Source: Alphaproteobacteria bacterium
GTDB lineage: Bacteria > Pseudomonadota > Alphaproteobacteria > JAAXGF01
Reading direction: 5' to 3'
Assembly: GCA_963555825.3 (NCBI GenBank)
Contig: CAUVXB020000002.1
Coordinates: 2,048,001-2,112,000, forward strand
DNA: 64,000 nucleotides
Below the pieces are notes generated by a model, which searched no databases, was not told where the DNA came from, and saw only the letters and a program-made list of their open reading frames with translations. The position numbers and the translations under genes were made by a program. Below, piece by piece: positions 1-64,000 of this stretch (positions within the stretch are counted from its first letter, which is position 1; each line of letters begins with the position of its first letter).

Positions 1-1234
<1,234 letters not shown>

Positions 1235-1354
1235 TGCGTCCCCTCGAACATATGGCGCCGGCCGTGGTCCTCGCCTCGGGCGTCGCCGAAAAATCCGGTC
1301 ATTCGATCACGTGCCGCCCGGGATACCCCGAAATTCCGCCGGGCCGACGCCGGA

Positions 1355-1385
1355 ATATATAAGAAGCGCCGGGGGCCGCCGCAAC
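1355..1385 (-). promoter_or_regulatory. Putative RpoH (sigma32) promoter of dnaK
   Basis: Minus strand GTTG-N18-CTTATAT, close to the alphaproteobacterial RpoH consensus CTTG-N17/18-CCTATAT, ~120 bp upstream of dnaK. Confidence 0.6.
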
Positions 1386-1425
1386 CCTGGCCCGGCATCG
1401 AGCGTGGCGAAAATGTCGCTGGACC

Positions 1426-2181
1426 TCAGGCCGCGCCATCTTCGGCGGGCTCGGCTGGTTCGGCTGGTTCGGCTGGTTCGGCGGCGCCCTTGGGCGCTCT
1501 GGCGACGCCGACCATGGCCGGGCGCAGCAGCCGGTCGGCGATGGCATAGCCCGGCTGCATGACCTCGACCACGGTGCCGGGCGGCGTTTCGGTGGTTTCG
1601 ACCTCGAACATCGCCTGGTGAAAGTTGTGGTCGAACTTTTCGCCCTTGGGCTCGATGCGCCTGATGCCGTGGCGCTCGACCACCGCGAGGAACTCGCGTT
1701 CGGTCATGTCGATGCCGGCTAGCGTACCGGCCAGCGTCTCGTCGGCGCGCGCCGCCTCGGGCACGCTGTCGATCGCGCGGCGCAGGTTGTCGACCACCGA
1801 CAAGAGGTCGCGGGCGAAGTTGCTGATGGCGTATTTGCCGACGTCCTCGCGCTCGCGCTGGGCGCGCCGGCGGACGTTTTCCGTCTCGGCGAGTGCACGC
1901 AGCAGCGCGCCGCGCAGCTCGGCGACTTCGGCGCGCAGCACGTCCGTTTCGTCCTCGGGCTCGGCCGCGTCGTTGTCAACGGCGTCGGCCTCGTCGGCGT
2001 CGGCCTCGTCGGCGTCGACCGTTGCCGCGTCGGTGTCGGGTCCGAATTGGATCTCTGAGATCACCTCGGCCGGCGCCGCGTCGTCGGCCGAAATATCGCT
2101 CGCCGGTGTCGCGGCCTTGGGCGCCTCGGTTTGTGGCGCTGTCTTGTCGACGTCGTTCATACTGGATTTCCGCTTGCTCAC
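1426..2181 (-). CDS. grpE: Nucleotide exchange factor GrpE (start may be ATG 2160)
   Basis: LRALAETENVRRR, FDHNFHQAM, GYAIADRLLRPAMVGV motifs; between hrcA and dnaK; acidic low-complexity N-terminus and AEP repeats at the C-terminus. Confidence 0.96.
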   Translation of the reverse strand: MSKRKSSMNDVDKTAPQTEAPKAATPASDISADDAAPAEVISEIQFGPDTDAATVDADEADADEADAVDNDAAEPEDETDVLRAEVAELRGALLRALAETENVRRRAQREREDVGKYAISNFARDLLSVVDNLRRAIDSVPEAARADETLAGTLAGIDMTEREFLAVVERHGIRRIEPKGEKFDHNFHQAMFEVETTETPPGTVVEVMQPGYAIADRLLRPAMVGVARAPKGAAEPAEPAEPAEPAEDGAA

Positions 2182-2185
2182 GTGA

Positions 2186-3226
2186 CTATCCCAACAGGCG
2201 GCCGAGCACCTTGGCCGTATAATCCACCATCGGTACGATGCGTGCGTAATTCAGGTGCCGGGGACCGATCACCCCGATCGCGCCGACGAAGCGCGATTCG
2301 GTATCGGACACCGGCGCCAACACGGTCGAGCAGCCCGATAGGCCGAACAGCTCGCTCTCGGCGCCGATGAAGATCTTGACGCCCGCCGCGCCCTGGGCGA
2401 GCTCGAGCAGGCGCATCAGGTCGCGCTTGGTCTCCAACAACTCGAACAGGTTGCGGATCCGCTCGAGCTCGCTCAGCGCGGTGATGTCGTTCAAGAGGTT
2501 CGCCTGGCCACGTACGATCAGCGTGCCGGTTTCCTCGTCGCCAGCCCAGGTCGCGAGCCCCGCCTCGACGACGCTCGCGGTCAGCTCGTCGAGCTGGGCA
2601 GTGTGCGCGTCGAGCTCGCGTTGGGTCTCCTTGAGCGCTTCGTCGAGCGTGCGCCCGGTGAGCCGTGAATTCAGATAGTTGGTGGCGCGCGTCAGCGCCG
2701 ACGGCGTCATGCCCGCGGGCACATCGATGATCCGGTTCTCGACGTCGCCGTTCTCGGCGACCAGCACAAGAAGCGCGCGGCCCGGCGTCAGCGGGACGAA
2801 CTCGACATGCTTGAGCGGCACTTCCATCTTTGGCGCCAAGACGACGCCGGCGCAGCTCGAGAGACCCGACAGCAGGCCGGACGCCTCGGTCAGCACCTCT
2901 TCGTAGTTGCGCCCGGCGTTGGCGCACTGCCGGTCGATCGTCGCGCGCTCGTCGGGCGACAGATTGCCGACCTCCAGCAGGCCGTCGACGAACAGGCGCA
3001 GGCCGCTCTCGGTCGGCATGCGTCCGGCCGAGGTGTGCGGCGCGAACAAGAGCCCGGCGTCCTCGAGGTCGGCCATGACGTTGCGGATGGTCGCCGGCGA
3101 CAGCGTCGAGTTGAGCCGGCGCGACAGGGTGCGCGAGCCGACCGGCTCGCCGGTGTCGACATAGGCCTCGACGATGTGTCGGAATATTTCGCGCGAACGC
3201 TCGTTGAGTTCGTGTATCACGGCCAT
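2186..3226 (-). CDS. hrcA: Heat-inducible transcription repressor HrcA
   Basis: 346 aa; [37 protein letters not shown] motifs. Confidence 0.97.
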
Positions 3227-3270
3227 TGGTCACATTGCTGGTCCCGCCGCATCCGCGCGCGGGCGCATGG

Positions 3271-3299
3271 AATGTAATCAGCCGACCCGCCGGCGTCAA
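3271..3299 (-). promoter_or_regulatory. Putative sigma70-type promoter of hrcA
   Basis: Minus strand TTGACG-N17-TACATT about 45 bp upstream of the hrcA ATG. Confidence 0.5.
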
Positions 3300-3398
3300 C
3301 GGCAGCGCGCCGAGTGGTCTTTACGGCCCCGACGATGCGCGTTAGCCTGCGATTTTTCCGCCTCAGCGGCAGGAGCCGCGCCGGACACCATGGAAGCC

Positions 3399-4115
3399 AT
3401 GCGACCCTCGGGGCGCGCCCGCGACGAGATGCGCGCCGTCAGCCTGGAGCCCAACATCGCGAAATACGCCGAAGGCTCGTGCCTGGTGCGTTTCGGCGAC
3501 ACGCGGGTGTTGTGCACCGCCTCGGTCGAGGAGCGTGTGCCGCCTTTCCTGCGCAACTCCGGCGCCGGCTGGGTGACCGCCGAGTACGGCATGCTGCCGC
3601 GCTCGACCCACACGCGCACCGACCGCGAGGCCACCCGCGGCAAGCAATCGGGCCGCACGCTCGAGATCCAGCGCCTGATCGGCCGCAGCCTGCGCGCCGT
3701 GACCGATCTCGCGGCGATGGGCGAGCGCCAGATCAAAATCGACTGCGACGTGCTGCAGGCCGACGGCGGCACCCGCACGGCGGCGATCACCGGCGGCTGG
3801 GTCGCGCTGCGCCTCGCCTTCGACGGGCTGGTCGCCAAGGGACTGATCGATGCCGTGCCGCTGACCGACCAGGTCGCCGCGGTGTCCTGCGGCATCTACC
3901 GCGGGCATGCCGTCTGCGACCTCGACTACGACGAGGATTCGAACGCCGAGGCCGACGCCAACTTCGTGCTGACCACCGGCGGCGCGATCATCGAGGTCCA
4001 GTGCACTGCCGAGTCGGCGCCGTTTGCGCGCGCGCGCCTCGGCGAGCTGCACGACCTCGCGGAGCACGCCGTGGTCGAACTGGGCGCCCTGCAGCGCCAT
4101 GCCGTTGGCCTCTAG
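3399..4115 (+). CDS. rph: Ribonuclease PH
   Basis: [42 protein letters not shown] motifs; divergent from hrcA as usual in alphaproteobacteria. Confidence 0.97.
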
Positions 4116-4731
4116 TCCTTCGAGTACCGATCCGCGCCGCTTCGCCGCCGACAAGCTGGTCATCGCGACGCACAACCCGGGCAAGCTCGAGGAGATCGCC
4201 GCGCTTTTGGCGCCGTTCGGCGTCGCCGTCGTCGGCGCCACGGAACTCGGCCTCGACGAACCGGAAGAGACCGGCCTGAGCTTCACCGAGAACGCCGAGA
4301 TCAAGGCGCGCGCGGCCGCCGTAGCGACTGGTCTGCCGGCGCTGGCCGACGATTCGGGCCTCGCTGTCGCGGCGCTCGGCGGTGCGCCGGGCATCTTTTC
4401 GGCGCGCTGGGCCGGCCCGGCGGGCGATTTCGGCGCCGCCATGGCGCGCGTCGAGGCCGAACTCGGCGACGCGCCTGACCGACACGCATATTTTGTTGCC
4501 GCATTGGCGCTCGCCTGGCCCGATCGCCATTGCGAGACCTTCGAGGGCCGCGTCGACGGCACGCTGGTCACGCCGCCGCGTGGCACGCGCGGCTTCGGCT
4601 ACGACCCAATGTTCCTGCCCGACGATCGCGCCGAGACCTTCGGCGAGATGGCGCCTGCGGAGAAGCACCGCATCAGCCACCGCGCCGACGCCTTCCGCAA
4701 GCTCATCGCGGCGTGCTTCGAGGACGGATGA
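4099..4731 (+). CDS. rdgB: dITP/XTP pyrophosphatase (RdgB/HAM1)
   Basis: [32 protein letters not shown] motifs; start codon uncertain. Confidence 0.95.
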
Positions 4732-4739
4732 GGATAAAA

Positions 4740-5282
4740 ATGAGCTACCCCGAACGTCTCGCTGGAAAGATCAAGAGGCAACTTGAAGAAGCGGCTGCGC
4801 AGTCGTCCGAGGCTGATTGGACGACCAGCTTTTTGCTGAAGCACTTGTGTAAGTTAGGACATTGCGAGGGCTTGCTCGTCTATGCCAGCAATTGTGAAGG
4901 AGCTGATGGCGGAGAGTGGCTCTACGATATGTGCTGGCTCGACTACGGTGAAATGTATGAGGACGGCTCGAATCGGAAATTCTTCGACACCGTCCTGGTC
5001 GTCGAGTCCGAATGGAGCACGAAGGATGGCGATCTTGAGGACGATTTCGAGAAGCTCGTCCAAGCACGTTCCGGGTTGCGCGTCATGGTTTTCCAAGCCC
5101 AGACAAAGTCCAAAGCTATCGACACAATTCAGAGGCTCTTTGTCCGGGATATCAAGGCGTATCGACGGGGCCAGCCCGACGACACCCACCTCTTCTGCGC
5201 ATATTTGGCTCCGAACGATAAGGTTTTCCGACATTGGATCGTGCGAAACACGTACCCGTGGGAGGTAATCGAGCTGTATTGA
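4740..5282 (+). CDS. Hypothetical protein, possible PD-(D/E)XK-fold nuclease
   Basis: 180 aa with GAGGA RBS; lower GC and atypical codons; EWLYDMCW...VLVVESEW...DDFEKLV resembles a restriction-endonuclease-like D...ExE core. Confidence 0.65.
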   Translation: MSYPERLAGKIKRQLEEAAAQSSEADWTTSFLLKHLCKLGHCEGLLVYASNCEGADGGEWLYDMCWLDYGEMYEDGSNRKFFDTVLVVESEWSTKDGDLEDDFEKLVQARSGLRVMVFQAQTKSKAIDTIQRLFVRDIKAYRRGQPDDTHLFCAYLAPNDKVFRHWIVRNTYPWEVIELY

Positions 5283-5287
5283 TAGCG

Positions 5288-6475
5288 ATGACCGCACAAA
5301 CCCGTCCGCAGTCACAGGTAACTGACGACACCGGCTTCGGGGTTTACGTCCATTGGCCGTTTTGTCTGCAGATGTGTCCGTATTGCGACTTCAACAGCCA
5401 TGTCCGCGAGGGCGTCGACGAAGCGCGCTGGCGCGGAGCGCTCTTGGCGGAGATCGACCACGCGGCCGGCGAGACCGGCGGGCGGGTCGTTACCAGCGTC
5501 TTCTTCGGCGGCGGCACGCCCTCGCTGATGGGCCCGGCGACCGTGGCCGCGCTGATCGAGCGCATCGCCGAACGTTGGACGCTCGACCCGGGCGTCGAGA
5601 TCACGCTCGAGGCCAACCCGACCTCGGTCGAGGCCGGGCGCTTCGCCGGCTACCGGTCGGCCGGCGTCAATCGCGTTTCGCTCGGCGTCCAGTCGCTCGA
5701 CGACGTGGCGCTACGCTTCCTCGGCCGCGGCCACAGCGCGGACGAGGCCCGCGCGGCCGTCGCGACGGCGCACGCCCATTTCGACCGCGTCTCGTTCGAC
5801 CTGATCTATGCGCGGCCCGAGCAAACCGTCGCCGCCTGGCGCGCCGAACTGGCCGAGGCGCTCGGCCTCGCGGGCGAGCATCTGTCGCTCTACCAGCTGA
5901 CCATCGAGCCGGGCACGCGGTTCCACAATCTGGCGGGGCGCGGCCTGCTCGCGGTACCCGACGGGGACGCCGCGGCGGCGCTCTACGACGCGACGCAAGA
6001 CGCGATGGACGCGGCCGGGCTGCCGGCCTACGAGATCTCGAACCACGCGCGGCCGGGCGCCGCGTCGCGCCACAACCTGACCTATTGGCGGGCTGGCGAC
6101 TACGTCGGCATCGGGCCAGGCGCTCATGGCCGCGTCACCGACCGGTCGGCGACCCATGCGGTACGCCGCATCCGTTCGCCCGAGCGCTGGCTCGCCGCGG
6201 TCGAGCGCGACGGGGTCGGCACCGATGAATGCGTCGTGGTCGCGCCCGATGATCGGGTCGCCGAAGTGCTGATGATGGGCCTCCGCCTCACCGAGGGCGT
6301 GCCGGCGGACCGCTTCCGGGCGCGCACCGGGCGCGGCCTCGGCGAGGCGCTCGCACCGGCACGGCTGGCGCCGCTGGTCGAGGGCGGCCTAATCGAGAGT
6401 GACGCCGACGGCCTGCGCGCCAGCGCCGCCGGCCGGCGCGTGCTCAACGCCGTGCTCGGCGCCCTGCTCGCATGA
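5288..6475 (+). CDS. hemW: Radical SAM heme chaperone HemW
   Basis: [17 protein letters not shown] (CxxxCxxC), [22 protein letters not shown]. Confidence 0.95.
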
Positions 6476-6486
6476 CCCCGAATAAA

Positions 6487-6567
6487 TTATAATGCGGTCA
6501 GATTCCTTTATTTGACCTTTAAACATCTGTTTTAAAAAGTAATTAACGGAGTCTGGCCTCATTATGA
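6487..6567. repeat. AT-rich imperfect palindrome (27-nt arms) between convergent genes
   Basis: 6487-6513 TTATAATGCGGTCAGATTCCTTTATTT vs reverse complement of 6541-6567 TCATAATGAGGCCAGACTCCGTTAATT (21/27); each arm carries a GANTC. Confidence 0.7.
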
Positions 6568-6599
6568 AGAATGTTTGATGATGAAGGATTTTGCCGCGC

Positions 6600-7988
6600 C
6601 TAGAAGCCGGCGAAGCTGTCGGGCGCGGCGCTCACCGTCACGACGCCGTCGGCGCGCACCTCGAGTACCGCGAGGCCGCGCTGGTTGGTCCCATCGGCGG
6701 TGAAACGGAACAGCCCGTCGACGCCCCGGAAGCCGCCTGCGTTGGTCAGCACGGCCGCGCCAAAATCGGCGCCGCCGGGTTGACGGACCAACGTTCCGAC
6801 CAGCGCCACCGCGTCGTAGGCGAGCGTCGCGAGACGCGGCGGCGCCCGCCCGAACGCATCGGCGAAGCGTTGCTCGAAGCGGGCCCGGGCGGCGGGCGGC
6901 GGCGCGGCGTACCAGCCGCCATAGAGCGCCGACTCGGCGCCGATCGCCGCGGTCTCCCACTGCGCGGTGCCGAGGAAGCGCACCGCCGCTGGGTCGACGT
7001 CGTAGTAGGGCAGCATCGGCGCAACGGTCAGCAGGCGGCTGCCGCCCTCGGGCACCAGCACCGCGTCGAAATCGACCTCGCCCAGCGTATCGAGCGGCTC
7101 GAGCCGGGCCAGCGCGGCGCGCGACACCTCGTCGTCGCGCGCCGCGAGCTGCCGGCGCTGTTCGAGCAAGGCGCCGTGGCGCCGATCATAATCGGCGAAG
7201 GCGCGCACGATATTGAACAGGTCCGAGGCGGCCGTGACGTCGGCCGGATAGAACACCGGGCTGACGACCCGCACGCCGTTCGCCTGGGCCGCCCGGCGCA
7301 GCGCGCCGACCACCGTCTGGCCGTATTTCGACGACGGCGCGAGCGCCGAGAAGCGCGTGAAGCCCTGGCTCACGGCATAGCCGACGACGCGCGCGATCTG
7401 CTGCTCGGGCAGCAGCCCCATGATGAAGACGCCCGGCCCGGCGACGCTGCGGTCCGACGAGAAGCCGACGACGTTGACGCCGGCGCTGCGCGCCAGCGGT
7501 GCGACCGAGGCGACCGAACCGGCGAACAGCGGGCCGATAATCAGCGTCGCGCCCTCGGCGATCGCCGTCGCGGCGGCGCGCGCGGCACCCTCGGGCGTGC
7601 CGTTGGTGTCCTTCGGCATCAGCACGAGATCATCGGCACGGACGTCGAACAGCGCCATCTGGGCGGCATCGAGCAGGGCCTGGCCGAGCTCGGCCGAACG
7701 CCCGGTGAGCGGCAGCAGCAGCGCGACCCGGGCGACGCCCGGCATCGGCGGCGGGCCCGCCGGCGCCGGCGGCGGCACGGGCTCGGGCGGCGGCGCGAGG
7801 ACGACCGGCGCGGGCGCGGGCGGCGGCGCGGCGACCTGCGGCACCGGCTGGCTCTCTTGAACCGGGGCCTTGCGAGCCGTTACTGTCTGATGCTGGCAGG
7901 CCGCCAGCACCATTGCGAGGGCGAGCGCCCATGACGCGACGCAGGATCGCCGGCAGAGGTCAGCGCGAAGAGACGGGCGAAGAGGCAC
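6600..7988 (-). CDS. Penicillin-binding protein activator (LpoA-like) / periplasmic binding-fold lipoprotein
   Basis: Lipobox LAAC, Pro-rich linker, VALLLPLTG, IIGPLFA, LAYDAV, GVDGLFRF...QRGLAVLEV; divergent from rsmI; start uncertain. Confidence 0.85.
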   Translation of the reverse strand: MPLRPSLRADLCRRSCVASWALALAMVLAACQHQTVTARKAPVQESQPVPQVAAPPPAPAPVVLAPPPEPVPPPAPAGPPPMPGVARVALLLPLTGRSAELGQALLDAAQMALFDVRADDLVLMPKDTNGTPEGAARAAATAIAEGATLIIGPLFAGSVASVAPLARSAGVNVVGFSSDRSVAGPGVFIMGLLPEQQIARVVGYAVSQGFTRFSALAPSSKYGQTVVGALRRAAQANGVRVVSPVFYPADVTAASDLFNIVRAFADYDRRHGALLEQRRQLAARDDEVSRAALARLEPLDTLGEVDFDAVLVPEGGSRLLTVAPMLPYYDVDPAAVRFLGTAQWETAAIGAESALYGGWYAAPPPAARARFEQRFADAFGRAPPRLATLAYDAVALVGTLVRQPGGADFGAAVLTNAGGFRGVDGLFRFTADGTNQRGLAVLEVRADGVVTVSAAPDSFAGF

Positions 7989-8887
7989 GAGCTCGCTTCA
8001 TCGAAGTTGGCGACAAGCCCGGTCAGGGTAGCGCCGCGGCCGGGCGAAGTAAACGGCTGGCGCCCGGTCTTTACATCGTCTCGACGCCGATCGGCAACGC
8101 GCGCGACATCACGCTGCGCGCGCTCGACGTGCTCGGCCAGGCCGACCTGGTCGCCTGCGAAGACACCCGCGTCACGACCAAGCTGCTGGCGATTCACGGG
8201 CTCGGCGCGCCGCTCACCGCCTATCACGATCACAACGCCCGGAAGGTGCGGCCCGGCCTCCTGAAGCGGCTCGCCGACGGCGCCGCGATCGCGCTGGTCA
8301 GCGACGCCGGCACGCCGCTGGTCTCCGATCCGGGCTTCAAGCTGGTCGCCGAGGCGGCCGCCGCCGGCATCGCGGTCTTCGCCGTGCCAGGCGCGGCGGC
8401 GCCGATCGCCGCCTTGACCGTCGCCGGGCTGCCGACCGACCGCGCCTTGTTCGCCGGCTTCCTGCCGCCACGCAGGCCGGCGCGGCTCACGGCGCTCGCC
8501 GAACTCGCCGCGGCGCCGGCGACGCTGGTCTTCTTCGAAGTGCCGCGCCGTCTCGCCGCCGCGCTCGACGACATGACGCAAGCGCTCGGCGATCGGCCGG
8601 CCGCGGTGGCGCGCGAGCTGACCAAACTCTTCGAGGAGACCCGCCGCGGCACGCTCGCCGGGCTCGCCGCGCACTACCACGCCGAAGGCCCACCCAAGGG
8701 CGAGGTCGTCGTCGTGATCGGTCCGCCCGAGAAGCGCGCCGTCACGCCCGAGGCGATCGATGCGCTGCTCACCGACGCGCTCGCCAGCGGCTCGGTGCGC
8801 GACGCGGCGGCTGCGGTGGCGGCGGCGACCGGCGCGCCGCGCCGCGCGGTTTACGCCCGCGCCCTCGAACTCGCGCGCGACCGGTGA
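7913..8887 (+). CDS. rsmI: 16S rRNA (cytidine1402-2'-O)-methyltransferase
   Basis: LYIVSTPIGN, CEDTR, VSDAGTPLVSDPG, RELTKLFEE; true start probably 7931 or later. Confidence 0.95.
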   Translation: MRGRAPMTRRRIAGRGQREETGEEARARFIEVGDKPGQGSAAAGRSKRLAPGLYIVSTPIGNARDITLRALDVLGQADLVACEDTRVTTKLLAIHGLGAPLTAYHDHNARKVRPGLLKRLADGAAIALVSDAGTPLVSDPGFKLVAEAAAAGIAVFAVPGAAAPIAALTVAGLPTDRALFAGFLPPRRPARLTALAELAAAPATLVFFEVPRRLAAALDDMTQALGDRPAAVARELTKLFEETRRGTLAGLAAHYHAEGPPKGEVVVVIGPPEKRAVTPEAIDALLTDALASGSVRDAAAAVAAATGAPRRAVYARALELARDR

Positions 8888-9243
8888 GTCAGGCGCCGCG
8901 CCGCCGCGCCTACCGCTTCGGCCATCTCGCCGAGACGCTCTGCGTCTGGTCGCTGCGGCTGCGCGGCTACCGGGTGCTGGCGCGGCGTTTCGACGCGCGC
9001 GTCGGCGAGCTCGACATCATCGCCCGGCGCGCCGGCGTGTTGGCGTTCATCGAGGTCAAGGCGCGGCGCGCCGGCGATGACGGCGACATGCTCACGACAC
9101 ATCAGTGTTCGCGCATCGAACGCGCGGCCGAGGCCTACGTCGCCCGGCACCGCCAGCTCGCCGGGCTCGACATGCGCTTCGACCTGATGGTCGTGCGGCC
9201 CTGGCGGTCGCCGCGCCACTTGGCCGACTACTGGCGGCCTTAG
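8884..9243 (+). CDS. yraN: YraN family (UPF0102) putative endonuclease
   Basis: GELDIIA...FIEVK, RFD motifs; overlaps the rsmI stop. Confidence 0.92.
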   Translation: MSQAPRRRAYRFGHLAETLCVWSLRLRGYRVLARRFDARVGELDIIARRAGVLAFIEVKARRAGDDGDMLTTHQCSRIERAAEAYVARHRQLAGLDMRFDLMVVRPWRSPRHLADYWRP

Positions 9244-9244
9244 T

Positions 9245-9340
9245 TGTTTCCGGTCACCTTCACTTCGTGAAGCTGACCTGCGCTCAGTCGCCGCGCATGC
9301 TTCCGCCGAACGGTCGACGGCCCGCAGTCGCGGGCTGGTG
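9245..9340 (+). repeat. Dispersed structured intergenic repeat, copy A
   Basis: GGTCA hairpin + TGACCTGCGCTCAGTCGCCGCGC + GCCGAACGGTCGACGGCCC; shorter variant of copies B-F. Confidence 0.85.
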
Positions 9341-9474
9341 GCATCCAGCCGATGACAGTTGGCTGGATAGCGCGTTGATCGCGCGCGCGTACCGGTCGCA
9401 TCACGGGGCCAGTCGTGGTATGATGGCGCAGTCCACAACCCCAGTACCCCTATGCAGTTTCGGAGAGTATTCCC

Positions 9475-10065
9475 ATGACGCCCCGCCCCGTCATCTCATT
9501 CATGATTCCGCTCGCCCTGCTGATCGTCCTCGCTGCGCCCGGTTGCACCACTGTGGCGGTCGGCGCCGCGGGCACCACCGCCGTCGCCGCCGCGCAGGAG
9601 CGCACGATCGGCGATGCGATCGACGATTCGCTTATCTACACGGAGGTCAACCACCATCTGTTGCAGGCCGACATCGACCTGTTCAAGGACGTCGGCGTCA
9701 AGGTCGTCGAGGGCCGCGTGCTCTTGACTGGCAGCGTGCCGACGCCCCAGGACCGCATCGAGGCGGTGCGCCTCGCCTGGCAGGCCGAAGGCATCAAGGA
9801 GGTCCTGAACGAGGTCCAGGTGACCGACGCAACGGGCATCGTCGATTATGCCACCGACAGTTGGATCAGCGTCCAGATCAAGACCAAGCTGTTGTTCGAC
9901 CGCGACATCCGCGCCATCAACTACTCGGTCGAGACGGTCAACGGCGCGGTCTACATGATCGGCATCGCGCGTGACGCGGCCGAGCTGAAGCGCGCCACCA
10001 ACCACGCGCGCACCATCAAGGGCGTGCGCAAGGTGATCAGCCACGTGCGCATCCAGACGAGTTGA
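9475..10065 (+). CDS. BON domain lipoprotein (DolP/YraP-like)
   Basis: Signal peptide with lipobox Cys and two BON repeats ([15 protein letters not shown]); usual yraN neighbour. Confidence 0.9.
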
Positions 10066-10099
10066 GCCAGCCGACGCCAACAGCGCGCGGCAGCCGGCC

Positions 10100-11047
10100 A
10101 TGAGCCTCGCCGTCGCCTTCCAGATGGACCCGATCGAGGGCGTCGACATCGACGCCGATTCGAGCTTCGTCTTGGGCCTCGAGGCGCAGGCGCGGGGCCA
10201 CCGCCTCTTCCACTACCTGCCGCGTGACCTGGCGATGATCGACCGCCGGGTCGTCGCCCGCGTCCGGCCGATGGAATTGCGCCGCGAGAAGGGCAATCAC
10301 GCGACGCTCGGCGCGCCGGAAATGAGCGATCTGGCGCTGATGGACGTCGTCATGCTGCGCCAGGATCCGCCGTTCGATATGTCCTACATCACGACGACGC
10401 ATCTCCTCGAACACATCCACCCGGCGACGCTGGTGGTCAACGACCCGATGCAGGTGCGCAACGCGCCCGAAAAGCTGTTCGCCAACCACTTCGAAGGGCT
10501 GTTGCCGCCGACACTGATCACCGCCGACCCCGAGCTGGTGCGCGAGTTCCGCGCCGAGCATTTGGACATCATCTTGAAACCGCTCTATGGCAACGGCGGC
10601 GCCGGCGTCTTCCACGTCATGCCCGACGACGAAAACCTCAACGCGCTGCTGGAGATGTTCACACTGATGTTCCGCGAGCCGATCATCGTACAGCGCTACC
10701 AGCCCGAGGTGCGTCAGGGCGACAAGCGCATCATCCTGATCGACGGCGAGCCGGCCGGCGCGATCAACCGCGTGCCGCCGCCGGGCGAGGCGCGCGCCAA
10801 CATGCACGTCGGCGCGGTGCCGTTGAAATCCGACATCGACGGCCGCGAGCGCGAGATCTGCGCCGCGATCGGCCCGACGCTCAAGGAACGCGGCCTGATC
10901 TTCGTCGGCATCGACGTGATCGGCGGCTATCTGACCGAGATCAACGTCACCTCGCCGACCGGCCTGCAGGAGATCGACCGCTTCGACGACGTCAACCTCG
11001 AAGGCCGCATCTGGGACGCCATCGAGGGACGGATAGAGCGGCGATAG
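10100..11047 (+). CDS. gshB: Glutathione synthetase
   Basis: [42 protein letters not shown]. Confidence 0.97.
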
Positions 11048-11054
11048 AGAATAA

Positions 11055-11178
11055 TTGTTACGGTCATCTTTGCTCTGCAAAGATGACCTGCGCTCAATCG
11101 CCGCGCATGCCAATCTATATCCCACAAGGACTGGCCGAACGGTCGGCGGCCCGCGGTCGCAGGCTGGTAGATTTCGAC
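11055..11178 (+). repeat. Dispersed structured intergenic repeat, copy B
   Basis: GGTCATCTTTGC-tct-GCAAAGATGACC hairpin, then TGCGCTCAATCGCCGCGC and GGCCGAACGGTCGGCGG. Confidence 0.9.
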
Positions 11179-11196
11179 GGACGGCTCGGCCGGGGC

Positions 11197-12516
11197 CTAC
11201 GCCTCGTGCCTTGCCCGCAGCAGTTCCCAGGCGAAGCGGGCGCGGACGCCGAGGTCGAGGAAGGGCCTGGGCGGCAGCTTGTCGGGCGTGCCCAGGCTCG
11301 CCATGTCGGCGATAAGATGGTTGTCCTCGCCGCACGCCATGTCGGCGGCGAGGACGCCGGCGATGGTGCCCTTGGTGACGCCGACCGCGTTCTGGCAGAC
11401 CGCCGCATAGACGTTGGGCGCGACCCGGCCGAAGCCCGGCGCGCCGTTGCGCGCGAGGCAGAGGTAGCCGGTCCAGGTGTGCTCCATCTCGACCGCCGAC
11501 AGCATCGGAAAGCGCTTGTCGAAATGCCGCTTGTGGTCGCGCTGGATCTGGCGGCGGCGCGCGTCGGACTGGCGCATGCCGGGGCAGAAGTGGATGTTCT
11601 GGCGGATCAGCAGGCGGTGGTCGCGGGTCAGGCGCATGGTGACGCCGGCGAAGGCGTTGGCCGGCGTCAGGCCCCAGTCGTCGGCGCCGCCGAGCGCCGC
11701 GCGCTCGACCGCGCTCAGCCGCCGGCTCAGGCTGGCATGCGCGGCGAAGGCCAGCAGGCGCCCCCGGTAGAAGCCGAAGCGCTCGGCGAAGCCGTTGACG
11801 GCGATGATCATCTTGGGCGCGAAGACCCGCCCCGCTGGCGTCGTCAGCGTCACGCCGTTGCGGTAGTCGACCTCGGTGACCGGTGAGTGCTCATAGAGCG
11901 TAACGGCGGCCGGCAGGCTGTCGCCGAGGCCGCGGGTCAGCGCCGCCGGGTTCATCAGCGCGCCGCCCGGCGTGTAGATCGCGCGCGTGAAAAAGGGCGT
12001 GCCGATTTCGCCAGCGAGATCGTCTTTCTCGACCCAGCGGTAGGGTTCGCCGAGCGCCTCGAGCTCCCGGGCGAAGGGCTCGAGCACTTGCGCGACACCC
12101 TTGTCCGAGACCGCCGCGTGGTACTTGCCGCGCCGGCTCCAGTCGCAGGCGATGGCGTGGTCGGCGATCTGTTTCTCGAGGTAGGCGATGGCGGCGCGCG
12201 CCAGCCCCATGAAACGCCGCGAGCCGTCGAGTTCCTCCATCGAGCCGCCGATGTTGTGCGGCAGGTCGATGGCGAAGCCCGAGTTGCGGCCCGACGCGCC
12301 CTCGCCGACCTCTTGTGCCTCGATCAGCGCAATCCTGTCGTTCGGCCGGTTTTCGGCCAGCCGCCGCGCCGCGGCGAGGCCCGCGAAACCGGCGCCGACG
12401 ACCACCCAATCGGCGCGCACCTCGCCGGCGAGGCTCGGCTTGGGCGTGCGTTGGGGCAGGATGCGGCTCCAGCCATTGGCGCTGTCGTCGCTGGGCAGCA
12501 GATCGATCTTCGGCAT
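11197..12516 (-). CDS. FAD-dependent oxidoreductase (DAO/PuuB-like)
   Basis: VVVGAGFAG Rossmann motif, GASGRNSGF, YEHSPV. Confidence 0.88.
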   Translation of the reverse strand: MPKIDLLPSDDSANGWSRILPQRTPKPSLAGEVRADWVVVGAGFAGLAAARRLAENRPNDRIALIEAQEVGEGASGRNSGFAIDLPHNIGGSMEELDGSRRFMGLARAAIAYLEKQIADHAIACDWSRRGKYHAAVSDKGVAQVLEPFARELEALGEPYRWVEKDDLAGEIGTPFFTRAIYTPGGALMNPAALTRGLGDSLPAAVTLYEHSPVTEVDYRNGVTLTTPAGRVFAPKMIIAVNGFAERFGFYRGRLLAFAAHASLSRRLSAVERAALGGADDWGLTPANAFAGVTMRLTRDHRLLIRQNIHFCPGMRQSDARRRQIQRDHKRHFDKRFPMLSAVEMEHTWTGYLCLARNGAPGFGRVAPNVYAAVCQNAVGVTKGTIAGVLAADMACGEDNHLIADMASLGTPDKLPPRPFLDLGVRARFAWELLRARHEA

Positions 12517-12767
12517 GTCCCGGCCCTTGCGCTTCCAAGCCGCGCATCATAGGGCAGCCGCGGGTTCAGCGTATAGCGCCGCCGCCTTGGAGCGCCGAAG
12601 GTCGGGGCCGTGTGCGCCTGACGTCGTGCCTTGACGCGCGCCGCAACCGTCCGCTTTCCGAGCAACAGCGGACGCCATCGCCTGTCATGTCGGAGGCCCG
12701 GAAAATGACCCGAACCCGCCATTCCGGCCCGCCCGCCTGGCGCAGGCCGTCTACGGCGAGGCAACGA

Positions 12768-14285
12768 TTAGTCCAGGATACTCACTCTACGCAGGGCGTC
12801 TTGCAGGATCGGTGACATCGATGTCCAAGCACCCCAATTGCGAGTCAGATCGCGCCACTTCGATATCCTGAATTCCGGATTCTGGGCCTGAAACTTGTCC
12901 GCCGTGGCATGAGCATCCGCCAGACGGCCCAGCCGGACCAAACACGTTATCCGGCACATTTGAAAGAACGCGCTGCTTGGACTCTTCCGTAGCCCCTGAT
13001 CCGCGTATTCCAAGCTTTCTTCAAAATGATTGAGTACGAGATGTGCCTTGGAGATTGCCATCTCACAGCGAAAACTTTGAGGGTCCCGAGGACTGAGACG
13101 CAGCGCCGTCTCGGCAAGCTTGATCGCCCTTCGCGCATCGCCATGGTAAGATTCGAGCAGCGCTAGACTGGCCCAGGCCCACGCGAAGCTCGGACATTGA
13201 CGGGTCACGTCTTCTACCAGCGACATCGCGCGGTGATTTTCATCGCTCATGAATCCAATCGCGTATCCGGCATAGGCTCGCGTCTCGGCATCGGCTTCGG
13301 GACTCATGAGCGCCTCCTCGGCCAGGCGAATCGAGGTCTCGCGTTGCGCTTCGGTCGGTGCGACGTAATGCCACCCGATTAGGGTCGTGCACCAGGCCCT
13401 AACGGCTTTCGCTTTCGCGTAATCGGGCGCGTGTGCGATCGCCTGGTCCAGCAAGCCGATGGCAGCGTCGATCTGAACGCTGTTCAAGGCCGCACGCGCT
13501 CTCAGATAAAGATCATATGCGGTCAGATTGTTCGGGCGCTTTCGTGTGGCACGCTCGATCTCAGCGAGCTGGATCTTCGGTCCAATTGCATTGACAACGG
13601 CTTCCGTGATCTCGTCCTGGAGGTCGAACACATCGTCCAGTTTCGATTCGTAACGGTCGGCCCAAATTTGGGTGGCAGTCTCCGTATCGACCAACTGTCC
13701 ATTCACACGCAGGCGGCCGCCAGCACGACGAACGCTGCCCTCGAGCACATAGCGAATGCCCAGTTCGTCGCCGACTTCGCGGACATCAATTGCCAAGCCC
13801 TTGTATATGAACGAGGAATTTCGAGCGATGACGAACAACCACGGGACGAAGGATAGGGCCGTTATGATTTCCTCACTGAGTCCGTCCGCAAAGTACTCCT
13901 CCTCGGGAACGCCCGAGATATTCGTGAAGGGCAGTACCGCGATCGAGGGCCTGTCGGGACGCGCGTGTCTATCGACATCCACTGGTCGGTCAACGGACTC
14001 GATACCGCCGAGAAAACGGTAGCCGCGACCGCGTACGGTTTCGATAAATATGGGATGCTTGGGGTCGTCGCCAAGGGCCAGGCGCAGATCGTGGACGTAC
14101 TCCTTGATCAGCCCCTCGGACACGAAAAGATCGCGCCAGACGCCCTCGAGGATGTCGTCCTTGGTAAGCAAGCGGTTCGGATTACTGACGAACAAACGCA
14201 GCAACTGAAAGGCTTTGTTGCTGATCTGCACGGGCTGATCGCCATGCCAAAGGCGCTCATCCCCGAGATCGAGCCTGTAGGTCAT
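12768..14285 (-). CDS. Winged-helix (OmpR/CadC-type) regulator with TolB-like and TPR domains
   Basis: N-terminal LRLALGDD..FIETVRGRGYRF, then PSIAVLPFTN..YFADGLSEEIITALS..VIARNSSF, then TPR-like helices. Confidence 0.85.
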   Translation of the reverse strand: MTYRLDLGDERLWHGDQPVQISNKAFQLLRLFVSNPNRLLTKDDILEGVWRDLFVSEGLIKEYVHDLRLALGDDPKHPIFIETVRGRGYRFLGGIESVDRPVDVDRHARPDRPSIAVLPFTNISGVPEEEYFADGLSEEIITALSFVPWLFVIARNSSFIYKGLAIDVREVGDELGIRYVLEGSVRRAGGRLRVNGQLVDTETATQIWADRYESKLDDVFDLQDEITEAVVNAIGPKIQLAEIERATRKRPNNLTAYDLYLRARAALNSVQIDAAIGLLDQAIAHAPDYAKAKAVRAWCTTLIGWHYVAPTEAQRETSIRLAEEALMSPEADAETRAYAGYAIGFMSDENHRAMSLVEDVTRQCPSFAWAWASLALLESYHGDARRAIKLAETALRLSPRDPQSFRCEMAISKAHLVLNHFEESLEYADQGLRKSPSSAFFQMCRITCLVRLGRLADAHATADKFQAQNPEFRISKWRDLTRNWGAWTSMSPILQDALRRVSILD

Positions 14286-14470
14286 TTCCTCCACCTTGGT
14301 CACCCGATAGCGATGGAATGCAATCGTCGTCACGGGCCGGCACGGCAACGCTAATCACCGGCGCCGGCCTCAGAATCCACCAAAATTCCACCCCGATTCC
14401 ACACGCCGCGCCTCAGGCAGGACGATGATAGACATTCGTACGACCTTACGCCAAGACAAGGAGGAAAACG

Positions 14471-15322
14471 ATGCGACTCGAAAGATTTCTTAGAGCGACA
14501 GCGCTGTTGGGTATGGTCGACCTTGCGCCAGGCATCGCTTGGGCGGCAACCACGACCGAGGTGCAAGAACGCCTCGCCGACGGCGCGGCGGACGTCACGT
14601 TCAGTGTGTTGGCGACGGTCTCGGTCGCCACCTCGGTGACCGGTGCCGAGGCGGTGACGGAGGTCGTGTTGCCGCCAGCCGCACAGATTCCTTTTCAGCA
14701 GTATCTGGACGCGCCGCGCACGCTTGGCTCCAAGGCATTTGCCATCGACCCCGAAAGCGGGCAATCGGGACAGAGCACACGGCTCAGCCGACCCGGAATT
14801 GCGGTCGACCAAGCGATCGAGGACTGTCGGCGGCGATCCGCGCGCGACTGTCGCCTCTATGCGGTCGGCGACATCGTCGTGCTCGGCCTGGCCGACTGGA
14901 AGACCGAGGTCGCGATTATGCTCGATCAGGTCATGCCCGGCGCGACCAACGGCGATCTAGAGGCGGTGACGTCGGGCGACGGCGGCAAGGTAGCCACGGC
15001 ACTCAGGCGCTCGGTGCTCCACGCCGCCGCCGAGATGGGCAGCACCGACGCGGTCGCCGCGATGCTCGATCGGGGCATCGACATCGATGCCGGTTCGGAC
15101 ATCGGCGCGACGGCGCTGTCCTACGCGGCGAGCCGCGGCCAACACGAGGCCGTCGCGCTGTTGCTCGAACACGGCGCCGACGTCAACGCTCGCAACCGCG
15201 TCGGCAAGACGGCGCTGGGCCTCGCCGTGCTGGCGAACAATTTCGCGCGGCACCGCGACTACCTCGCCGCCGGTCACGTCGCGGTCATCCGCCTGCTCGA
15301 GGACGCCGGCGGGACCGAGTGA
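14471..15322 (+). CDS. Secreted ankyrin-repeat protein
   Basis: GGAGG RBS, signal-peptide-like N-terminus, LHAAA / TALSYAA / GKTALGLA ankyrin repeats. Confidence 0.8.
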   Translation: MRLERFLRATALLGMVDLAPGIAWAATTTEVQERLADGAADVTFSVLATVSVATSVTGAEAVTEVVLPPAAQIPFQQYLDAPRTLGSKAFAIDPESGQSGQSTRLSRPGIAVDQAIEDCRRRSARDCRLYAVGDIVVLGLADWKTEVAIMLDQVMPGATNGDLEAVTSGDGGKVATALRRSVLHAAAEMGSTDAVAAMLDRGIDIDAGSDIGATALSYAASRGQHEAVALLLEHGADVNARNRVGKTALGLAVLANNFARHRDYLAAGHVAVIRLLEDAGGTE

Positions 15323-15404
15323 GCGTTGCAATTATGCGGCTGTGGGCGCCGACAACGTACAAGCCAAGACCGTCGAGGTTGCCTGAGTGGCAAATCGGTC
15401 GTCA

Positions 15405-15540
15405 TGTCCGGCTGTGGCGAACAGGAGACCTCCAGCAAACCAGGTTGTGAGGTCCGCTCTCTGATCGGAACCAGACCGGGCCGCCGTGTCATCGCGCCTC
15501 GGCCACTCTGGGTCCGCTTAACGCGCTTCAGCGGACGTTC
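15405..15540. repeat. Cluster of degenerate GTCCGC...GCGGAC REP-like hairpins
   Basis: GTCCGCTTAACGCGCTTCAGCGGAC and related units spaced ~40-60 bp; similar units at 38188-38358 and 51655-51725. Confidence 0.5.
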
Positions 15541-15907
15541 ATGGCACCGCGTGGCAAACGGTGAACTCTCGACAGAATTTAGCCCGCTTCACCGGCGCGA
15601 TATTCGACTCGGAGACCCTTCCCCCTTGCGCAAACTCGACCCCGCCGCCGCCCTCCGGTGAGGGCGACACGTGGCAGTGACATCGCGCTGATGTCATGTG
15701 GGGTTCTCGGAGCGGGTGAGGCGATCACCGGCTAATCGGTGGCAAGTCGGTGCGGGTCGAATGCGCGAGCGCTGCGAGGTTGCATCGTCGCGTTTTTGGC
15801 CAGCTGCGCAAGGGATGCCGTTTTCTCGCCGGTGGAACGGTGGTACGATTTCCCTGAATTTGGGGGTAATCTGGGAAATGCCCGCTTATGACATTCGTGG
15901 CCGCTCG

Positions 15908-16274
15908 GTGAAGTATCTGGTCGCGTTCCTTCTTGCGCTTGTGCCCGCCGGCCCAGCGGCCGCCGAAACGCACACGTCCGCAAGCGCGATGGCCACCTCG
16001 ATGGCGCAGCATTTCGTGCAGGAACAGTTCATGTTCGGAGCCATGGGCGATGTCCATTACCATATCGAGTTCGACATCTCCTACCTGGTGCCGCAGCCCG
16101 AACCGAATTACTGGGCCGTCGTCGGCGGCTTCGTATCCGACCAGAGTACCCCCCAACAGCTTCGTCGCCGCGGTCCGGCTCATTTGTCCGGACCAGGCCA
16201 GGGTAGCGTGTTGGCGGCTCGAGAAACTTGCCATAAACCGAAAGATCGTCGTCGATCTGGGACAGCCGCTTTGA
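15908..16274 (+). pseudogene. Small secreted hypothetical protein, frameshifted at a C6 run
   Basis: GTG 15908 gives signal peptide KYLVAFLLALVPAGPAAA; coding-like sequence moves to the 15933..16274 frame at the C-run 16149-16154 (SDQST|PNSFVAAVRLICP). Confidence 0.55.
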
Positions 16275-16413
16275 GTATGGCCGGGCTGCCCAATACCCTG
16301 CCTTTTCGGGCCGACCAATGGTCGGTGGATGTACGCGAAACCCGGCGTCGGCGCGTCGCACAATAGATGGTTTTCGCGACAATCGATGCTCAAACGACGA
16401 ATAGGATAATGAG

Positions 16414-16764
16414 ATGACTGCAATCAATCTTTCAAAAAAGTTGGAAACCTTCTCTGAGTATTGGTCACCAAAAATCGTATCCTCATTTAATGGGCATGAT
16501 GTGATGGTGGTTAAGGTGAAGGGTGAATTTGTTTGGCACTCTCACGACGATACAGACGACTTTTTCATGGTGTTGGATGGCAATCTAAAAATCGAGATGA
16601 AAGAAGGCGATGTCACTCTAGAAGCGGGTGATTTGTATGTTGTTCCAAAGGGCGTTGAGCATCGACCTGTTGCGGAGGAGGAAGCCCATTTGCTTTTGAT
16701 TGAACCGCACGGGACACCAAACACTGGTGATGAAGCAACAGCCGCGAAGAAAGTGGGAATCTAA
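16414..16764 (+). CDS. Cupin domain protein
   Basis: EFVWHSHDDTDDFF and VPKGVEHRP cupin motifs; markedly AT-rich relative to the flanks. Confidence 0.9.
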   Translation: MTAINLSKKLETFSEYWSPKIVSSFNGHDVMVVKVKGEFVWHSHDDTDDFFMVLDGNLKIEMKEGDVTLEAGDLYVVPKGVEHRPVAEEEAHLLLIEPHGTPNTGDEATAAKKVGI

Positions 16765-16940
16765 AATCCCTATCCGTTGCAAAAAGGATCCGATTCGAGC
16801 GGGCCTGCTTATGACGGCTCTTGGTTGGTTGCCGACCTCGTGGAGCCTCGACCGCACTGTCCGTTTGCCGATCGGAAGCCGACGGCGGCGCGCCGTGTTC
16901 CCGCCCTTGCGTCGATCTCTGTACCACGGCGCGGCGATGC

Positions 16941-17309
16941 CTAGTACCGCTCGGCCCACCGGCTGCGGTCGTAGGGTGGTTCGCCGGCGTCGCCGAAGTA
17001 TTCGCGGGCGTGGGCCAGGCGGCCTGCGCGCATGGTGAAAACCGAGACGGCGTGCACCGTCGCCCGGCCGTCGCCGATCTCGACCTCGCTGATGACCGTG
17101 TCGCCCAACCCGTGAAGGTGCCGCAGATGGCAGCGCCAGCGGCCCGGATAGGCGGCGTTGAGCGCGATGAAGTTGTCGGGCCCGGCGATGCGCTCGCGGG
17201 TCTGCGGCCAGTCGGCCGAGAAGTCGTCGGCCAGCAGCGGGCGCACCGCGTCGAAACGCCCTTCGTCGAACAGCCGCCACAACGCACGCACCGCGTCTTC
17301 GCCGCTCAT
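16941..17309 (-). CDS. SnoaL-like / NTF2 family protein
   Basis: 122 aa; WPQTRERIAG, AVSVFT, AREYF pattern. Confidence 0.8.
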   Translation of the reverse strand: MSGEDAVRALWRLFDEGRFDAVRPLLADDFSADWPQTRERIAGPDNFIALNAAYPGRWRCHLRHLHGLGDTVISEVEIGDGRATVHAVSVFTMRAGRLAHAREYFGDAGEPPYDRSRWAERY

Positions 17310-17412
17310 CGCCCTAGCCCCCGGAATTCCGATTTGGCGAGTCTAGCACGACCCTGGCCTGGCGGTGGTCCGCGGCCTAAACTCGCATCGACGGGCAATT
17401 CTGGAGGGCGTC

Positions 17413-17841
17413 ATGACCGGCTTCATCGAGAGCCACCGCGTGGTGGTCTATCCCTGGCATTGCGACCACCAGGGCCACATGACGACGATGCACTACGTCG
17501 GCATGTTCGACGCCGCGTTCTGGCACCATCTCTCGTCGATGGGCTTCACGCGGCCCTATCTGGAGGCCGCCAACCACGGCTTCGCCGACGTCAAGGACAC
17601 CATCGAGTACAAGGCCGAGGTGCCGGTCGGCGCGCGCATCGTCATCGAGAGCGGGCTCTTGAAGGTCGGCCGCTCGTCGATCACGGCGCTCCACGTGATG
17701 CGCGACGCGGACACCGGCGAGACCGCCGCGACGTCGGAGAAGATCACCGTCTACTTCGACTTCGCGACCCGCCAGAGCGCGCCCATCCCCGACGACATGC
17801 GCCCCGCGCTGGAGGCCTTCCTGGTCGAGCGGCCGGACTAG
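17413..17841 (+). CDS. Acyl-CoA thioesterase (4HBT hot-dog fold)
   Basis: GGAGG RBS; VYPWHCDHQGHM and VGRSS motifs. Confidence 0.85.
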   Translation: MTGFIESHRVVVYPWHCDHQGHMTTMHYVGMFDAAFWHHLSSMGFTRPYLEAANHGFADVKDTIEYKAEVPVGARIVIESGLLKVGRSSITALHVMRDADTGETAATSEKITVYFDFATRQSAPIPDDMRPALEAFLVERPD

Positions 17842-17857
17842 GGGACCCGCGAGCCCC

Positions 17858-19249
17858 TCACTCTGGCGGCTGGTAGAGCTCGCTCTCGACGCCCATGTAA
17901 CCGTCCCAGGCGAACCAGTAGGCGACGTGGCCGGGCAGCCGGTCGAGCTGCGTGCCGTCGGGGCCGACGAGCGCAGCTTCCTCGACGCGCCAGAGCTCGC
18001 CGCCGGGGCCGCGAAGGGCGGCGTCGCCGATGCCGGCCTCGAAGGCCCGGTCGCCCCGGTCGTAGGCGCGCACGCTGCGCGTCGCGGCATCGCCGACCAG
18101 CACGACGCGGCGCTGCCCGATGCGGTCGTTGATCACCCGGCCGCCCTGGAAGGCGGCGAGCGGCCACGCCTTGGCGGCGGCGACGTCGCGGATGCCGAAG
18201 ACGTAGTCCTTGCCCTTGAGCCGCGCCTCGTCGACCCGGGTCGGGAACATCAGCTCGTCGCTCGCGAAATACTCGGCGTAGACGGCGCCCGAGCCGTAGT
18301 CGCGCGAATGACCGGTGTCGAGCGACAGCACGCGGCTGTCCGGGTGCGCGGCGCGCCACGCGGCCCAGCTGGTGATCAACACCGGGCGGATCGCGAGCAC
18401 GATGCCGCTATCGACCAGCGGGCCGACGACCGGCTCGCCGGTGAACTGGTTCCACAGGCTGTCGGTCTGGCGGTCGAACATCAGCTTGTTCGAGCGGTAC
18501 AACAGCCCCGACGAGCCGAACACGAAGGGCGTCTCACGGCCCTGAACCTGGCTCTCGAACAGGATACCCGAGCCGCACAGCGTGCAGTAGGCGAGCGCCA
18601 CCGGCACGCCGCCGATGACCTCGTTGAACATCTCGTGCCAGCCCATGATGCGCAGCGGATAGGCGCGCGCGTCGCCGTTGATCTCGACGCCGAACACCAG
18701 GTCGTCGCCGCGCAGGTAGCCGGCTTGCCTCCCGGCGATCAGCGTCGGGTTGTCGAGCGAGGGGATGCCGTCGACCGGGACGCCGCCCCAGGTGATCTCC
18801 TCGAGGCGGATGCGCATCGCCTCGGGGCGGACCCATTCGGGTCTGAAGAAACGCAGGAACTCGGGGTCGATGCGCTGGAGGACATCGAGCTTGAGCGCGG
18901 CGTAGCTCGGATGCGGCGCGATCTCGGGGTGCGCCTCCTGCCAGACCATCCAGTCGAACCAGCCGCGCGCCTGGTGGCCGGTCAGATCGCTCAGCACGCG
19001 CGACAGGTCGCCGCCGGCATAGCGCCGGTAGCGCAGCGCCAGGACCAGCGCGGCGGCGACGTCCGTGTTGCCGCGCCCGCGCAGCGCCGCGAGCGCGCCC
19101 TGCAGCTCGTCGCCGGCGCCGAACAACAGCGTCCGCGAATGCCGCGCGACCGCGTCGTCGTCGGCAGCGGCGAACGCCGCGCCTCCTACGAGCGATAGAG
19201 CGAGCACAATCGGCGCCAGGCGTCCGAGCCTCGATATCCGGGCGATCAT
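17858..19249 (-). CDS. DUF3179 domain secreted protein
   Basis: Signal peptide; DGIPSLDNP, ARAYP..HEMFN, YCTLCGSG, SGLLYRSNKLMFDRQTDSLW, YWFAW. Confidence 0.85.
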   Translation of the reverse strand: MIARISRLGRLAPIVLALSLVGGAAFAAADDDAVARHSRTLLFGAGDELQGALAALRGRGNTDVAAALVLALRYRRYAGGDLSRVLSDLTGHQARGWFDWMVWQEAHPEIAPHPSYAALKLDVLQRIDPEFLRFFRPEWVRPEAMRIRLEEITWGGVPVDGIPSLDNPTLIAGRQAGYLRGDDLVFGVEINGDARAYPLRIMGWHEMFNEVIGGVPVALAYCTLCGSGILFESQVQGRETPFVFGSSGLLYRSNKLMFDRQTDSLWNQFTGEPVVGPLVDSGIVLAIRPVLITSWAAWRAAHPDSRVLSLDTGHSRDYGSGAVYAEYFASDELMFPTRVDEARLKGKDYVFGIRDVAAAKAWPLAAFQGGRVINDRIGQRRVVLVGDAATRSVRAYDRGDRAFEAGIGDAALRGPGGELWRVEEAALVGPDGTQLDRLPGHVAYWFAWDGYMGVESELYQPPE

Positions 19250-19424
19250 GTCGACGGTCCTCCGAAACGGCCTCTCGCCAGAATATAGCGCCGCCACCGG
19301 CCGTCGGGGACCCCGCTCACCGCAACGTGTCCGGCCGTGACCGCGCCGATCGTCGGCGCTGGCAATTGTATGTCCCGGCGGCCTACACTCAGGCCGTCGC
19401 TTATTGCGGGAGGAACGGGCAAGA

Positions 19425-20951
19425 ATGGTCGCCCATGTGTCGACGGTCGCCTTCCACGGCATCGAGGCGCGCGCCGTCGACGTCCAGGTCCACATGGCCT
19501 CGGGCCTACCGAGCTTCACCATCGTCGGCCTGCCCGACAAGGCGGTCGCCGAATCGCGCGAGCGCGTGCGCGCGGCCTTGGGCGCGTTGGGCCTGGCGCT
19601 GCCGCCCAAGCGCATCACCGTCAACCTGGCGCCGGCGGACGTCTTGAAGGAGGGCAGCCACTTCGACCTGCCGATCGCGCTCGGCCTGTTGATCGCCATG
19701 GGCGCGCTGCCGGCCGACGGCGTCGCCGGCTTCGTCGCGCTCGGCGAGTTGGGCCTCGACGGCGCGATCCTGCCGGTCGCCGGCGTGCTGCCGGCGACGA
19801 TCGGCGGCGCGGCCACCGGGCGCGGCGTCATCTGCCCGGCGGCCAACGGCGGCGAGGCGGCCTGGGCCGACGGCCCCGGCGTGCTGGCGGCGCCCTCGCT
19901 CTTGGCGCTGATCAACCATTTCAAGGGCACGCAGGTGCTGAACCCGCCCGAGCCGCGCCTCGCCGAGCCGCCCGCCGCCTACCCCGATCTGCGCGACATC
20001 AAGGGCCAGGAGACCGCCAAGCGGGCGCGGGAGGTCGCCGCGGCGGGTGCGCACAACTTGCTGATGATCGGCCCGCCGGGCGCCGGCAAGTCGATGCTCG
20101 CGCTGCGCCTGCCCGGCCTTTTGCCGCCGCTGACGCCGTCCGAGGTGCTCGAGGTCAGCATGATCCAGTCGGTCGCCGGCCAGCTCGTCGACGGCGGCCT
20201 GACCCGGCGCCGGCCGTTCCGCGACCCGCATCATTCGTCGTCGTTGCCCGCCATGGTCGGCGGCGGCCAGCGCGCCCGGCCCGGCGAGGTCTCGCTCGCA
20301 CACCTAGGTGTGCTGTTTCTGGATGAACTCCCCGAGTTTGCCCGCCAGACGCTCGAATCGCTGCGCCAGCCGATCGAGAACGGGCGCGCCGTGGTGGCGC
20401 GCGCCAATGCGCATGTCGCCTATCCGGCGCGCGTCCAGATGATCGCCGCGATGAACCCGTGCCGCTGCGGCTATCTGGCCGATCCCGCGCGCGCCTGCAC
20501 GCGCGCGCGGCGCTGCGCCTTCGACTACCAGGCCAAGATCTCGGGCCCGATGTTCGACCGCATCGACCTCCACGTCGAGGTGCCCGACGTCAGCGCCGCC
20601 GATCTGACCCTGCCGCCGCCCGCCGAGGGCTCGGCTGAGGTCGCCGAACGCATCGCCAAGGCGCGGGCGATCCAGCGCGCCCGCTACGCCGGCGAGACCG
20701 ACGCGCAAGGCCGCCCGGTCCGCACCAACGCCGAGGCCGACGGTGAGCTCCTGGGCGCCGTCGCGACCCCGGACGACGCCGGCGCCGCGCTGCTGACGCA
20801 GGCGACCGAGCAACTAAAGCTCTCCGCCCGAGGCTATCACCGCGTGCTGAAGGTGGCGCGCACACTGGCCGACCTCGACGGCGCCGACGGCGTGGCGCGC
20901 CTGCACGTTGCGGAGGCGCTGAGTTATCGGCGGATTTTGTTGGGCCGCTAG
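19425..20951 (+). CDS. comM: ComM/YifB Mg-chelatase-like AAA+ ATPase
   Basis: ESRERVRAA, ITVNLAPAD, GPPGAGKS, PGEVSLAH.GVLFLDE, AAMNPCRCG, LSARGYHR..ARTLADL. Confidence 0.95.
   Translation: MVAHVSTVAFHGIEARAVDVQVHMASGLPSFTIVGLPDKAVAESRERVRAALGALGLALPPKRITVNLAPADVLKEGSHFDLPIALGLLIAMGALPADGVAGFVALGELGLDGAILPVAGVLPATIGGAATGRGVICPAANGGEAAWADGPGVLAAPSLLALINHFKGTQVLNPPEPRLAEPPAAYPDLRDIKGQETAKRAREVAAAGAHNLLMIGPPGAGKSMLALRLPGLLPPLTPSEVLEVSMIQSVAGQLVDGGLTRRRPFRDPHHSSSLPAMVGGGQRARPGEVSLAHLGVLFLDELPEFARQTLESLRQPIENGRAVVARANAHVAYPARVQMIAAMNPCRCGYLADPARACTRARRCAFDYQAKISGPMFDRIDLHVEVPDVSAADLTLPPPAEGSAEVAERIAKARAIQRARYAGETDAQGRPVRTNAEADGELLGAVATPDDAGAALLTQATEQLKLSARGYHRVLKVARTLADLDGADGVARLHVAEALSYRRILLGR
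20904..20932 (+). repeat. Direct repeat copy 1 (comM 3' end; att-like)
   Basis: CACGTTGCGGAGGCGCTGAGTTATCGGCG matches 22875-22903 at 27/29. Confidence 0.8.
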
Positions 20952-21142
20952 GCTCTTCGCTTTTTCCCACTGCCCCTATTAGCGGATGAACCTTCACTTA
21001 CTTGGGAAGAGGATGAACGCATGCTTGCTCCCGAAGCTTGCACATATTGACGCATTGCCTCGCGTTTCCAATCGTCCCATCCTTCAACTTCCCTTTTTGC
21101 CTCTCGTAGCTGGTGCCCTAGCCACCCCTGCTTTCGCGCCAC
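20948..21142 (-). CDS. Small hypothetical protein (64 aa) downstream of the deaminase
   Basis: GGAGG RBS then GTG, 15 nt after the deaminase final stop; MARKQGWLGHQLREAKREVEGWDDWKREAM. Confidence 0.6.
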   Translation of the reverse strand: MARKQGWLGHQLREAKREVEGWDDWKREAMRQYVQASGASMRSSSSQVSEGSSANRGSGKKRRA

Positions 21143-21157
21143 AATACACCTCCCAGT

Positions 21158-22740
21158 TTACGTCGATATCGATGGTGGAATGAGTCCAAGTTCCTCAGCA
21201 CGTGCCTCTAGAAGATCAGTAAAACCAGCTTCTAAGTCTCGGTGAGCTGGTTAATGAATTCGTTTTTCCGGATTCAATCGCGGAATTGCTTTCGGTGCTT
21301 CCCAGTCAAGGGCAAAACCCTTTTCGTCTTTGCGTTCGGGTTTCTCAAACAGAGTTAGATACTTCCGAGGAGCGATTCCAACAAATCCAGAAAACATCAC
21401 TGCATCGTCATCAGACGCACCTTGATCAATCGAAACCATTTTTTCATACAATTTTTGGTCATGCTTTTTGGATAAGGTTCAATATAAATCACTCGATCAA
21501 ATCCAGAAGATATTATATGTCTAGCACACATATGACAGGGGAATGTAGTGCAATAAAGTGTTGTTCCCCTAACCGAATTACCTCTTCTTGCTGCATCTGA
21601 AATCGCAGCCATTTCCGCATGAACTATTCTTCCAAATTCTATTACACTGGCTAGTCTCGTATCGCGAAGATAGCCTTCATTTCCTGCTCCCAATAATTCT
21701 TCGGCAATTTTCTCAGAAAGAGTATCCTTGGCCTTCTTCGTAACCCATTGATTATCTTTTAATTTGTCAAAAATTTCGGCGATCATCTCCCGTTGCATTA
21801 ATGCGCTTGTATCCCACCCAAGTCGAAAGTCTCGATAATCCTTGTCACTAGCAGTTTTTCCTTCCCAAACAGACCCACCGGTAGCCTTAGGAACTTCGTT
21901 GCAACCTGTAGCAACAATCTCGCCATCGTGTGTAGCAATTACTGCGCCCACTTGACGCGATAGGTCGCTCGACCGTAGTGCCGCAGCCTTTGCATGAAAC
22001 ATTCCATATTCGTCAACTGAAGGAGTTGTAAACTGATAGCCAAATATTATTTCAATGAACCGTCTAATTTGTTTTCTTATGTTATTTTTTTCATTAATGA
22101 ATATATCGCCAGAAGGAAAAGTGTCTCTAACATCTTGGCCGAAATCGTCACCAACTTCTTTGGAATCTTTGTCGACCAAAATTTTTGCGACTTCTATGAA
22201 TTTTTGTGTGTTTCGATCATTTCTAGATTTTGCAATTCGTTTTGCCAAATTTTCCAATCTGTCGCTTTCCGGTGCATACACCGAAATCAAGAAAAATGAG
22301 TCACCATATATTTCACGGAGTGTGCGAATTTCATCGGGATGTTTTAGGGAATTGAAAATTTAGGCTTGTCTAGGGATCAGTTGTTTCGGACTCTGAGTTT
22401 TATCCTCTCGAAAATTGCGAACTGCGCTTACTGCCAAATGCGCGACCGCGTCCCCTCGTTTGGAACAACGTCGGAGATCGTCACCTGCCTTCATATGTTC
22501 ATCAATTCGAACATCTTCGGGGCCAGAATGTGTCGCCTTTAGGTTTTTGTATTTGTGACAGCTCGCAAGAAGTTGACTGAGACGAATTTCATGTGAGCTG
22601 TATCTTACCGCCTTAAGCTCTTTGTCGAGAACCCGCGAGATTTTTTGCAAATCGGAGCCCACTGCGCCAACCAACCCAAACTGGAGCTCGGGAGTGGAGT
22701 CTACTTGAAACTCCGTATTGGGCCGCGTCGAGCCTACCAC
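21158..22740 (-). pseudogene. Anti-phage-type dCTP/dCMP deaminase with N-terminal kinase-like domain (AvcD-like), disrupted
   Basis: FGLVGAVGS, A*IFNSLKHPDE..LREIYG, SSDLSRQVGA, GCNEVPK, HAE, TTFPCHMC, YIEPYPKS, GIAPRKY; in-frame TAA at 22360, frameshift near 21455, second TAA at 21251; low GC. Confidence 0.85.
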
Positions 22741-22874
22741 AACAAACTACTCATAGATCGGTGCAGTGCTGATCGGCGACTCAGATTTGGATGGTATCTT
22801 GGGGGCAACATGCGCCATTGAATCAGATTCTCGTCAATTGGGGAAGCCCCGAGATACAGACGGGTCCATGCATC

Positions 22875-22903
22875 CACGTTGCGGAGGCGCCGCGTTATCG
22901 GCG
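22875..22903 (+). repeat. Direct repeat copy 2 (displaced comM 3' end; att-like)
   Basis: CACGTTGCGGAGGCGCCGCGTTATCGGCG; translates HVAEAPRYRRI versus comM HVAEALSYRRI. Confidence 0.8.
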
Positions 22904-22945
22904 AATATGGCTCAGGCGCTAACCACAACCAACCAGGAGGACGCG

Positions 22946-23410
22946 ATGAGCGAAGCGACGGACAAGGCGAGCGGCGGCTGCATGTGCGGCGCGGTGCGCT
23001 ACGAGGCGACGGGGGAGCCGTTCTCGGTGACCCATTGTCACTGTCTCAGTTGCCGGAAGCATACCGGGGCGCCGGTGGTCACGCTGTTGGGCTACACGGC
23101 CGATCAGGTGAAGTTCAGCGGCGACGAGCGGAAGATCTACGAATCATCGCCCGGGGTCGGGCGGGCGTTCTGCGGCAAATGCGGCACGCCGCTGACCTGG
23201 GAGGGCGACGGCGGCGAGATGGGCCCGCTGGTCGAGATCCATATCTCGACGCTCGACGCGCCGGATGCGTTCGTGCCGACCAGCCACGCGTTCCACCCGG
23301 AACGCATCGCCTGGTTCGACATCGCCGATGGCCTGCCGCGCTATGCCGGTTTCGCGGGCGACAGCGAGACGATCCAAGACGGCCCGGTCGGCGACGGCCT
23401 GCCCGGTTGA
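22946..23410 (+). CDS. GFA family (CENP-V/Gfa) protein
   Basis: GGCMCGAVRY, CHCLSCRK, RAFCGKCGTPL; AGGAGG RBS. Confidence 0.92.
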   Translation: MSEATDKASGGCMCGAVRYEATGEPFSVTHCHCLSCRKHTGAPVVTLLGYTADQVKFSGDERKIYESSPGVGRAFCGKCGTPLTWEGDGGEMGPLVEIHISTLDAPDAFVPTSHAFHPERIAWFDIADGLPRYAGFAGDSETIQDGPVGDGLPG

Positions 23411-23491
23411 CGCTCGATCCGGCGGCGTCGCCGACGAGGTCGAGGACTTGACGGAAAATGCGGGATGGGTAGCGCTGGTGCCCGAGTACGG

Positions 23492-23650
23492 CTAGAGCCT
23501 AATCGGATCGGGCTCGAACCGAATCTACCAGGCCGCGCCAATCTTATTGGGACAAGAGGGGGCCCGCCGACCGTTCGGCCAGTCCTTGTGGGATATAGAT
23601 CGGCGAGCGCGGCGATTGAGCGCAGGTCACCAAAGGTGACCGCACAAAAG
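23492..23650 (-). repeat. Dispersed structured intergenic repeat, copy C
   Basis: Minus strand GGTCACC-ttt-GGTGACC TGCGCTCAATCGCCGCGC ... GGCCGAACGGTCGGCGG. Confidence 0.9.
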
Positions 23651-23652
23651 GA

Positions 23653-23802
23653 CTAGCGGTTCGGGCGGCCGAGGATGGCGGCGGCGAGATCGCGGCCGAC
23701 GGCGCCGAGATAGGCGCTGCGGCGGGTCCGTGCATCGACCGTGATGTCGCACCAGTCGTCGACCGCGCGGCCGGCGCGGGCCGTGCTTGTGGGCTTGGAC
23801 AT
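23653..23802 (-). CDS. Small hypothetical protein (49 aa)
   Basis: AGGAG RBS 7 nt before ATG; MSKPTSTARAGRAVDDWCDITVDARTRRSAYLGAVGRDLAAAILGRPNR; repeat copy C follows its stop as the other copies follow real genes. Confidence 0.5.
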   Translation of the reverse strand: MSKPTSTARAGRAVDDWCDITVDARTRRSAYLGAVGRDLAAAILGRPNR

Positions 23803-23994
23803 GGCTTTACTCCTGAATGGCGAAGGATGACGCGGCGGCGTACGCCGCGCCCTATGGTCAGGAGATGGCCATCGCGGCCCGGCTTGCCAACGCCGATAGC
23901 GCAGCGCAGCAAAGCGCTGGGCGCATGGCTCCGGTGGGGGGTGCCGGAACGGTGAAGCGCGCCACGGCGCGCTTGGGGGTCGACCCCTCACCTT

Positions 23995-24267
23995 AGCCCG
24001 GACTTCTCATCATGGACAGGCGCGTCATCGCGTCGGGCGGTCGCCGATCCGCCAGGAGAAGGCCGCAGAGCGTAGCCTGGGCTACACGCAAGGTCTTCGA
24101 CGCCGCGGGCGGCCCGCCCGGCGCGACTCTTAAGGGCGGCGGATCTCGGACGGCAGGCCGCGTCAAAGCGCTTGCCCGATGCGCAAGCATCGTGGCCTGC
24201 GCGCTTTTCCTAGCCTGTCGTCCGATATCCGCCGTGCCGCACCTGTCCATGATGAGAAGGCCGGGCT
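23995..24267. mobile_element. MITE-like non-coding element with 30-bp terminal inverted repeats
   Basis: 23995-24024 AGCCCGGACTTCTCATCATGGACAGGCGCG vs reverse complement of 24238-24267 AGCCCGGCCTTCTCATCATGGACAGGTGCG (28/30); no credible ORF. Confidence 0.75.
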
Positions 24268-24319
24268 GACCCTCTCCCCCGGCCAGGGGAGAGGGTGCGT
24301 GATTGGTGGGCCTGCTGGA

Positions 24320-24880
24320 TTATTCGTCCACGTCGGCCGCGACTTGCATTTTCACGATGACGTCGGGGTCGGCGACGGCGCCGTTCTGCGCGGACGAGCC
24401 CTTCTTGATCCGGTCGACGTGCTCCATGCCCTGCGTGACCTGGCCCCAAACCGTGTACTGGCCGTCCAGGAAGGTGGCATCGTCGAAGACGATGAAGAAC
24501 TGCGAGTCCGCGCTGTCGGGGCTCGCCGAGCGCGCCATCGAGAGGATGCCCCGGACATGCGGCTCGTCGGAGAATTCGGCCGCCAGGTTCTTTCCCGAGC
24601 CGCCCGTGCCGTCGCCGCGCGGATCGCCGGTCTGCGCCATGAAGCCGTCGATGACGCGGTGGAACTTGAGCCCGTCGTAGAAGCCCAGGCGGACCAGCTC
24701 GCGGATGCGGTTGACGTGGTTGGGCGCGAGGTCGGGGCGCATCTGAATCGTCACGCGGCCCGTCTTGAGGTCGAGAAAGAGGATGTTTTCCAAGTCTTGG
24801 CTCCACGAGGTCGAGGCGACGGCAAGGAATGCCGCGGCCAGGGTGATAGAACGAAGCAGCGACCGTAGCGTACGGTTCAT
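24320..24880 (-). CDS. Periplasmic cyclophilin-type peptidyl-prolyl isomerase
   Basis: Signal peptide; FHRVIDGFMAQTGDP, SMAR, ADSQFFI, FLDGQYTVWG. Confidence 0.93.
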   Translation of the reverse strand: MNRTLRSLLRSITLAAAFLAVASTSWSQDLENILFLDLKTGRVTIQMRPDLAPNHVNRIRELVRLGFYDGLKFHRVIDGFMAQTGDPRGDGTGGSGKNLAAEFSDEPHVRGILSMARSASPDSADSQFFIVFDDATFLDGQYTVWGQVTQGMEHVDRIKKGSSAQNGAVADPDVIVKMQVAADVDE

Positions 24881-24928
24881 CGTAAATCTCTCCTGTTGTC
24901 GGATGTGAAGGGTCGCGGCGCGGGGCGC

Positions 24929-25297
24929 CTATTTTCCGGCCGGCTTGATCATGCGCCCCAAGGGCTCGCCGCCGAAGATGTGAATGTGCAGGTGCGGCAC
25001 TTCCTGGCGGCCGTCGTCGCCATTGTTGACCAGCGCGCGGTACCCCGTCTCGGCGATATCCATTTCGCGCGCGATGTGGCCGACGGCGCGCACCAGTGCG
25101 GCGATCTCGGTCTCGCTCGCACTCGTCGAGAAATCGTCCCACGAGACGTAGCGGCCCTTGGGGATGACCAGCACGTGGACCGGCGTCTGCGGGTTGATGT
25201 CGCGGAACGCGAGCACGTGCTCGTCCTCGTAGACCGTGTCGTTGGGGATCTCGCCGCGCAGGATCTTGGCGAAGATATTGCTGTCGTCGTAGGCCAT
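24929..25297 (-). CDS. hinT: Histidine triad (HIT) nucleotide-binding protein
   Basis: NIFAKILRGEIP, AFRDINPQ, QEVPHLHIH. Confidence 0.92.
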   Translation of the reverse strand: MAYDDSNIFAKILRGEIPNDTVYEDEHVLAFRDINPQTPVHVLVIPKGRYVSWDDFSTSASETEIAALVRAVGHIAREMDIAETGYRALVNNGDDGRQEVPHLHIHIFGGEPLGRMIKPAGK

Positions 25298-25320
25298 GAT
25301 GTCTCGTGTTCCCGTCCCGA

Positions 25321-25510
25321 GTTAGCGCATTATGCGATCGATCCGAATTGGTCGAAATCTACCAGCCCGCGCCAGTCTTATTGGGACAAGCGGCGGGCCG
25401 CCGACCGTTCGGCCAACCTTGATCCCATAAAAATCGTCTTGATTCCATAAGACTGGCATGCGCGGCGATTGAGCGCAGGTCATCTTTACAACGTAAAGAT
25501 GACCGCACAA
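25321..25510 (-). repeat. Dispersed structured intergenic repeat, copy D
   Basis: GGTCATCTTTAC-gtt-GTAAAGATGACC hairpin plus conserved core; contains a ~21-nt internal duplication. Confidence 0.9.
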
Positions 25511-25514
25511 TGGC

Positions 25515-25847
25515 CTAACGTCGCGCCGCCTTCTCGTCGAGCCCCGGGGTGCCGAAACGGCGTTCGAGCTCGGCCAGCACCTCTTCGGGCGCGACGCCCG
25601 CGTCGGCCCAGACCATCAGCAGGTGCAAAAGCAAGTCGGCGCTCTCGTTGACGACCTCCTGGCGATCACCGCTCACGGCGGCGATCACCGTCTCGACGGC
25701 TTCCTCGCCGAGCTTCTGGGCGATCTTGGGCGTGCCCTCGGCGAGGCGTCGGGCGACATAGGAGGTCTCGGGATCGCCACTCTCGCGCCGCTGCTCGATC
25801 ACCGCAAAGAGCCGCGCCAGCACGTCGCCCGGGCTATCGCTCGCCAT
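25515..25847 (-). CDS. hisE: Phosphoribosyl-ATP diphosphatase
   Basis: [25 protein letters not shown]. Confidence 0.95.
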
Positions 25848-26238
25848 AGAGCGCCTCCGGGTCGGCGATCGGTTCGGCGAGCGTGACCAGCCGGCCGTCG
25901 GCGAGCGCGCGGAAGAAGCAGCTGCGCTGACCGGTATGGCACGCCGCGCCGGTCTGGGCGACGCGCAACAGCAGCGTGTCGCCGTCGCAGTCGATGCGCA
26001 GCTCGACCAGACGCTGGTGCTGGCCCGAACGTTCACCCTTGCGCCATAGCGCGGCGCGCGAGCGCGACCAATAGCAGACCCGGCCGGTCGCCAGCGTCTC
26101 GGCAAGGGCGGCGCGGTTCATCCACGCCATCATCAGCGTCTCGCCGGTGTCGTGTTGCTGGGCGATCGCCGGCACCAGCCCGTCGGCGTCGAAGACGACG
26201 GCGTCGGCGATCTCTTGGGGCAGCGGGGTTTCGGTCAC
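25834..26238 (-). CDS. hisI: Phosphoribosyl-AMP cyclohydrolase
   Basis: [33 protein letters not shown]. Confidence 0.95.
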
Positions 26239-26309
26239 ATCGGCCTCCTCGTGGCGGCCCTGAGGTAGCAGATTTCGCCAGGCGGGGCTAGGAGCGAGAG
26301 CGCCATCGA

Positions 26310-26450
26310 ATCGATTGGGATCGATCGGTTTACTTCAGCCCGCGACAGCGGGCCGCCGACCGTTCGGCCAGCTTTGATTCCATAAGATTGGCATGCGCGG
26401 CGATTGAGCGCAGGTCATCTTCACGAAGTGAAGGTGACCGCACAAAAAGT
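26310..26450 (-). repeat. Dispersed structured intergenic repeat, copy E
   Basis: GGTCACCTTCAC-ttc-GTGAAGATGACC hairpin plus conserved core. Confidence 0.9.
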
Positions 26451-26465
26451 CCGCCGCACAACGAA

Positions 26466-27224
<759 letters not shown>

Positions 27225-27227
27225 GGT

Positions 27228-27953
27228 CTAGGCGGCCAAAAGATCGATGGCCGCGGTGGGGTCGATGCGGCCGTCGTAAAACGCGCGGCCGACGATGACG
27301 CCCGCGACGCCGTCGCCCTCGAGCGCCTTGAGCGCCGCCAGATCGCCCAAGCCTGCGACGCCGCCCGAGGCGATCACCGGCGCGTCGACGGCTTGCGCGA
27401 TGGCGCGCGTCGCGGCCAGGTTGGGGCCTTCGAGCGCACCGTCGCGCGCGATATCGGTGTAGACGATCGCCGCCGCCCCGGCTTGCGTAGCGCGCCGGGC
27501 GAGGTCGAGCGCCGGGATGTCCGAGGTTTCGGTCCAGCCGTCGATCGCGGCGCGACCGGCGCGCGCGTCGATACCGACGGCGACGCGGCCCGGGTGGGCG
27601 GCGCAGGCGGCCGCGACGAAGGCGGGATCGCGCACCGCGGCGGTGCCCAGCACGACCCGCGCGACGCCGGCCGCGAGCCAGGCTTCGAGGACGCCAAGGT
27701 CGCGCACGCCGCCGCCCAGCTGGACCGGCACCTCGACCGCCGAGACGATCGCCTCGATGGCGTCGCGATTGACCGGCCGGCCGGCGAAAGCACCGTCGAG
27801 GTCGACGACATGGAGCCACTGGCAGCCGGCTTCAGCGAAGGCGCGCGCTTGCGCCGCCGGGTCGTCGGCGTAAACCGTCGCCTGCGCCATGTCGCCGCGC
27901 AGCAGGCGGACGCAGGCGCCGTCCTTGAGATCGATCGCCGGGTAGAGGATCAC
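27228..27953 (-). CDS. hisA: ProFAR isomerase HisA
   Basis: [35 protein letters not shown]. Confidence 0.97.
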
Positions 27954-28501
27954 GCCAGGCGCTTGGTGTAGAATTGGCCGGCGATCGTCTCGCCGCCGAC
28001 ACGGGCGTACGCCGGGTGGCTGCCCCAGCGTTGGTAGCCGAGGCCCTCGTAGAGCGTGATCGCGGCCTCTTGCGTCTCGCGCACGTCGAGGTTCATGACC
28101 TCGAAGCCATCATCCCTTGCGGCGCGCTCGACCGCCTCGACGAGACCGCGGGCGAGGCCATGGCCGCGCGCCCAGGGCGCCACGAACTGGGTCGTCAGCG
28201 TCACGGCGAAGGACGAGGATTCCTGGTTCGGCGCCGGCTTGGCAAGCTGCGCCGAGGCGGCGATGACGCCGTCGAGCCGGCCGACGAAGATTTCGCGCCG
28301 GGGCATCACCAGCACGCCGCGCCAGTAGCTCTCGAGTGTCGCGCGCGGCGGCGGGGTCAGCCAGCCGAAGCCGTTGCCGTCGACGATCGCGGCCTCGGCG
28401 GCGTCGCACAGGTCTTCCATGTCGCCGCGGCCGAGTTCGGTGATGTGTTCGACGAAGACCGAGACGGGGGGTTCGATTGCGTGTGTGCTCACGGTGTCCA
28501 A
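27950..28501 (-). CDS. GNAT family N-acetyltransferase
   Basis: [12 protein letters not shown] acetyl-CoA motif, LDVRETQ..AITLYE.LGY; within the his operon. Confidence 0.88.
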
Positions 28502-29127
28502 CTCAGAAAATTGGCGAGCAGGCGCAAACCGGCGGCCTGGCTCTTCTCGGGGTGAAACTGAACGCCGGCCAGGTTGTCATGGGCGACCATGGCGGTGACC
28601 GGCCCGCCATAATCGGCATTCGCCAGCACCGCGCCCGGCTCGGCCGCGCGCAGGTGATAGCCATGCATGAAATACATATGCGCGCCGTCCTCGATGCCGG
28701 CTAGGAGCGGGTGCGCCGCCGCGATGCTCAGCTCGTTCCAACCCATATGCGGCACCTTCAATCCGCCTCCGGGCGCCAGCCTGACGACGTCGCCGCGAAG
28801 CCACCCCAAGCCAGCGGATTCACCGTGCTCGAGGCCGCGTGACGCCATCAGCTGCATGCCGACGCAAATGCCGAGGAAGGGCCGGCGCCGGCCGATCACC
28901 GCCTCGCGCAGCGCGTCGGCGAGGCCGGGCCGCTGAGCCAGCGCCGCCATGCAATCGCCGAAGGCGCCGACGCCGGGCAGCACGATGCGCTCGGCCTCGC
29001 TCAGCACCCGCGCCTCGCCGCTCACCGTTACCGACGCGCCTGAGCCGCCCTCGACCGCCGCGCGCGCGAGCGCCTTGGCGGCCGATCGCAGGTTGCCCGA
29101 GCCATAATCGACGACGACGACGTTCAC
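28489..29127 (-). CDS. hisH: Imidazole glycerol phosphate synthase subunit HisH
   Basis: DYGSGNLRS, PGVGAF, GICVGMQ, VPHMGWN, QFHPEKS. Confidence 0.97.
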   Translation of the reverse strand: MNVVVVDYGSGNLRSAAKALARAAVEGGSGASVTVSGEARVLSEAERIVLPGVGAFGDCMAALAQRPGLADALREAVIGRRRPFLGICVGMQLMASRGLEHGESAGLGWLRGDVVRLAPGGGLKVPHMGWNELSIAAAHPLLAGIEDGAHMYFMHGYHLRAAEPGAVLANADYGGPVTAMVAHDNLAGVQFHPEKSQAAGLRLLANFLSWTP

Positions 29128-29510
29128 CGCGCCAATGCGCCCCTGAGCTCGAAGAAACGTTGCTCGGCGGCGACCCGGTTGCGGCCGAGGACGACGCCGG
29201 CGTCGAGATGGCCGCGCCGCGCCAAGCGCGCGCGGCGCCAATCGTTGGCGCTGAAACCGACGACCACGTGATAGCCGATGAGCAGCGCCGCCCATGTCAC
29301 CGGATCGAAGCCGATCCAGGCGTTGAGGCTCGCCATCGCGATCTCGACGACCAGCAGCACCGCGGCCCAGACCCAGAGCCCGCGCCAGGCCGCCCACAAC
29401 ACGGTGAACAACGCCGCGCCCCACGAGAACCCTTCGCGCAGGAAGACCGCGCCCTGGTCGTCCTCGTGCGACACCGGGTCGGTCTGCACGGTGTAAAGCC
29501 GCGTTCTCAT
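29124..29510 (-). CDS. DUF2628-like membrane protein
   Basis: [19 protein letters not shown], two TM segments, AEQRFF; typical position between hisB and hisH. Confidence 0.8.
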
Positions 29511-30118
29511 GTCTCGTCGTCCGTCGCGCTCTCCAGGCTGCCCTTGGTCGAGGGCACCTGGCCGGCCTCGCGCGGATCGATTGCGATCGCCTGGCGCAGC
29601 GCCCGGGCGAGGCCCTTGAAGCAGCTCTCGATGATGTGGTGGTTGTTGACGCCATAGAGGTTCTCGACGTGCAGCGTCAGCCCGGCGTGCTGGGCGAAGG
29701 CCTGGAACCATTCCTTGAACAGCTCGGTGTCGATGTCGCCGAGTTGCGTGCGCGTGAATTCGACCCGCCATACCAGATAGGGCCGGTTCGAGGCGTCCAG
29801 CGAGACCCGCGTGCACGTCTCGTCCATCGGGATGACCGTGGCGCCGTAGCGCGTGATGCCCTTGCGGGCCCCGAGCGCCTTCGAGATTGCCTGGCCCAGC
29901 GCGATCGCCGAATCCTCGGTCGTGTGGTGGCCGTCGATGTGCAGATCGCCCTTCACCGTGAGCGCGATGTCGATCAGACTGTGGCGCGACAGCTGCTCGA
30001 TCATGTGGTCGAGAAAGCCGATGCCGGTCGAGACCTCATAGGCGCCCGTGCCGTCGAGCTCGACGGTCGCGCTGATCTCGGTTTCCTTGGTGGCGCGCGC
30101 GACGCTCGCCTGGCGCAT
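29507..30118 (-). CDS. hisB: Imidazoleglycerol-phosphate dehydratase
   Basis: [35 protein letters not shown]. Confidence 0.97.
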
Positions 30119-30218
30119 GACCCGATCCCCGATGTGAGAAAGCGGGCGCTCTTCTAGCAGGTCAGAGGATGAATCACCAGCCCGTTGGCGCGGACCGGCC
30201 ATGTGCGAGCGCCGTTCC

Positions 30219-30246
30219 CTTGACGCCGGGGCCCAAACACCCACAT
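30219..30246 (+). promoter_or_regulatory. Putative RpoH (sigma32) promoter of hslVU
   Basis: CTTG-N17-CCCACAT, 50 bp upstream of hslV. Confidence 0.7.
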
Positions 30247-30296
30247 GCTGGGGACGCAAACCGGGGATGCCGACCACCCCAAACAGTCGAGACGCG

Positions 30297-30875
30297 ATGA
30301 CCCAAGAAACCCAGACGCCGTGGCACGGCACGACGATCATTTGCGTGCGCAAGGGCAATTCCGTTGTCGTCGCCGGCGACGGCCAGGTGACCATGGGCGC
30401 GACCGTCGTCAAGGCGGGCGCGCGTAAGCTCCGCCGTCTCGGCGAGGGCCGCATCATCGCCGGTTTCGCCGGCGCCACGGCCGACGCCTTCACCCTGTTC
30501 GAACGGCTCGAGGCCAAGCTGGAGCGCCACCCGGCGCAGTTGACGCGCGCCTGCGTCGAGCTCGCCAAGGACTGGCGCACCGACCGCTACCTGCGCCGGC
30601 TCGAGGCGCTGATGGCGGTCGCCGACGCCAAGACCTCGCTGCTCTTGAGCGGCACCGGCGACGTGCTCGAGCCCGACGACGGCATCGTCGCGATCGGCTC
30701 GGGCGGCAACTACGCGCTCGCCGCGGCGCGCGCGCTAATCGACCGCGACGATCTCGACGCCGAGGCGATCGCGCGCAAGGCGATGGCGATCACCGCCGAG
30801 ATCTGCATCTACACCAATACCGAGGTCACGCTCGAGAAGCTCGATTTCGACGCGCAAGGATCGAGCGAGCGATGA
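30297..30875 (+). CDS. hslV: ATP-dependent protease subunit HslV
   Basis: [36 protein letters not shown]. Confidence 0.97.
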
Positions 30876-32182
30876 CCGCCTTCAGCCCGCGCGAGATCGT
30901 CTCCGAGCTCGACCGCTTCATCGTCGGCCAGAACGACGCCAAGCGCGCCGTCGCCATCGCGTTGCGCAACCGCTGGCGGCGCCAGCAGCTCGACGACGAG
31001 ATGCGCGAGGAGGTGCTGCCGAAGAACATCCTGATGATCGGTCCGACCGGCGTCGGCAAGACCGAGATCGCGCGTCGCCTGGCGCGCCTCGCCCACGCGC
31101 CGTTCCTGAAAGTCGAGGCGACCAAGTTCACCGAGGTCGGTTATGTCGGGCGCGACGTCGAGCAGATCGTCCGCGACCTGGTCGAGATCGCCATTTCGAT
31201 GACGCGCGAGCAGATGCGCAAGGAGGTCACGGCCAAGGCCGAGATGAACGCCGAGGAACGCGTGCTCGACGCCCTGGTCGGCCAATCGGCGTCGGCCGAG
31301 ACGCGTCAGAAGTTCCGCAAGATGCTGCGCGAGGGCCAGCTCGCCGACAAGGAGATCGAGGTCGAGGTCTCCGAATCGGGCGCCGGCGGGTTGCCGACCT
31401 TCGACATCCCCGGAATGCCCGGCGCGCAGATGGGCATGATCAATCTGAACGACATGTTCGGCAAGGCGTTCGGCCAGCGCACCACGGCCAAGAAGATGCT
31501 GGTCGGCGATTCCTACGAAGTGCTGATCGCCGAGGAGAGCGACAAGCTGTTGGACGAGGACAGTATCGTCAAGACGTCGATCGACCTGGTCGAACAGAAC
31601 GGCATCGTGTTCCTCGACGAGATCGACAAGATCTGCGCGCGCTCGGAACGCGTCGGCGCCGACGTCAGCCGCGAAGGCGTGCAGCGCGACCTGCTGCCGC
31701 TGATCGAGGGCACCACGGTCGCGACCAAGCACGGCCCGGTCAAGACCGACCACATCCTGTTCATCGCCTCGGGCGCGTTCCACCTCGCCAAGCCCTCGGA
31801 CCTGCTGCCCGAACTCCAGGGCCGGCTGCCGATCCGCGTCTCGCTCAAGGCGCTCGACGCCGGCGACCTCAAGCGCATCCTGGTCGAGCCCGAGGCGAGC
31901 CTAGTCAAGCAATATGTCGCGCTCCTCGGCACCGAGCAGGTCACGCTCGACTTCGCCGACGAGGCGATCGACGAGATCGCGACGCTCGCCGCCGAGATCA
32001 ACCAGTCGATCGAGAACATCGGCGCGCGGCGATTGCACACGGTGATGGAACGGCTGCTCGAAGAGATCAGCTTCACCGCGCCCGACAAGGGCGGCACCGA
32101 GATCACCATCGACCGCGCCTTCGTCCGCGAAACCGTCGGCGAACTGGCCAAGGACTCGGACCTGACGAAGTTCATTCTGTAG
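30872..32182 (+). CDS. hslU: ATP-dependent protease ATPase subunit HslU
   Basis: [39 protein letters not shown]. Confidence 0.98.
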
Positions 32183-32244
32183 CGGTATGGTGCTTAGGGC
32201 CACAATCATTGCGACGCGCAGCGGCAACCTAAACAACTTAACAA

Positions 32245-32776
32245 ATGGATAAGATACCACTCACATTCTATGACTGGTTTGGATATTTGGCGTCGGGCGG
32301 TGTCCTTTGCTTAGGCTCCGCTTTTGCTCTCGGAATAGAAAGCCCATTAACGACATCCAATTCAGCAGGAATTTGGTCTAGCGCCGTCTGGTTAGTGGTT
32401 ATTTATGTGGTCGGCCATCTCAACTCCCATATAGCTTTCTCGGTTCTCGAACACGGTTTCGTAAAGCGCTTGCTAGGAATGCCGGAGGAACGTCTTCTCA
32501 GCCAAGATGGTCCGCCATGGTGGGGACTCTTGCTTCGAGATTATTCACGTCCCTTGGATCCTGCGGAACTTCGCGGGCTTCGACTGAAGGACGAAGACGG
32601 AAATATAGACAATCCAAAAAGTTTGTTCCGGTTGGCATTTGCAAGGGTCAAGTCCTTCCCCTCGACTAAGTCGCGCCTGGATATTTTTAACGTCTTGTAC
32701 GGATTTCACCGAAACATGTGCTTCGCAGTGTTTTTGGTATGGCTTGAAATGATGATTTGGAGTCACCTAGTTTTTT
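32245..32776 (+). pseudogene. Low-GC membrane protein truncated at its 3' end by IS1595
   Basis: ORF 32245..32838 has several hydrophobic segments and runs into the IS left end at 32777. Confidence 0.65.
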
Positions 32777-33882
32777 CCTTGCCTATCCGGTTTACACCCA
32801 CACCCACTAGGGCTAGAATGGGCGCAAACCGGATATAGGGGAGCGCGCCATGGATGTTCTCGACCGCGCCGATCTCCCATTCCCGCATTCGCTACCCGAG
32901 TTCCAGCGACTTTTCCCCGATGATGCGGCCTGCGCCGCCTACCTGGAGAAAGCCCGCTGGGGAGACGGCTTTGCCTGCCCGCACTGCGGCACGGCGGGAG
33001 AGCCGTTCCACTTTGAAACCCGCCCTGGCGTCCTGCGCTGCCGCAAGTGCCGCCAGAACACCGGGCTGACGGTGGGAACAGTGATGGAGCGTAGCCACAC
33101 TCCGCTGAACGTCTGGTTCTGGGCCGCTTATCTGGTCGCCAGTCAGACGCCCGGCATGTCCGCCGTGCAGTTTCAGCGGCAACTTGGTCTTTCGCGCTAC
33201 GAGACGGCCTTTCAAATTCTCCACAAGCTCCGCTCGGGCATGGTGCGGCCCAACCAAGACAGGATCGGTGGACAGCCAAGAACCATGTTGAGGTGGACGA
33301 AACCTGGGTTGGCGGGCGAACGCGTGGGGAAGGCCGTGGTGTTCACCACAAGGTTCTCGTCTCCTGTGCCATCGAGGTGCGTCATCGAAAGCCGGGCACC
33401 AAGCTCGACAACCGGAAAGACGGACGCTATGCCGGACGCGTTCGGCTCGCCGTCGTGCTCGACCGTAGCGCCGAGTCGCTCTGTGGGTTCGTCGAGAGCA
33501 CCGTCGCGCCGGGATCGCTGATCGTTACTGACGATTGGAGCGGCTATGCTGGCCTCGGTAAGCGCGGCTATGAGCACTTCGCTGTTGCCGAGTGTGGTGA
33601 TCCAGAGGTTGCCGAGCAATACCTGCCGATCATCCATCTGGTTTTCGCCAACCTGAAGACGTGGCTGATCGGTATCCACCACGGCGTTAGCCACCAGCAC
33701 CTACAAGCCTACCTCAACGAGTTCACCTTCCGCTTCAACAGGCGGTTCTACCCGTTCAACGCCTTCCGCTCATTGCTCGGCATCGCGGGCGACACCTCTG
33801 CTCCAACCTATGCCGAGCTTTACTCGGGAGAGTGGCGGCACCCTACATGTAGCGGTCATGGGCGTTAACCGGATAGGCAAGG
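32777..33882 (+). mobile_element. IS1595-family insertion sequence
   Basis: 24-bp TIRs CCTTGCCTATCCGGTTTACACCCA / CCTTGCCTATCCGGTTAACGCCCA (22/24); no matching flanking duplication. Confidence 0.9.
32850..33868 (+). pseudogene. IS1595 transposase, frameshifted near 33278
   Basis: Zn ribbon CPHC..CRKC in ORF 32850..33521; VDETWVGG, TDDW..Y, HGVSHQHLQAYLNEFTFRFN in ORF 33293..33868; one added A would restore GQPKNHVEVDET. Confidence 0.88.
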
Positions 33883-34518
33883 TTTCTTCACAATTATGAT
33901 CAAGATCATTTGTCTGGAATCTTGAACATTCCACCACCTTTGATATTGTTCAGAAATTCGTCGATCAACACCAAAGACGTCATCGAGATAAAAAGGCAAT
34001 CAGACGTTCATGCGCCGACAGACGAACTTGCCCGCGCACTGGAACTTCACGACCTGTACAAGGGACCAGTTAAACCTGAGCAGGCATTTGAAACCATGTT
34101 TCCTGGCGCTAGCGTTTACGCTTACAACAATCTATGGACAAAGAAATTAGGCACGAATAATGCGTCGTTGATCGTATTTCTCGACATTGGCGGTTACAAG
34201 ATTTGTTTGCCCGGCGACCTAGAAGCAGATGGGTGGGAGATGTTGTTGAAAGAAGAAGGTTTCGTCGAACATCTCGAAAGTTCATCGATCCTAATTGCAC
34301 CACATCACGGCCGCTCCAACGGATACTGTGAAAGAGTCATGAAAAATTGTCGGTTTCATTTAGTTATTGTTTCGGACAGCGAGGTAAAATACGCAACTCA
34401 GGAGGACCTAGGAAAATACAGAAAGCATGTTCCAGTTGGTGTTGACCAAGGAGACGGGTCATTTCGATTCATCTATACCACGCGCAATGATGGACACATT
34501 CGACTATCACATGATTAG
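33883..34518 (+). pseudogene. MBL-fold (ComEC/Rec2-like) metallo-hydrolase lacking its N-terminus
   Basis: Frame open from the IS right end: FLHNYDQDHLSG (HxDxDH-like), NNAS, PGDLE, APHHGR, TTRNDG; low GC. Confidence 0.75.
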
Positions 34519-34593
34519 AATCAACATTGGCAACTTGCTACTAATCAAGAAATTGCCAATCTGTAATAGGTCCATTGCGCGCACCGCCATTTC

Positions 34594-35154
34594 TCACCGC
34601 TTCCGCCGCAACAGCACGTAGAGCGCACCCGCGCCGCCGTCCTTGGGTTGGGCGGGCGCGATGGCGAGGACGCGGGCGCGGTTGGCCGGCGCATTCAGCC
34701 AGCGCGGCGCCATGACGCGCAAGACGCCGCCGTTTTCACTCACCCGGCCCTTGCCGGTGATCACCAGGATGCAGCGCCGCGTGACGCCTTGCGCGCGCTC
34801 GAGATAGGCGGTCAGCGCGCCGTGCGCCTCGGCCTGCGTCATGCCGTGCAGGTCGAGGCGGCCGTCGATGGTGAGCTGGCCGCGCTTGAGCCGTTGCGCG
34901 GTGCGCTTGTCGAGTCCGGCGGGGGCGCCCGGCGCGAGCGGCGGCAGTTCGGCCCGCTTGGCTGGCGGCGGCGGCGCGGCCGGTTGCGGCTTCGCGATGG
35001 GCTTCTTCTCGGCCGGCTTCGCGGCCTTCTTCGGCGCGGGCGGCGGCGGCTTGGCCGGCGGCTGCCGCCGGCCCTGGAGCGGCGCGACGTCGCGCGTGAC
35101 GTGGTCCCACAGACCGGCGTCGTCGCCGCCGGACGGCGCCTTAGGGCGCGCCAT
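34594..35154 (-). CDS. Smr/MutS2 domain protein
   Basis: IDGRLDLHGMT, LVITGKG, DGGAGALYVLLR. Confidence 0.93.
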   Translation of the reverse strand: MARPKAPSGGDDAGLWDHVTRDVAPLQGRRQPPAKPPPPAPKKAAKPAEKKPIAKPQPAAPPPPAKRAELPPLAPGAPAGLDKRTAQRLKRGQLTIDGRLDLHGMTQAEAHGALTAYLERAQGVTRRCILVITGKGRVSENGGVLRVMAPRWLNAPANRARVLAIAPAQPKDGGAGALYVLLRRKR

Positions 35155-35815
35155 CTTCGTCGATCAGCACGATATGCAGGCGCCGCGGCCCGTGGGCGCC
35201 GAGCTGCATGGTCTGTTCGATGTCGCCGGTGCGCGACGGGCCGGTGATGAACACGACGGTGCGCGGCGTGCCGCGGCCGGCGGCACGCAGCCGCGCCCAG
35301 CCGTCCTCGTAGCTGCCGACCACCTGGTCGCGGCGCAGCACCACGACATGGGTCTCGGGCAGACAATCGAGCGTCGTCGGGTGGTCGGGGCCCGAGGCGA
35401 TCATCAGCGTGCCGGTCTCGGCCACCGCGGCGAACGTCCCGGTGACCGCCACCGCGTCGCTTCCGCCGGTCGCGCCGCAGCGCAGCTCGAGCACGGTGTC
35501 GTGCCAGGGCAGGGCGTCGAGCGCCGGGTCGGGCGCCATCACCGCGCGCGCCGGCAGGTTGTGCGACGCGAGATACGCGGCGACCGCGGCCGGCGCGTCG
35601 GCGGCGCTCGCGACGCGGGTGACGGTGGCGGCCGCCGCCTCGGCCTGCTTGATGAACAGTTTGATCTGCTTGCCGTGGCGCAGCTGGGCGCGCGCCGGGA
35701 TCAGGTTCGGCCGAGGATCGGCGAGGCGCGCCTGCGCCGCCGCGACGTCGCGCTCGGCGCCGCCCTCGATCGCGGCGCGGATCGCGCCCAGCACCTGTTC
35801 GCGCGCGGCGCTCAT
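35141..35815 (-). CDS. lutC: Lactate utilization protein C (LutC/LldG)
   Basis: AETGT, LPETHVV, FITGPSRTGDIEQ..GAHGP. Confidence 0.9.
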   Translation of the reverse strand: MSAAREQVLGAIRAAIEGGAERDVAAAQARLADPRPNLIPARAQLRHGKQIKLFIKQAEAAAATVTRVASAADAPAAVAAYLASHNLPARAVMAPDPALDALPWHDTVLELRCGATGGSDAVAVTGTFAAVAETGTLMIASGPDHPTTLDCLPETHVVVLRRDQVVGSYEDGWARLRAAGRGTPRTVVFITGPSRTGDIEQTMQLGAHGPRRLHIVLIDEDGAP

Positions 35816-37236
35816 CGCCCGGTCCCGCGGCGCGCCGCCCAGAGCGCGTGGAAGGTCGGCCCCTCGGGCGCCGGGAAGTCGCGCCCGGCGGTCCAGCCGG
35901 CGGCGCCGGGCAGCGAGCGGAAGCGGCCCGAACGCCGGCCGAGCGCACCGAGCATCAGCATCGCCCCGCGCGTCGCCGCGCGATACAGCGCCGGACGCCG
36001 CGCGACCCAGGCCCACAGCGCGAGGCCGGCGCGCCAGCGCGGCGGCGACAGCCGGGCCTCGAACTCGCGCTCGCGCCAGTGGCGCATCATGCGCGGCAGC
36101 GGGATGCGCATCGGACAGACTTCCTCGCATTTGCCGCAAAACGTCGAGGCGTTGGGCAGGTGGCCGGCCGCCTCGATGCCGATCAGCTTGGGCGTCAGGA
36201 CCGCGCCCATCGGGCCCGAATAGACCCAGCCATAGGCGTGGCCGCCGATCGAGGCGTAGACCGGGCAGTGATTCAGGCAGGCGCCGCAGCGGATGCAGCG
36301 CAGCATGTCCTGGAACTCGGTGCCGAGCATGCCCGAGCGGCCGTTGTCGAGCAGCACGACGTGATAGGCCTCGGGCCCGTCGAGGTCGTCCGGCCGCCGC
36401 GGCCCATTGGCGAAGGTGGTGTAGGCCGAGAATTCTTGGCCGGTCGCCGAGCGCGCCAGCACGCGCAGGATCGTCGTCGCGTCCTCGAGCGTCGGCACGA
36501 CCTTCTCGATGCTGGCGATGACGATGTGGGTCTTGGGCAGGATCTGGGTCAGCTCGGCGTTGCCCTCGTTGGTCACGGTGACCGACGAGCCGGTCTCGGC
36601 GATCAGGAAGTTGGCGCCGGTGATGCCGACGTCGGCGTCGAGGTACTTCTGGCGCAGCACCTGACGCGCCTCGTCGACCAGCGCGCGCGGCTCGTCGTGG
36701 CGCTTGTCGAAGCCGAGCGCGGCATGATGTTCGGCGAACAGGTCGGCGATCTGGTCCTTGGTCTTGTGCACCGCCGGCGCGATGATGTGGCTCGGCGGCT
36801 CGCCGGCGAGCTGGATGATGTACTCGCCCAGGTCGGTCTCGACCGGCTCGATGCCGTTGGCCTCGAGATGCGCGTTGAGCGCGATCTCCTCGGCGATCAT
36901 CGACTTCGACTTGGTGACGCTGCTGGCGCCGGCGTCGCGGCACAGCTCGAGGATGACGTCGCGCGCATCGGCGGCATCGGCGCACCAATGCACCGTGCCG
37001 CCGCTCTCGACGACCTTGGCCTCGTAGCGCTCGAGATAGACGTCGAGATGGGCCAGCGTGTGGTTCTTGATGTCGACGGCGGCGTCGCGCAGCGCCTCGA
37101 ACTCGGGCAGGCGAAGCGCCGCCTCGGTGCGCCGCTCGATGAAGCCCGAGCGCATGCGCTTCAGCGCTTGCTGCAGATCGGCGTCGGCCAGCGCACGCTT
37201 GGCGTTGGCTGTGAAATCCGCGCTGGTCGACTCCAT
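35812..37236 (-). CDS. lutB: Lactate utilization Fe-S protein B (LutB/LldF)
   Basis: KSKSM, ETDLGEYIIQL, NEGN, CIRCGACLNHCPVY, CGKCEEVCP. Confidence 0.95.
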   Translation of the reverse strand: MESTSADFTANAKRALADADLQQALKRMRSGFIERRTEAALRLPEFEALRDAAVDIKNHTLAHLDVYLERYEAKVVESGGTVHWCADAADARDVILELCRDAGASSVTKSKSMIAEEIALNAHLEANGIEPVETDLGEYIIQLAGEPPSHIIAPAVHKTKDQIADLFAEHHAALGFDKRHDEPRALVDEARQVLRQKYLDADVGITGANFLIAETGSSVTVTNEGNAELTQILPKTHIVIASIEKVVPTLEDATTILRVLARSATGQEFSAYTTFANGPRRPDDLDGPEAYHVVLLDNGRSGMLGTEFQDMLRCIRCGACLNHCPVYASIGGHAYGWVYSGPMGAVLTPKLIGIEAAGHLPNASTFCGKCEEVCPMRIPLPRMMRHWREREFEARLSPPRWRAGLALWAWVARRPALYRAATRGAMLMLGALGRRSGRFRSLPGAAGWTAGRDFPAPEGPTFHALWAARRGTGR

Positions 37237-37239
37237 CGC

Positions 37240-38013
37240 CTAGTCGTCCGGCCCGTCGCCGATCGCCGGCGCGCCGGTCATGCCGGCGAGCACCTCGGCG
37301 ACGTGGCGCACGCGCACATCGCTGCCCTCGCGCTTGAGCCGGCCGGCCATGTTCATCAGGCAGCCCATGTCGCCGGCGAGCAGCGTATCGGCGCCCGAGG
37401 CGGCGATATCGGCGGTCTTCTCGGAGACCATCCGGACCGAGATGTCGGCGTATTTTATGCAGAAGGTGCCGCCGAAGCCGCAGCACACCTCGGGCCGTGC
37501 CAGCTCGACGACCGAGAGCCCCGCGACGCGGCCGAGCAACGCGCGCGGTTGGCGTTTTATGCCGAGCTCGCGCAGCCCCGAGCAGGCGTCGTGATAGGCG
37601 GCGACGCCGTCGTAGCGCGTGCCGGGATCGCGCACCCGCGCGACGTCGTAGAGGAACGCGACCAGTTCGTGGACCTTCTCGGCGAAGGCCTTGGCCCTCG
37701 GCGCCATCTCGGCGTCGCCCTCGAACAGCGCCGGGTAGTGATGGCTGAGCATGCCGGCGCAGGAGCCCGACGGCGCGACCACGTAATCGTAGCCGTCGAA
37801 GACGTCGATCACCTGGCGCGCGATGGCGCGCGCGCTGCCCCGGTCGCCCGCGTTGTAGGCCGGCTGGCCGCAGCAGGTCTGCAACGCCGGCGCCTCGACG
37901 GCATAGCCGGCGTCCTCGATCAGCTTGACCGCGGCGAAACCGACCGATGGCCGGAACAGATCGACCAGGCAGGTGACGAACAGCGCGACGCGCTTTTGAT
38001 CGGGTGATGTCAT
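37240..38013 (-). CDS. lutA: Lactate utilization protein A (LutA/LldE)
   Basis: LFVTCLVD, QTCCGQPAYN, SGSC, YHDACS, CCGFGGTF. Confidence 0.93.
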   Translation of the reverse strand: MTSPDQKRVALFVTCLVDLFRPSVGFAAVKLIEDAGYAVEAPALQTCCGQPAYNAGDRGSARAIARQVIDVFDGYDYVVAPSGSCAGMLSHHYPALFEGDAEMAPRAKAFAEKVHELVAFLYDVARVRDPGTRYDGVAAYHDACSGLRELGIKRQPRALLGRVAGLSVVELARPEVCCGFGGTFCIKYADISVRMVSEKTADIAASGADTLLAGDMGCLMNMAGRLKREGSDVRVRHVAEVLAGMTGAPAIGDGPDD

Positions 38014-38187
38014 GGCGGCGTAAGAATGGGAGAGCCGGCCCGCCAAGGCAAGCGCGGGATGGCCGCGGGCGAGCTTGCCGAGGAATATGGCGGCGTGCCC
38101 GGCACAAGCGAGATCAAAACAGCACTGATGACGGAACACGAAGGGCCGATTATCTTGACGACGCCGACAAACTGAGTCGATCGGCTG

Positions 38188-38358
38188 AATGTCTCGTTAC
38201 GGCTACTCCCGGACATTGGGCGGTTGACGCTGCGAGGTCTGCTACCCGCTCGAAATCCGACGTGCATGTCGTGAATTGTGCACGCTGCTCACTTTAGGTC
38301 CGGTTACCGCTCCGAAGCGGACGCTGTGCGCCCAAGTCGCCGACGTCTGCTCCCGACC
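38188..38358. repeat. Cluster of degenerate REP-like hairpins at the island left edge (IS1182 target)
   Basis: TGTCTCGTTACGGCTACTCCCGGACATTGGGCG and GTCCGGTTACCGCTCCGAAGCGGAC; resembles 51655-51725. Confidence 0.55.
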
Positions 38359-40042
38359 CAGACTGTGTAAAAACGTCGATGGTGTTATGATTCTCTCGTG
38401 CTTTGGCGGGAGGGTCTGATGAAGCGTTTTGTCGAGGGTGTCGATCGCAGCCAGGGCACGTTGTTTCCGGAGCGCCTGGAAGACTGGATCGGCGACGACA
38501 ACCCGGTTCGGGCGATCGACGTCTTCGTCGATGAGCTCGATCTTGGCGGCCTCGGGTTCGACCGGGTCGAGCCGCTGGCGACCGGCAGGCCGGCCTATCA
38601 TCCTTGCGATTTGTTGAAGCTCTACATCTACGGCTATCTCAACCGGGTTCAGTCGAGCCGTCGGCTCGAGAGGGAGGCCGGGCGCAATGTGGAAGTGATG
38701 TGGCTGGTCGGCCGGCTGGCGCCGGATCACAAGACGATCGCCGACTTCCGCAAGGACAACGGCCGTGCGATCCGCAAGGTCTGCGCCCGGTTCGTCGCGC
38801 TGTGCCGGCAACTCGGGCTGTTCGCCGAGGCGAGCGTGGCGATCGATGGCTCGAAGTTCAAGGCGGTCAACAGCCGGGACAGGAACTTCACGCGGGCCAA
38901 GATGGCGCGGCGGGTGGCGCAGATCGAGGAGAGCGTTGCGCGCTATCTGGACCAGTTGGACAGCGCCGACCGGCAAGAGCCGTCGCTGGCGCGCACGACC
39001 AAGACGACTCGTCTGGCCGACAAGATCGCGATCCTCAAGGAGGAGATGCGGCGCCTGAAGGCGCTTGAAGTCGAGCGGCGTGCGAGCCCGGACCAGCAGA
39101 TCTCTCTGAGCGATCCCGATGCCCGCTCGATGGCGACGAGCGGCCGGAGTTCCGGCGTGGTCGGCTACAACGTTCAGGCCGCCGTCGACACCAAGCACCA
39201 CCTGATCGTCGCCCACGAGGTGACCAATCAGGGCACCGACCGCGCCCAGCTCTCAGCCATGGCGAAGCGGACCAAGGCGGCTCTGGAGACCGACGAGTTG
39301 GATGTCGTTGCCGATCGCGGCTACTACAACGGCAAGGAGATTCTGGCCTGCGATGAGGCCGGCATCACCGTCACATTGCCTAAGCCGCTGACCTCTGGAG
39401 CCAAGGCCAAGGGCCGCTTCGGCAAACAGGACTTCGTCTATCTGGCCGCCGACGATGTCTATCGCTGCCCGGCCGGCGAGCGTTTGGTCTACCGCTTCAC
39501 CAGCCAGGAGAGGGGGCTGAGCATGCGGCGCTACTGGACCAACGCCTGTCAGGGATGCGCCATCAAGCATCGCTGCACCACGGCCAAGCAGCGCCGCATC
39601 ACCCGCTGGCAGCACGAGCATGTTCTCGAGGCCGTCGAGAGGCGGCTCGACGAGCACCCGGAGGCGATGCGTCGGCGGCGCGAGACGGCCGAGCATCCCT
39701 TCGGCACCATCAAGTCCTGGATGGGCGCGACGCATTTCCAGACGAAGACGCTGAAACGGGTGAGGACCGAGATGGCCCTGCACGTGCTGGCCTACAATCT
39801 CAAGCGCGTCATGAACATCACGGGCATCGACCCGCTGATCGCGGCGATGAGGACCGCATAGGCCTCTCTGCGCCGCAAATTGCGCCCATATCCGGCCAAA
39901 TCGCAGCTCACACCGGCGCCAGCCGGCCGACAGGTCCGCACGAGTGGCGAAAATCCTTAATCCCGGAATACCCGCCGCGACGGATCATCGAAGCCAAAGA
40001 CGCGCCGTACAGATCACGCAGCAAACGTTCTTACACAGTCTG
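38359..40042 (+). mobile_element. IS1182-family insertion sequence
   Basis: TIRs CAGACTGTGTAAAAACGT / CAGACTGTGTAAGAACGT; 4-bp GACC duplication (38355-38358, 40043-40046). Confidence 0.92.
38419..39861 (+). CDS. IS1182 transposase
   Basis: GRPAYHP..LLKLYIYGY, SSRRLERE, PDHKTIADFR, IDGSKFKA, GYNVQ, ADRGY, EHPFGTIK. Confidence 0.95.
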   Translation: MKRFVEGVDRSQGTLFPERLEDWIGDDNPVRAIDVFVDELDLGGLGFDRVEPLATGRPAYHPCDLLKLYIYGYLNRVQSSRRLEREAGRNVEVMWLVGRLAPDHKTIADFRKDNGRAIRKVCARFVALCRQLGLFAEASVAIDGSKFKAVNSRDRNFTRAKMARRVAQIEESVARYLDQLDSADRQEPSLARTTKTTRLADKIAILKEEMRRLKALEVERRASPDQQISLSDPDARSMATSGRSSGVVGYNVQAAVDTKHHLIVAHEVTNQGTDRAQLSAMAKRTKAALETDELDVVADRGYYNGKEILACDEAGITVTLPKPLTSGAKAKGRFGKQDFVYLAADDVYRCPAGERLVYRFTSQERGLSMRRYWTNACQGCAIKHRCTTAKQRRITRWQHEHVLEAVERRLDEHPEAMRRRRETAEHPFGTIKSWMGATHFQTKTLKRVRTEMALHVLAYNLKRVMNITGIDPLIAAMRTA

Positions 40043-40290
40043 GACCCGAAGCTCGATTCACTGGCACCACAAGCCATCCCGCTCAGACGGGCAGAGTCGG
40101 CCTGCGCTATGGATAGACAGTATGCGATTCGCCTTCCCAACAACGGGGCGCCTCAGTTGAAAATCGCACATCCGCTTTTGCGACCCGTTGGTCGTCCAAT
40201 GCCGACATCGAAAACGGTCTCGGCCCGTGATACTCTTCGGGACAATCAGAGGCGTTATCGGGGAATCTCGAAGCAAGTGCCTGAGCAGGG

Positions 40291-43200
40291 GTGGGCCAAA
40301 TATTGACAGATATTGTTCTCGAAGTTATCCGCGCCAGCATCGTACTTGGCATTTTCATGTTTGTCTTGGTCGTCGGACGGGGCCGTTTCAAATTGGCCCA
40401 TCATGGCTGGCGATTGATTGTTGGTGGATTCGGGCTCCTGCTATTTGGCAGCGTTCTCGATATCACGGACAATTTCGACAGTCTCAATCGATTCGTCGTC
40501 ATCGGCGATACCGAAGTGCAAGCATTCCTTGAGAAGTTCGTCGGCTACCTGGGAGGGTATGCCTTATTGGCAATCGGATTGCTGCGATGGATTCCGACCA
40601 TCGAGGACCTTTCCGAGCGCAAACGGGTCGAGGAGGCGTTGCGGGGGAGAGAAGCGCAAATGCGCCTCGTGACGGACGCGTTGCCCGCGCTCATCGCGTA
40701 TTTTGATACAGAGCAGCGTCTGCAGTTCGTCAACAAGACTTTCGAGAGTTGGTATGAGGCCCCGCGCGACGAGATCGTCGGTAGAAAAATCAGGGACGTC
40801 ATGGCGGAATACATCGCCGAGGCCGACTACGAAAGATTCAGGCCCCACGTGGAAACGGCGCTGACAGGCGAAGACGTTAGCTTCGAGGAATTTGTGACGT
40901 ATCCGGACGGCAAGACTCGCTACGTCTGGGTTACCTACGTTCCCGAATTCGGATCAGGCGGCTCGATCGAAGGCGCATTCGCTTTCATCCAGGACATCAC
41001 CGAGCGCAAGCGCATGGAGGATGCTGTGCGCGAGTCCGAGGCAAGGCTCGGCGCAATCATCGACAACGCACCCAATGCAATTTCGCTCAAGGACAGGCGC
41101 GGGCACTATCTCCTGATCAACCGCGTGTTCGAGGACATGCTCGACACGACCAGCGAAGCGGTCAGAGGGAAGACGTCCAGCGATATATTCCCGAGGGAAT
41201 TCGCGGAATCCGGAGTGGTGCATGATCGGGGTGTCGTCGAAAAGGGGCGCGCCATCGAACGCGAGGAAGAGCTCGTTCTCGGCGACCATGTTTACACGTA
41301 CCTGACGACCAAGTTTCCGATCCGGGACGCGTCAGGCGACATCGTGTCGATCGGCGCAATCCATACCGACATCACCGAACGCAAGCGCTCGGAGGATGCG
41401 TTACGAGAGAGCGAGGCGAGGCTAAGGGATGCCACGCATCTCGCCAATTTGGGGCAGTTCGTGTGGGATGACGTGGCGGAGAAATGCATCTACTGCGACG
41501 AGGAGTACGCCCGTATCTATGGCGTTTCGGTGGCCGAATATCTCTCGACGTACGCCACTTACGAGTCAGATCTCGATTGGGTGCATGCCGAAGATCGCGA
41601 GCGATACCGCGACGTCGTCTTTACCGAAGCGAGCAAACACCGTGGCGCCATCGACATCGAATACCGCATCATTAGACGAGACGGAGAAACGCGTTATATC
41701 CACGAGCGGGGAACGCCTGTTTTGGATGGAGACGGGGCGCTGATCCGTACCATCGGAACAATCCAGGACATCACCGAACGCAAGCGGACTGAGGAGAGGA
41801 TGCGGGAAATTGAGGCGCGGTACCGGACCTTGGCCAATTTGTCGCCCGTGGGGATATTCCACACCGATGCACAGGGACTCGTCACCTACGTTAATGAAAG
41901 ATGGTGCGAAATCGGGGGCATGACCACCGAGCAAGCCATGGGCGCCGGCTGGATCGCGTCGGTTCATCCGGCAGATCGCGAACGGATCGACGCGGAATGG
42001 GATGAGGCGGTAAAGAACGAGCGCATGTACAGTCTGGAGTACCGCTATATGCACCGGGAGGGGTTGGTTACCTGGTGTTACGTTCAGGCGGTGGCGGAGA
42101 CTGACGCGGATGGGAAGCTAGCCGGACACGTCGGCTGCGTCACCGACATCACCGAGCGCAAGCGCGCCGAGGAGGCGCTGCGTCAGGCTCACGACGAGTT
42201 GGAGCTGCGGGTCGAAGAAAGAACCAGCGAACTCAGGGCTGTCAACGCGCAATTGCTGGAAGAGGTCACAGAGCGCAAGCAGGCCGAGGCGACGCTCAAG
42301 GAAAGTGAGAAAAAACTCCGCGAAATCCTCGAGAACAGCCCAGTTGGCGTTGCTGTGGTCTCCCATGCCAAGGATGACGCCCGGGTAACCGGCAAGCGGT
42401 TGTTTATCAACAGCGCGCTTGTCCAGATGTTCGGCGGCGCGTCCGGAGAGGACCTAATCGAAGCAGAAATTTCGGATAGTTGGGTCTATCTCGATCAGCT
42501 CCAAGCGATCGAGGAGATCATGACGAGCCGTGACGAACTGGTCGACTTCGAGGCCGAGCGGCGTCGCCTGGACGGGACCGAGTGGTGGGTTTCAATGAAC
42601 TCGCGCCCAATCCAGTTCGAGGGCCAGGACTGCACCATGGTCTGGCATTTCGACATCACAGAGCGCAAGCGGGCCGAGGAGGCGCTGCGCCGGGCTCGTG
42701 ACGATCTGGAACTGCGGGTCGAGGAAAGAACCGCAGATCTGCGAACGACCAACCGGGTCCTGCTGGACGAAATCGCCGAGCGCAAGCGGGCGGAACAGGC
42801 GCTTCAGGAAAGCGAGGCGCGGTACCGAGCGATATTCGAACAATCACCCATCGGCATCTGGGTCGACGACTGGTCGATGGTGAAGAAAATGATCGACGGG
42901 CTTGCCCGACGCGGGGTCAAGGACTGGCGCGGTTATTTCCACCGGCGCCCGGAGCAGTTGGCGAAAGCCTACGATCTGGGCCACCCGACTGAGATTAGCC
43001 AGGCAATTCTTGAAATCTACCGCGCACCGACGAAACAAGCTGTCATCGATGCCACTGTAAGCGAGACGGCGACGCCTGAAATGCTTGAAGGATTTCTTGC
43101 CGGTCTGATCGCATTCATTGAGGGAAAGACGAGCCACACGCACGAAGCGACGGACATCGCGAACGACGGTTCCAAGATCTTGGTGCGCAACTCGGCTGTG

Positions 43201-44400
43201 ATTTCCCCGGAACATCGCGACAGCTGGTCACGAGTGCTCTATTCGATCGAGGACATCACCGAGGAGCGTCTCGCACAGCAGGAACGGCAAACGGCCGAGG
43301 CCCGGCTTCGAGACGCCATCGGCATCATGAACGATGGCCTCGCTGTTTACGATTCGGAGGGACGTCTCGTGCATTGTAACGACAGGTTCCGCGACATCCA
43401 CGACTACAGCGAGGCCGACACGGAACCGGGTGTCGCCACCTATGACAGCCTAGGCCAGGTGGACGCAGCGCATGGCACCCTCGGACGCCAACCATTGAGC
43501 TTCGCTCAACGTCTTGCGAAGCTTCGCCGAGCCGGCAGCACCGAGACCATTGAAAATATTGGTGACCGAATCCTCGAGCGTCGACAGTCGGCGACCCCCG
43601 AGGGCGGCATCATCAGCGTCAACACCGACGTCACCGAGCGTCGGCAGACAGAGGACAGGGTGCGGCGACGCGAGGCCGAACTCGCGCAGGTGCTGCGCGC
43701 GAGCACCCTCGGAGAAATGGGCGCTACGTTGGCTCATGAAGTCAACCAGCCACTGACCACAGTCATCAGCATTTCGGATGTCTGCCTGCGCAAACTGCGC
43801 TCTCAAACCTGTCGGCCCGAAGAGCTCGAGAGCATGTTGGAGCACGTCTGCGAGCAAGGCGAACGGGCAGCCAAAATCATACGCAGGATCGGACGGTTCG
43901 TTCGAAGGTCGACGCCTGACATTTCTCCGACGCATGTCGACGACATGGTGTCTGAAGCCGTTGAGCTCCTAAAATCCGAGCTGCGGCGCAACAACGTCGA
44001 GCTCCGCCTCGAATTGAAGCGCGGCCTTCCCGCCGTGTCGGTCGACAGAATAGAGATCGAGCAGGTCCTCTTGAACCTGTTGAAGAATGGCAGCGACGCT
44101 TTGAGCGAGGTATTGACCGGGAAGCGCGAGTTGGCCATCCAGACATCAATGTCCGGCGAGGACATGGTCGAGGTCAGCGTGAGTGATACCGGGTCCGGCC
44201 TCGCCGACGACGCAGTGCAAAACGCGTTCGAGCCGTTCTTTACTACCAAGCCGAATGGCACGGGAATGGGTCTGTCGATCAGCCGTACGATCATCGAGGC
44301 GCACGGCGGTCGTTTGTGGTGGAGCAATCGTGACGGTTGCGGCACAATCTTCAGTTTCACCCTGCCGATCGACAGGAGAGCACCACGCCATGGCGTCTGA
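40291..44400 (+). CDS. Membrane-anchored multi-PAS sensor histidine kinase (FixL/TodS-like)
   Basis: N-terminal TM segments, repeated PAS/PAC (DITERKR) units, H-box LAHEVNQPL, N box QVLLNL, DTGSG, FFTTKPNGTGMGL. Confidence 0.93.
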   Translation: MGQILTDIVLEVIRASIVLGIFMFVLVVGRGRFKLAHHGWRLIVGGFGLLLFGSVLDITDNFDSLNRFVVIGDTEVQAFLEKFVGYLGGYALLAIGLLRWIPTIEDLSERKRVEEALRGREAQMRLVTDALPALIAYFDTEQRLQFVNKTFESWYEAPRDEIVGRKIRDVMAEYIAEADYERFRPHVETALTGEDVSFEEFVTYPDGKTRYVWVTYVPEFGSGGSIEGAFAFIQDITERKRMEDAVRESEARLGAIIDNAPNAISLKDRRGHYLLINRVFEDMLDTTSEAVRGKTSSDIFPREFAESGVVHDRGVVEKGRAIEREEELVLGDHVYTYLTTKFPIRDASGDIVSIGAIHTDITERKRSEDALRESEARLRDATHLANLGQFVWDDVAEKCIYCDEEYARIYGVSVAEYLSTYATYESDLDWVHAEDRERYRDVVFTEASKHRGAIDIEYRIIRRDGETRYIHERGTPVLDGDGALIRTIGTIQDITERKRTEERMREIEARYRTLANLSPVGIFHTDAQGLVTYVNERWCEIGGMTTEQAMGAGWIASVHPADRERIDAEWDEAVKNERMYSLEYRYMHREGLVTWCYVQAVAETDADGKLAGHVGCVTDITERKRAEEALRQAHDELELRVEERTSELRAVNAQLLEEVTERKQAEATLKESEKKLREILENSPVGVAVVSHAKDDARVTGKRLFINSALVQMFGGASGEDLIEAEISDSWVYLDQLQAIEEIMTSRDELVDFEAERRRLDGTEWWVSMNSRPIQFEGQDCTMVWHFDITERKRAEEALRRARDDLELRVEERTADLRTTNRVLLDEIAERKRAEQALQESEARYRAIFEQSPIGIWVDDWSMVKKMIDGLARRGVKDWRGYFHRRPEQLAKAYDLGHPTEISQAILEIYRAPTKQAVIDATVSETATPEMLEGFLAGLIAFIEGKTSHTHEATDIANDGSKILVRNSAVISPEHRDSWSRVLYSIEDITEERLAQQERQTAEARLRDAIGIMNDGLAVYDSEGRLVHCNDRFRDIHDYSEADTEPGVATYDSLGQVDAAHGTLGRQPLSFAQRLAKLRRAGSTETIENIGDRILERRQSATPEGGIISVNTDVTERRQTEDRVRRREAELAQVLRASTLGEMGATLAHEVNQPLTTVISISDVCLRKLRSQTCRPEELESMLEHVCEQGERAAKIIRRIGRFVRRSTPDISPTHVDDMVSEAVELLKSELRRNNVELRLELKRGLPAVSVDRIEIEQVLLNLLKNGSDALSEVLTGKRELAIQTSMSGEDMVEVSVSDTGSGLADDAVQNAFEPFFTTKPNGTGMGLSISRTIIEAHGGRLWWSNRDGCGTIFSFTLPIDRRAPRHGV

Positions 44401-45019
44401 GCCCAAGGTTTACGTCGTTGATGATGAAGAGGGCATACGCGAATCAGTTCGGCTGCTCGTAGAAACGGTCGACCTGGACGTGGAGACGTTCGCCTCCTTC
44501 CAGGAATTCCACGGTGCCTATGATCCTGATCGACCGGCTTGCTTGGTGCTCGATATTCGGATGCTCGGGATAGGTGGAATCGAGGCCCTGGAGATTCTTA
44601 AGGCAGATGCTGTGACCATTCCAGTGATCGTCATCACGGGATACGCCGACGTCCCGACGGCGATCCGCGCCATGAAGGGAGGAGCGGTCGACTTTCTCGA
44701 AAAGCCATTCAATAACCAGGTCCTGCTGGATTGTATTCAGCAATGCCTCGCGCAGGATGCCGAGAAAAAGCGGGAGCAGGTGGAGCGATACGCAATCCTT
44801 GCGCGGTTGGCGCTCCTCACGTTGCGCGAGCGCCAGGTGTTTGATTTGCTGGCCACGGGGAAGACCAATTCGGTCGTCAGCCGGCACATGGGAATCGGCC
44901 GCCGGACCGTCGATAGTCACCGGGCCACGCTGATGCGCAAATTGGGCGTCAGTTCGGCGGCAGAAATCGGCAGAATCGCCACACTCAGCGAGCTGCATCA
45001 AGGTCGGCCTCTGCGGTGA
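44390..45019 (+). CDS. FixJ/LuxR-family response regulator
   Basis: VVDDE, LDIRM, ITGYAD, DFLEKPF and a C-terminal LuxR HTH; overlaps the kinase stop. Confidence 0.92.
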   Translation: MASEPKVYVVDDEEGIRESVRLLVETVDLDVETFASFQEFHGAYDPDRPACLVLDIRMLGIGGIEALEILKADAVTIPVIVITGYADVPTAIRAMKGGAVDFLEKPFNNQVLLDCIQQCLAQDAEKKREQVERYAILARLALLTLRERQVFDLLATGKTNSVVSRHMGIGRRTVDSHRATLMRKLGVSSAAEIGRIATLSELHQGRPLR

Positions 45020-45465
45020 ACTCGCTATCGTTGTCCGATCGGATGTGGGCCAGTGGACTTCGGTCTACGAACAACTCGGCCAGGCAATGCAGCACATCGT
45101 CGGATCGCAGGTGTCCGGCGACGTCGATCGCCGGGCACTCTCTGGTGTACTCGTCGTTGATCGTCAGCATGCGGAACGCCCTGCCATCGTGTGCGCGGGC
45201 CATGATGAAGTCATAGGCCCAGACATGGTTCGGCCAGCTCGGCCGAAGACGGATGCAGGATCCGTCGATTGCCGTAGTGGCCATACTTCGCTGGTCAGCC
45301 GTACGATCGCCTCGGTGAGTGCCGCGTCATCGTCAGCCCCGACACCCCGATAACGTTCCATCGAGAATGGTTGTTCGATGACCCGGCACACACCCGATGC
45401 TCGGGCGCCACATATCGTGTGCAGGATTGCTCATCACGGCGTTGGCGCTGCTCGGGGCTGAGAGC
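45010..45465 (-). pseudogene. Degraded IS3-family (IS407-like) transposase fragment
   Basis: LSPEQR, DDAALTEAIVRL, PNHVWAYDF..DGRAFRMLT.DEYTREC, IRSDN.SEF spread over broken frames. Confidence 0.8.
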
Positions 45466-45603
45466 AAAAACCACTGACATTAGCGCCAAGGTGGAAATCG
45501 TTGCATTGGTATAGGGGAAAATTTAATTGTTCCATCTGCGCGAAATACGGAGTATAATGGAGATAATAACGGATATTAATATGATAATTGCGGAGTGCGA
45601 GAT

Positions 45604-45955
45604 ATGGCCCTCGGTGGCAAGTTGTTTAATGCGTCCAAAGTGAATCTCGAATGCGCCCCGGACGCGCCTGGAATTTATAGCCTCTATTTGGACGGCAGAT
45701 TTATCTACATCGGGCGAGCGGACGGTGGCAGCAACACGATTAAGAGCCGCCTAGCCGATCACAAGCAGGGCCATGACGGCCCGTGCACTCAACTCTTCAC
45801 TCATTACACGCGCGAAGTCACCATGAAGGTGACTGCCCGCTATAACGAGCTTCTTGAACATTACAGCCGGAAGTTCGGCACCCTTCCGGAATGCAACCTG
45901 TGTATCAACGGGCAGAGCGTGTCGGTGTGGGACAGCGTTCGGAGGGAACAACCGG
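45604..45955 (+). CDS. Small GIY-YIG-like protein, 3' end interrupted by an IS3-like element
   Basis: PGIYSL..FIYIGRA..IKSRL.DH..LPECN; TATAAT at 45553 upstream; removing the IS gives a stop at 47419-47421. Confidence 0.7.
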
Positions 45956-46021
45956 TGAGTCGGACCCGATTTCCTTGGACACAGAATTGGCTTAATCGAA
46001 GTGTCCAAGGAGGACCGGAAC

Positions 46022-46432
46022 ATGACCGACAATTTTGAGAACAAAGTTGCTGTTGATGGGCCTGTGGTAAACGAGGGCGAGCTTGGCTCGTCCACGTTTT
46101 CCCCGGGCCAGGTTTCGCCGGCAGGCCCGCTGGGACTTGGCCAGCGGTGGACGGTGACGCGCAAGCGTGAGGTTGCCCTGCGGCTTTTGCGTGGCGAGCC
46201 GGTGGAACTTTTGTCGCGGCAGTTGGGCGTGGAGATTTTCCGGCTCGAGCAGTGGCGTGAGAAGGCGATCGCCGGGATCGATGCCTCGCTCAAGGAACGC
46301 AAGGGCGATCCGGTGAAGGCGGAACTGGACATCGCCATGAAGCGGATCGGGGAGTTGATCATGCAGGTGGAACTGCTGGAGGCCAAGACGGAGACGTCCG
46401 GCCCTTTGGGGCGGCGGAGGTCGCGGCGATGA
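46022..46432 (+). CDS. IS3-like transposase OrfA (HTH)
   Basis: AGGAGG RBS; RWTVTRKREVALRLLRGE..LSRQLGV..LEQWR HTH and coiled coil. Confidence 0.85.
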   Translation: MTDNFENKVAVDGPVVNEGELGSSTFSPGQVSPAGPLGLGQRWTVTRKREVALRLLRGEPVELLSRQLGVEIFRLEQWREKAIAGIDASLKERKGDPVKAELDIAMKRIGELIMQVELLEAKTETSGPLGRRRSRR

Positions 46433-47340
46433 GTGCCGCCACCTCTCCCGGCACGGGTTTGGCCTACGGCCTCCAGCGGGTCTGTGCGGCCTGGGGTTTT
46501 GCCCGTTCCTCGTTCTACGCCATGAAATCCCGGCAGCAGGCCACCGCTGAGCGCCCACCAGCAAAGCGCCGGGGACCGAAGCCCTCGATCTCGGACGAGG
46601 CTCTGCTGGTGGCCATCGAGGCCGACCTGGAGGCATCCCCCTGGGAGGGCGAGGGACACCGCAAGGTCTGGGCTCGGCTTCGGGTCTGTCGTGGCATCCG
46701 TGTTTCCCGCAAGCGGGGGCTCCGGGTGATGCGCGAGAACAACCTGCTCTCGCCCCATCGCTGCCGCCGCCGTGGCGGAAATCCCCATGTCGGTGAGATC
46801 ATCACCCATGCCCCCAACCTCATGTGGGGCACGGACGGCGTTCGGGTGTTCACGGTGGACGACGGCTGGGGCTGGATATTCACCGCCATCGAGCATTGGA
46901 ACGCCGAGTGCGTCGGCTGGCATGTGTGCAAGCGAGGCGACCGCTTCGCCGCCCTTCAGCCGATCTCCATGGGGCTTGCGAGGCTGTATGCCTCGACCTC
47001 CGCCGGTGCGGCGCGGGGGCTGGCCTTGCGGATGGATCACGGCTCCCAGTATCTGTCGGACCACTTCACCAACCAGATCAAGTTCTGGGGCATCCAGCCG
47101 TCCTACGCCTTCGTCGAACAGCCCCAGACCAACGGCGTCGCCGAGAGGTTCAATCGCACGCTCAAGGAACAGATCATCCATGGCCGCATCTACCGCAACA
47201 TCGCGGAGCTGCGGAACGCCGTCCGCGGGTTCGTCGAACAGTACAATGCCCAGTGGATCGTGGAGAAGAACGGCTACCTGAGCCCCGCTCAAGCTCGTCA
47301 GGCGTGGCACACCGCGATGTCACTCAGGCCCGCCGCATGA
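46429..47340 (+). CDS. IS3-like transposase OrfB (integrase core)
   Basis: GHRKVWARL, PNLMWGTD, MDHGSQY, NGVAERFNRTLKE (DDE); ATGA overlap with OrfA. Confidence 0.92.
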   Translation: MSAATSPGTGLAYGLQRVCAAWGFARSSFYAMKSRQQATAERPPAKRRGPKPSISDEALLVAIEADLEASPWEGEGHRKVWARLRVCRGIRVSRKRGLRVMRENNLLSPHRCRRRGGNPHVGEIITHAPNLMWGTDGVRVFTVDDGWGWIFTAIEHWNAECVGWHVCKRGDRFAALQPISMGLARLYASTSAGAARGLALRMDHGSQYLSDHFTNQIKFWGIQPSYAFVEQPQTNGVAERFNRTLKEQIIHGRIYRNIAELRNAVRGFVEQYNAQWIVEKNGYLSPAQARQAWHTAMSLRPAA

Positions 47341-47572
47341 GACAAACTTGTGTCCAAGGAACCGGGTGCGATACAGAGGGAACAACCGGGAGAGCCACGA
47401 CATCGACGGCCACAGTGCTGACGACCATGCGACCAGCGTGTACACCGAGGCGCCAAGCTGCAACGCGCTTGTCGATAATCCTGGGGGATCACGATCGATG
47501 AGAAACGTGCCTCGTCGCGATTGATCAAGAATTGAGTGATCCCTCACTTCACATTGGGGACGTGAGCACGAC

Positions 47573-48433
47573 ATGGCAGATGCGGGACCGGCACACCTCG
47601 AATGGAAGGACGCCGTTGAACAGCTCGAACGGGCGAACCGGACGATCGAGGAGCAGGCCGAGCATCTCCAGATGGTCATGGACAGCGCGACGATCTCGAT
47701 CTTCTCGCTGAACATCGAGGGCAAGATCACCAGCGCGAACCAGATGACCGCCGAGATGACGGGCCGGCCGGTCGCCGATCTGATCGGTGCGTCCTTCGCC
47801 GGCTTGATCGATAGCGACGACCCGGCCGAGGCCGAGGCGCTGGTCGCCAAGGTGATCGAGGACGGTTATTTCGTGTCCAATCACGAGGCGACAGTCCGCC
47901 GTCCCGACGCCAGCGTACGGATCATCATCCTCAGCTTGCGCGCCCTGACCCGTGACGGTGACATCACCGGCGTCGCGGGCATCGCGAACGACGTGACCGA
48001 ACTGCGCCAGCAGCGCAAGGCGCTGTCGGCCTATCTGCGCATGCTCGAAACGCCCGACCCGACCCTGCTGTCGCTCATGGTGCGCGAATCGCCTGGCTTA
48101 CCCGCCGAGAGCGCGGCCCAGACCGCGGTCGCCGAGGCCGCCGACGACGCCGCGAACCTCGTCCAGATGGACAAGCAGGAACATCGGTCGCATCCGCGCT
48201 TCAAGGTCTACAAGGGCAGCAAGATCTCATTCAACAACGAAACGTCGATCGTCGATTGCGTCGTGCGCAATCTATCGGAGGGCGGCGCGCGGTTGCAGTT
48301 CCCGTCGCACTTCGACTGCCCGCGCTTCGTCGTCCTGCGCATCTCGGGCGGCAATGCCTACAACTGCGAGGTACGCCAGTTCGCCAACAACATCATGGGC
48401 GTCAAATTCCTCGGCGAGCATATTTCGCTTTAA
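47573..48433 (+). CDS. PAS + PilZ domain protein
   Basis: N-terminal PAS/PAC (..NDVTE); C-terminal PilZ with RxxxR (RSHPR) and NxSxxG (NLSEGG). Confidence 0.85.
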   Translation: MADAGPAHLEWKDAVEQLERANRTIEEQAEHLQMVMDSATISIFSLNIEGKITSANQMTAEMTGRPVADLIGASFAGLIDSDDPAEAEALVAKVIEDGYFVSNHEATVRRPDASVRIIILSLRALTRDGDITGVAGIANDVTELRQQRKALSAYLRMLETPDPTLLSLMVRESPGLPAESAAQTAVAEAADDAANLVQMDKQEHRSHPRFKVYKGSKISFNNETSIVDCVVRNLSEGGARLQFPSHFDCPRFVVLRISGGNAYNCEVRQFANNIMGVKFLGEHISL

Positions 48434-48681
48434 ACTTGGTGGTTCAGTTCCCAGGGGAACGCCCTTGGTGATGCTGGCGACATAGGCGCGATGCCAACAA
48501 AAGCCATGAAGAGTACTTGAGCCCGTTTCATCGTCGGGTTCTTGGCGTCGAGTGTGTAAAGTTTATGTTTGGCGAAATTTCTCGAGTTGTCCGCTTATGA
48601 TGCGGTGGACGGCTCCCACCCGCAGGCATCTAGGTGCCAAAATGGTGGTTTCGATGAACCACAGGGAAATAGGAGCCGTCC

Positions 48682-49704
48682 ATGAACGAAGTTATCACGA
48701 TCGGTGTTGATCTTGCGAAGAACGTATTTCAGGTGCATGGCGTTGACGCCGAGGGAACCGTGGTCGTCCGCCGTCAGTTGAGGCGGCGTCAGGTGCTGGC
48801 CTTCTTCGAGAAACAGCCGCCCTGCCTGGTTGGTATGGAGGCATGTGCGACCGCGCATTACTGGGCGCGGGAGATCGCGGCGCTTGGGCATGAGGTCAAG
48901 CTGATGCCGCCGCGCTATGTGAAGCCCTACGTGAAGCGGAACAAGAATGACGCTGCCGATGCGGAGGCTATTTGCGAGGCCGTCACGCGCCCGACGATGC
49001 GCTTTGTCGCGGTGAAGAGCGTCGAGCAGCAGAGCGTTCTGATGCTGCACCGAACGCGCGAGCTTCTGGTCCGCCAGAGAACCATGCTGGTCAACGCTAC
49101 GCGGGCGCACATGGCGGAGTTCGGGGTGGTGGCGCGAACCGGGTTGCCGCAGGTCAAGGAGCTGCTCGCGGTGATCAGCGATGAGGCGGATGAGCGCATT
49201 CCGCCCCTGGCGCGGACTTGCCTGGAAGGGCTGGCGCGGCAGTTGCTGTCGCTGGAGCGGGAGATCGTCGGCGCTGAGAGGCGTATCCACGCCTGGCACC
49301 GGACGAACGAAGAGAGCCTGCGTCTCGAAACCACACCCGGCATCGGACCGATCACGGCGAGCGCGCTGGCATCTTCGATTGCCAATCCGTCGATCTTCAA
49401 ATCGGGCCGCTCAATGGCCGCTTGGATCGGGCTGGTGCCAAGACAGAACTCGACCGGTGGCAAGGAGCGCATGGGGCGGATCTCCAAGCAGGGCGATCAA
49501 TACCTGCGCTGGCTGCTGGTCGCCGGCGCCATGACGGTCATCCGCCACGCCAAGCGACGCGGCACGACCGATCCATGGCTTGCCAACATCATCGCCGACA
49601 AGCCGACCAAGGTCGCGGCCGTGGCGCTGGCCAACAAGAACGCCCGCATTGCCTGGGCGCTTCTGAGACATGGCGGAACCTATCGCAGGCCCGCGACGGC
49701 CTAG
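48682..49704 (+). CDS. IS110-family recombinase/transposase
   Basis: DEDD RuvC-like motifs GVDLAK, GMEAC, KNDAADA; Tnp20 domain PGIGP, GLVPRQNSTGGK (catalytic Ser), KVAAVALANK. Confidence 0.96.
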   Translation: MNEVITIGVDLAKNVFQVHGVDAEGTVVVRRQLRRRQVLAFFEKQPPCLVGMEACATAHYWAREIAALGHEVKLMPPRYVKPYVKRNKNDAADAEAICEAVTRPTMRFVAVKSVEQQSVLMLHRTRELLVRQRTMLVNATRAHMAEFGVVARTGLPQVKELLAVISDEADERIPPLARTCLEGLARQLLSLEREIVGAERRIHAWHRTNEESLRLETTPGIGPITASALASSIANPSIFKSGRSMAAWIGLVPRQNSTGGKERMGRISKQGDQYLRWLLVAGAMTVIRHAKRRGTTDPWLANIIADKPTKVAAVALANKNARIAWALLRHGGTYRRPATA

Positions 49705-51654
49705 GCCGACGAAAACAAGGCGTTCACGAGTTTGGCGGAGTGTAAGTGACGTAATGCAAAATCGGTCGAACCGAGGATCGGGAAAACCCGCTATAGCCAC
49801 GGCGCCTCGAGCGCGTGCTTATGACTGGGACCCGACCCCGCGGATCGCATTAGGGCCAGCGGCCATGTACGCCGCACCAAAAGGCCGGACACATGGCAGC
49901 ACCCGACCAGCTTGCATCAACGTCACAAAATCTCTTGCCAACAGGGAGCCGTCCACACATGAGACATGGCGGAACCTATCGCAGGCCCGCGACGGCCTAG
50001 GCCGACGAAAACAAGGCGTTCACGAGTTTGGCGGAGTGTAAGTGACGTAATGCAAAATCGGTCGAACCGAGGATCGGGAAAACCCGCTATAGCCACGGCG
50101 CCTCGAGCGCGTGCTTATGACTGGGACCCGACCCCGCGGATCGCATTAGGGCCAGCGGCCATGTACGCCGCACCAAAAGGCCGGACACATGGCAGCACCC
50201 GACCAGCTTGCATCAACGTCACAAAATCTCTTGCCAACAGGGGGCCGTCCACACATGAGACATGGCGGAACCTATCGCAGGCCCGCGTCGGCCTAGGCCG
50301 ACGAAAACAAGGCGTTCACGAGTTTGGCGGAGTGTAAGTGACGTAATGCAAAATCGGTCGAACCGAGGATCGGGAAAACCCGCTATAGCCACGGCGCCTC
50401 GAGCGCGTGCTTATGACTGGGACCCGACCCCGCGGATCGCATTAGGGCCAGCGGCCATGTACGCCGCACCAAAAGGCCGGACACATGGCAGCACCCGACC
50501 AGCTTGCATCAACGTCACAAAATCTCTTGCCAACAGGGAGCCGTCCACACATGAGACATGGACCCGACCTATCGCAGGCCCGCGACGGCCTAGGCCGACG
50601 AAAACAAGGCGATCACGAGTTTGGCGGAGTGCATTAGGGCCAGCGGCCATGTACGCCGCACCAATCAAGGCCGGAACATGGCAGCACCCGACCATGTACG
50701 CTTGCATCAAGGCGTCACGAGCTTGGCGGAATCTCTTGCCAACAGGGAGCCGTCCACACATGACTGGGACCCGACCCCGCGGATCGCATTAGGGCCAGCG
50801 GCCATGTACGCCGCACCAAAAGGCCGGACACATGGCAGCACCCGACCAGCTTGCATCAACGTCACAAAATCTCTTGCCAACAGGGAGCCGTCCACACATG
50901 ACTGGGACCCGACCCCGCGGATCGCATTAGGGCCAGCGGCCATGTACGCCGCACCAAAAGGCCGGACACATGGCAGCACCCGACCAGCTTGCATCAACGT
51001 CACAAAATCTCTTGCCAACAGGGAGCCGTCCACACATGGGCCAACAGGGAGCCGTCCACACATGACTGGGACCCGACCCCGCGATCGCATTAGGGCCAGC
51101 GGCCATGTACGCCGCACCAAAAGGCCGGACACATGTACGCCGCACCAAAAGGCCGGACACATGGCAGCACCCGACCAGCTTGCATCAACGTCACAAAATC
51201 TCTTGCCAACAGGGAGCCGTCCACACATGCCAACAGGGAGCCGTCCACACATGACTGGGACCCGACCCCGCGGATCGCATTAGGGCCAGCGGCCATGTAC
51301 GCCGCACCAAAAGGCCGGACACATGGCAGCACCCGACCAGCTTGCATCAACGTCACAAAATCTCTTGCCAACAGGGAGCCGTCCACACATGCCAACAGGG
51401 AGCCGTGCCAACAGGGAGCCGTCCACACATGCCAACAGGGAGCCGTCCACACATGTACAGGGAGCCGTCCACACATGCCAAAGGGAGCCGGACACATGCC
51501 AACAGGGACCCGTCCGCATGCAACAGGGACGTCCACCATGCCAAAGGGATCCACACATGCCAACAGGGAGCCGTCCACACATGCCACACATGGGAGCCCC
51601 GACCAGCTTGCATCAACGTCACATCACTTGCCAACAGGGAGCCGTCCACACATG
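49664..51654 (+). repeat. Nested tandem array of IS1111 right-end segments (296, 138 and 24-26 bp units, partly scrambled)
   Basis: Right-end CCGTCCACACA-TG recurs with its T at 49960, 50256, 50552, 50761, 50899, 51037, 51063, 51228, 51252, 51390 ... 51653. Confidence 0.95.
49740..49920 (+). ncRNA. Predicted bridge/seek RNA of the IS1111-type element (ends approximate)
   Basis: Target loop: TAGCCA (49794-49799), hairpin, GCTTATG (49817-49823), matching target GCTTA-TG-GCT; donor loop: CGCATTA (49846-49852), hairpin, ACACATG (49889-49895), matching circle junction ACACA-TG-ATGCG. Confidence 0.75.
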
Positions 51655-51792
51655 GCTGAGGCGGCTGGGAACGGACATTGGGCGACCGACGCCGCCAGGT
51701 CCGCTTTCCGCTCGTAAGCCGATTCGATTCCCTTGGGAGTCCGGGCGTGAGCCACGGGTCGGCTCGGGTCGGCAAGCCGGGTTGACTTGAAC

Positions 51793-52911
51793 CTAATTCT
51801 CAAGGGTTTGGAGCACGAGGTTCTTGAAGTGGGAGAGCGCGTGCTCGCTCCACGCGCCGCGCTCGGGGTCGAGCATGATGTAGCTTCGCTCGAAGCTTCG
51901 AGACCGCTGGCCGCGCTGAATGCCTTCCGCGACCCCTACATCCTCGGCATTGACGACTTCGGCGGCAAAATTGATCTGTCGCCACTGCTCGTCGGTCGGC
52001 TCGGTATAGGGCAGATAGAAGTCGTACGTCTCGCGGCTGCGCTCGGGGCCGTCCGGCATGATGTGCAGCACCCTGAAGCCGCCGCCCGGCATCGACATCG
52101 GGCACAGGTTCGGCCACAGCCACCAGTTGCGATGCTGCGGGTAGCTTGCGCGGTCGATTTCGAAGCCGCCCGCCAAGCCAGGCCGGGCGTCGCTCGAGTG
52201 GCTCAGGTACTTGCCATGGGCAACGACCCGGTAGCTTTCATCGAGGTTGCTCGCCAGCACGGGGTGAATGACCGGCGTGTGATAATTCTCGTTGTAGTTG
52301 TCGACCAGATTCTTCCAGTTGGATTCGATGACAAACGCCTTGCGGTGAACCAATGTCAGTTCGTCAATCGCCGGCTCGTAGTCGCACATTTCTTGTTCCA
52401 GCCCGGGCATTTGTTCCGAAAGCGCGGCGGCATCGGGATCGAGATTTACGAAGACGAAACCGCAGAAAATCTCGACGCGTACCGGGTTCAGGCAGAACTT
52501 CCCGCTGTCGAATCCCGGCACGTCCGTACTCTTGCGCGCGAACCGCAATGTCCCGTCGGTGTTGTACGTCCACGCATGGTAAGGACAGGTGATGACATCG
52601 ACATGACCACTGCCTTCCAGCAGCCAATGGCCGCGGTGACGGCAGACGTTGTAGAAGGCCTTAAGCCGGCCGTCCTGGTCGCGAATGATGATGATGCTCT
52701 CATCGCCGACCGTGCAGGTTACGAAAGCGCCGGGTTTGCGAAACTGCGAGCGATGGCCAGCGAAATTCCAACACCGATAGAAGATGCGTTCATGCTCGCG
52801 CGCCAGGATTTCAGGGTCCGTGTAGTAGTGTGCGGGAAGCGAGTAACTGTCGTCACGTAGCCGGGCGTCGCCGTCATCGGACATGCTTCGAATTTTCGAG
52901 GTGTCTTTCAT
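51793..52911 (-). CDS. Rieske aromatic-ring-hydroxylating oxygenase alpha subunit (choline monooxygenase/CntA-like)
   Basis: NVCRHRG..CPYHAWTY Rieske motif; NWK..DNYNENYH..IHP and ED iron-site motifs. Confidence 0.9.
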   Translation of the reverse strand: MKDTSKIRSMSDDGDARLRDDSYSLPAHYYTDPEILAREHERIFYRCWNFAGHRSQFRKPGAFVTCTVGDESIIIIRDQDGRLKAFYNVCRHRGHWLLEGSGHVDVITCPYHAWTYNTDGTLRFARKSTDVPGFDSGKFCLNPVRVEIFCGFVFVNLDPDAAALSEQMPGLEQEMCDYEPAIDELTLVHRKAFVIESNWKNLVDNYNENYHTPVIHPVLASNLDESYRVVAHGKYLSHSSDARPGLAGGFEIDRASYPQHRNWWLWPNLCPMSMPGGGFRVLHIMPDGPERSRETYDFYLPYTEPTDEQWRQINFAAEVVNAEDVGVAEGIQRGQRSRSFERSYIMLDPERGAWSEHALSHFKNLVLQTLEN

Positions 52912-53168
52912 TGGCGATGCTCCCCGGTTAACACCCTTGCCAAGGGCGCCTAACTGTTGAGGGGCCGAGCATCTTTGTGCGCCGAAGCCGTCGGAATGTC
53001 GAGTCTTGGCCACCGGGCGACCCCCAAGGCGTCGAAGGTCCGGTCGTGACTTCAAGCGGACCTTGGCTGACGCGCGAAATTCTTCCAGTCACTCGGCGAT
53101 TTCGGGGCGGCTTCTTGGTGTGGAAACCCAAACCACACCGATCAACGCATCGAAGGGCTGCGAACCGT

Positions 53169-54032
53169 TTACTCTCGAAGCGTTGAACCGGCACCGCAAA
53201 TTCGGGTTTGCCGCATGCGTCGGCGATAGCGGTCCGCGTCGAAGGACCGGCCCCGGTGCAGCAGACAGCGATTGTCCCAAATCACCAGATCGCCGCGCCG
53301 CCATCGGTGCGAATAAATGTTCTCCGGGCCGGTCGCGCCGGCCAGCAAGTCATCCAGCAGGGCTCGGCTGTCGCCATCGTTCCAGCCGACGACGGCCTTG
53401 GCGTGGGATCCGACAAAGTAGTTCCGCGCCCCCGTGGCCGGGTTGGTCCTGACCAGTTTTTGTTCGACCGGCGGCAGGGAGTCCGCGTGGGATTGTTTGA
53501 CCGTCGCCACCTGGCTGCGGGAATAGACGTAGTCATGGATCACGATCAGCGGGTCGATTTCGTGGCGCCGGGCCACAGGCAGACGATCATAGGCCGCGCG
53601 TGAGCTGACGAATTCGGTCTCACCGTCTTGGTCCGGCACTTCGTGGGCGTGGGTTATGGTCACGTATGTGGGCACTTCGCGGAACGACGAATCCGAGTGC
53701 CACATGTTGTTGCCGGTGAAATATTTGGTCATTTCATGGTCGTTGCCGCGCTGGCTCCCGTCGTCCTCGATATTGCCGATGGTGCTTAAGTATTGCACCA
53801 CGCCGTCCCGGCCGAACCTGACATGCTCGACTTCCGGCTCGCCGAGCTGCCTGGTGAAGCCAAGCTGGCTGTCGTCATTCAGCGCCTGATCGGGGAAACA
53901 CAGAAACGAATAGTCATCGATTGCCCGGCGCACCGCGCTCAAGGCGCGATCGTCGAGCGGCGCCGCGAGATCAATGCCCGTAATCCGCGCGCCGAAATCA
54001 GGGTGTAATTTTTCAATCCCCAATTCACTCAC
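53169..54032 (-). CDS. TauD/TfdA family Fe(II)/2-oxoglutarate dioxygenase
   Basis: WHSDSSF (HxD), GETEF, WDNRCLLHRG. Confidence 0.92.
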   Translation of the reverse strand: MSELGIEKLHPDFGARITGIDLAAPLDDRALSAVRRAIDDYSFLCFPDQALNDDSQLGFTRQLGEPEVEHVRFGRDGVVQYLSTIGNIEDDGSQRGNDHEMTKYFTGNNMWHSDSSFREVPTYVTITHAHEVPDQDGETEFVSSRAAYDRLPVARRHEIDPLIVIHDYVYSRSQVATVKQSHADSLPPVEQKLVRTNPATGARNYFVGSHAKAVVGWNDGDSRALLDDLLAGATGPENIYSHRWRRGDLVIWDNRCLLHRGRSFDADRYRRRMRQTRICGAGSTLRE

Positions 54033-54130
54033 TATGGCTCTCCAATGCGGTTTTTTCGAATTCTACACCACCGCTCGACACTGTAGGCAAGGGTTCGTCA
54101 CGGCGGCAGCGGCTAATCTGCGGTGGCCGT

Positions 54131-55315
54131 TCAGTCGGCCGCGGCGAGGCGGGTGGCGGCGACGCCGCGCGGTAGCAGGAGATAGAGCCGGCCGCGGTGC
54201 TTCATGCGCCCGGCGATCGCCTCGGCGTCGGCGCCGAAACCCCAGAAGACGTCGCCGCGCAGCGGGCCCTTGATCGCGCCGCCGGTGTCCTGGGCGACGA
54301 GCAGGCGGCGCAGCGGCCGGTCGGGCCGGGCCGGGTCGGCGTCGGGCACGGTGATGTCGAGCCAGACCGGCGCGCCGAGCGGCAGGAATTTGCGGTCGAC
54401 CGCGAGGCTGCGCTCAGGCGTCAGCGCAACGCCCTGGGCGCCGATCGGCCCGTCGCCTCCGAGTTCGCGGAAGAACACGAAGGAGGGGTTCTGGTCCAAG
54501 AGTTCCTGCGCCTCGCCGGGATGCGTCGCGAGCCAGGCGCGGATGGTCTGCAGCGAGACCGCCTCGCGCGTCAGCTCGCCGCGCACGATCAGCACGCGGC
54601 CGATGCTGACGTAGTCGCGCCCATTGGCCGCGGCGTAGCCGACGCGCAGCGTACCGCCGCCGTCGAGCGCGATGCGCCCGGAGCCCTGGACGTGCAGGAA
54701 GAAGGCGTCGACCGGGTCGTCGACCCAGGCGATCGGCCGCGCCCGGCCGTCGAGCGCGCCGGCGTCGATCGCGGCGCGCGCCTCGTAGAGCCTGAGCTTG
54801 CCGTCCACCACCCGCCCCGCGATACGCTTGCCCTTGAGCGCGTCGTCGAAGGCGCCCAGATCAACGGTGACGAGATCGTCGGGCCGGCCGTAGAGCGGCG
54901 TCGTGTAGCGCGCGCTTTCGGCCAGCGCGCCATGGAGCAGGGGCTCGTAGTAACCGGTGAACAGGCCCGCGTCACGCCCCCGGTCGGTCGCCTTGAAGGG
55001 CGCGAACCAGGCCTCGAAGAAGGCGCGGGGCGCGCTGTGGGCGCCCGCCGCCACCGCGCAGAGTTCGCGCCAGTCGGCGACGGTGCCGGCGAGGCCGTCG
55101 GGCCCGACGGCCCGGTCGTCGGGCAGCGCGGCGAAGCGCGCGCAAGAGTGTTCGAGCGCGGTCAGCGCGGCGCCATGGTCGTCATCGCGCCAGCCCGCGA
55201 GGTCGCCGTAGCCGACCGGCGACAGCGCCAGCGACGGTTCCTCGGACGGCGGTTCGGCGCAGGCGGAGAACAGGAGAAGGGCGCCGCCCAGCGCGGCGCG
55301 CCACGCGGTCGGCAT
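54131..55315 (-). CDS. mltA: Membrane-bound lytic murein transglycosylase A
   Basis: Lipobox FSAC, FTGYYEP, FFLHVQGSG, NPSFVFF, QDTGGAIKG..RGDVFWG. Confidence 0.95.
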   Translation of the reverse strand: MPTAWRAALGGALLLFSACAEPPSEEPSLALSPVGYGDLAGWRDDDHGAALTALEHSCARFAALPDDRAVGPDGLAGTVADWRELCAVAAGAHSAPRAFFEAWFAPFKATDRGRDAGLFTGYYEPLLHGALAESARYTTPLYGRPDDLVTVDLGAFDDALKGKRIAGRVVDGKLRLYEARAAIDAGALDGRARPIAWVDDPVDAFFLHVQGSGRIALDGGGTLRVGYAAANGRDYVSIGRVLIVRGELTREAVSLQTIRAWLATHPGEAQELLDQNPSFVFFRELGGDGPIGAQGVALTPERSLAVDRKFLPLGAPVWLDITVPDADPARPDRPLRRLLVAQDTGGAIKGPLRGDVFWGFGADAEAIAGRMKHRGRLYLLLPRGVAATRLAAAD

Positions 55316-55998
55316 CAGTGCGGGCTGCGCGTCGCGACCAGCGTCCAGTTGGGATCGCGCGCGCGGGTGTGGCGCTCGAAGGTCCAGATGTCGACCACCT
55401 CGATCGCTTCGTGCGGGTCGCCGTCGACGATCTTGCCTTCGGCGTCGCGCGTGATGTTGATCTGGTGCGTGACGAAGCGCACCGTAACGCTGGCCGCGCG
55501 CCGCTCCACACCGGCCTCGATGATCTCGCTCGCGTCGATCGAGACGAGCACGGTTTCAAGCGTATGCTCCTCGGCCTCGCGTTCGCGCGCAGCCCGCTCG
55601 AGCGGGTCGTATACGTCGCCGGCAAGCAGCGGTCGCAGGGTCTCGGTATCGCCGGCGGCATAGGCGCTGATGATCATCTCGAATGCGGCGCGCGCACCCT
55701 CGAGGAAGCTCGTGCGCGTAAACGACGGATCGGCCAGCTTGATCTCGGTCAGGCCGGCCTGAAGCCGGCTGTCGTCGACGTCGGAAAAGTCATCCCCGGC
55801 GTCGGCCTGTTCGAGTCCGGCGTCGGGCAGACGAATGACGGTCTCGCCGTTGTCCTCCGCCGCGCGCCGCGCCAACTGGTCGGGCGGCCGGCGCTCGTGC
55901 CCGGTGCGCTGCCCGAGCTTGTTGCGCAGCCGCAGTAAGATGAATGCGGCGATCGCGGCGAAAATAATGATGTCGAAAAAAGGAAAACCTTCGTTCAT
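55315..55998 (-). CDS. Tim44/TimA family protein
   Basis: N-terminal TM then LGQRTGHE, FLEGARAAFEMI, DIWTFER..DPNW. Confidence 0.92.
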   Translation of the reverse strand: MNEGFPFFDIIIFAAIAAFILLRLRNKLGQRTGHERRPPDQLARRAAEDNGETVIRLPDAGLEQADAGDDFSDVDDSRLQAGLTEIKLADPSFTRTSFLEGARAAFEMIISAYAAGDTETLRPLLAGDVYDPLERAAREREAEEHTLETVLVSIDASEIIEAGVERRAASVTVRFVTHQINITRDAEGKIVDGDPHEAIEVVDIWTFERHTRARDPNWTLVATRSPH

Positions 55999-56175
55999 CT
56001 ATCGTTGTCCAGCCGTCGGGCGTGCGCTATCGAACGGGTCGGCCTCTATCACGGCGTGCGGATGATTGAACACTGCCTTAGAGTAGAGGTTGATCGGTCT
56101 CTGGTCGAGTCTCCGAATCGACGGCGGAGACGATTACGAAACTGTACATAGTTCGGGGGTAGGCATACCGCAAGC

Positions 56176-56700
56176 ATGGTCTTGGTGATTCTTCTCGCGC
56201 TCATCGCGACGCCCTTGGTCGAAATCGCTGTGTTTATCGAGGTCGGCGAGCGCATCGGCCTGTGGTCGACGCTGGGTCTGGTCGTCCTGACGGCGGTGAT
56301 CGGCACGGCATTGCTGCGCCAGCAGGGCCTGGCGACACTGGCCAGCGCGCGCACCACGGTCGAGCGCGGCGGCATGCCCGTGCAGGAGGTGCTCGACGGC
56401 GTTTGCCTGCTGATCGCCGGCGCGTTCTTGCTGACGCCCGGCTTCATCACCGACGGCTTCGGCGCGGCACTCTTGTTGCCGCCGCTGCGCCGCGTCATAC
56501 AGCGCTGGGCGATGAAGCGGCTGATGGCGCGCGGGACGATCGACGTCACGATGCACGGTAGCCACCGGCGGCGCGGCGGCGAGGACGGTGTCATCGACGG
56601 CGAATTCGTCGAAATCGACGAAGACGACGATGGCGACGATGGCGACGCGCGCGACAGGCTGCCGCCACCGCGCGGCGGCTGGGACAACGACCGCCGTTAA
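56176..56700 (+). CDS. fxsA: FxsA family membrane protein
   Basis: PLVEIAVFIEVG..IG, LRQQG, LLTPGFITD, VIDGEF. Confidence 0.92.
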   Translation: MVLVILLALIATPLVEIAVFIEVGERIGLWSTLGLVVLTAVIGTALLRQQGLATLASARTTVERGGMPVQEVLDGVCLLIAGAFLLTPGFITDGFGAALLLPPLRRVIQRWAMKRLMARGTIDVTMHGSHRRRGGEDGVIDGEFVEIDEDDDGDDGDARDRLPPPRGGWDNDRR

Positions 56701-56774
56701 TCGCGGCGGGGGCTTGTACCGCCCAGCGGTCCGTGATAGCCACTACCGCACCACGTGACGAGGAGTACCGAGCC

Positions 56775-57284
56775 ATGGCCGACGATGCGCCGGGCGCCGA
56801 TCAGACCGCAGCGGGCGCCGGCGCCGCCGGGACCGATCAGACGCCGCAGCTTTCGCTGCGCACGCAGTACACCAAGGATCTCTCGTTCGAGAATCCGCGC
56901 GCGCCGCACAGTATCTCGCCCAGCCAGGAAGCGCCCAACGGCGACGTCCAGATCAAGGTCTCGAGCCAGGATCTCGGCGACGACCTGCACGAGGTCATGC
57001 TCGAGTTCCAGATCACGGCGTCGCGCGGGGATGACGTCGTGTTCATCGTCGAGCTGGCCTACGGCGGCGTCTTCACGGTGCGCGGCTTCGACGCCCAGAC
57101 GCAGCCGCTGGCGCTCTGGGTCGAATGTCCACGGCTGTTGTTCCCGTTCGCCCGTCGGGTCATCGCCGACGTCGTGCGCGACGGCGGCTTCGCGCCACTC
57201 ATGCTCGGGCCGATCGACTTTCACCGCATGTACCAGCAGCGTCTCGCCGAGGCCGCGGCGGCAACCGAAGCCGCGCAAGCCTGA
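56775..57284 (+). CDS. secB: Protein-export chaperone SecB
   Basis: QYTKDLSFENP, ECPRLLFPFAR, GGFAPLMLGPIDF. Confidence 0.96.
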   Translation: MADDAPGADQTAAGAGAAGTDQTPQLSLRTQYTKDLSFENPRAPHSISPSQEAPNGDVQIKVSSQDLGDDLHEVMLEFQITASRGDDVVFIVELAYGGVFTVRGFDAQTQPLALWVECPRLLFPFARRVIADVVRDGGFAPLMLGPIDFHRMYQQRLAEAAAATEAAQA

Positions 57285-57296
57285 ACTGGTTAGCTT

Positions 57297-57458
57297 ATTT
57301 GTTCGGTCACCTTTGGTGACCTGCGCTCAATCGCCGCGCAAGCCAATCTTATGGGGTCAAGGGTGGCCGAACGGTCGGCGGCCCCCCTCTTGTCCCAATT
57401 AGATTGGCGCAGGCTGGTGGGAGCTAACCAATTCCGATCGATCGAATTATGCGCTAAC
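57297..57458 (+). repeat. Dispersed structured intergenic repeat, copy F
   Basis: GGTCACC-ttt-GGTGACC TGCGCTCAATCGCCGCGC ... GGCCGAACGGTCGGCGG ... GCGCAGG. Confidence 0.9.
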
Positions 57459-57462
57459 GGCC

Positions 57463-58140
57463 TCACGACCGCCAAATCGGTTTCTCGACGCTGTCGATGA
57501 ATGTCTCGTGGGCGGCGCGTTCGGCGTCGCTCGGCGCGTGCGGCCGGGGCGCGCGGGGCGCCATTGCCGTCGAGCCCGCGGCGGCCGTAACGGCCTCGGT
57601 CACCGTCTCGGCGAGCACCAGGCCGGGCTGGCGGCCACCCTTGAGCGCCAGGTAGACCTCGGACAGCAGCTGCGCGTCGAGCAGCGCACCGTGGCGCTTG
57701 CGCGCCGCCGCGTCGACGCCGAAGCGTCGGCACAGCGCATCGAGGTTGGTGGGCGCGCCCGGATGCTTGCGGCGCGCCATGCGCACCGTATCGACGGCGC
57801 GCTCGGACGGCACCGCCGCGCGCTTGCAGCGCGCCAGCTCGGCGTTGATGAAACCGAGGTCGAAGGCGGCGTTGTGGATCACCAGGGCCGCGTCGCCGAT
57901 GAATTCGAGAAACCCGCCGGCGATGTCGGCGAAGACCGGATGCTCGGCGAGGAACGCGCTCGACAGCCCGTGGATCTCGAAGGCCTCGGGCGGCATCTCG
58001 CGTTCCGGATTGACGTAGACTTGGAACTCACGGCCCGTCGGCACGTGGTTTTCGAGCTCGATGCAGCCGATCTCGACGATACGGTGGCCGGCGGTCGGAT
58101 CGAGGCCGGTGGTTTCGGTATCGAGGACGACCTCGCGCAA
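57463..58140 (-). CDS. dnaQ: DNA polymerase III epsilon subunit
   Basis: LDTETTG, HNAAFD, LDALC, HGALLDA; TTG start. Confidence 0.96.
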
Positions 58141-58143
58141 ATG

Positions 58144-58776
58144 CTAACTCCCTTCGATCGGCTTGGTTCCACCGGGACGTCTATCGAGCATTGTCACGAT
58201 CCGGCGCACGCGGCGCAAGGTGAATGCGCGCCCCAAGCCGGTCGGTACCTCGAATTCGGCGCGCCGGCGCTTCTCGTGATCGGGCATTTGCTGGGCGCGG
58301 ATCGCGGCGAGGCGGTCGAGCGTCATGCCCGGCCGGCCGAGCACGCGCCGCGCCTGCACGAAGCGCGGCGCCCAGACCACGGCCACGGCGTCGCAGCGCC
58401 GTTCACCGCCGGTCTCGAACAGGAGCGGGATATCGAGCACGACCAGCCGCGCGCGGCGCCGGGTGGCGCGCCGTAGAAAGCGGGTCCGGGCCGCGCCGAC
58501 CAGCGGATGCAGGATCGCCTCGAGACGGCGCGTCGCGGCGCTGTCGCCGAACACCCGCTCGCCGAGTGCCGCGCGGTCGACTTCCGCACCGCCGGGCGCG
58601 GCGCGTGTCGCGCCGGGGAAGGCGGCCTCGACCGCAGCGACCGCCCGACCGCCCGGGCCAATCAGCCGGTGAATCTCGGCGTCGGCATCGAACACCAGCG
58701 CGCCGGCGCGTGCGAACATGCCGGCGGCGACCGATTTGCCCATGCCGATCGAACCGGTCAGGCCGAGGATCACCAT
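58144..58776 (-). CDS. coaE: Dephospho-CoA kinase
   Basis: GLTGSIGMGKS, LEAILHP, DIPLLFE. Confidence 0.95.
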   Translation of the reverse strand: MVILGLTGSIGMGKSVAAGMFARAGALVFDADAEIHRLIGPGGRAVAAVEAAFPGATRAAPGGAEVDRAALGERVFGDSAATRRLEAILHPLVGAARTRFLRRATRRRARLVVLDIPLLFETGGERRCDAVAVVWAPRFVQARRVLGRPGMTLDRLAAIRAQQMPDHEKRRRAEFEVPTGLGRAFTLRRVRRIVTMLDRRPGGTKPIEGS

Positions 58777-58783
58777 CGCCGGA

Positions 58784-59650
58784 TCACCCGCCGGTCTCGT
58801 CGAGCGCGCCAGTCTCGTCGAGCACGAAGGCACGCAGCGCGTCGGTCACCTCGGGGTCGACGCCGAACCAGGCGGCGAAACCGGGACGCGCCTGGTGCAG
58901 CAGCATGCCGAGGCCGTCGACCGCCAAATGCCCGGCGCGGCGCGCCGCGGCCAGCAGCGGTGTTTCGAGCGGCACGTAGACGATGTCGTTGACCACGGCG
59001 CCGGCGCCGAGGACGCCGAGATCAAGCTCGAGCGGCGGCGCGCCCGTCATGCCGAGCGTGGTAGCGTTGACCAGCAGCGTGGCGCCGTCCAGCGCGCCAT
59101 GCCGATCGGCCCAGTCGACCGCCGCGAGCGGCCCGTTCAGCTCGGCGGCGAGCGTCTCGGCGCGGGCGCGCGTGCGATTGACGACACGGATCTCAGGTAC
59201 GCCGGCGTCGATTAGGGCGACGGCGATGGCGCGCGCGGCGCCGCCTGCGCCGATCAACATCACGGGCCCCGCGCCGGCCGACCAGGCGGGTGCGCCGGCG
59301 CGCAGGTTCTCGATGAAGCCGAAGGCGTCAGTGTTGTCGCCGGCGAGCGTTTCGTCGGCGCCGACCGTCACCGTGTTGACGGCGCCGATGCGCCGCGCGG
59401 TTTCACTCAGCGTGTCGAGACTGCCGAGCGCCGCCTCCTTGTGCGGCACCGTCAGATTGACGCCGGCGAAGCCCCGCTCGGGCAGCGCGCCGAGCGCGTC
59501 GGCGAGATCGTCAGGCGCGACCGCGAGTGGCAGATAAGCGCCGTCGATGCCGTGCAGTGCGAGCCAATAGCCGTGCAGCCGGGGCGAGCGCGAATGCGCC
59601 ACCGGCCAGCCCATTACGCCGGCGCGCTTGGCGTCACCGGTCACCGTCAT
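58784..59650 (-). CDS. aroE: Shikimate dehydrogenase
   Basis: HSRSPRLH, NLTVPHKE, GAVNT, NTD, GAGGAA, DGLGMLLHQA. Confidence 0.96.
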   Translation of the reverse strand: MTVTGDAKRAGVMGWPVAHSRSPRLHGYWLALHGIDGAYLPLAVAPDDLADALGALPERGFAGVNLTVPHKEAALGSLDTLSETARRIGAVNTVTVGADETLAGDNTDAFGFIENLRAGAPAWSAGAGPVMLIGAGGAARAIAVALIDAGVPEIRVVNRTRARAETLAAELNGPLAAVDWADRHGALDGATLLVNATTLGMTGAPPLELDLGVLGAGAVVNDIVYVPLETPLLAAARRAGHLAVDGLGMLLHQARPGFAAWFGVDPEVTDALRAFVLDETGALDETGG

Positions 59651-60273
59651 GGCGCGATCACCCGATGGCCGCGCAGGAAGTCGAGCAGCGGCAGCAGCGG
59701 CAGGCCGAGGATGGCGAAATAGTCACCTTCGACGCGGCTGAACAACTGCACCCCGATGCCTTCGAGCTGATAGCCGCCGGCGCAGCCCAGGATGCCGTCG
59801 CCGCCGGCGTCGAGGTAGCGGTCGAGGAAGTCATCCGAGAAATCGCGCATCTTCAGCCGCCCGCGCTGTGTCGCATGCCAGATCCGGATGCCGTCGCGCG
59901 CGACGCAGGCCGCGGTGATCTGTTGGTGATCGCGGCCGCGCAGGGTGGCCAGATCGCGCCGCGCCGCCGCCCGATCGGCGGGTTTGTCGAACCAGGCGCC
60001 GCCACAGTCGAGGATCTGATCGGCGCCGATGACCAGAGCGCCGCGGCGGCGCGCCGATACGCGCAGCGCCTTGAGCTCGGCAAGCGCCTCGGCGGCGCGC
60101 CCGGCATCGGCGCCATCGGCGCGCAGCGCGCGCTTGACCTCGTCCTCGTCGATCGCCGCCGCCTCGATCGTGAAGTCGAGACCGGCCTGGCGCAACATCG
60201 CGGCGCGCGTCACGCTGCCCGAGGCGAGCACCACGGCGGGCGCGTCGTCCTGGGCGATGCTGGCTGGCGACAT
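59647..60273 (-). CDS. maf: Maf family nucleoside triphosphate pyrophosphatase
   Basis: VLASGS..R, IGADQ, KP, GGYQLEG.G, ILGLPL. Confidence 0.93.
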   Translation of the reverse strand: MSPASIAQDDAPAVVLASGSVTRAAMLRQAGLDFTIEAAAIDEDEVKRALRADGADAGRAAEALAELKALRVSARRRGALVIGADQILDCGGAWFDKPADRAAARRDLATLRGRDHQQITAACVARDGIRIWHATQRGRLKMRDFSDDFLDRYLDAGGDGILGCAGGYQLEGIGVQLFSRVEGDYFAILGLPLLPLLDFLRGHRVIAP

Positions 60274-60293
60274 GGCGGCGGCTCGCGCGGGCT

Positions 60294-61157
60294 TCAGCCG
60301 CGCGACGGGTTGTCGTTCGGACCGGTGCGCGTCGAATAGACGACCTCGCCGCCCAGGCGTTGTGTCAGCTGTTGGAGAATTTCGGCGGCCACCTCCTCGA
60401 TCGAGCGCCGTGTCACGTCAATCACCGGCCAGTCGTGCTTCGAGAACAGCCGGCGTGCGGCCAACACCTCGTTGCTGACCTGTTCAAGGTCGACGTAGTC
60501 GGTTTCCTCGCCCTGATTGAGCATGCGCAGCCGGTTGCGCCGCACCTCGACGAGCCGGTCGGTGTTGACGGTCAGGCCGATCACCAAGGGGGTGGTCAAC
60601 GTCTCGAGTTCCGGCGGCGACGGCGCGCCCAGCACCACCGGCACGTTGGCCGCCTTGATGCCGCGGTTGGCGAGGTAGAAGCAGGTCGGCGTCTTCGACG
60701 TGCGCGAGACGCCGACGAGCACGACATCGGCGCTGTTCAGGTCGTGCAGCATCTGCCCGTCGTCGTGGTTGAGCACGAAGTGGATGGCGTCGATACGCGA
60801 GAAGTATTCGGCGTCGAGGGCATGCTGGCCGCCCGGCTTGTTGCGCGCCTCGATGCCAAGATAGTTACTGAGCATGGCGACGACCGGCTCGAGCAGCGCG
60901 ACCGCCGGGACCTGGAGTTTACGGCAACCATCGGCGAGCCGCGCGCGCAGCGTCTCGTTGACCAGCGTGTAGAGCACTGCGCCGGTGTTGGCCTCGATAC
61001 CGGCCAGAACCTGATCGACCTGGCGCTCGTTACGAACCAGAGACCAGAAATGCTCGACCGCCTCGACGTCGGCGAACTGGGCAATCGCAGCGCGCGCCAA
61101 GCCGTTGACCGTCTCACCAGTAGCGTCCGAAATCAGATGTATGTGGAACCGTTTCAT
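60294..61157 (-). CDS. Pyruvate,phosphate dikinase / PEP synthase regulatory protein (DUF299)
   Basis: ISDATGET, HDDG, GVSRTSKTP, DVTRRSIEE. Confidence 0.95.
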   Translation of the reverse strand: MKRFHIHLISDATGETVNGLARAAIAQFADVEAVEHFWSLVRNERQVDQVLAGIEANTGAVLYTLVNETLRARLADGCRKLQVPAVALLEPVVAMLSNYLGIEARNKPGGQHALDAEYFSRIDAIHFVLNHDDGQMLHDLNSADVVLVGVSRTSKTPTCFYLANRGIKAANVPVVLGAPSPPELETLTTPLVIGLTVNTDRLVEVRRNRLRMLNQGEETDYVDLEQVSNEVLAARRLFSKHDWPVIDVTRRSIEEVAAEILQQLTQRLGGEVVYSTRTGPNDNPSRG

Positions 61158-61575
61158 GCTCTTCCTAACCGAGACAAACTCATGAATTGCGGGGATAACC
61201 CGGGGTTTTCGCAGAACCCGTGAAATCGACTCCCGGAGGCATCGAATCGATCATCGCGCTTTTCCCCCGGCCGCAACGCCACCCATCGATAGGGGGATGA
61301 TGTGAACAACCCATCGAACGCGTCAATTCATCCCCGCTATACCACCAATTCAACATGTCCTGGCGACGGCCTGTCAGACCAATCACGACGCCCACGCCGA
61401 CAGTTGTCCGCAGCCACCGGTGTTCGATCGAACAACCATCGTCGATGCGGGATGGAACGCGGGATAAAACGTTATCCCCACGATTGGCCCCACCTACATA
61501 CTTCAACTACCTAGTAATACTATAAGTATAATAGTAATTGAAACGCTGCTTCCCGATGCCGTACAGCGAGTCCCC
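61158..61575. other. Probable chromosomal replication origin (oriC)
   Basis: Non-coding gap between the divergent DUF299 gene and hemE (Caulobacter-type ori location); DnaA-box-like TGTGAACAA 61301, TTATCCCCA 61472, CGGGGATAA 61190, TCATCCCCG 61328; AT-rich tract 61497-61543. Confidence 0.8.
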
Positions 61576-62637
61576 GTGTCATCCGATTCCGTAACCACTA
61601 AGCCGATTCTCCGCGCTCTCGCCGGCGAGACGTTGACACCGCCGCCGATCTGGCTGATGCGTCAGGCGGGACGCTACCTGCCCGAGTACCGTCGTGTGCG
61701 CGAGCGGGCCGGCGGGTTCCTCGATCTATGTTACAACCCGGCGCTGGCCGCCGAGGTGACGCTACAGCCCATCACGCGCTTCGGCTTCGACGCCGCGATT
61801 CTGTTCTCCGATATCCTGATCGTGCCTCATGCGCTGGGCTGCGACGTGCGTTTCGACGAAGGCCATGGTCCCTGTCTCGAGCCTGTGCGCGGGACCGCCG
61901 ACATCGAGCGTTTGAGCGATGGTATTGGTGACCGCGCGGCGCCGATCTTCGAGACCGTGGCGCGGGTTGCCGATGTGCTGCCGGGCGGCACCGCGCTGAT
62001 CGGCTTCGCCGGTGCGCCCTGGACGGTGGCGACCTACATGGTCGAGGGCGGCACCAGCCGCGACTTCGCCGCGACCAAGCTGTGGGCATTCAGCGACCCG
62101 GACGGGTTTCAGCGGCTGATCGACAAGCTGGTCGCGGCGACGGCCGATTATCTGATTGCCCAGGTCGCGGCCGGCGCCGAGGTGCTGCAGTTATTCGACA
62201 GCTGGGCCGGCGCGTTGCCCGAGAGTGGCTTCGAGCGCTGGTGCATCGTGCCGACACGGGACCTCGTGACACGCCTCAAGGCGGCCTGCCCCGAGGTTCC
62301 GGTCATCGGGTTCCCACGCGGTGCCGGGCCAATGACGGCGCGTTATGCCGAGGCCACCGGGGTCGACGCCGTCAGCCTCGACAGCGCGGTGCCGGCGGCC
62401 TGGGCGGTCGACGCGCTGCAAGCGCGCTGGACGCTGCAGGGCAACCTGGATCCGCTCTACCTGGTCGCCGGCGGTCGCGCGATGACTGAGGCCGCCGCCA
62501 CGGTCCTCGATGCGCTGGGCCACGGGCCCATGATCTTCAACCTGGGCCACGGCGTGGTGCCGCAGACGCCGCCCGCCCATGTCGCGGCGCTGGTCGAGGC
62601 GGTGCGCGCCTGGCGGCCGGACGGGGCGACGCGCTGA
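61576..62637 (+). CDS. hemE: Uroporphyrinogen decarboxylase
   Basis: [45 protein letters not shown]. Confidence 0.97.
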
Positions 62638-63707
62638 TGGCCGGCGAGCGCATCGCCGTCGTGCTGTTCAACTTGGGCGGCCCCGACTGCACCGAGGCAA
62701 TCCAGCCGTTCCTCTGCAACCTGTTCAACGACCCGGCGATCATCGGCGTGCCGCAGCCGTTGCGTTGGCTGCTGGCGACGCTGATCTCACACCGCCGCGC
62801 GCCGGTCGCCCAGGCGATTTACAGCCGGATCGGCGGCGCCTCGCCGCTGCTCGAAAACACCCGGGCGCAGGCCGCGGCGCTCACCGCGGCGCTCGACAAC
62901 GGCGACACCGGTTGGGCCGCACTGCGCGTCTTTACCGCGATGCGCTATTGGCATCCGATGAGCCCCGAGGCGGCCGCCGAGGTCAAGCTGTTCGAGCCCG
63001 ACGAAATCGTACTTCTGCCGCTCTACCCGCAGTTTTCGACGACCACGACGGCGTCCTCGATCGGCGCTTGGCGCGCCGCGGCGGCAGCCGAGGGCATCGA
63101 CGCGCCGACCCGCGTCCTGTGCTGCTACCCGACCGAGCCCGACTTCATCGCGGCCCACGCCGGACTGATCCGCCCGGCGCTCGACGAAGCGGCCGCGGAC
63201 GGCCGTCCGCGACTGCTGTTTTCGGCGCATGGCCTGCCCAAGAAAATTGTCGATCGCGGTGATCCCTACGTCTGGCAGGTCGGGCAGGGCGCCGCCGCGG
63301 TCGCAGCAGCGCTCGCCGACAGCCATGCCGATCTCGACTGGCGGGTCTGCTACCAGAGCCGTGTCGGTCCGCTCGAATGGATCGGCCCGTCGATCGAACA
63401 GGAATTGGCGCGCGCCGGGCGCGAGCGCGTGCCGGTCGTCGTGACGCCGATCGCCTTCGTCTCCGAACACTCCGAGACACTGGTCGAGCTCGACGTCGAG
63501 TATCGCGAGTTCGCCGAGCACAATAAGGTGCCGGGGTATCTGCGCGTCGCCGCGCTGGGCACCAACGCGGCCTTTATCGCCGCACTGGCGGCGCTCGTCC
63601 GGCGCGTCCTCGCGGGTGGCGCGGCGCTGTGCTCGCAGGACGGCGGCCGGTTGTGCCCGGCCGAAGCGGCGCGCTGCGCCTTCGCGATGGGGGAGGGCGG
63701 CCGATGA
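62637..63707 (+). CDS. hemH: Ferrochelatase
   Basis: NLGGP, GGASPL, MRYWHP, PLYPQFS, FSAHGLP, QSRVGP..W, FVSEHSETLVELD. Confidence 0.97.
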   Translation: MAGERIAVVLFNLGGPDCTEAIQPFLCNLFNDPAIIGVPQPLRWLLATLISHRRAPVAQAIYSRIGGASPLLENTRAQAAALTAALDNGDTGWAALRVFTAMRYWHPMSPEAAAEVKLFEPDEIVLLPLYPQFSTTTTASSIGAWRAAAAAEGIDAPTRVLCCYPTEPDFIAAHAGLIRPALDEAAADGRPRLLFSAHGLPKKIVDRGDPYVWQVGQGAAAVAAALADSHADLDWRVCYQSRVGPLEWIGPSIEQELARAGRERVPVVVTPIAFVSEHSETLVELDVEYREFAEHNKVPGYLRVAALGTNAAFIAALAALVRRVLAGGAALCSQDGGRLCPAEAARCAFAMGEGGR

Positions 63708-64000
63708 GCCAAGACATCTATCTGTGGCTCAAGGCGTTCCACATCATTGCGGTGATCGCGTGGCTGGCCGGGCTGCTCTACCTGCCCCGGCTGTTCGTCT
63801 ACCACTGCGATGCCGAGCCCGGTTCGAAGCGCTCGGAGATGCTCAAGGTGATGGAGCGTCGGCTGTTGCGCGCGATCATGACGCCGGCGATGATCGGCGC
63901 CTTCGTGTTCGGCGCCACGATGTTGATCGAGCCGCGTTTCGAGACGGCGGCGGGCTGGTTCCACGTCAAGCTCGCGTCGGTGCTCGTGCTCGCCGTACTG
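63704..64000 (+). CDS. hemJ: Protoporphyrinogen oxidase HemJ, partial; runs off the window end
   Basis: ATG 63704: MSQDIYLWLKAFHIIAVIAWLAGLLYLPRLFVYH..MERRLLRAIMTPAM. Confidence 0.95.
   Translation, partial: MSQDIYLWLKAFHIIAVIAWLAGLLYLPRLFVYHCDAEPGSKRSEMLKVMERRLLRAIMTPAMIGAFVFGATMLIEPRFETAAGWFHVKLASVLVLAVL

Follow-up and report, generated by a model that had tools for sequence, protein, structure and literature searches.

IS1111 elements are defined by subterminal inverted repeats of 11–13 bp, with extensions of 7 bp at the left end and 3 bp at the right (PMC11187229). In the IS110 family, tandem non-coding repeat units lying beside the transposase were reported in a preprint of August 2026 (n = 468; bioRxiv 10.64898/2026.08.14.744561); the boundaries of these units keep left-donor matches, and its authors suggest that reactions started at the left donor and resolved in place duplicate the intervening segment. 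The text of that preprint mentions neither IS1111, nor the core dinucleotide at the internal boundary, nor self-targeting of guide DNA, some of which its figures or supplements may cover. For IS621, recombination with the core and one arm only has been described, as have events without any arm match (bioRxiv 10.64898/2026.08.31.748434). In ISPpu9, other AG dinucleotides are used once the ends have been mutated, and two strains carry a tandem duplication of the small-RNA module (PMC12288879).

The array analysed here, which follows the right end of an element assigned to the IS1111 type, is probably a clear natural example of a recombinase by-product that two 2026 preprints began describing. 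A first-pass annotation of this DNA had presented the behaviour as undescribed, a claim that falls since the IS110 preprint already reports tandem non-coding units. In the literature searched, with supplements and figures outside the search, no other or previous description of such arrays for IS1111 elements came up.

The element, its guide RNA and the right-end array

The window (the whole 64,000-nucleotide stretch of DNA analysed) contains a canonical IS1111-type element of 1360 bp at 48600–49959 on the + strand, the strand of all the features given below; six full copies are present in the genome. Its transposase/recombinase gene (48682–49704; 340 aa) specifies an N-terminal, RuvC-like DEDD domain (DEDD_Tnp_IS110, PF01548; Pfam, 1.7e-16) and a C-terminal Transposase_20 domain (PF02371; 7.9e-26), the arrangement of the IS1111 group. 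A 13-bp subterminal inverted repeat lies at 48605–48617 and 49944–49956; the left extension is 7 bp long (core counted in) and the right one 3 bp, a geometry that agrees with the IS1111 definition of PMC11187229. The left TG core dinucleotide (48598–48599), with the left target arm 5′ of it, precedes the left end in all six copies. The right copy of the core, with the right target arm 3′ of it, was placed by right-end cutting beyond the array (51653–51654); TG flanks both sides of the insertion in 6/6 copies. Among the five copies whose left end is standard, four have similar left target arms (copy C being atypical, with copy F outside the comparison), and a loose target motif occurs only seven times in the genome. 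Downstream of the transposase gene is a non-coding region of 255 nt. ISEc11, ISKpn4 and ISPa11 have the same subterminal inverted repeats, 7-bp/3-bp extensions and downstream non-coding region (PMC11187229), and the classification of the element as an IS1111-type bridge/seekRNA element is supported.

A predicted bridge/seekRNA core, with a target-binding loop followed by a donor-binding loop, spans 49775–49900. The two-loop consensus fold obtained with RNAalifold from 27 sequences has 25 pairs, 13 of them with compensatory changes; an Rfam scan of 48000–52500 at E ≤ 1 returned no family. Across 60 relatives, the guide columns covary with flanks and ends (249 matches out of 360, versus 182 ± 6 in shuffled sets; 0/2000 shuffles as high). 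By length, covariation and fold, the 255-nt region fits the guide-loop region expected downstream of an IS1111 transposase gene, its RNA being predicted. The left-target guide DNA with its core, a putative pseudo-attL, lies at 49817–49823, where the 138-bp units start. The left-donor guide DNA, with the core and two handshake-like bases, forms a putative pseudo-attR at 49887–49897, at which the variants ACACA, ATACA and ACATA track the right end of each relative. The 66-bp units of copy B also start here, and the 28-bp duplication at 51104–51163 has one of its ends here. The covariation confirms that site 49822 (element position 1223) is DNA encoding the left-target guide and site 49894 (position 1295) DNA encoding the left-donor guide, as the first-pass annotation had said of 49822. 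The right-target guide DNA (the reverse complement of core and right target arm) was placed by eye, unscored, at 49792–49799, where the columns follow the right flank in the 60 relatives; a segment further 3′ was ruled out by the alignment of relatives, being the inner hairpin. In the guides of ISEc11, ISKpn4 and ISPa11, too, the top-strand complement comes before the bottom-strand match (PMC11187229).

To the right of the element, 1693 bp (49960–51652) are made only of its own right end. Tandem Repeats Finder (TRF) returned a 296-bp period (3.3 copies, 49664–50631, 98% matches), a 138-bp period (2.2 copies, 50730–51038, 100% matches), periods of 26 bp (2 copies, 51014–51064), 28 bp (2.1 copies, 51104–51163) and 24 bp (2.1 copies, 51204–51253), and a degenerate 24-bp run (10.6 copies, 51366–51598, 78% matches, 19% indels). 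Units were defined by cutting at each right-end terminus followed by TG. This gave 17 termini, ending at 49959, 50255, 50551, 50760, 50898, 51036, 51062, 51227, 51251, 51389, 51429, 51453, 51475, 51557, 51581, 51590 and 51652; the right end is thus repeated ∼16 times. Six of the 16 segments after the first terminus are, over their whole length, exact copies of the 3′-end of the element (138 bp three times and 24 bp three times), two more, of 296 bp, each carry one differing base, and the remaining eight are imperfect or scrambled.

From the element outwards, the array begins with two added 296-bp units (49960–50551; 99.7% identity to the native unit). Each holds the whole non-coding region and with it a guide-RNA gene, giving three complete guide-RNA genes (native included) and one scrambled. 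A scrambled 209-bp unit follows (50552–50760; located by sequence and right-end cutting), in which pieces of 296-bp and 138-bp units are interleaved. TRF and right-end cutting then place 138-bp units, which carry the donor loop only, mixed with 24- and 26-bp units (50761–51389), and finally 24-bp and shorter units, partly degenerate, as far as the outermost right terminus (51390–51652). One of the 138-bp units is longer through an internal 28-bp duplication and also lacks one base; this duplication (∼28 bp, near 51135) joins the donor-guide DNA ACACA-TG to the TG at 49866. Across the arrays of the genome, many units (24 to 94 bp) have no complete loop.

The first-pass description is borne out in its main lines by TRF and terminus cutting: the right end is reiterated as 296-bp, scrambled, 138-bp and 24–26-bp units, the exact right terminus anchors the array, whose clean junctions all have the TG core, the three junction TGs named (49664, 49822 and 49936) are correctly placed, and both the duplication near 51135 and the set of three full guide-RNA copies with further donor-loop-only copies are present. 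Its proposal that a TTGCCA −35 element stands before each copy survives in part: TTGCCA precedes each terminus, but no complete sigma-70-like promoter was predicted at any array junction. The scrambled stretches (50552–50760 and about 51400–51640), already suspected of being a consensus over heterogeneous reads, led to the same reading from the sequence; they do stand in the deposited record, but are likely a mixed consensus whose exact structure is untrustworthy. Most of the array of copy D is scrambled as well, while those of copies B and C are 100% clean.

Junction sites and recurrence of the arrays

The four array-bearing copies of the element contain seven distinct internal start sites, at element positions 489, 1065, 1223, 1227, 1267, 1295 and 1337. 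All seven are TG, and each exactly matching unit runs precisely to the terminus. In the element, 94 of 1360 positions are TG (6.9%), and all seven sites would be TG by chance with a probability of ∼7.5e-9 if the left boundary were random. Resemblance to a guide arm (5/7 bases) was seen at three of the seven, the other four scoring 1 to 3/7; by class, two sites are left-target-like, one is left-donor-like and four are core-only. The TG at 49664–49665, in the 3′-end of the transposase gene, starts the 296-bp units and matches the left target arm at 5/7 bases in its left arm; that at 49936–49937, inside TTGCCA, starts the 24-bp units and resembles no guide arm (2/7). The right arms match the right target arm at 2 to 4/7 bases (mean over all TG sites, 2.1) and the right donor arm at 0 to 3/7; unit boundaries keep a left-donor match without a right-donor match, as in IS110 tandem expansion.

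Six of the seven sites lie less than 300 nt from the terminus, a stretch that has 13 TG sites in total. Guide-arm enrichment had P = 0.027 over all TG sites and P = 0.074 among those 13. The robust features of the start sites are the core and nearness to the end, the guide-arm enrichment being weak once nearness is allowed for. The idea that internal junctions resemble the true target or its guide stands for 49664 and 49822 (5/7 in the left arm of each), but not in general. Microhomology extends leftwards from the junction to 3, 4 and 7 bases at three sites (ATG at 1223, CATG at 1267, ACACATG at 1295); the other four share only the 2-base core.

The right-end array is not a local oddity: it was found on four of the six copies of the element and on all four copies of a second element, and three loci elsewhere carry one such duplication each. 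In copies E and F the right end is single and the flanking cores are intact. Unit types vary between loci, although copies C and D have two in common (134 and 94 bp); the largest unit of any copy, 872 bp, is a right-end fragment starting at TG. In all four arrays the largest unit type adjoins the element and smaller types lie further out. No copy (0/6) contains a nested or tandem full element, and a genome-wide BLAST search returned no reciprocal deletion product, i.e. a truncation at an internal TG joined to the flank. The second element, identified with Pfam as a member of the IS110 family, has a transposase 32% identical to that of the first and AC as its core. Right-end-anchored duplications are present on each of its copies, the unit lengths being about 630, 122, 203 and 24 bp. 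The four internal sites are all AC, which makes up 4.7% of positions, and three of them share only the 2-base core. With two elements of different cores each showing its own core at the junctions, the junction dinucleotide follows the core of the element itself. Five other IS110-family groups of the genome, 26 copies in all, had no such array. Short-period repeats (12–30 bp) lie near four of these copies, some 480 to 1200 nt away from the transposase match. In another, far more abundant insertion sequence (about 75 unit matches in the genome), a tandem duplication is internal and not end-anchored. A messy array at G000:C2:2429930-2431270 lies inside long open frames and was set aside as an unrelated coding repeat.

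The first-pass annotation had proposed a search of other genomes for right-end repeats with core-aligned junctions, and such repeats were found: other assemblies offered 70 related loci whose ends could be resolved, and three of these (L068, and L101 and L104 from one genome) have one right-end-anchored duplication each, with TG at both boundaries. That of L068 uses the site homologous to position 1267, and the left-target/left-donor guide DNA was used in neither of the two independent events. The remaining 67 relatives have no array. A further search of 40 relatives and the genome of the window, mostly fragmented assemblies, showed no array among the matches listed for the 10 matching genomes; in one of them (G001) a left-end piece abuts a right-end piece. 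Several candidate loci were set aside: L039, L067, L087 and L090, which have several right ends, are separate neighbouring elements; L033 and L079 had been flagged by 12-mers other than the terminal repeat; and the 62-bp duplication of L051 directly follows the stop codon and is not end-anchored. Short or low-identity repeats were seen 560–1000 nt past the gene at L057, L088 (two TRF hits) and L107.

Origin of the arrays

The array is probably a by-product of the element's own recombinase, acting between the right-end junction and nearby core sites (half-match or core-only), with unequal crossover thereafter. The recombinase would act at the junction of left donor arm, TG core and right target arm, joining it to a nearby internal TG instead of the true left end, on a sister chromatid or a nascent strand. 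Each event would add one copy of the segment running from the internal TG through the terminus. Partner sites would need the core, and some would offer a half-match besides, the left-target guide DNA mimicking a left junction and the left-donor guide DNA a right junction. Homologous unequal crossover between units could then expand, contract and shuffle the array, which would travel with the element if the outermost terminus were used in transposition. The own-core junctions of two elements with different cores point to the enzyme rather than to generic slippage. Moreover, published chemistry fits this proposal, given the half-match and core-only recombination of IS621 and the left-donor matches of the IS110 tandem units. 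Against it count the missing reciprocal deletion products, which a strictly reciprocal exchange would make, and the restriction of guide-arm resemblance to three of seven sites, with the enrichment falling to P = 0.074 near the end. The two events in other genomes, both away from the left-target/left-donor guide DNA, also argue against it, as do the scrambled stretches of the window array and of copy D.

The leftward microhomology at three sites is explained equally well by nick-induced template switching, a rather unlikely origin of the array as a whole. Here the recombinase would nick the top strand just after the right-end TG, a fork would run off, and the nascent 3′-end (...ACATG) would re-anneal to an upstream TG and recopy the segment, with neither duplex strand exchange nor guide recognition of the partner. 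Such switching would account for the crowding of sites near the terminus, for microhomology that runs left of the core and is never required on its right, and for the failure to find reciprocal deletion products by BLAST; double-stranded circles could not give rise to units as small as 24 to 94 bp, and the outward decrease in unit size is what short jumps from the outermost end predict. However, sites sharing only the 2-base core (four of seven, and three of four in the second element) offer little for re-annealing, the 872-bp and ∼630-bp units demand long jumps, and nick-driven switching is undocumented, whereas for this enzyme family the IS621 preprint gives direct documentation of half-match and core-only recombination. 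Recombination at the junction by the element's enzyme is also favoured over whole-element self-insertion with later collapse, built on the self-insertion that the first-pass annotation had proposed. Here an excised circle would enter a pseudo-target inside another copy; the two left parts would then recombine by homology and one of them be lost, with the right part left duplicated. Sites 1065 and 1223 do resemble the left target arm (5/7), and IS110 elements are without target immunity and re-insert at occupied loci (bioRxiv 10.64898/2026.08.14.744561). Yet insertion of a whole element is not needed, and none of the six copies contains a nested full one; the 872-bp unit is a right-end fragment, the internal right arms match the right target arm poorly (2 to 4/7, with 2.1 the mean for all TG sites), and sites 24 to 94 bp from the end fall in or beside the terminal repeat. 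With two steps needed for each of many units, this origin is improbable.

That the repeats might be an assembly or library artefact, absent from the chromosome or derived from real small excision circles that were amplified and worked into the assembled right end, is suggested by the two scrambled stretches and most of the array of copy D, which look like a consensus of disagreeing reads, and by the lack of a junction-spanning read or contig among those listed from four public runs, all of them short contigs; array parts without contig cover count neither way. The clean arrays of copies B and C, core-specific junctions in two elements, the 26 array-free copies of other IS110-family groups and the similar single duplications in unrelated assemblies speak against it. 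So does read depth. In the assembly the last 120 nt are present in 14 copies, against 6–7 of the element body, and depth ratios in the public contigs are of the size this predicts: the right-terminal part was deeper than the body in three of four runs (2046 versus 693–870 in X19 and 173 versus 64–103 in X15, both of which have the insertion sites of this genome and, as possible source data, may be non-independent; 318 versus 163 in X3), with no step in run X1. An artefact is thus very unlikely. Less probable still is a selected array, in which extra guide genes and termini would be kept for raising guide dose or titrating the recombinase, thereby tuning transposition. Three complete guide-RNA genes (native included) and >10 extra termini in one locus would suit such a role, and the 134- and 94-bp units common to copies C and D suggest that arrays may be inherited via transposition; but unit types differ by locus, many small units have no complete loop, promoter prediction at the junctions gave none, 67 of 70 relatives have no array, and two of the six copies retain a single right end with intact cores.

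A broader proposal, which we regard as doubtful, is that an IS1111 guide-RNA gene beside the right end would necessarily hold junction mimics in direct orientation. Elements would then be self-reactive, accumulating guide genes and decoy ends in heritable arrays, which would record activity and feed back on it through guide dose or recombinase titration. Bridge/seekRNA recombinases are under development as genome editors, and their side reactions therefore matter. In this respect the genome is a natural experiment, with two elements of different cores whose right-end duplications each have the inner boundary on their own core; it suggests that core and nearness can be enough for a partner site. 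Guide-encoding DNA would also be a half-site for the same guide, a design point wherever the guide-RNA gene sits near the donor end. For annotation, right-end arrays explain messy assemblies beside IS1111 elements.

Comparison with known systems

Like CRISPR and TIGR guide arrays, the array consists of tandem repeats with guide-RNA sequence. It differs from them in having no variable spacers: its units are copies or fragments of one guide gene, with neither memory nor diversity, in agreement with the first-pass caution against reading it as a CRISPR-like memory. The IS1111 elements ISEc11, ISKpn4 and ISPa11 share its end geometry and guide layout, but the word 'tandem' does not occur in the main text of PMC11187229. 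ISPpu9 and MITEPpu9 of P. putida (PMC12288879) provide a likeness in core-dinucleotide recombination (AG in ISPpu9) between alternative boundaries within the IS110 family. Their modules, however, are bounded by both end boxes (A′ and B′), whereas the units of the window have the right end only and an arbitrary core start; they begin in internal sequence, without the left-end box of a MITE-like unit. In excision assays of CazIS110-1, recombinase-dependent tandem repeats arose in 3/96 colonies, reverted, and were called transient by-products (bioRxiv 10.1101/2025.10.25.684509); those repeats comprise the whole cargo and use both true ends, while here partial right-end units are fixed in the chromosome.

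The half-match reactions of IS621 (bioRxiv 10.64898/2026.08.31.748434) include left-donor-only, right-donor-only and no-match classes, similar to the mix of sites seen here. That work, done in vitro and in E. coli, concerns excision and off-target insertion of an IS110-type element, and its text describes neither tandem arrays nor an IS1111-type element. Likeness to the IS110 tandem expansion (bioRxiv 10.64898/2026.08.14.744561) lies in same-strand repeats beside the transposase that keep the left-donor match only. Its definition asks for two or more neighbouring units on one strand next to a transposase, no shorter than 50 bp and no less than 95% identical; it takes in the 296-bp (3.3 copies) and 138-bp (2.2 copies) repeats of the window, and copies B and C too, although a detection that needs units of at least 50 bp would miss the 24-bp units. 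The arrays differ in that the units of the window carry the guide-RNA gene, since IS1111 elements encode their guide RNA at the right end.

The element and its right-end arrays

The IS1111-type element of the window (48600-49959; 1360 bp, with its core dinucleotide TG at either side) carries a transposase gene (48682-49704) specifying a 340-aa protein with both IS110-family domains, followed on its 3′ side by a non-coding region of 255 nt. Its 13-bp subterminal inverted repeats, with extensions of 7 bp on the left (core counted) and 3 bp on the right, have the IS1111-family geometry described in the available part of PMC11187229. The neighbouring genes, encoding a PAS and PilZ domain protein and a Rieske ring-hydroxylating oxygenase alpha subunit, are not disrupted. 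After the element comes an array of 1693 bp (49960-51652) consisting solely of right-end sequence, then TG and the right flank. The repeat periods of the array are 296, 138, 28, 26 and 24 bp according to Tandem Repeats Finder. Cutting at each terminus gave 17 right termini at the locus; six of the 16 added segments matched the 3′-end of the element exactly over their full length, eight were imperfect or scrambled, and two 296-bp units each differed from the element by one base. The coordinates and junction motifs in the first-pass annotation, made from the sequence alone, were all correct on re-check of the sequence. No complete promoter was predicted at the array junctions. A simple scan revealed a minus-strand terminator-like hairpin and T-run at 49883-49908, the reverse complement of part of the donor-loop region, repeated in six further units; hairpins in units made up 7 of the 11 sites found (shuffles, 3.6 ± 2.1).

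Six full copies of the element (A-F, copy A being that of the window) are present in the genome, which comprises two contigs and 6.04 Mb; four of them, A to D, carry right-end arrays. The units are of 296, 138 and 24 bp plus irregular ones in copy A; of 872 bp and then 66 bp (three times) in copy B; and of 134 bp and then 94 bp (twice each) in copy C, while copy D has a scrambled stretch followed by units of 134 and 94 bp. Only one right end is present in each of copies E and F. The arrays of copies B and C, both clean, were confirmed by a separate re-check. The scrambled stretches of the window (50552-50760 and ~51400-51640) and most of the copy D array probably reflect disagreeing reads, and the exact order within them should not be trusted. 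The unit types of 134 and 94 bp common to copies C and D suggest either inheritance through transposition or hot sites used more than once. The units start at seven distinct internal sites (element positions 489, 1065, 1223, 1227, 1267, 1295 and 1337, counted from window 48600). All seven have TG, which occurs at 94 of the 1360 element positions; six of them fall within 300 nt of the right terminus, a stretch with 13 TG sites in all.

The right ends of copy E and of a related element, ~77-80% identical, meet tail to tail (G000:C2:525392-525627, G000 being the window's own genome and C1 and C2 its contigs); the two right termini are only a few bases apart, and one element seems to have taken the end region of the other as its target. 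Three degenerate solo fragments, one of a left end and two of right ends (G000:C2:1617109-1617255, C2:2633437-2633509 and C1:1638212-1638260), come from this element or a related one and have the appearance of old remnants, not of products of reciprocal deletion.

A second element, other genomes and sequencing runs

A second IS110-family element of this genome (1361 bp, core AC, non-coding region downstream) encodes a transposase that shares 32% identity with the first across the aligned region and has the same two Pfam domains. Its four copies (G000:C1:344478-346224, C1:935387-936626, C1:1665071-1666200 and C2:1372476-1373998) all bear a right-end-anchored tandem duplication, with units of ~630, 122, 24 and 203 bp, that of 203 bp in three tandem copies. 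AC is present at all four internal sites (background, 64 of 1361 positions). Since each internal boundary carries the core of its own element, TG or AC, the junction dinucleotide tracks the element's core. No right-end arrays were found in the five other IS110-family groups of the genome (26 copies); four of those copies have short-period repeats ~0.5-1.2 kb away. Another insertion sequence, itself abundant, has a tandem duplication of 277 bp (G000:C2:1324774-1325328; a 1181-bp repeated element, the unit having ~75 genome matches) that is internal, with no end anchoring. Insertion sequences are very abundant in this genome, which also contains a MITE-like repeat of ~313 bp (86 genome matches to a 64-bp unit), from whose left end 64 bp are tandemly duplicated in one place only (G000:C2:3458458-3458588).

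The first-pass annotation had proposed searching other genomes for right-end repeats with core-aligned junctions. Of 80 related loci fetched (transposases 60-84% identical), 70 had resolvable ends, and three of these (L068, L101 and L104, the last two from one genome) showed a single right-end-anchored duplication with TG at both boundaries; that of L068 starts at the site homologous to element position 1267. Locus L051 has a perfect 62-bp tandem duplication (4925-5050) just past the transposase stop codon, without a right-end anchor. At G001:C97:2324-2631, in a relative's genome, left- and right-end pieces of the element (positions 1-219, 82% identical, and 1273-1362, 88% identical) are joined with nothing between them, apparently a short derivative of a related element with its interior deleted.

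Four public sequencing runs (X1, X3, X15 and X19) were compared with the window as short contigs, using depth among the contigs listed. X15 and X19 have the same insertion sites as the genome and may be its source data. From the assembly, 14 copies of the element's last 120 nt are expected versus 6-7 of its body; among the contigs listed, right-terminal contigs reached ~2-3 times the depth of the body in X19, X15 and X3, and X1 showed no step between the two. These depths, together with the clean arrays of copies B and C, junctions that follow two different cores, and the duplications seen in other assemblies, make a pure artefact unlikely. In X3 (organism A), depth rose from ~173 to ~300-350 at the bin containing 49664 (window 49654-49995) and the left flank of the window copy was missing, which hints that a related strain also has a duplication starting near 49664.

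Guide assignments and internal partner sites

Guides were assigned by aligning the non-coding regions of 60 relatives. Block 49817-49823 tracks each relative's left target arm and core (249 of 360 matches versus 182 ± 6 in shuffles, none of 2000 reaching 249), and block 49887-49897 each relative's right end and core; the bases at 49896-49897 (GC or AC) follow the first two of the right flank, a likeness to the handshake guides of IS621. Judged by eye, block 49792-49799 is the reverse complement of the core and right flank, and block ~49845-49850 the complement of the left end. RNAalifold (27 sequences) placed the guide blocks in internal loops of two stem-loops, with compensatory changes in 13 of the 25 pairs of the predicted fold; no Rfam model was found for the predicted guide RNA. 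The top-strand complement comes first, the guide order that PMC11187229, in its available part, gives for IS1111 seekRNAs. Because the blocks follow the flanks and ends of the relatives, and in view of the fold and guide order, 49822 is left-target-guide DNA mimicking the left junction, its assignment as guide DNA having been made already in the first-pass annotation, and 49894 is left-donor-guide DNA mimicking the right junction.

The RNA-guided self-targeting proposed at first was examined at the seven internal sites. At three of them, 5 of 7 bases agree with a guide arm (1065 and 1223, left target arm; 1295, left donor arm); at the remaining four, agreement is 1 to 3 of 7. The enrichment (permutation test) had P = 0.027 over all TG sites and P = 0.074 within the last 300 nt. 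Left-target-guide-like DNA occurs at one of the four internal sites of the second element, and, outside this genome, left-target or left-donor guide DNA at neither of the two independent events. What a partner site firmly requires is the core and nearness to the end; arm matches appear to help but to be dispensable.

Possible routes and comparison with known systems

In the reading that fits best, the recombinase would act on the right junction and an internal core site of the sister duplex, each event adding one unit, and homologous unequal crossover would then follow. Several features are accounted for just as well by a template switch that a recombinase nick sets off, namely microhomology reaching 3, 4 and 7 bases leftward, the position of the start sites near the end, and the finding of no reciprocal deletion products among the element copies and fragments of the genome. 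There is no need to invoke collapse after self-insertion of a whole element, self-insertion being put forward in the first-pass annotation, and none of the six copies has a full copy nested in it. Reintegration of circles was ruled out as a general route, since units of 24-94 bp cannot come from double-stranded circles.

Recombination followed by unequal crossover agrees with two 2026 preprints, as far as their available parts go. In one, half-match recombination by IS621 needs only the core and one arm, and one site class has no arm match (bioRxiv 10.64898/2026.08.31.748434). In the other, from August 2026, tandem non-coding units at IS110 loci retain left-donor matches only, in-place resolution of left-donor-initiated reactions being its authors' speculation (bioRxiv 10.64898/2026.08.14.744561). 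The general phenomenon, which the first-pass annotation did not know to be described, is already in print, as a preprint, in the available part of the latter, whose figures and supplements may cover some of what follows. This analysis adds an IS1111-type case with the guide-RNA gene inside the repeated units, the placing of the inner boundary on the element's own core, via two different-core elements of one genome, and the built-in pseudo-junctions that guide-encoding DNA forms.
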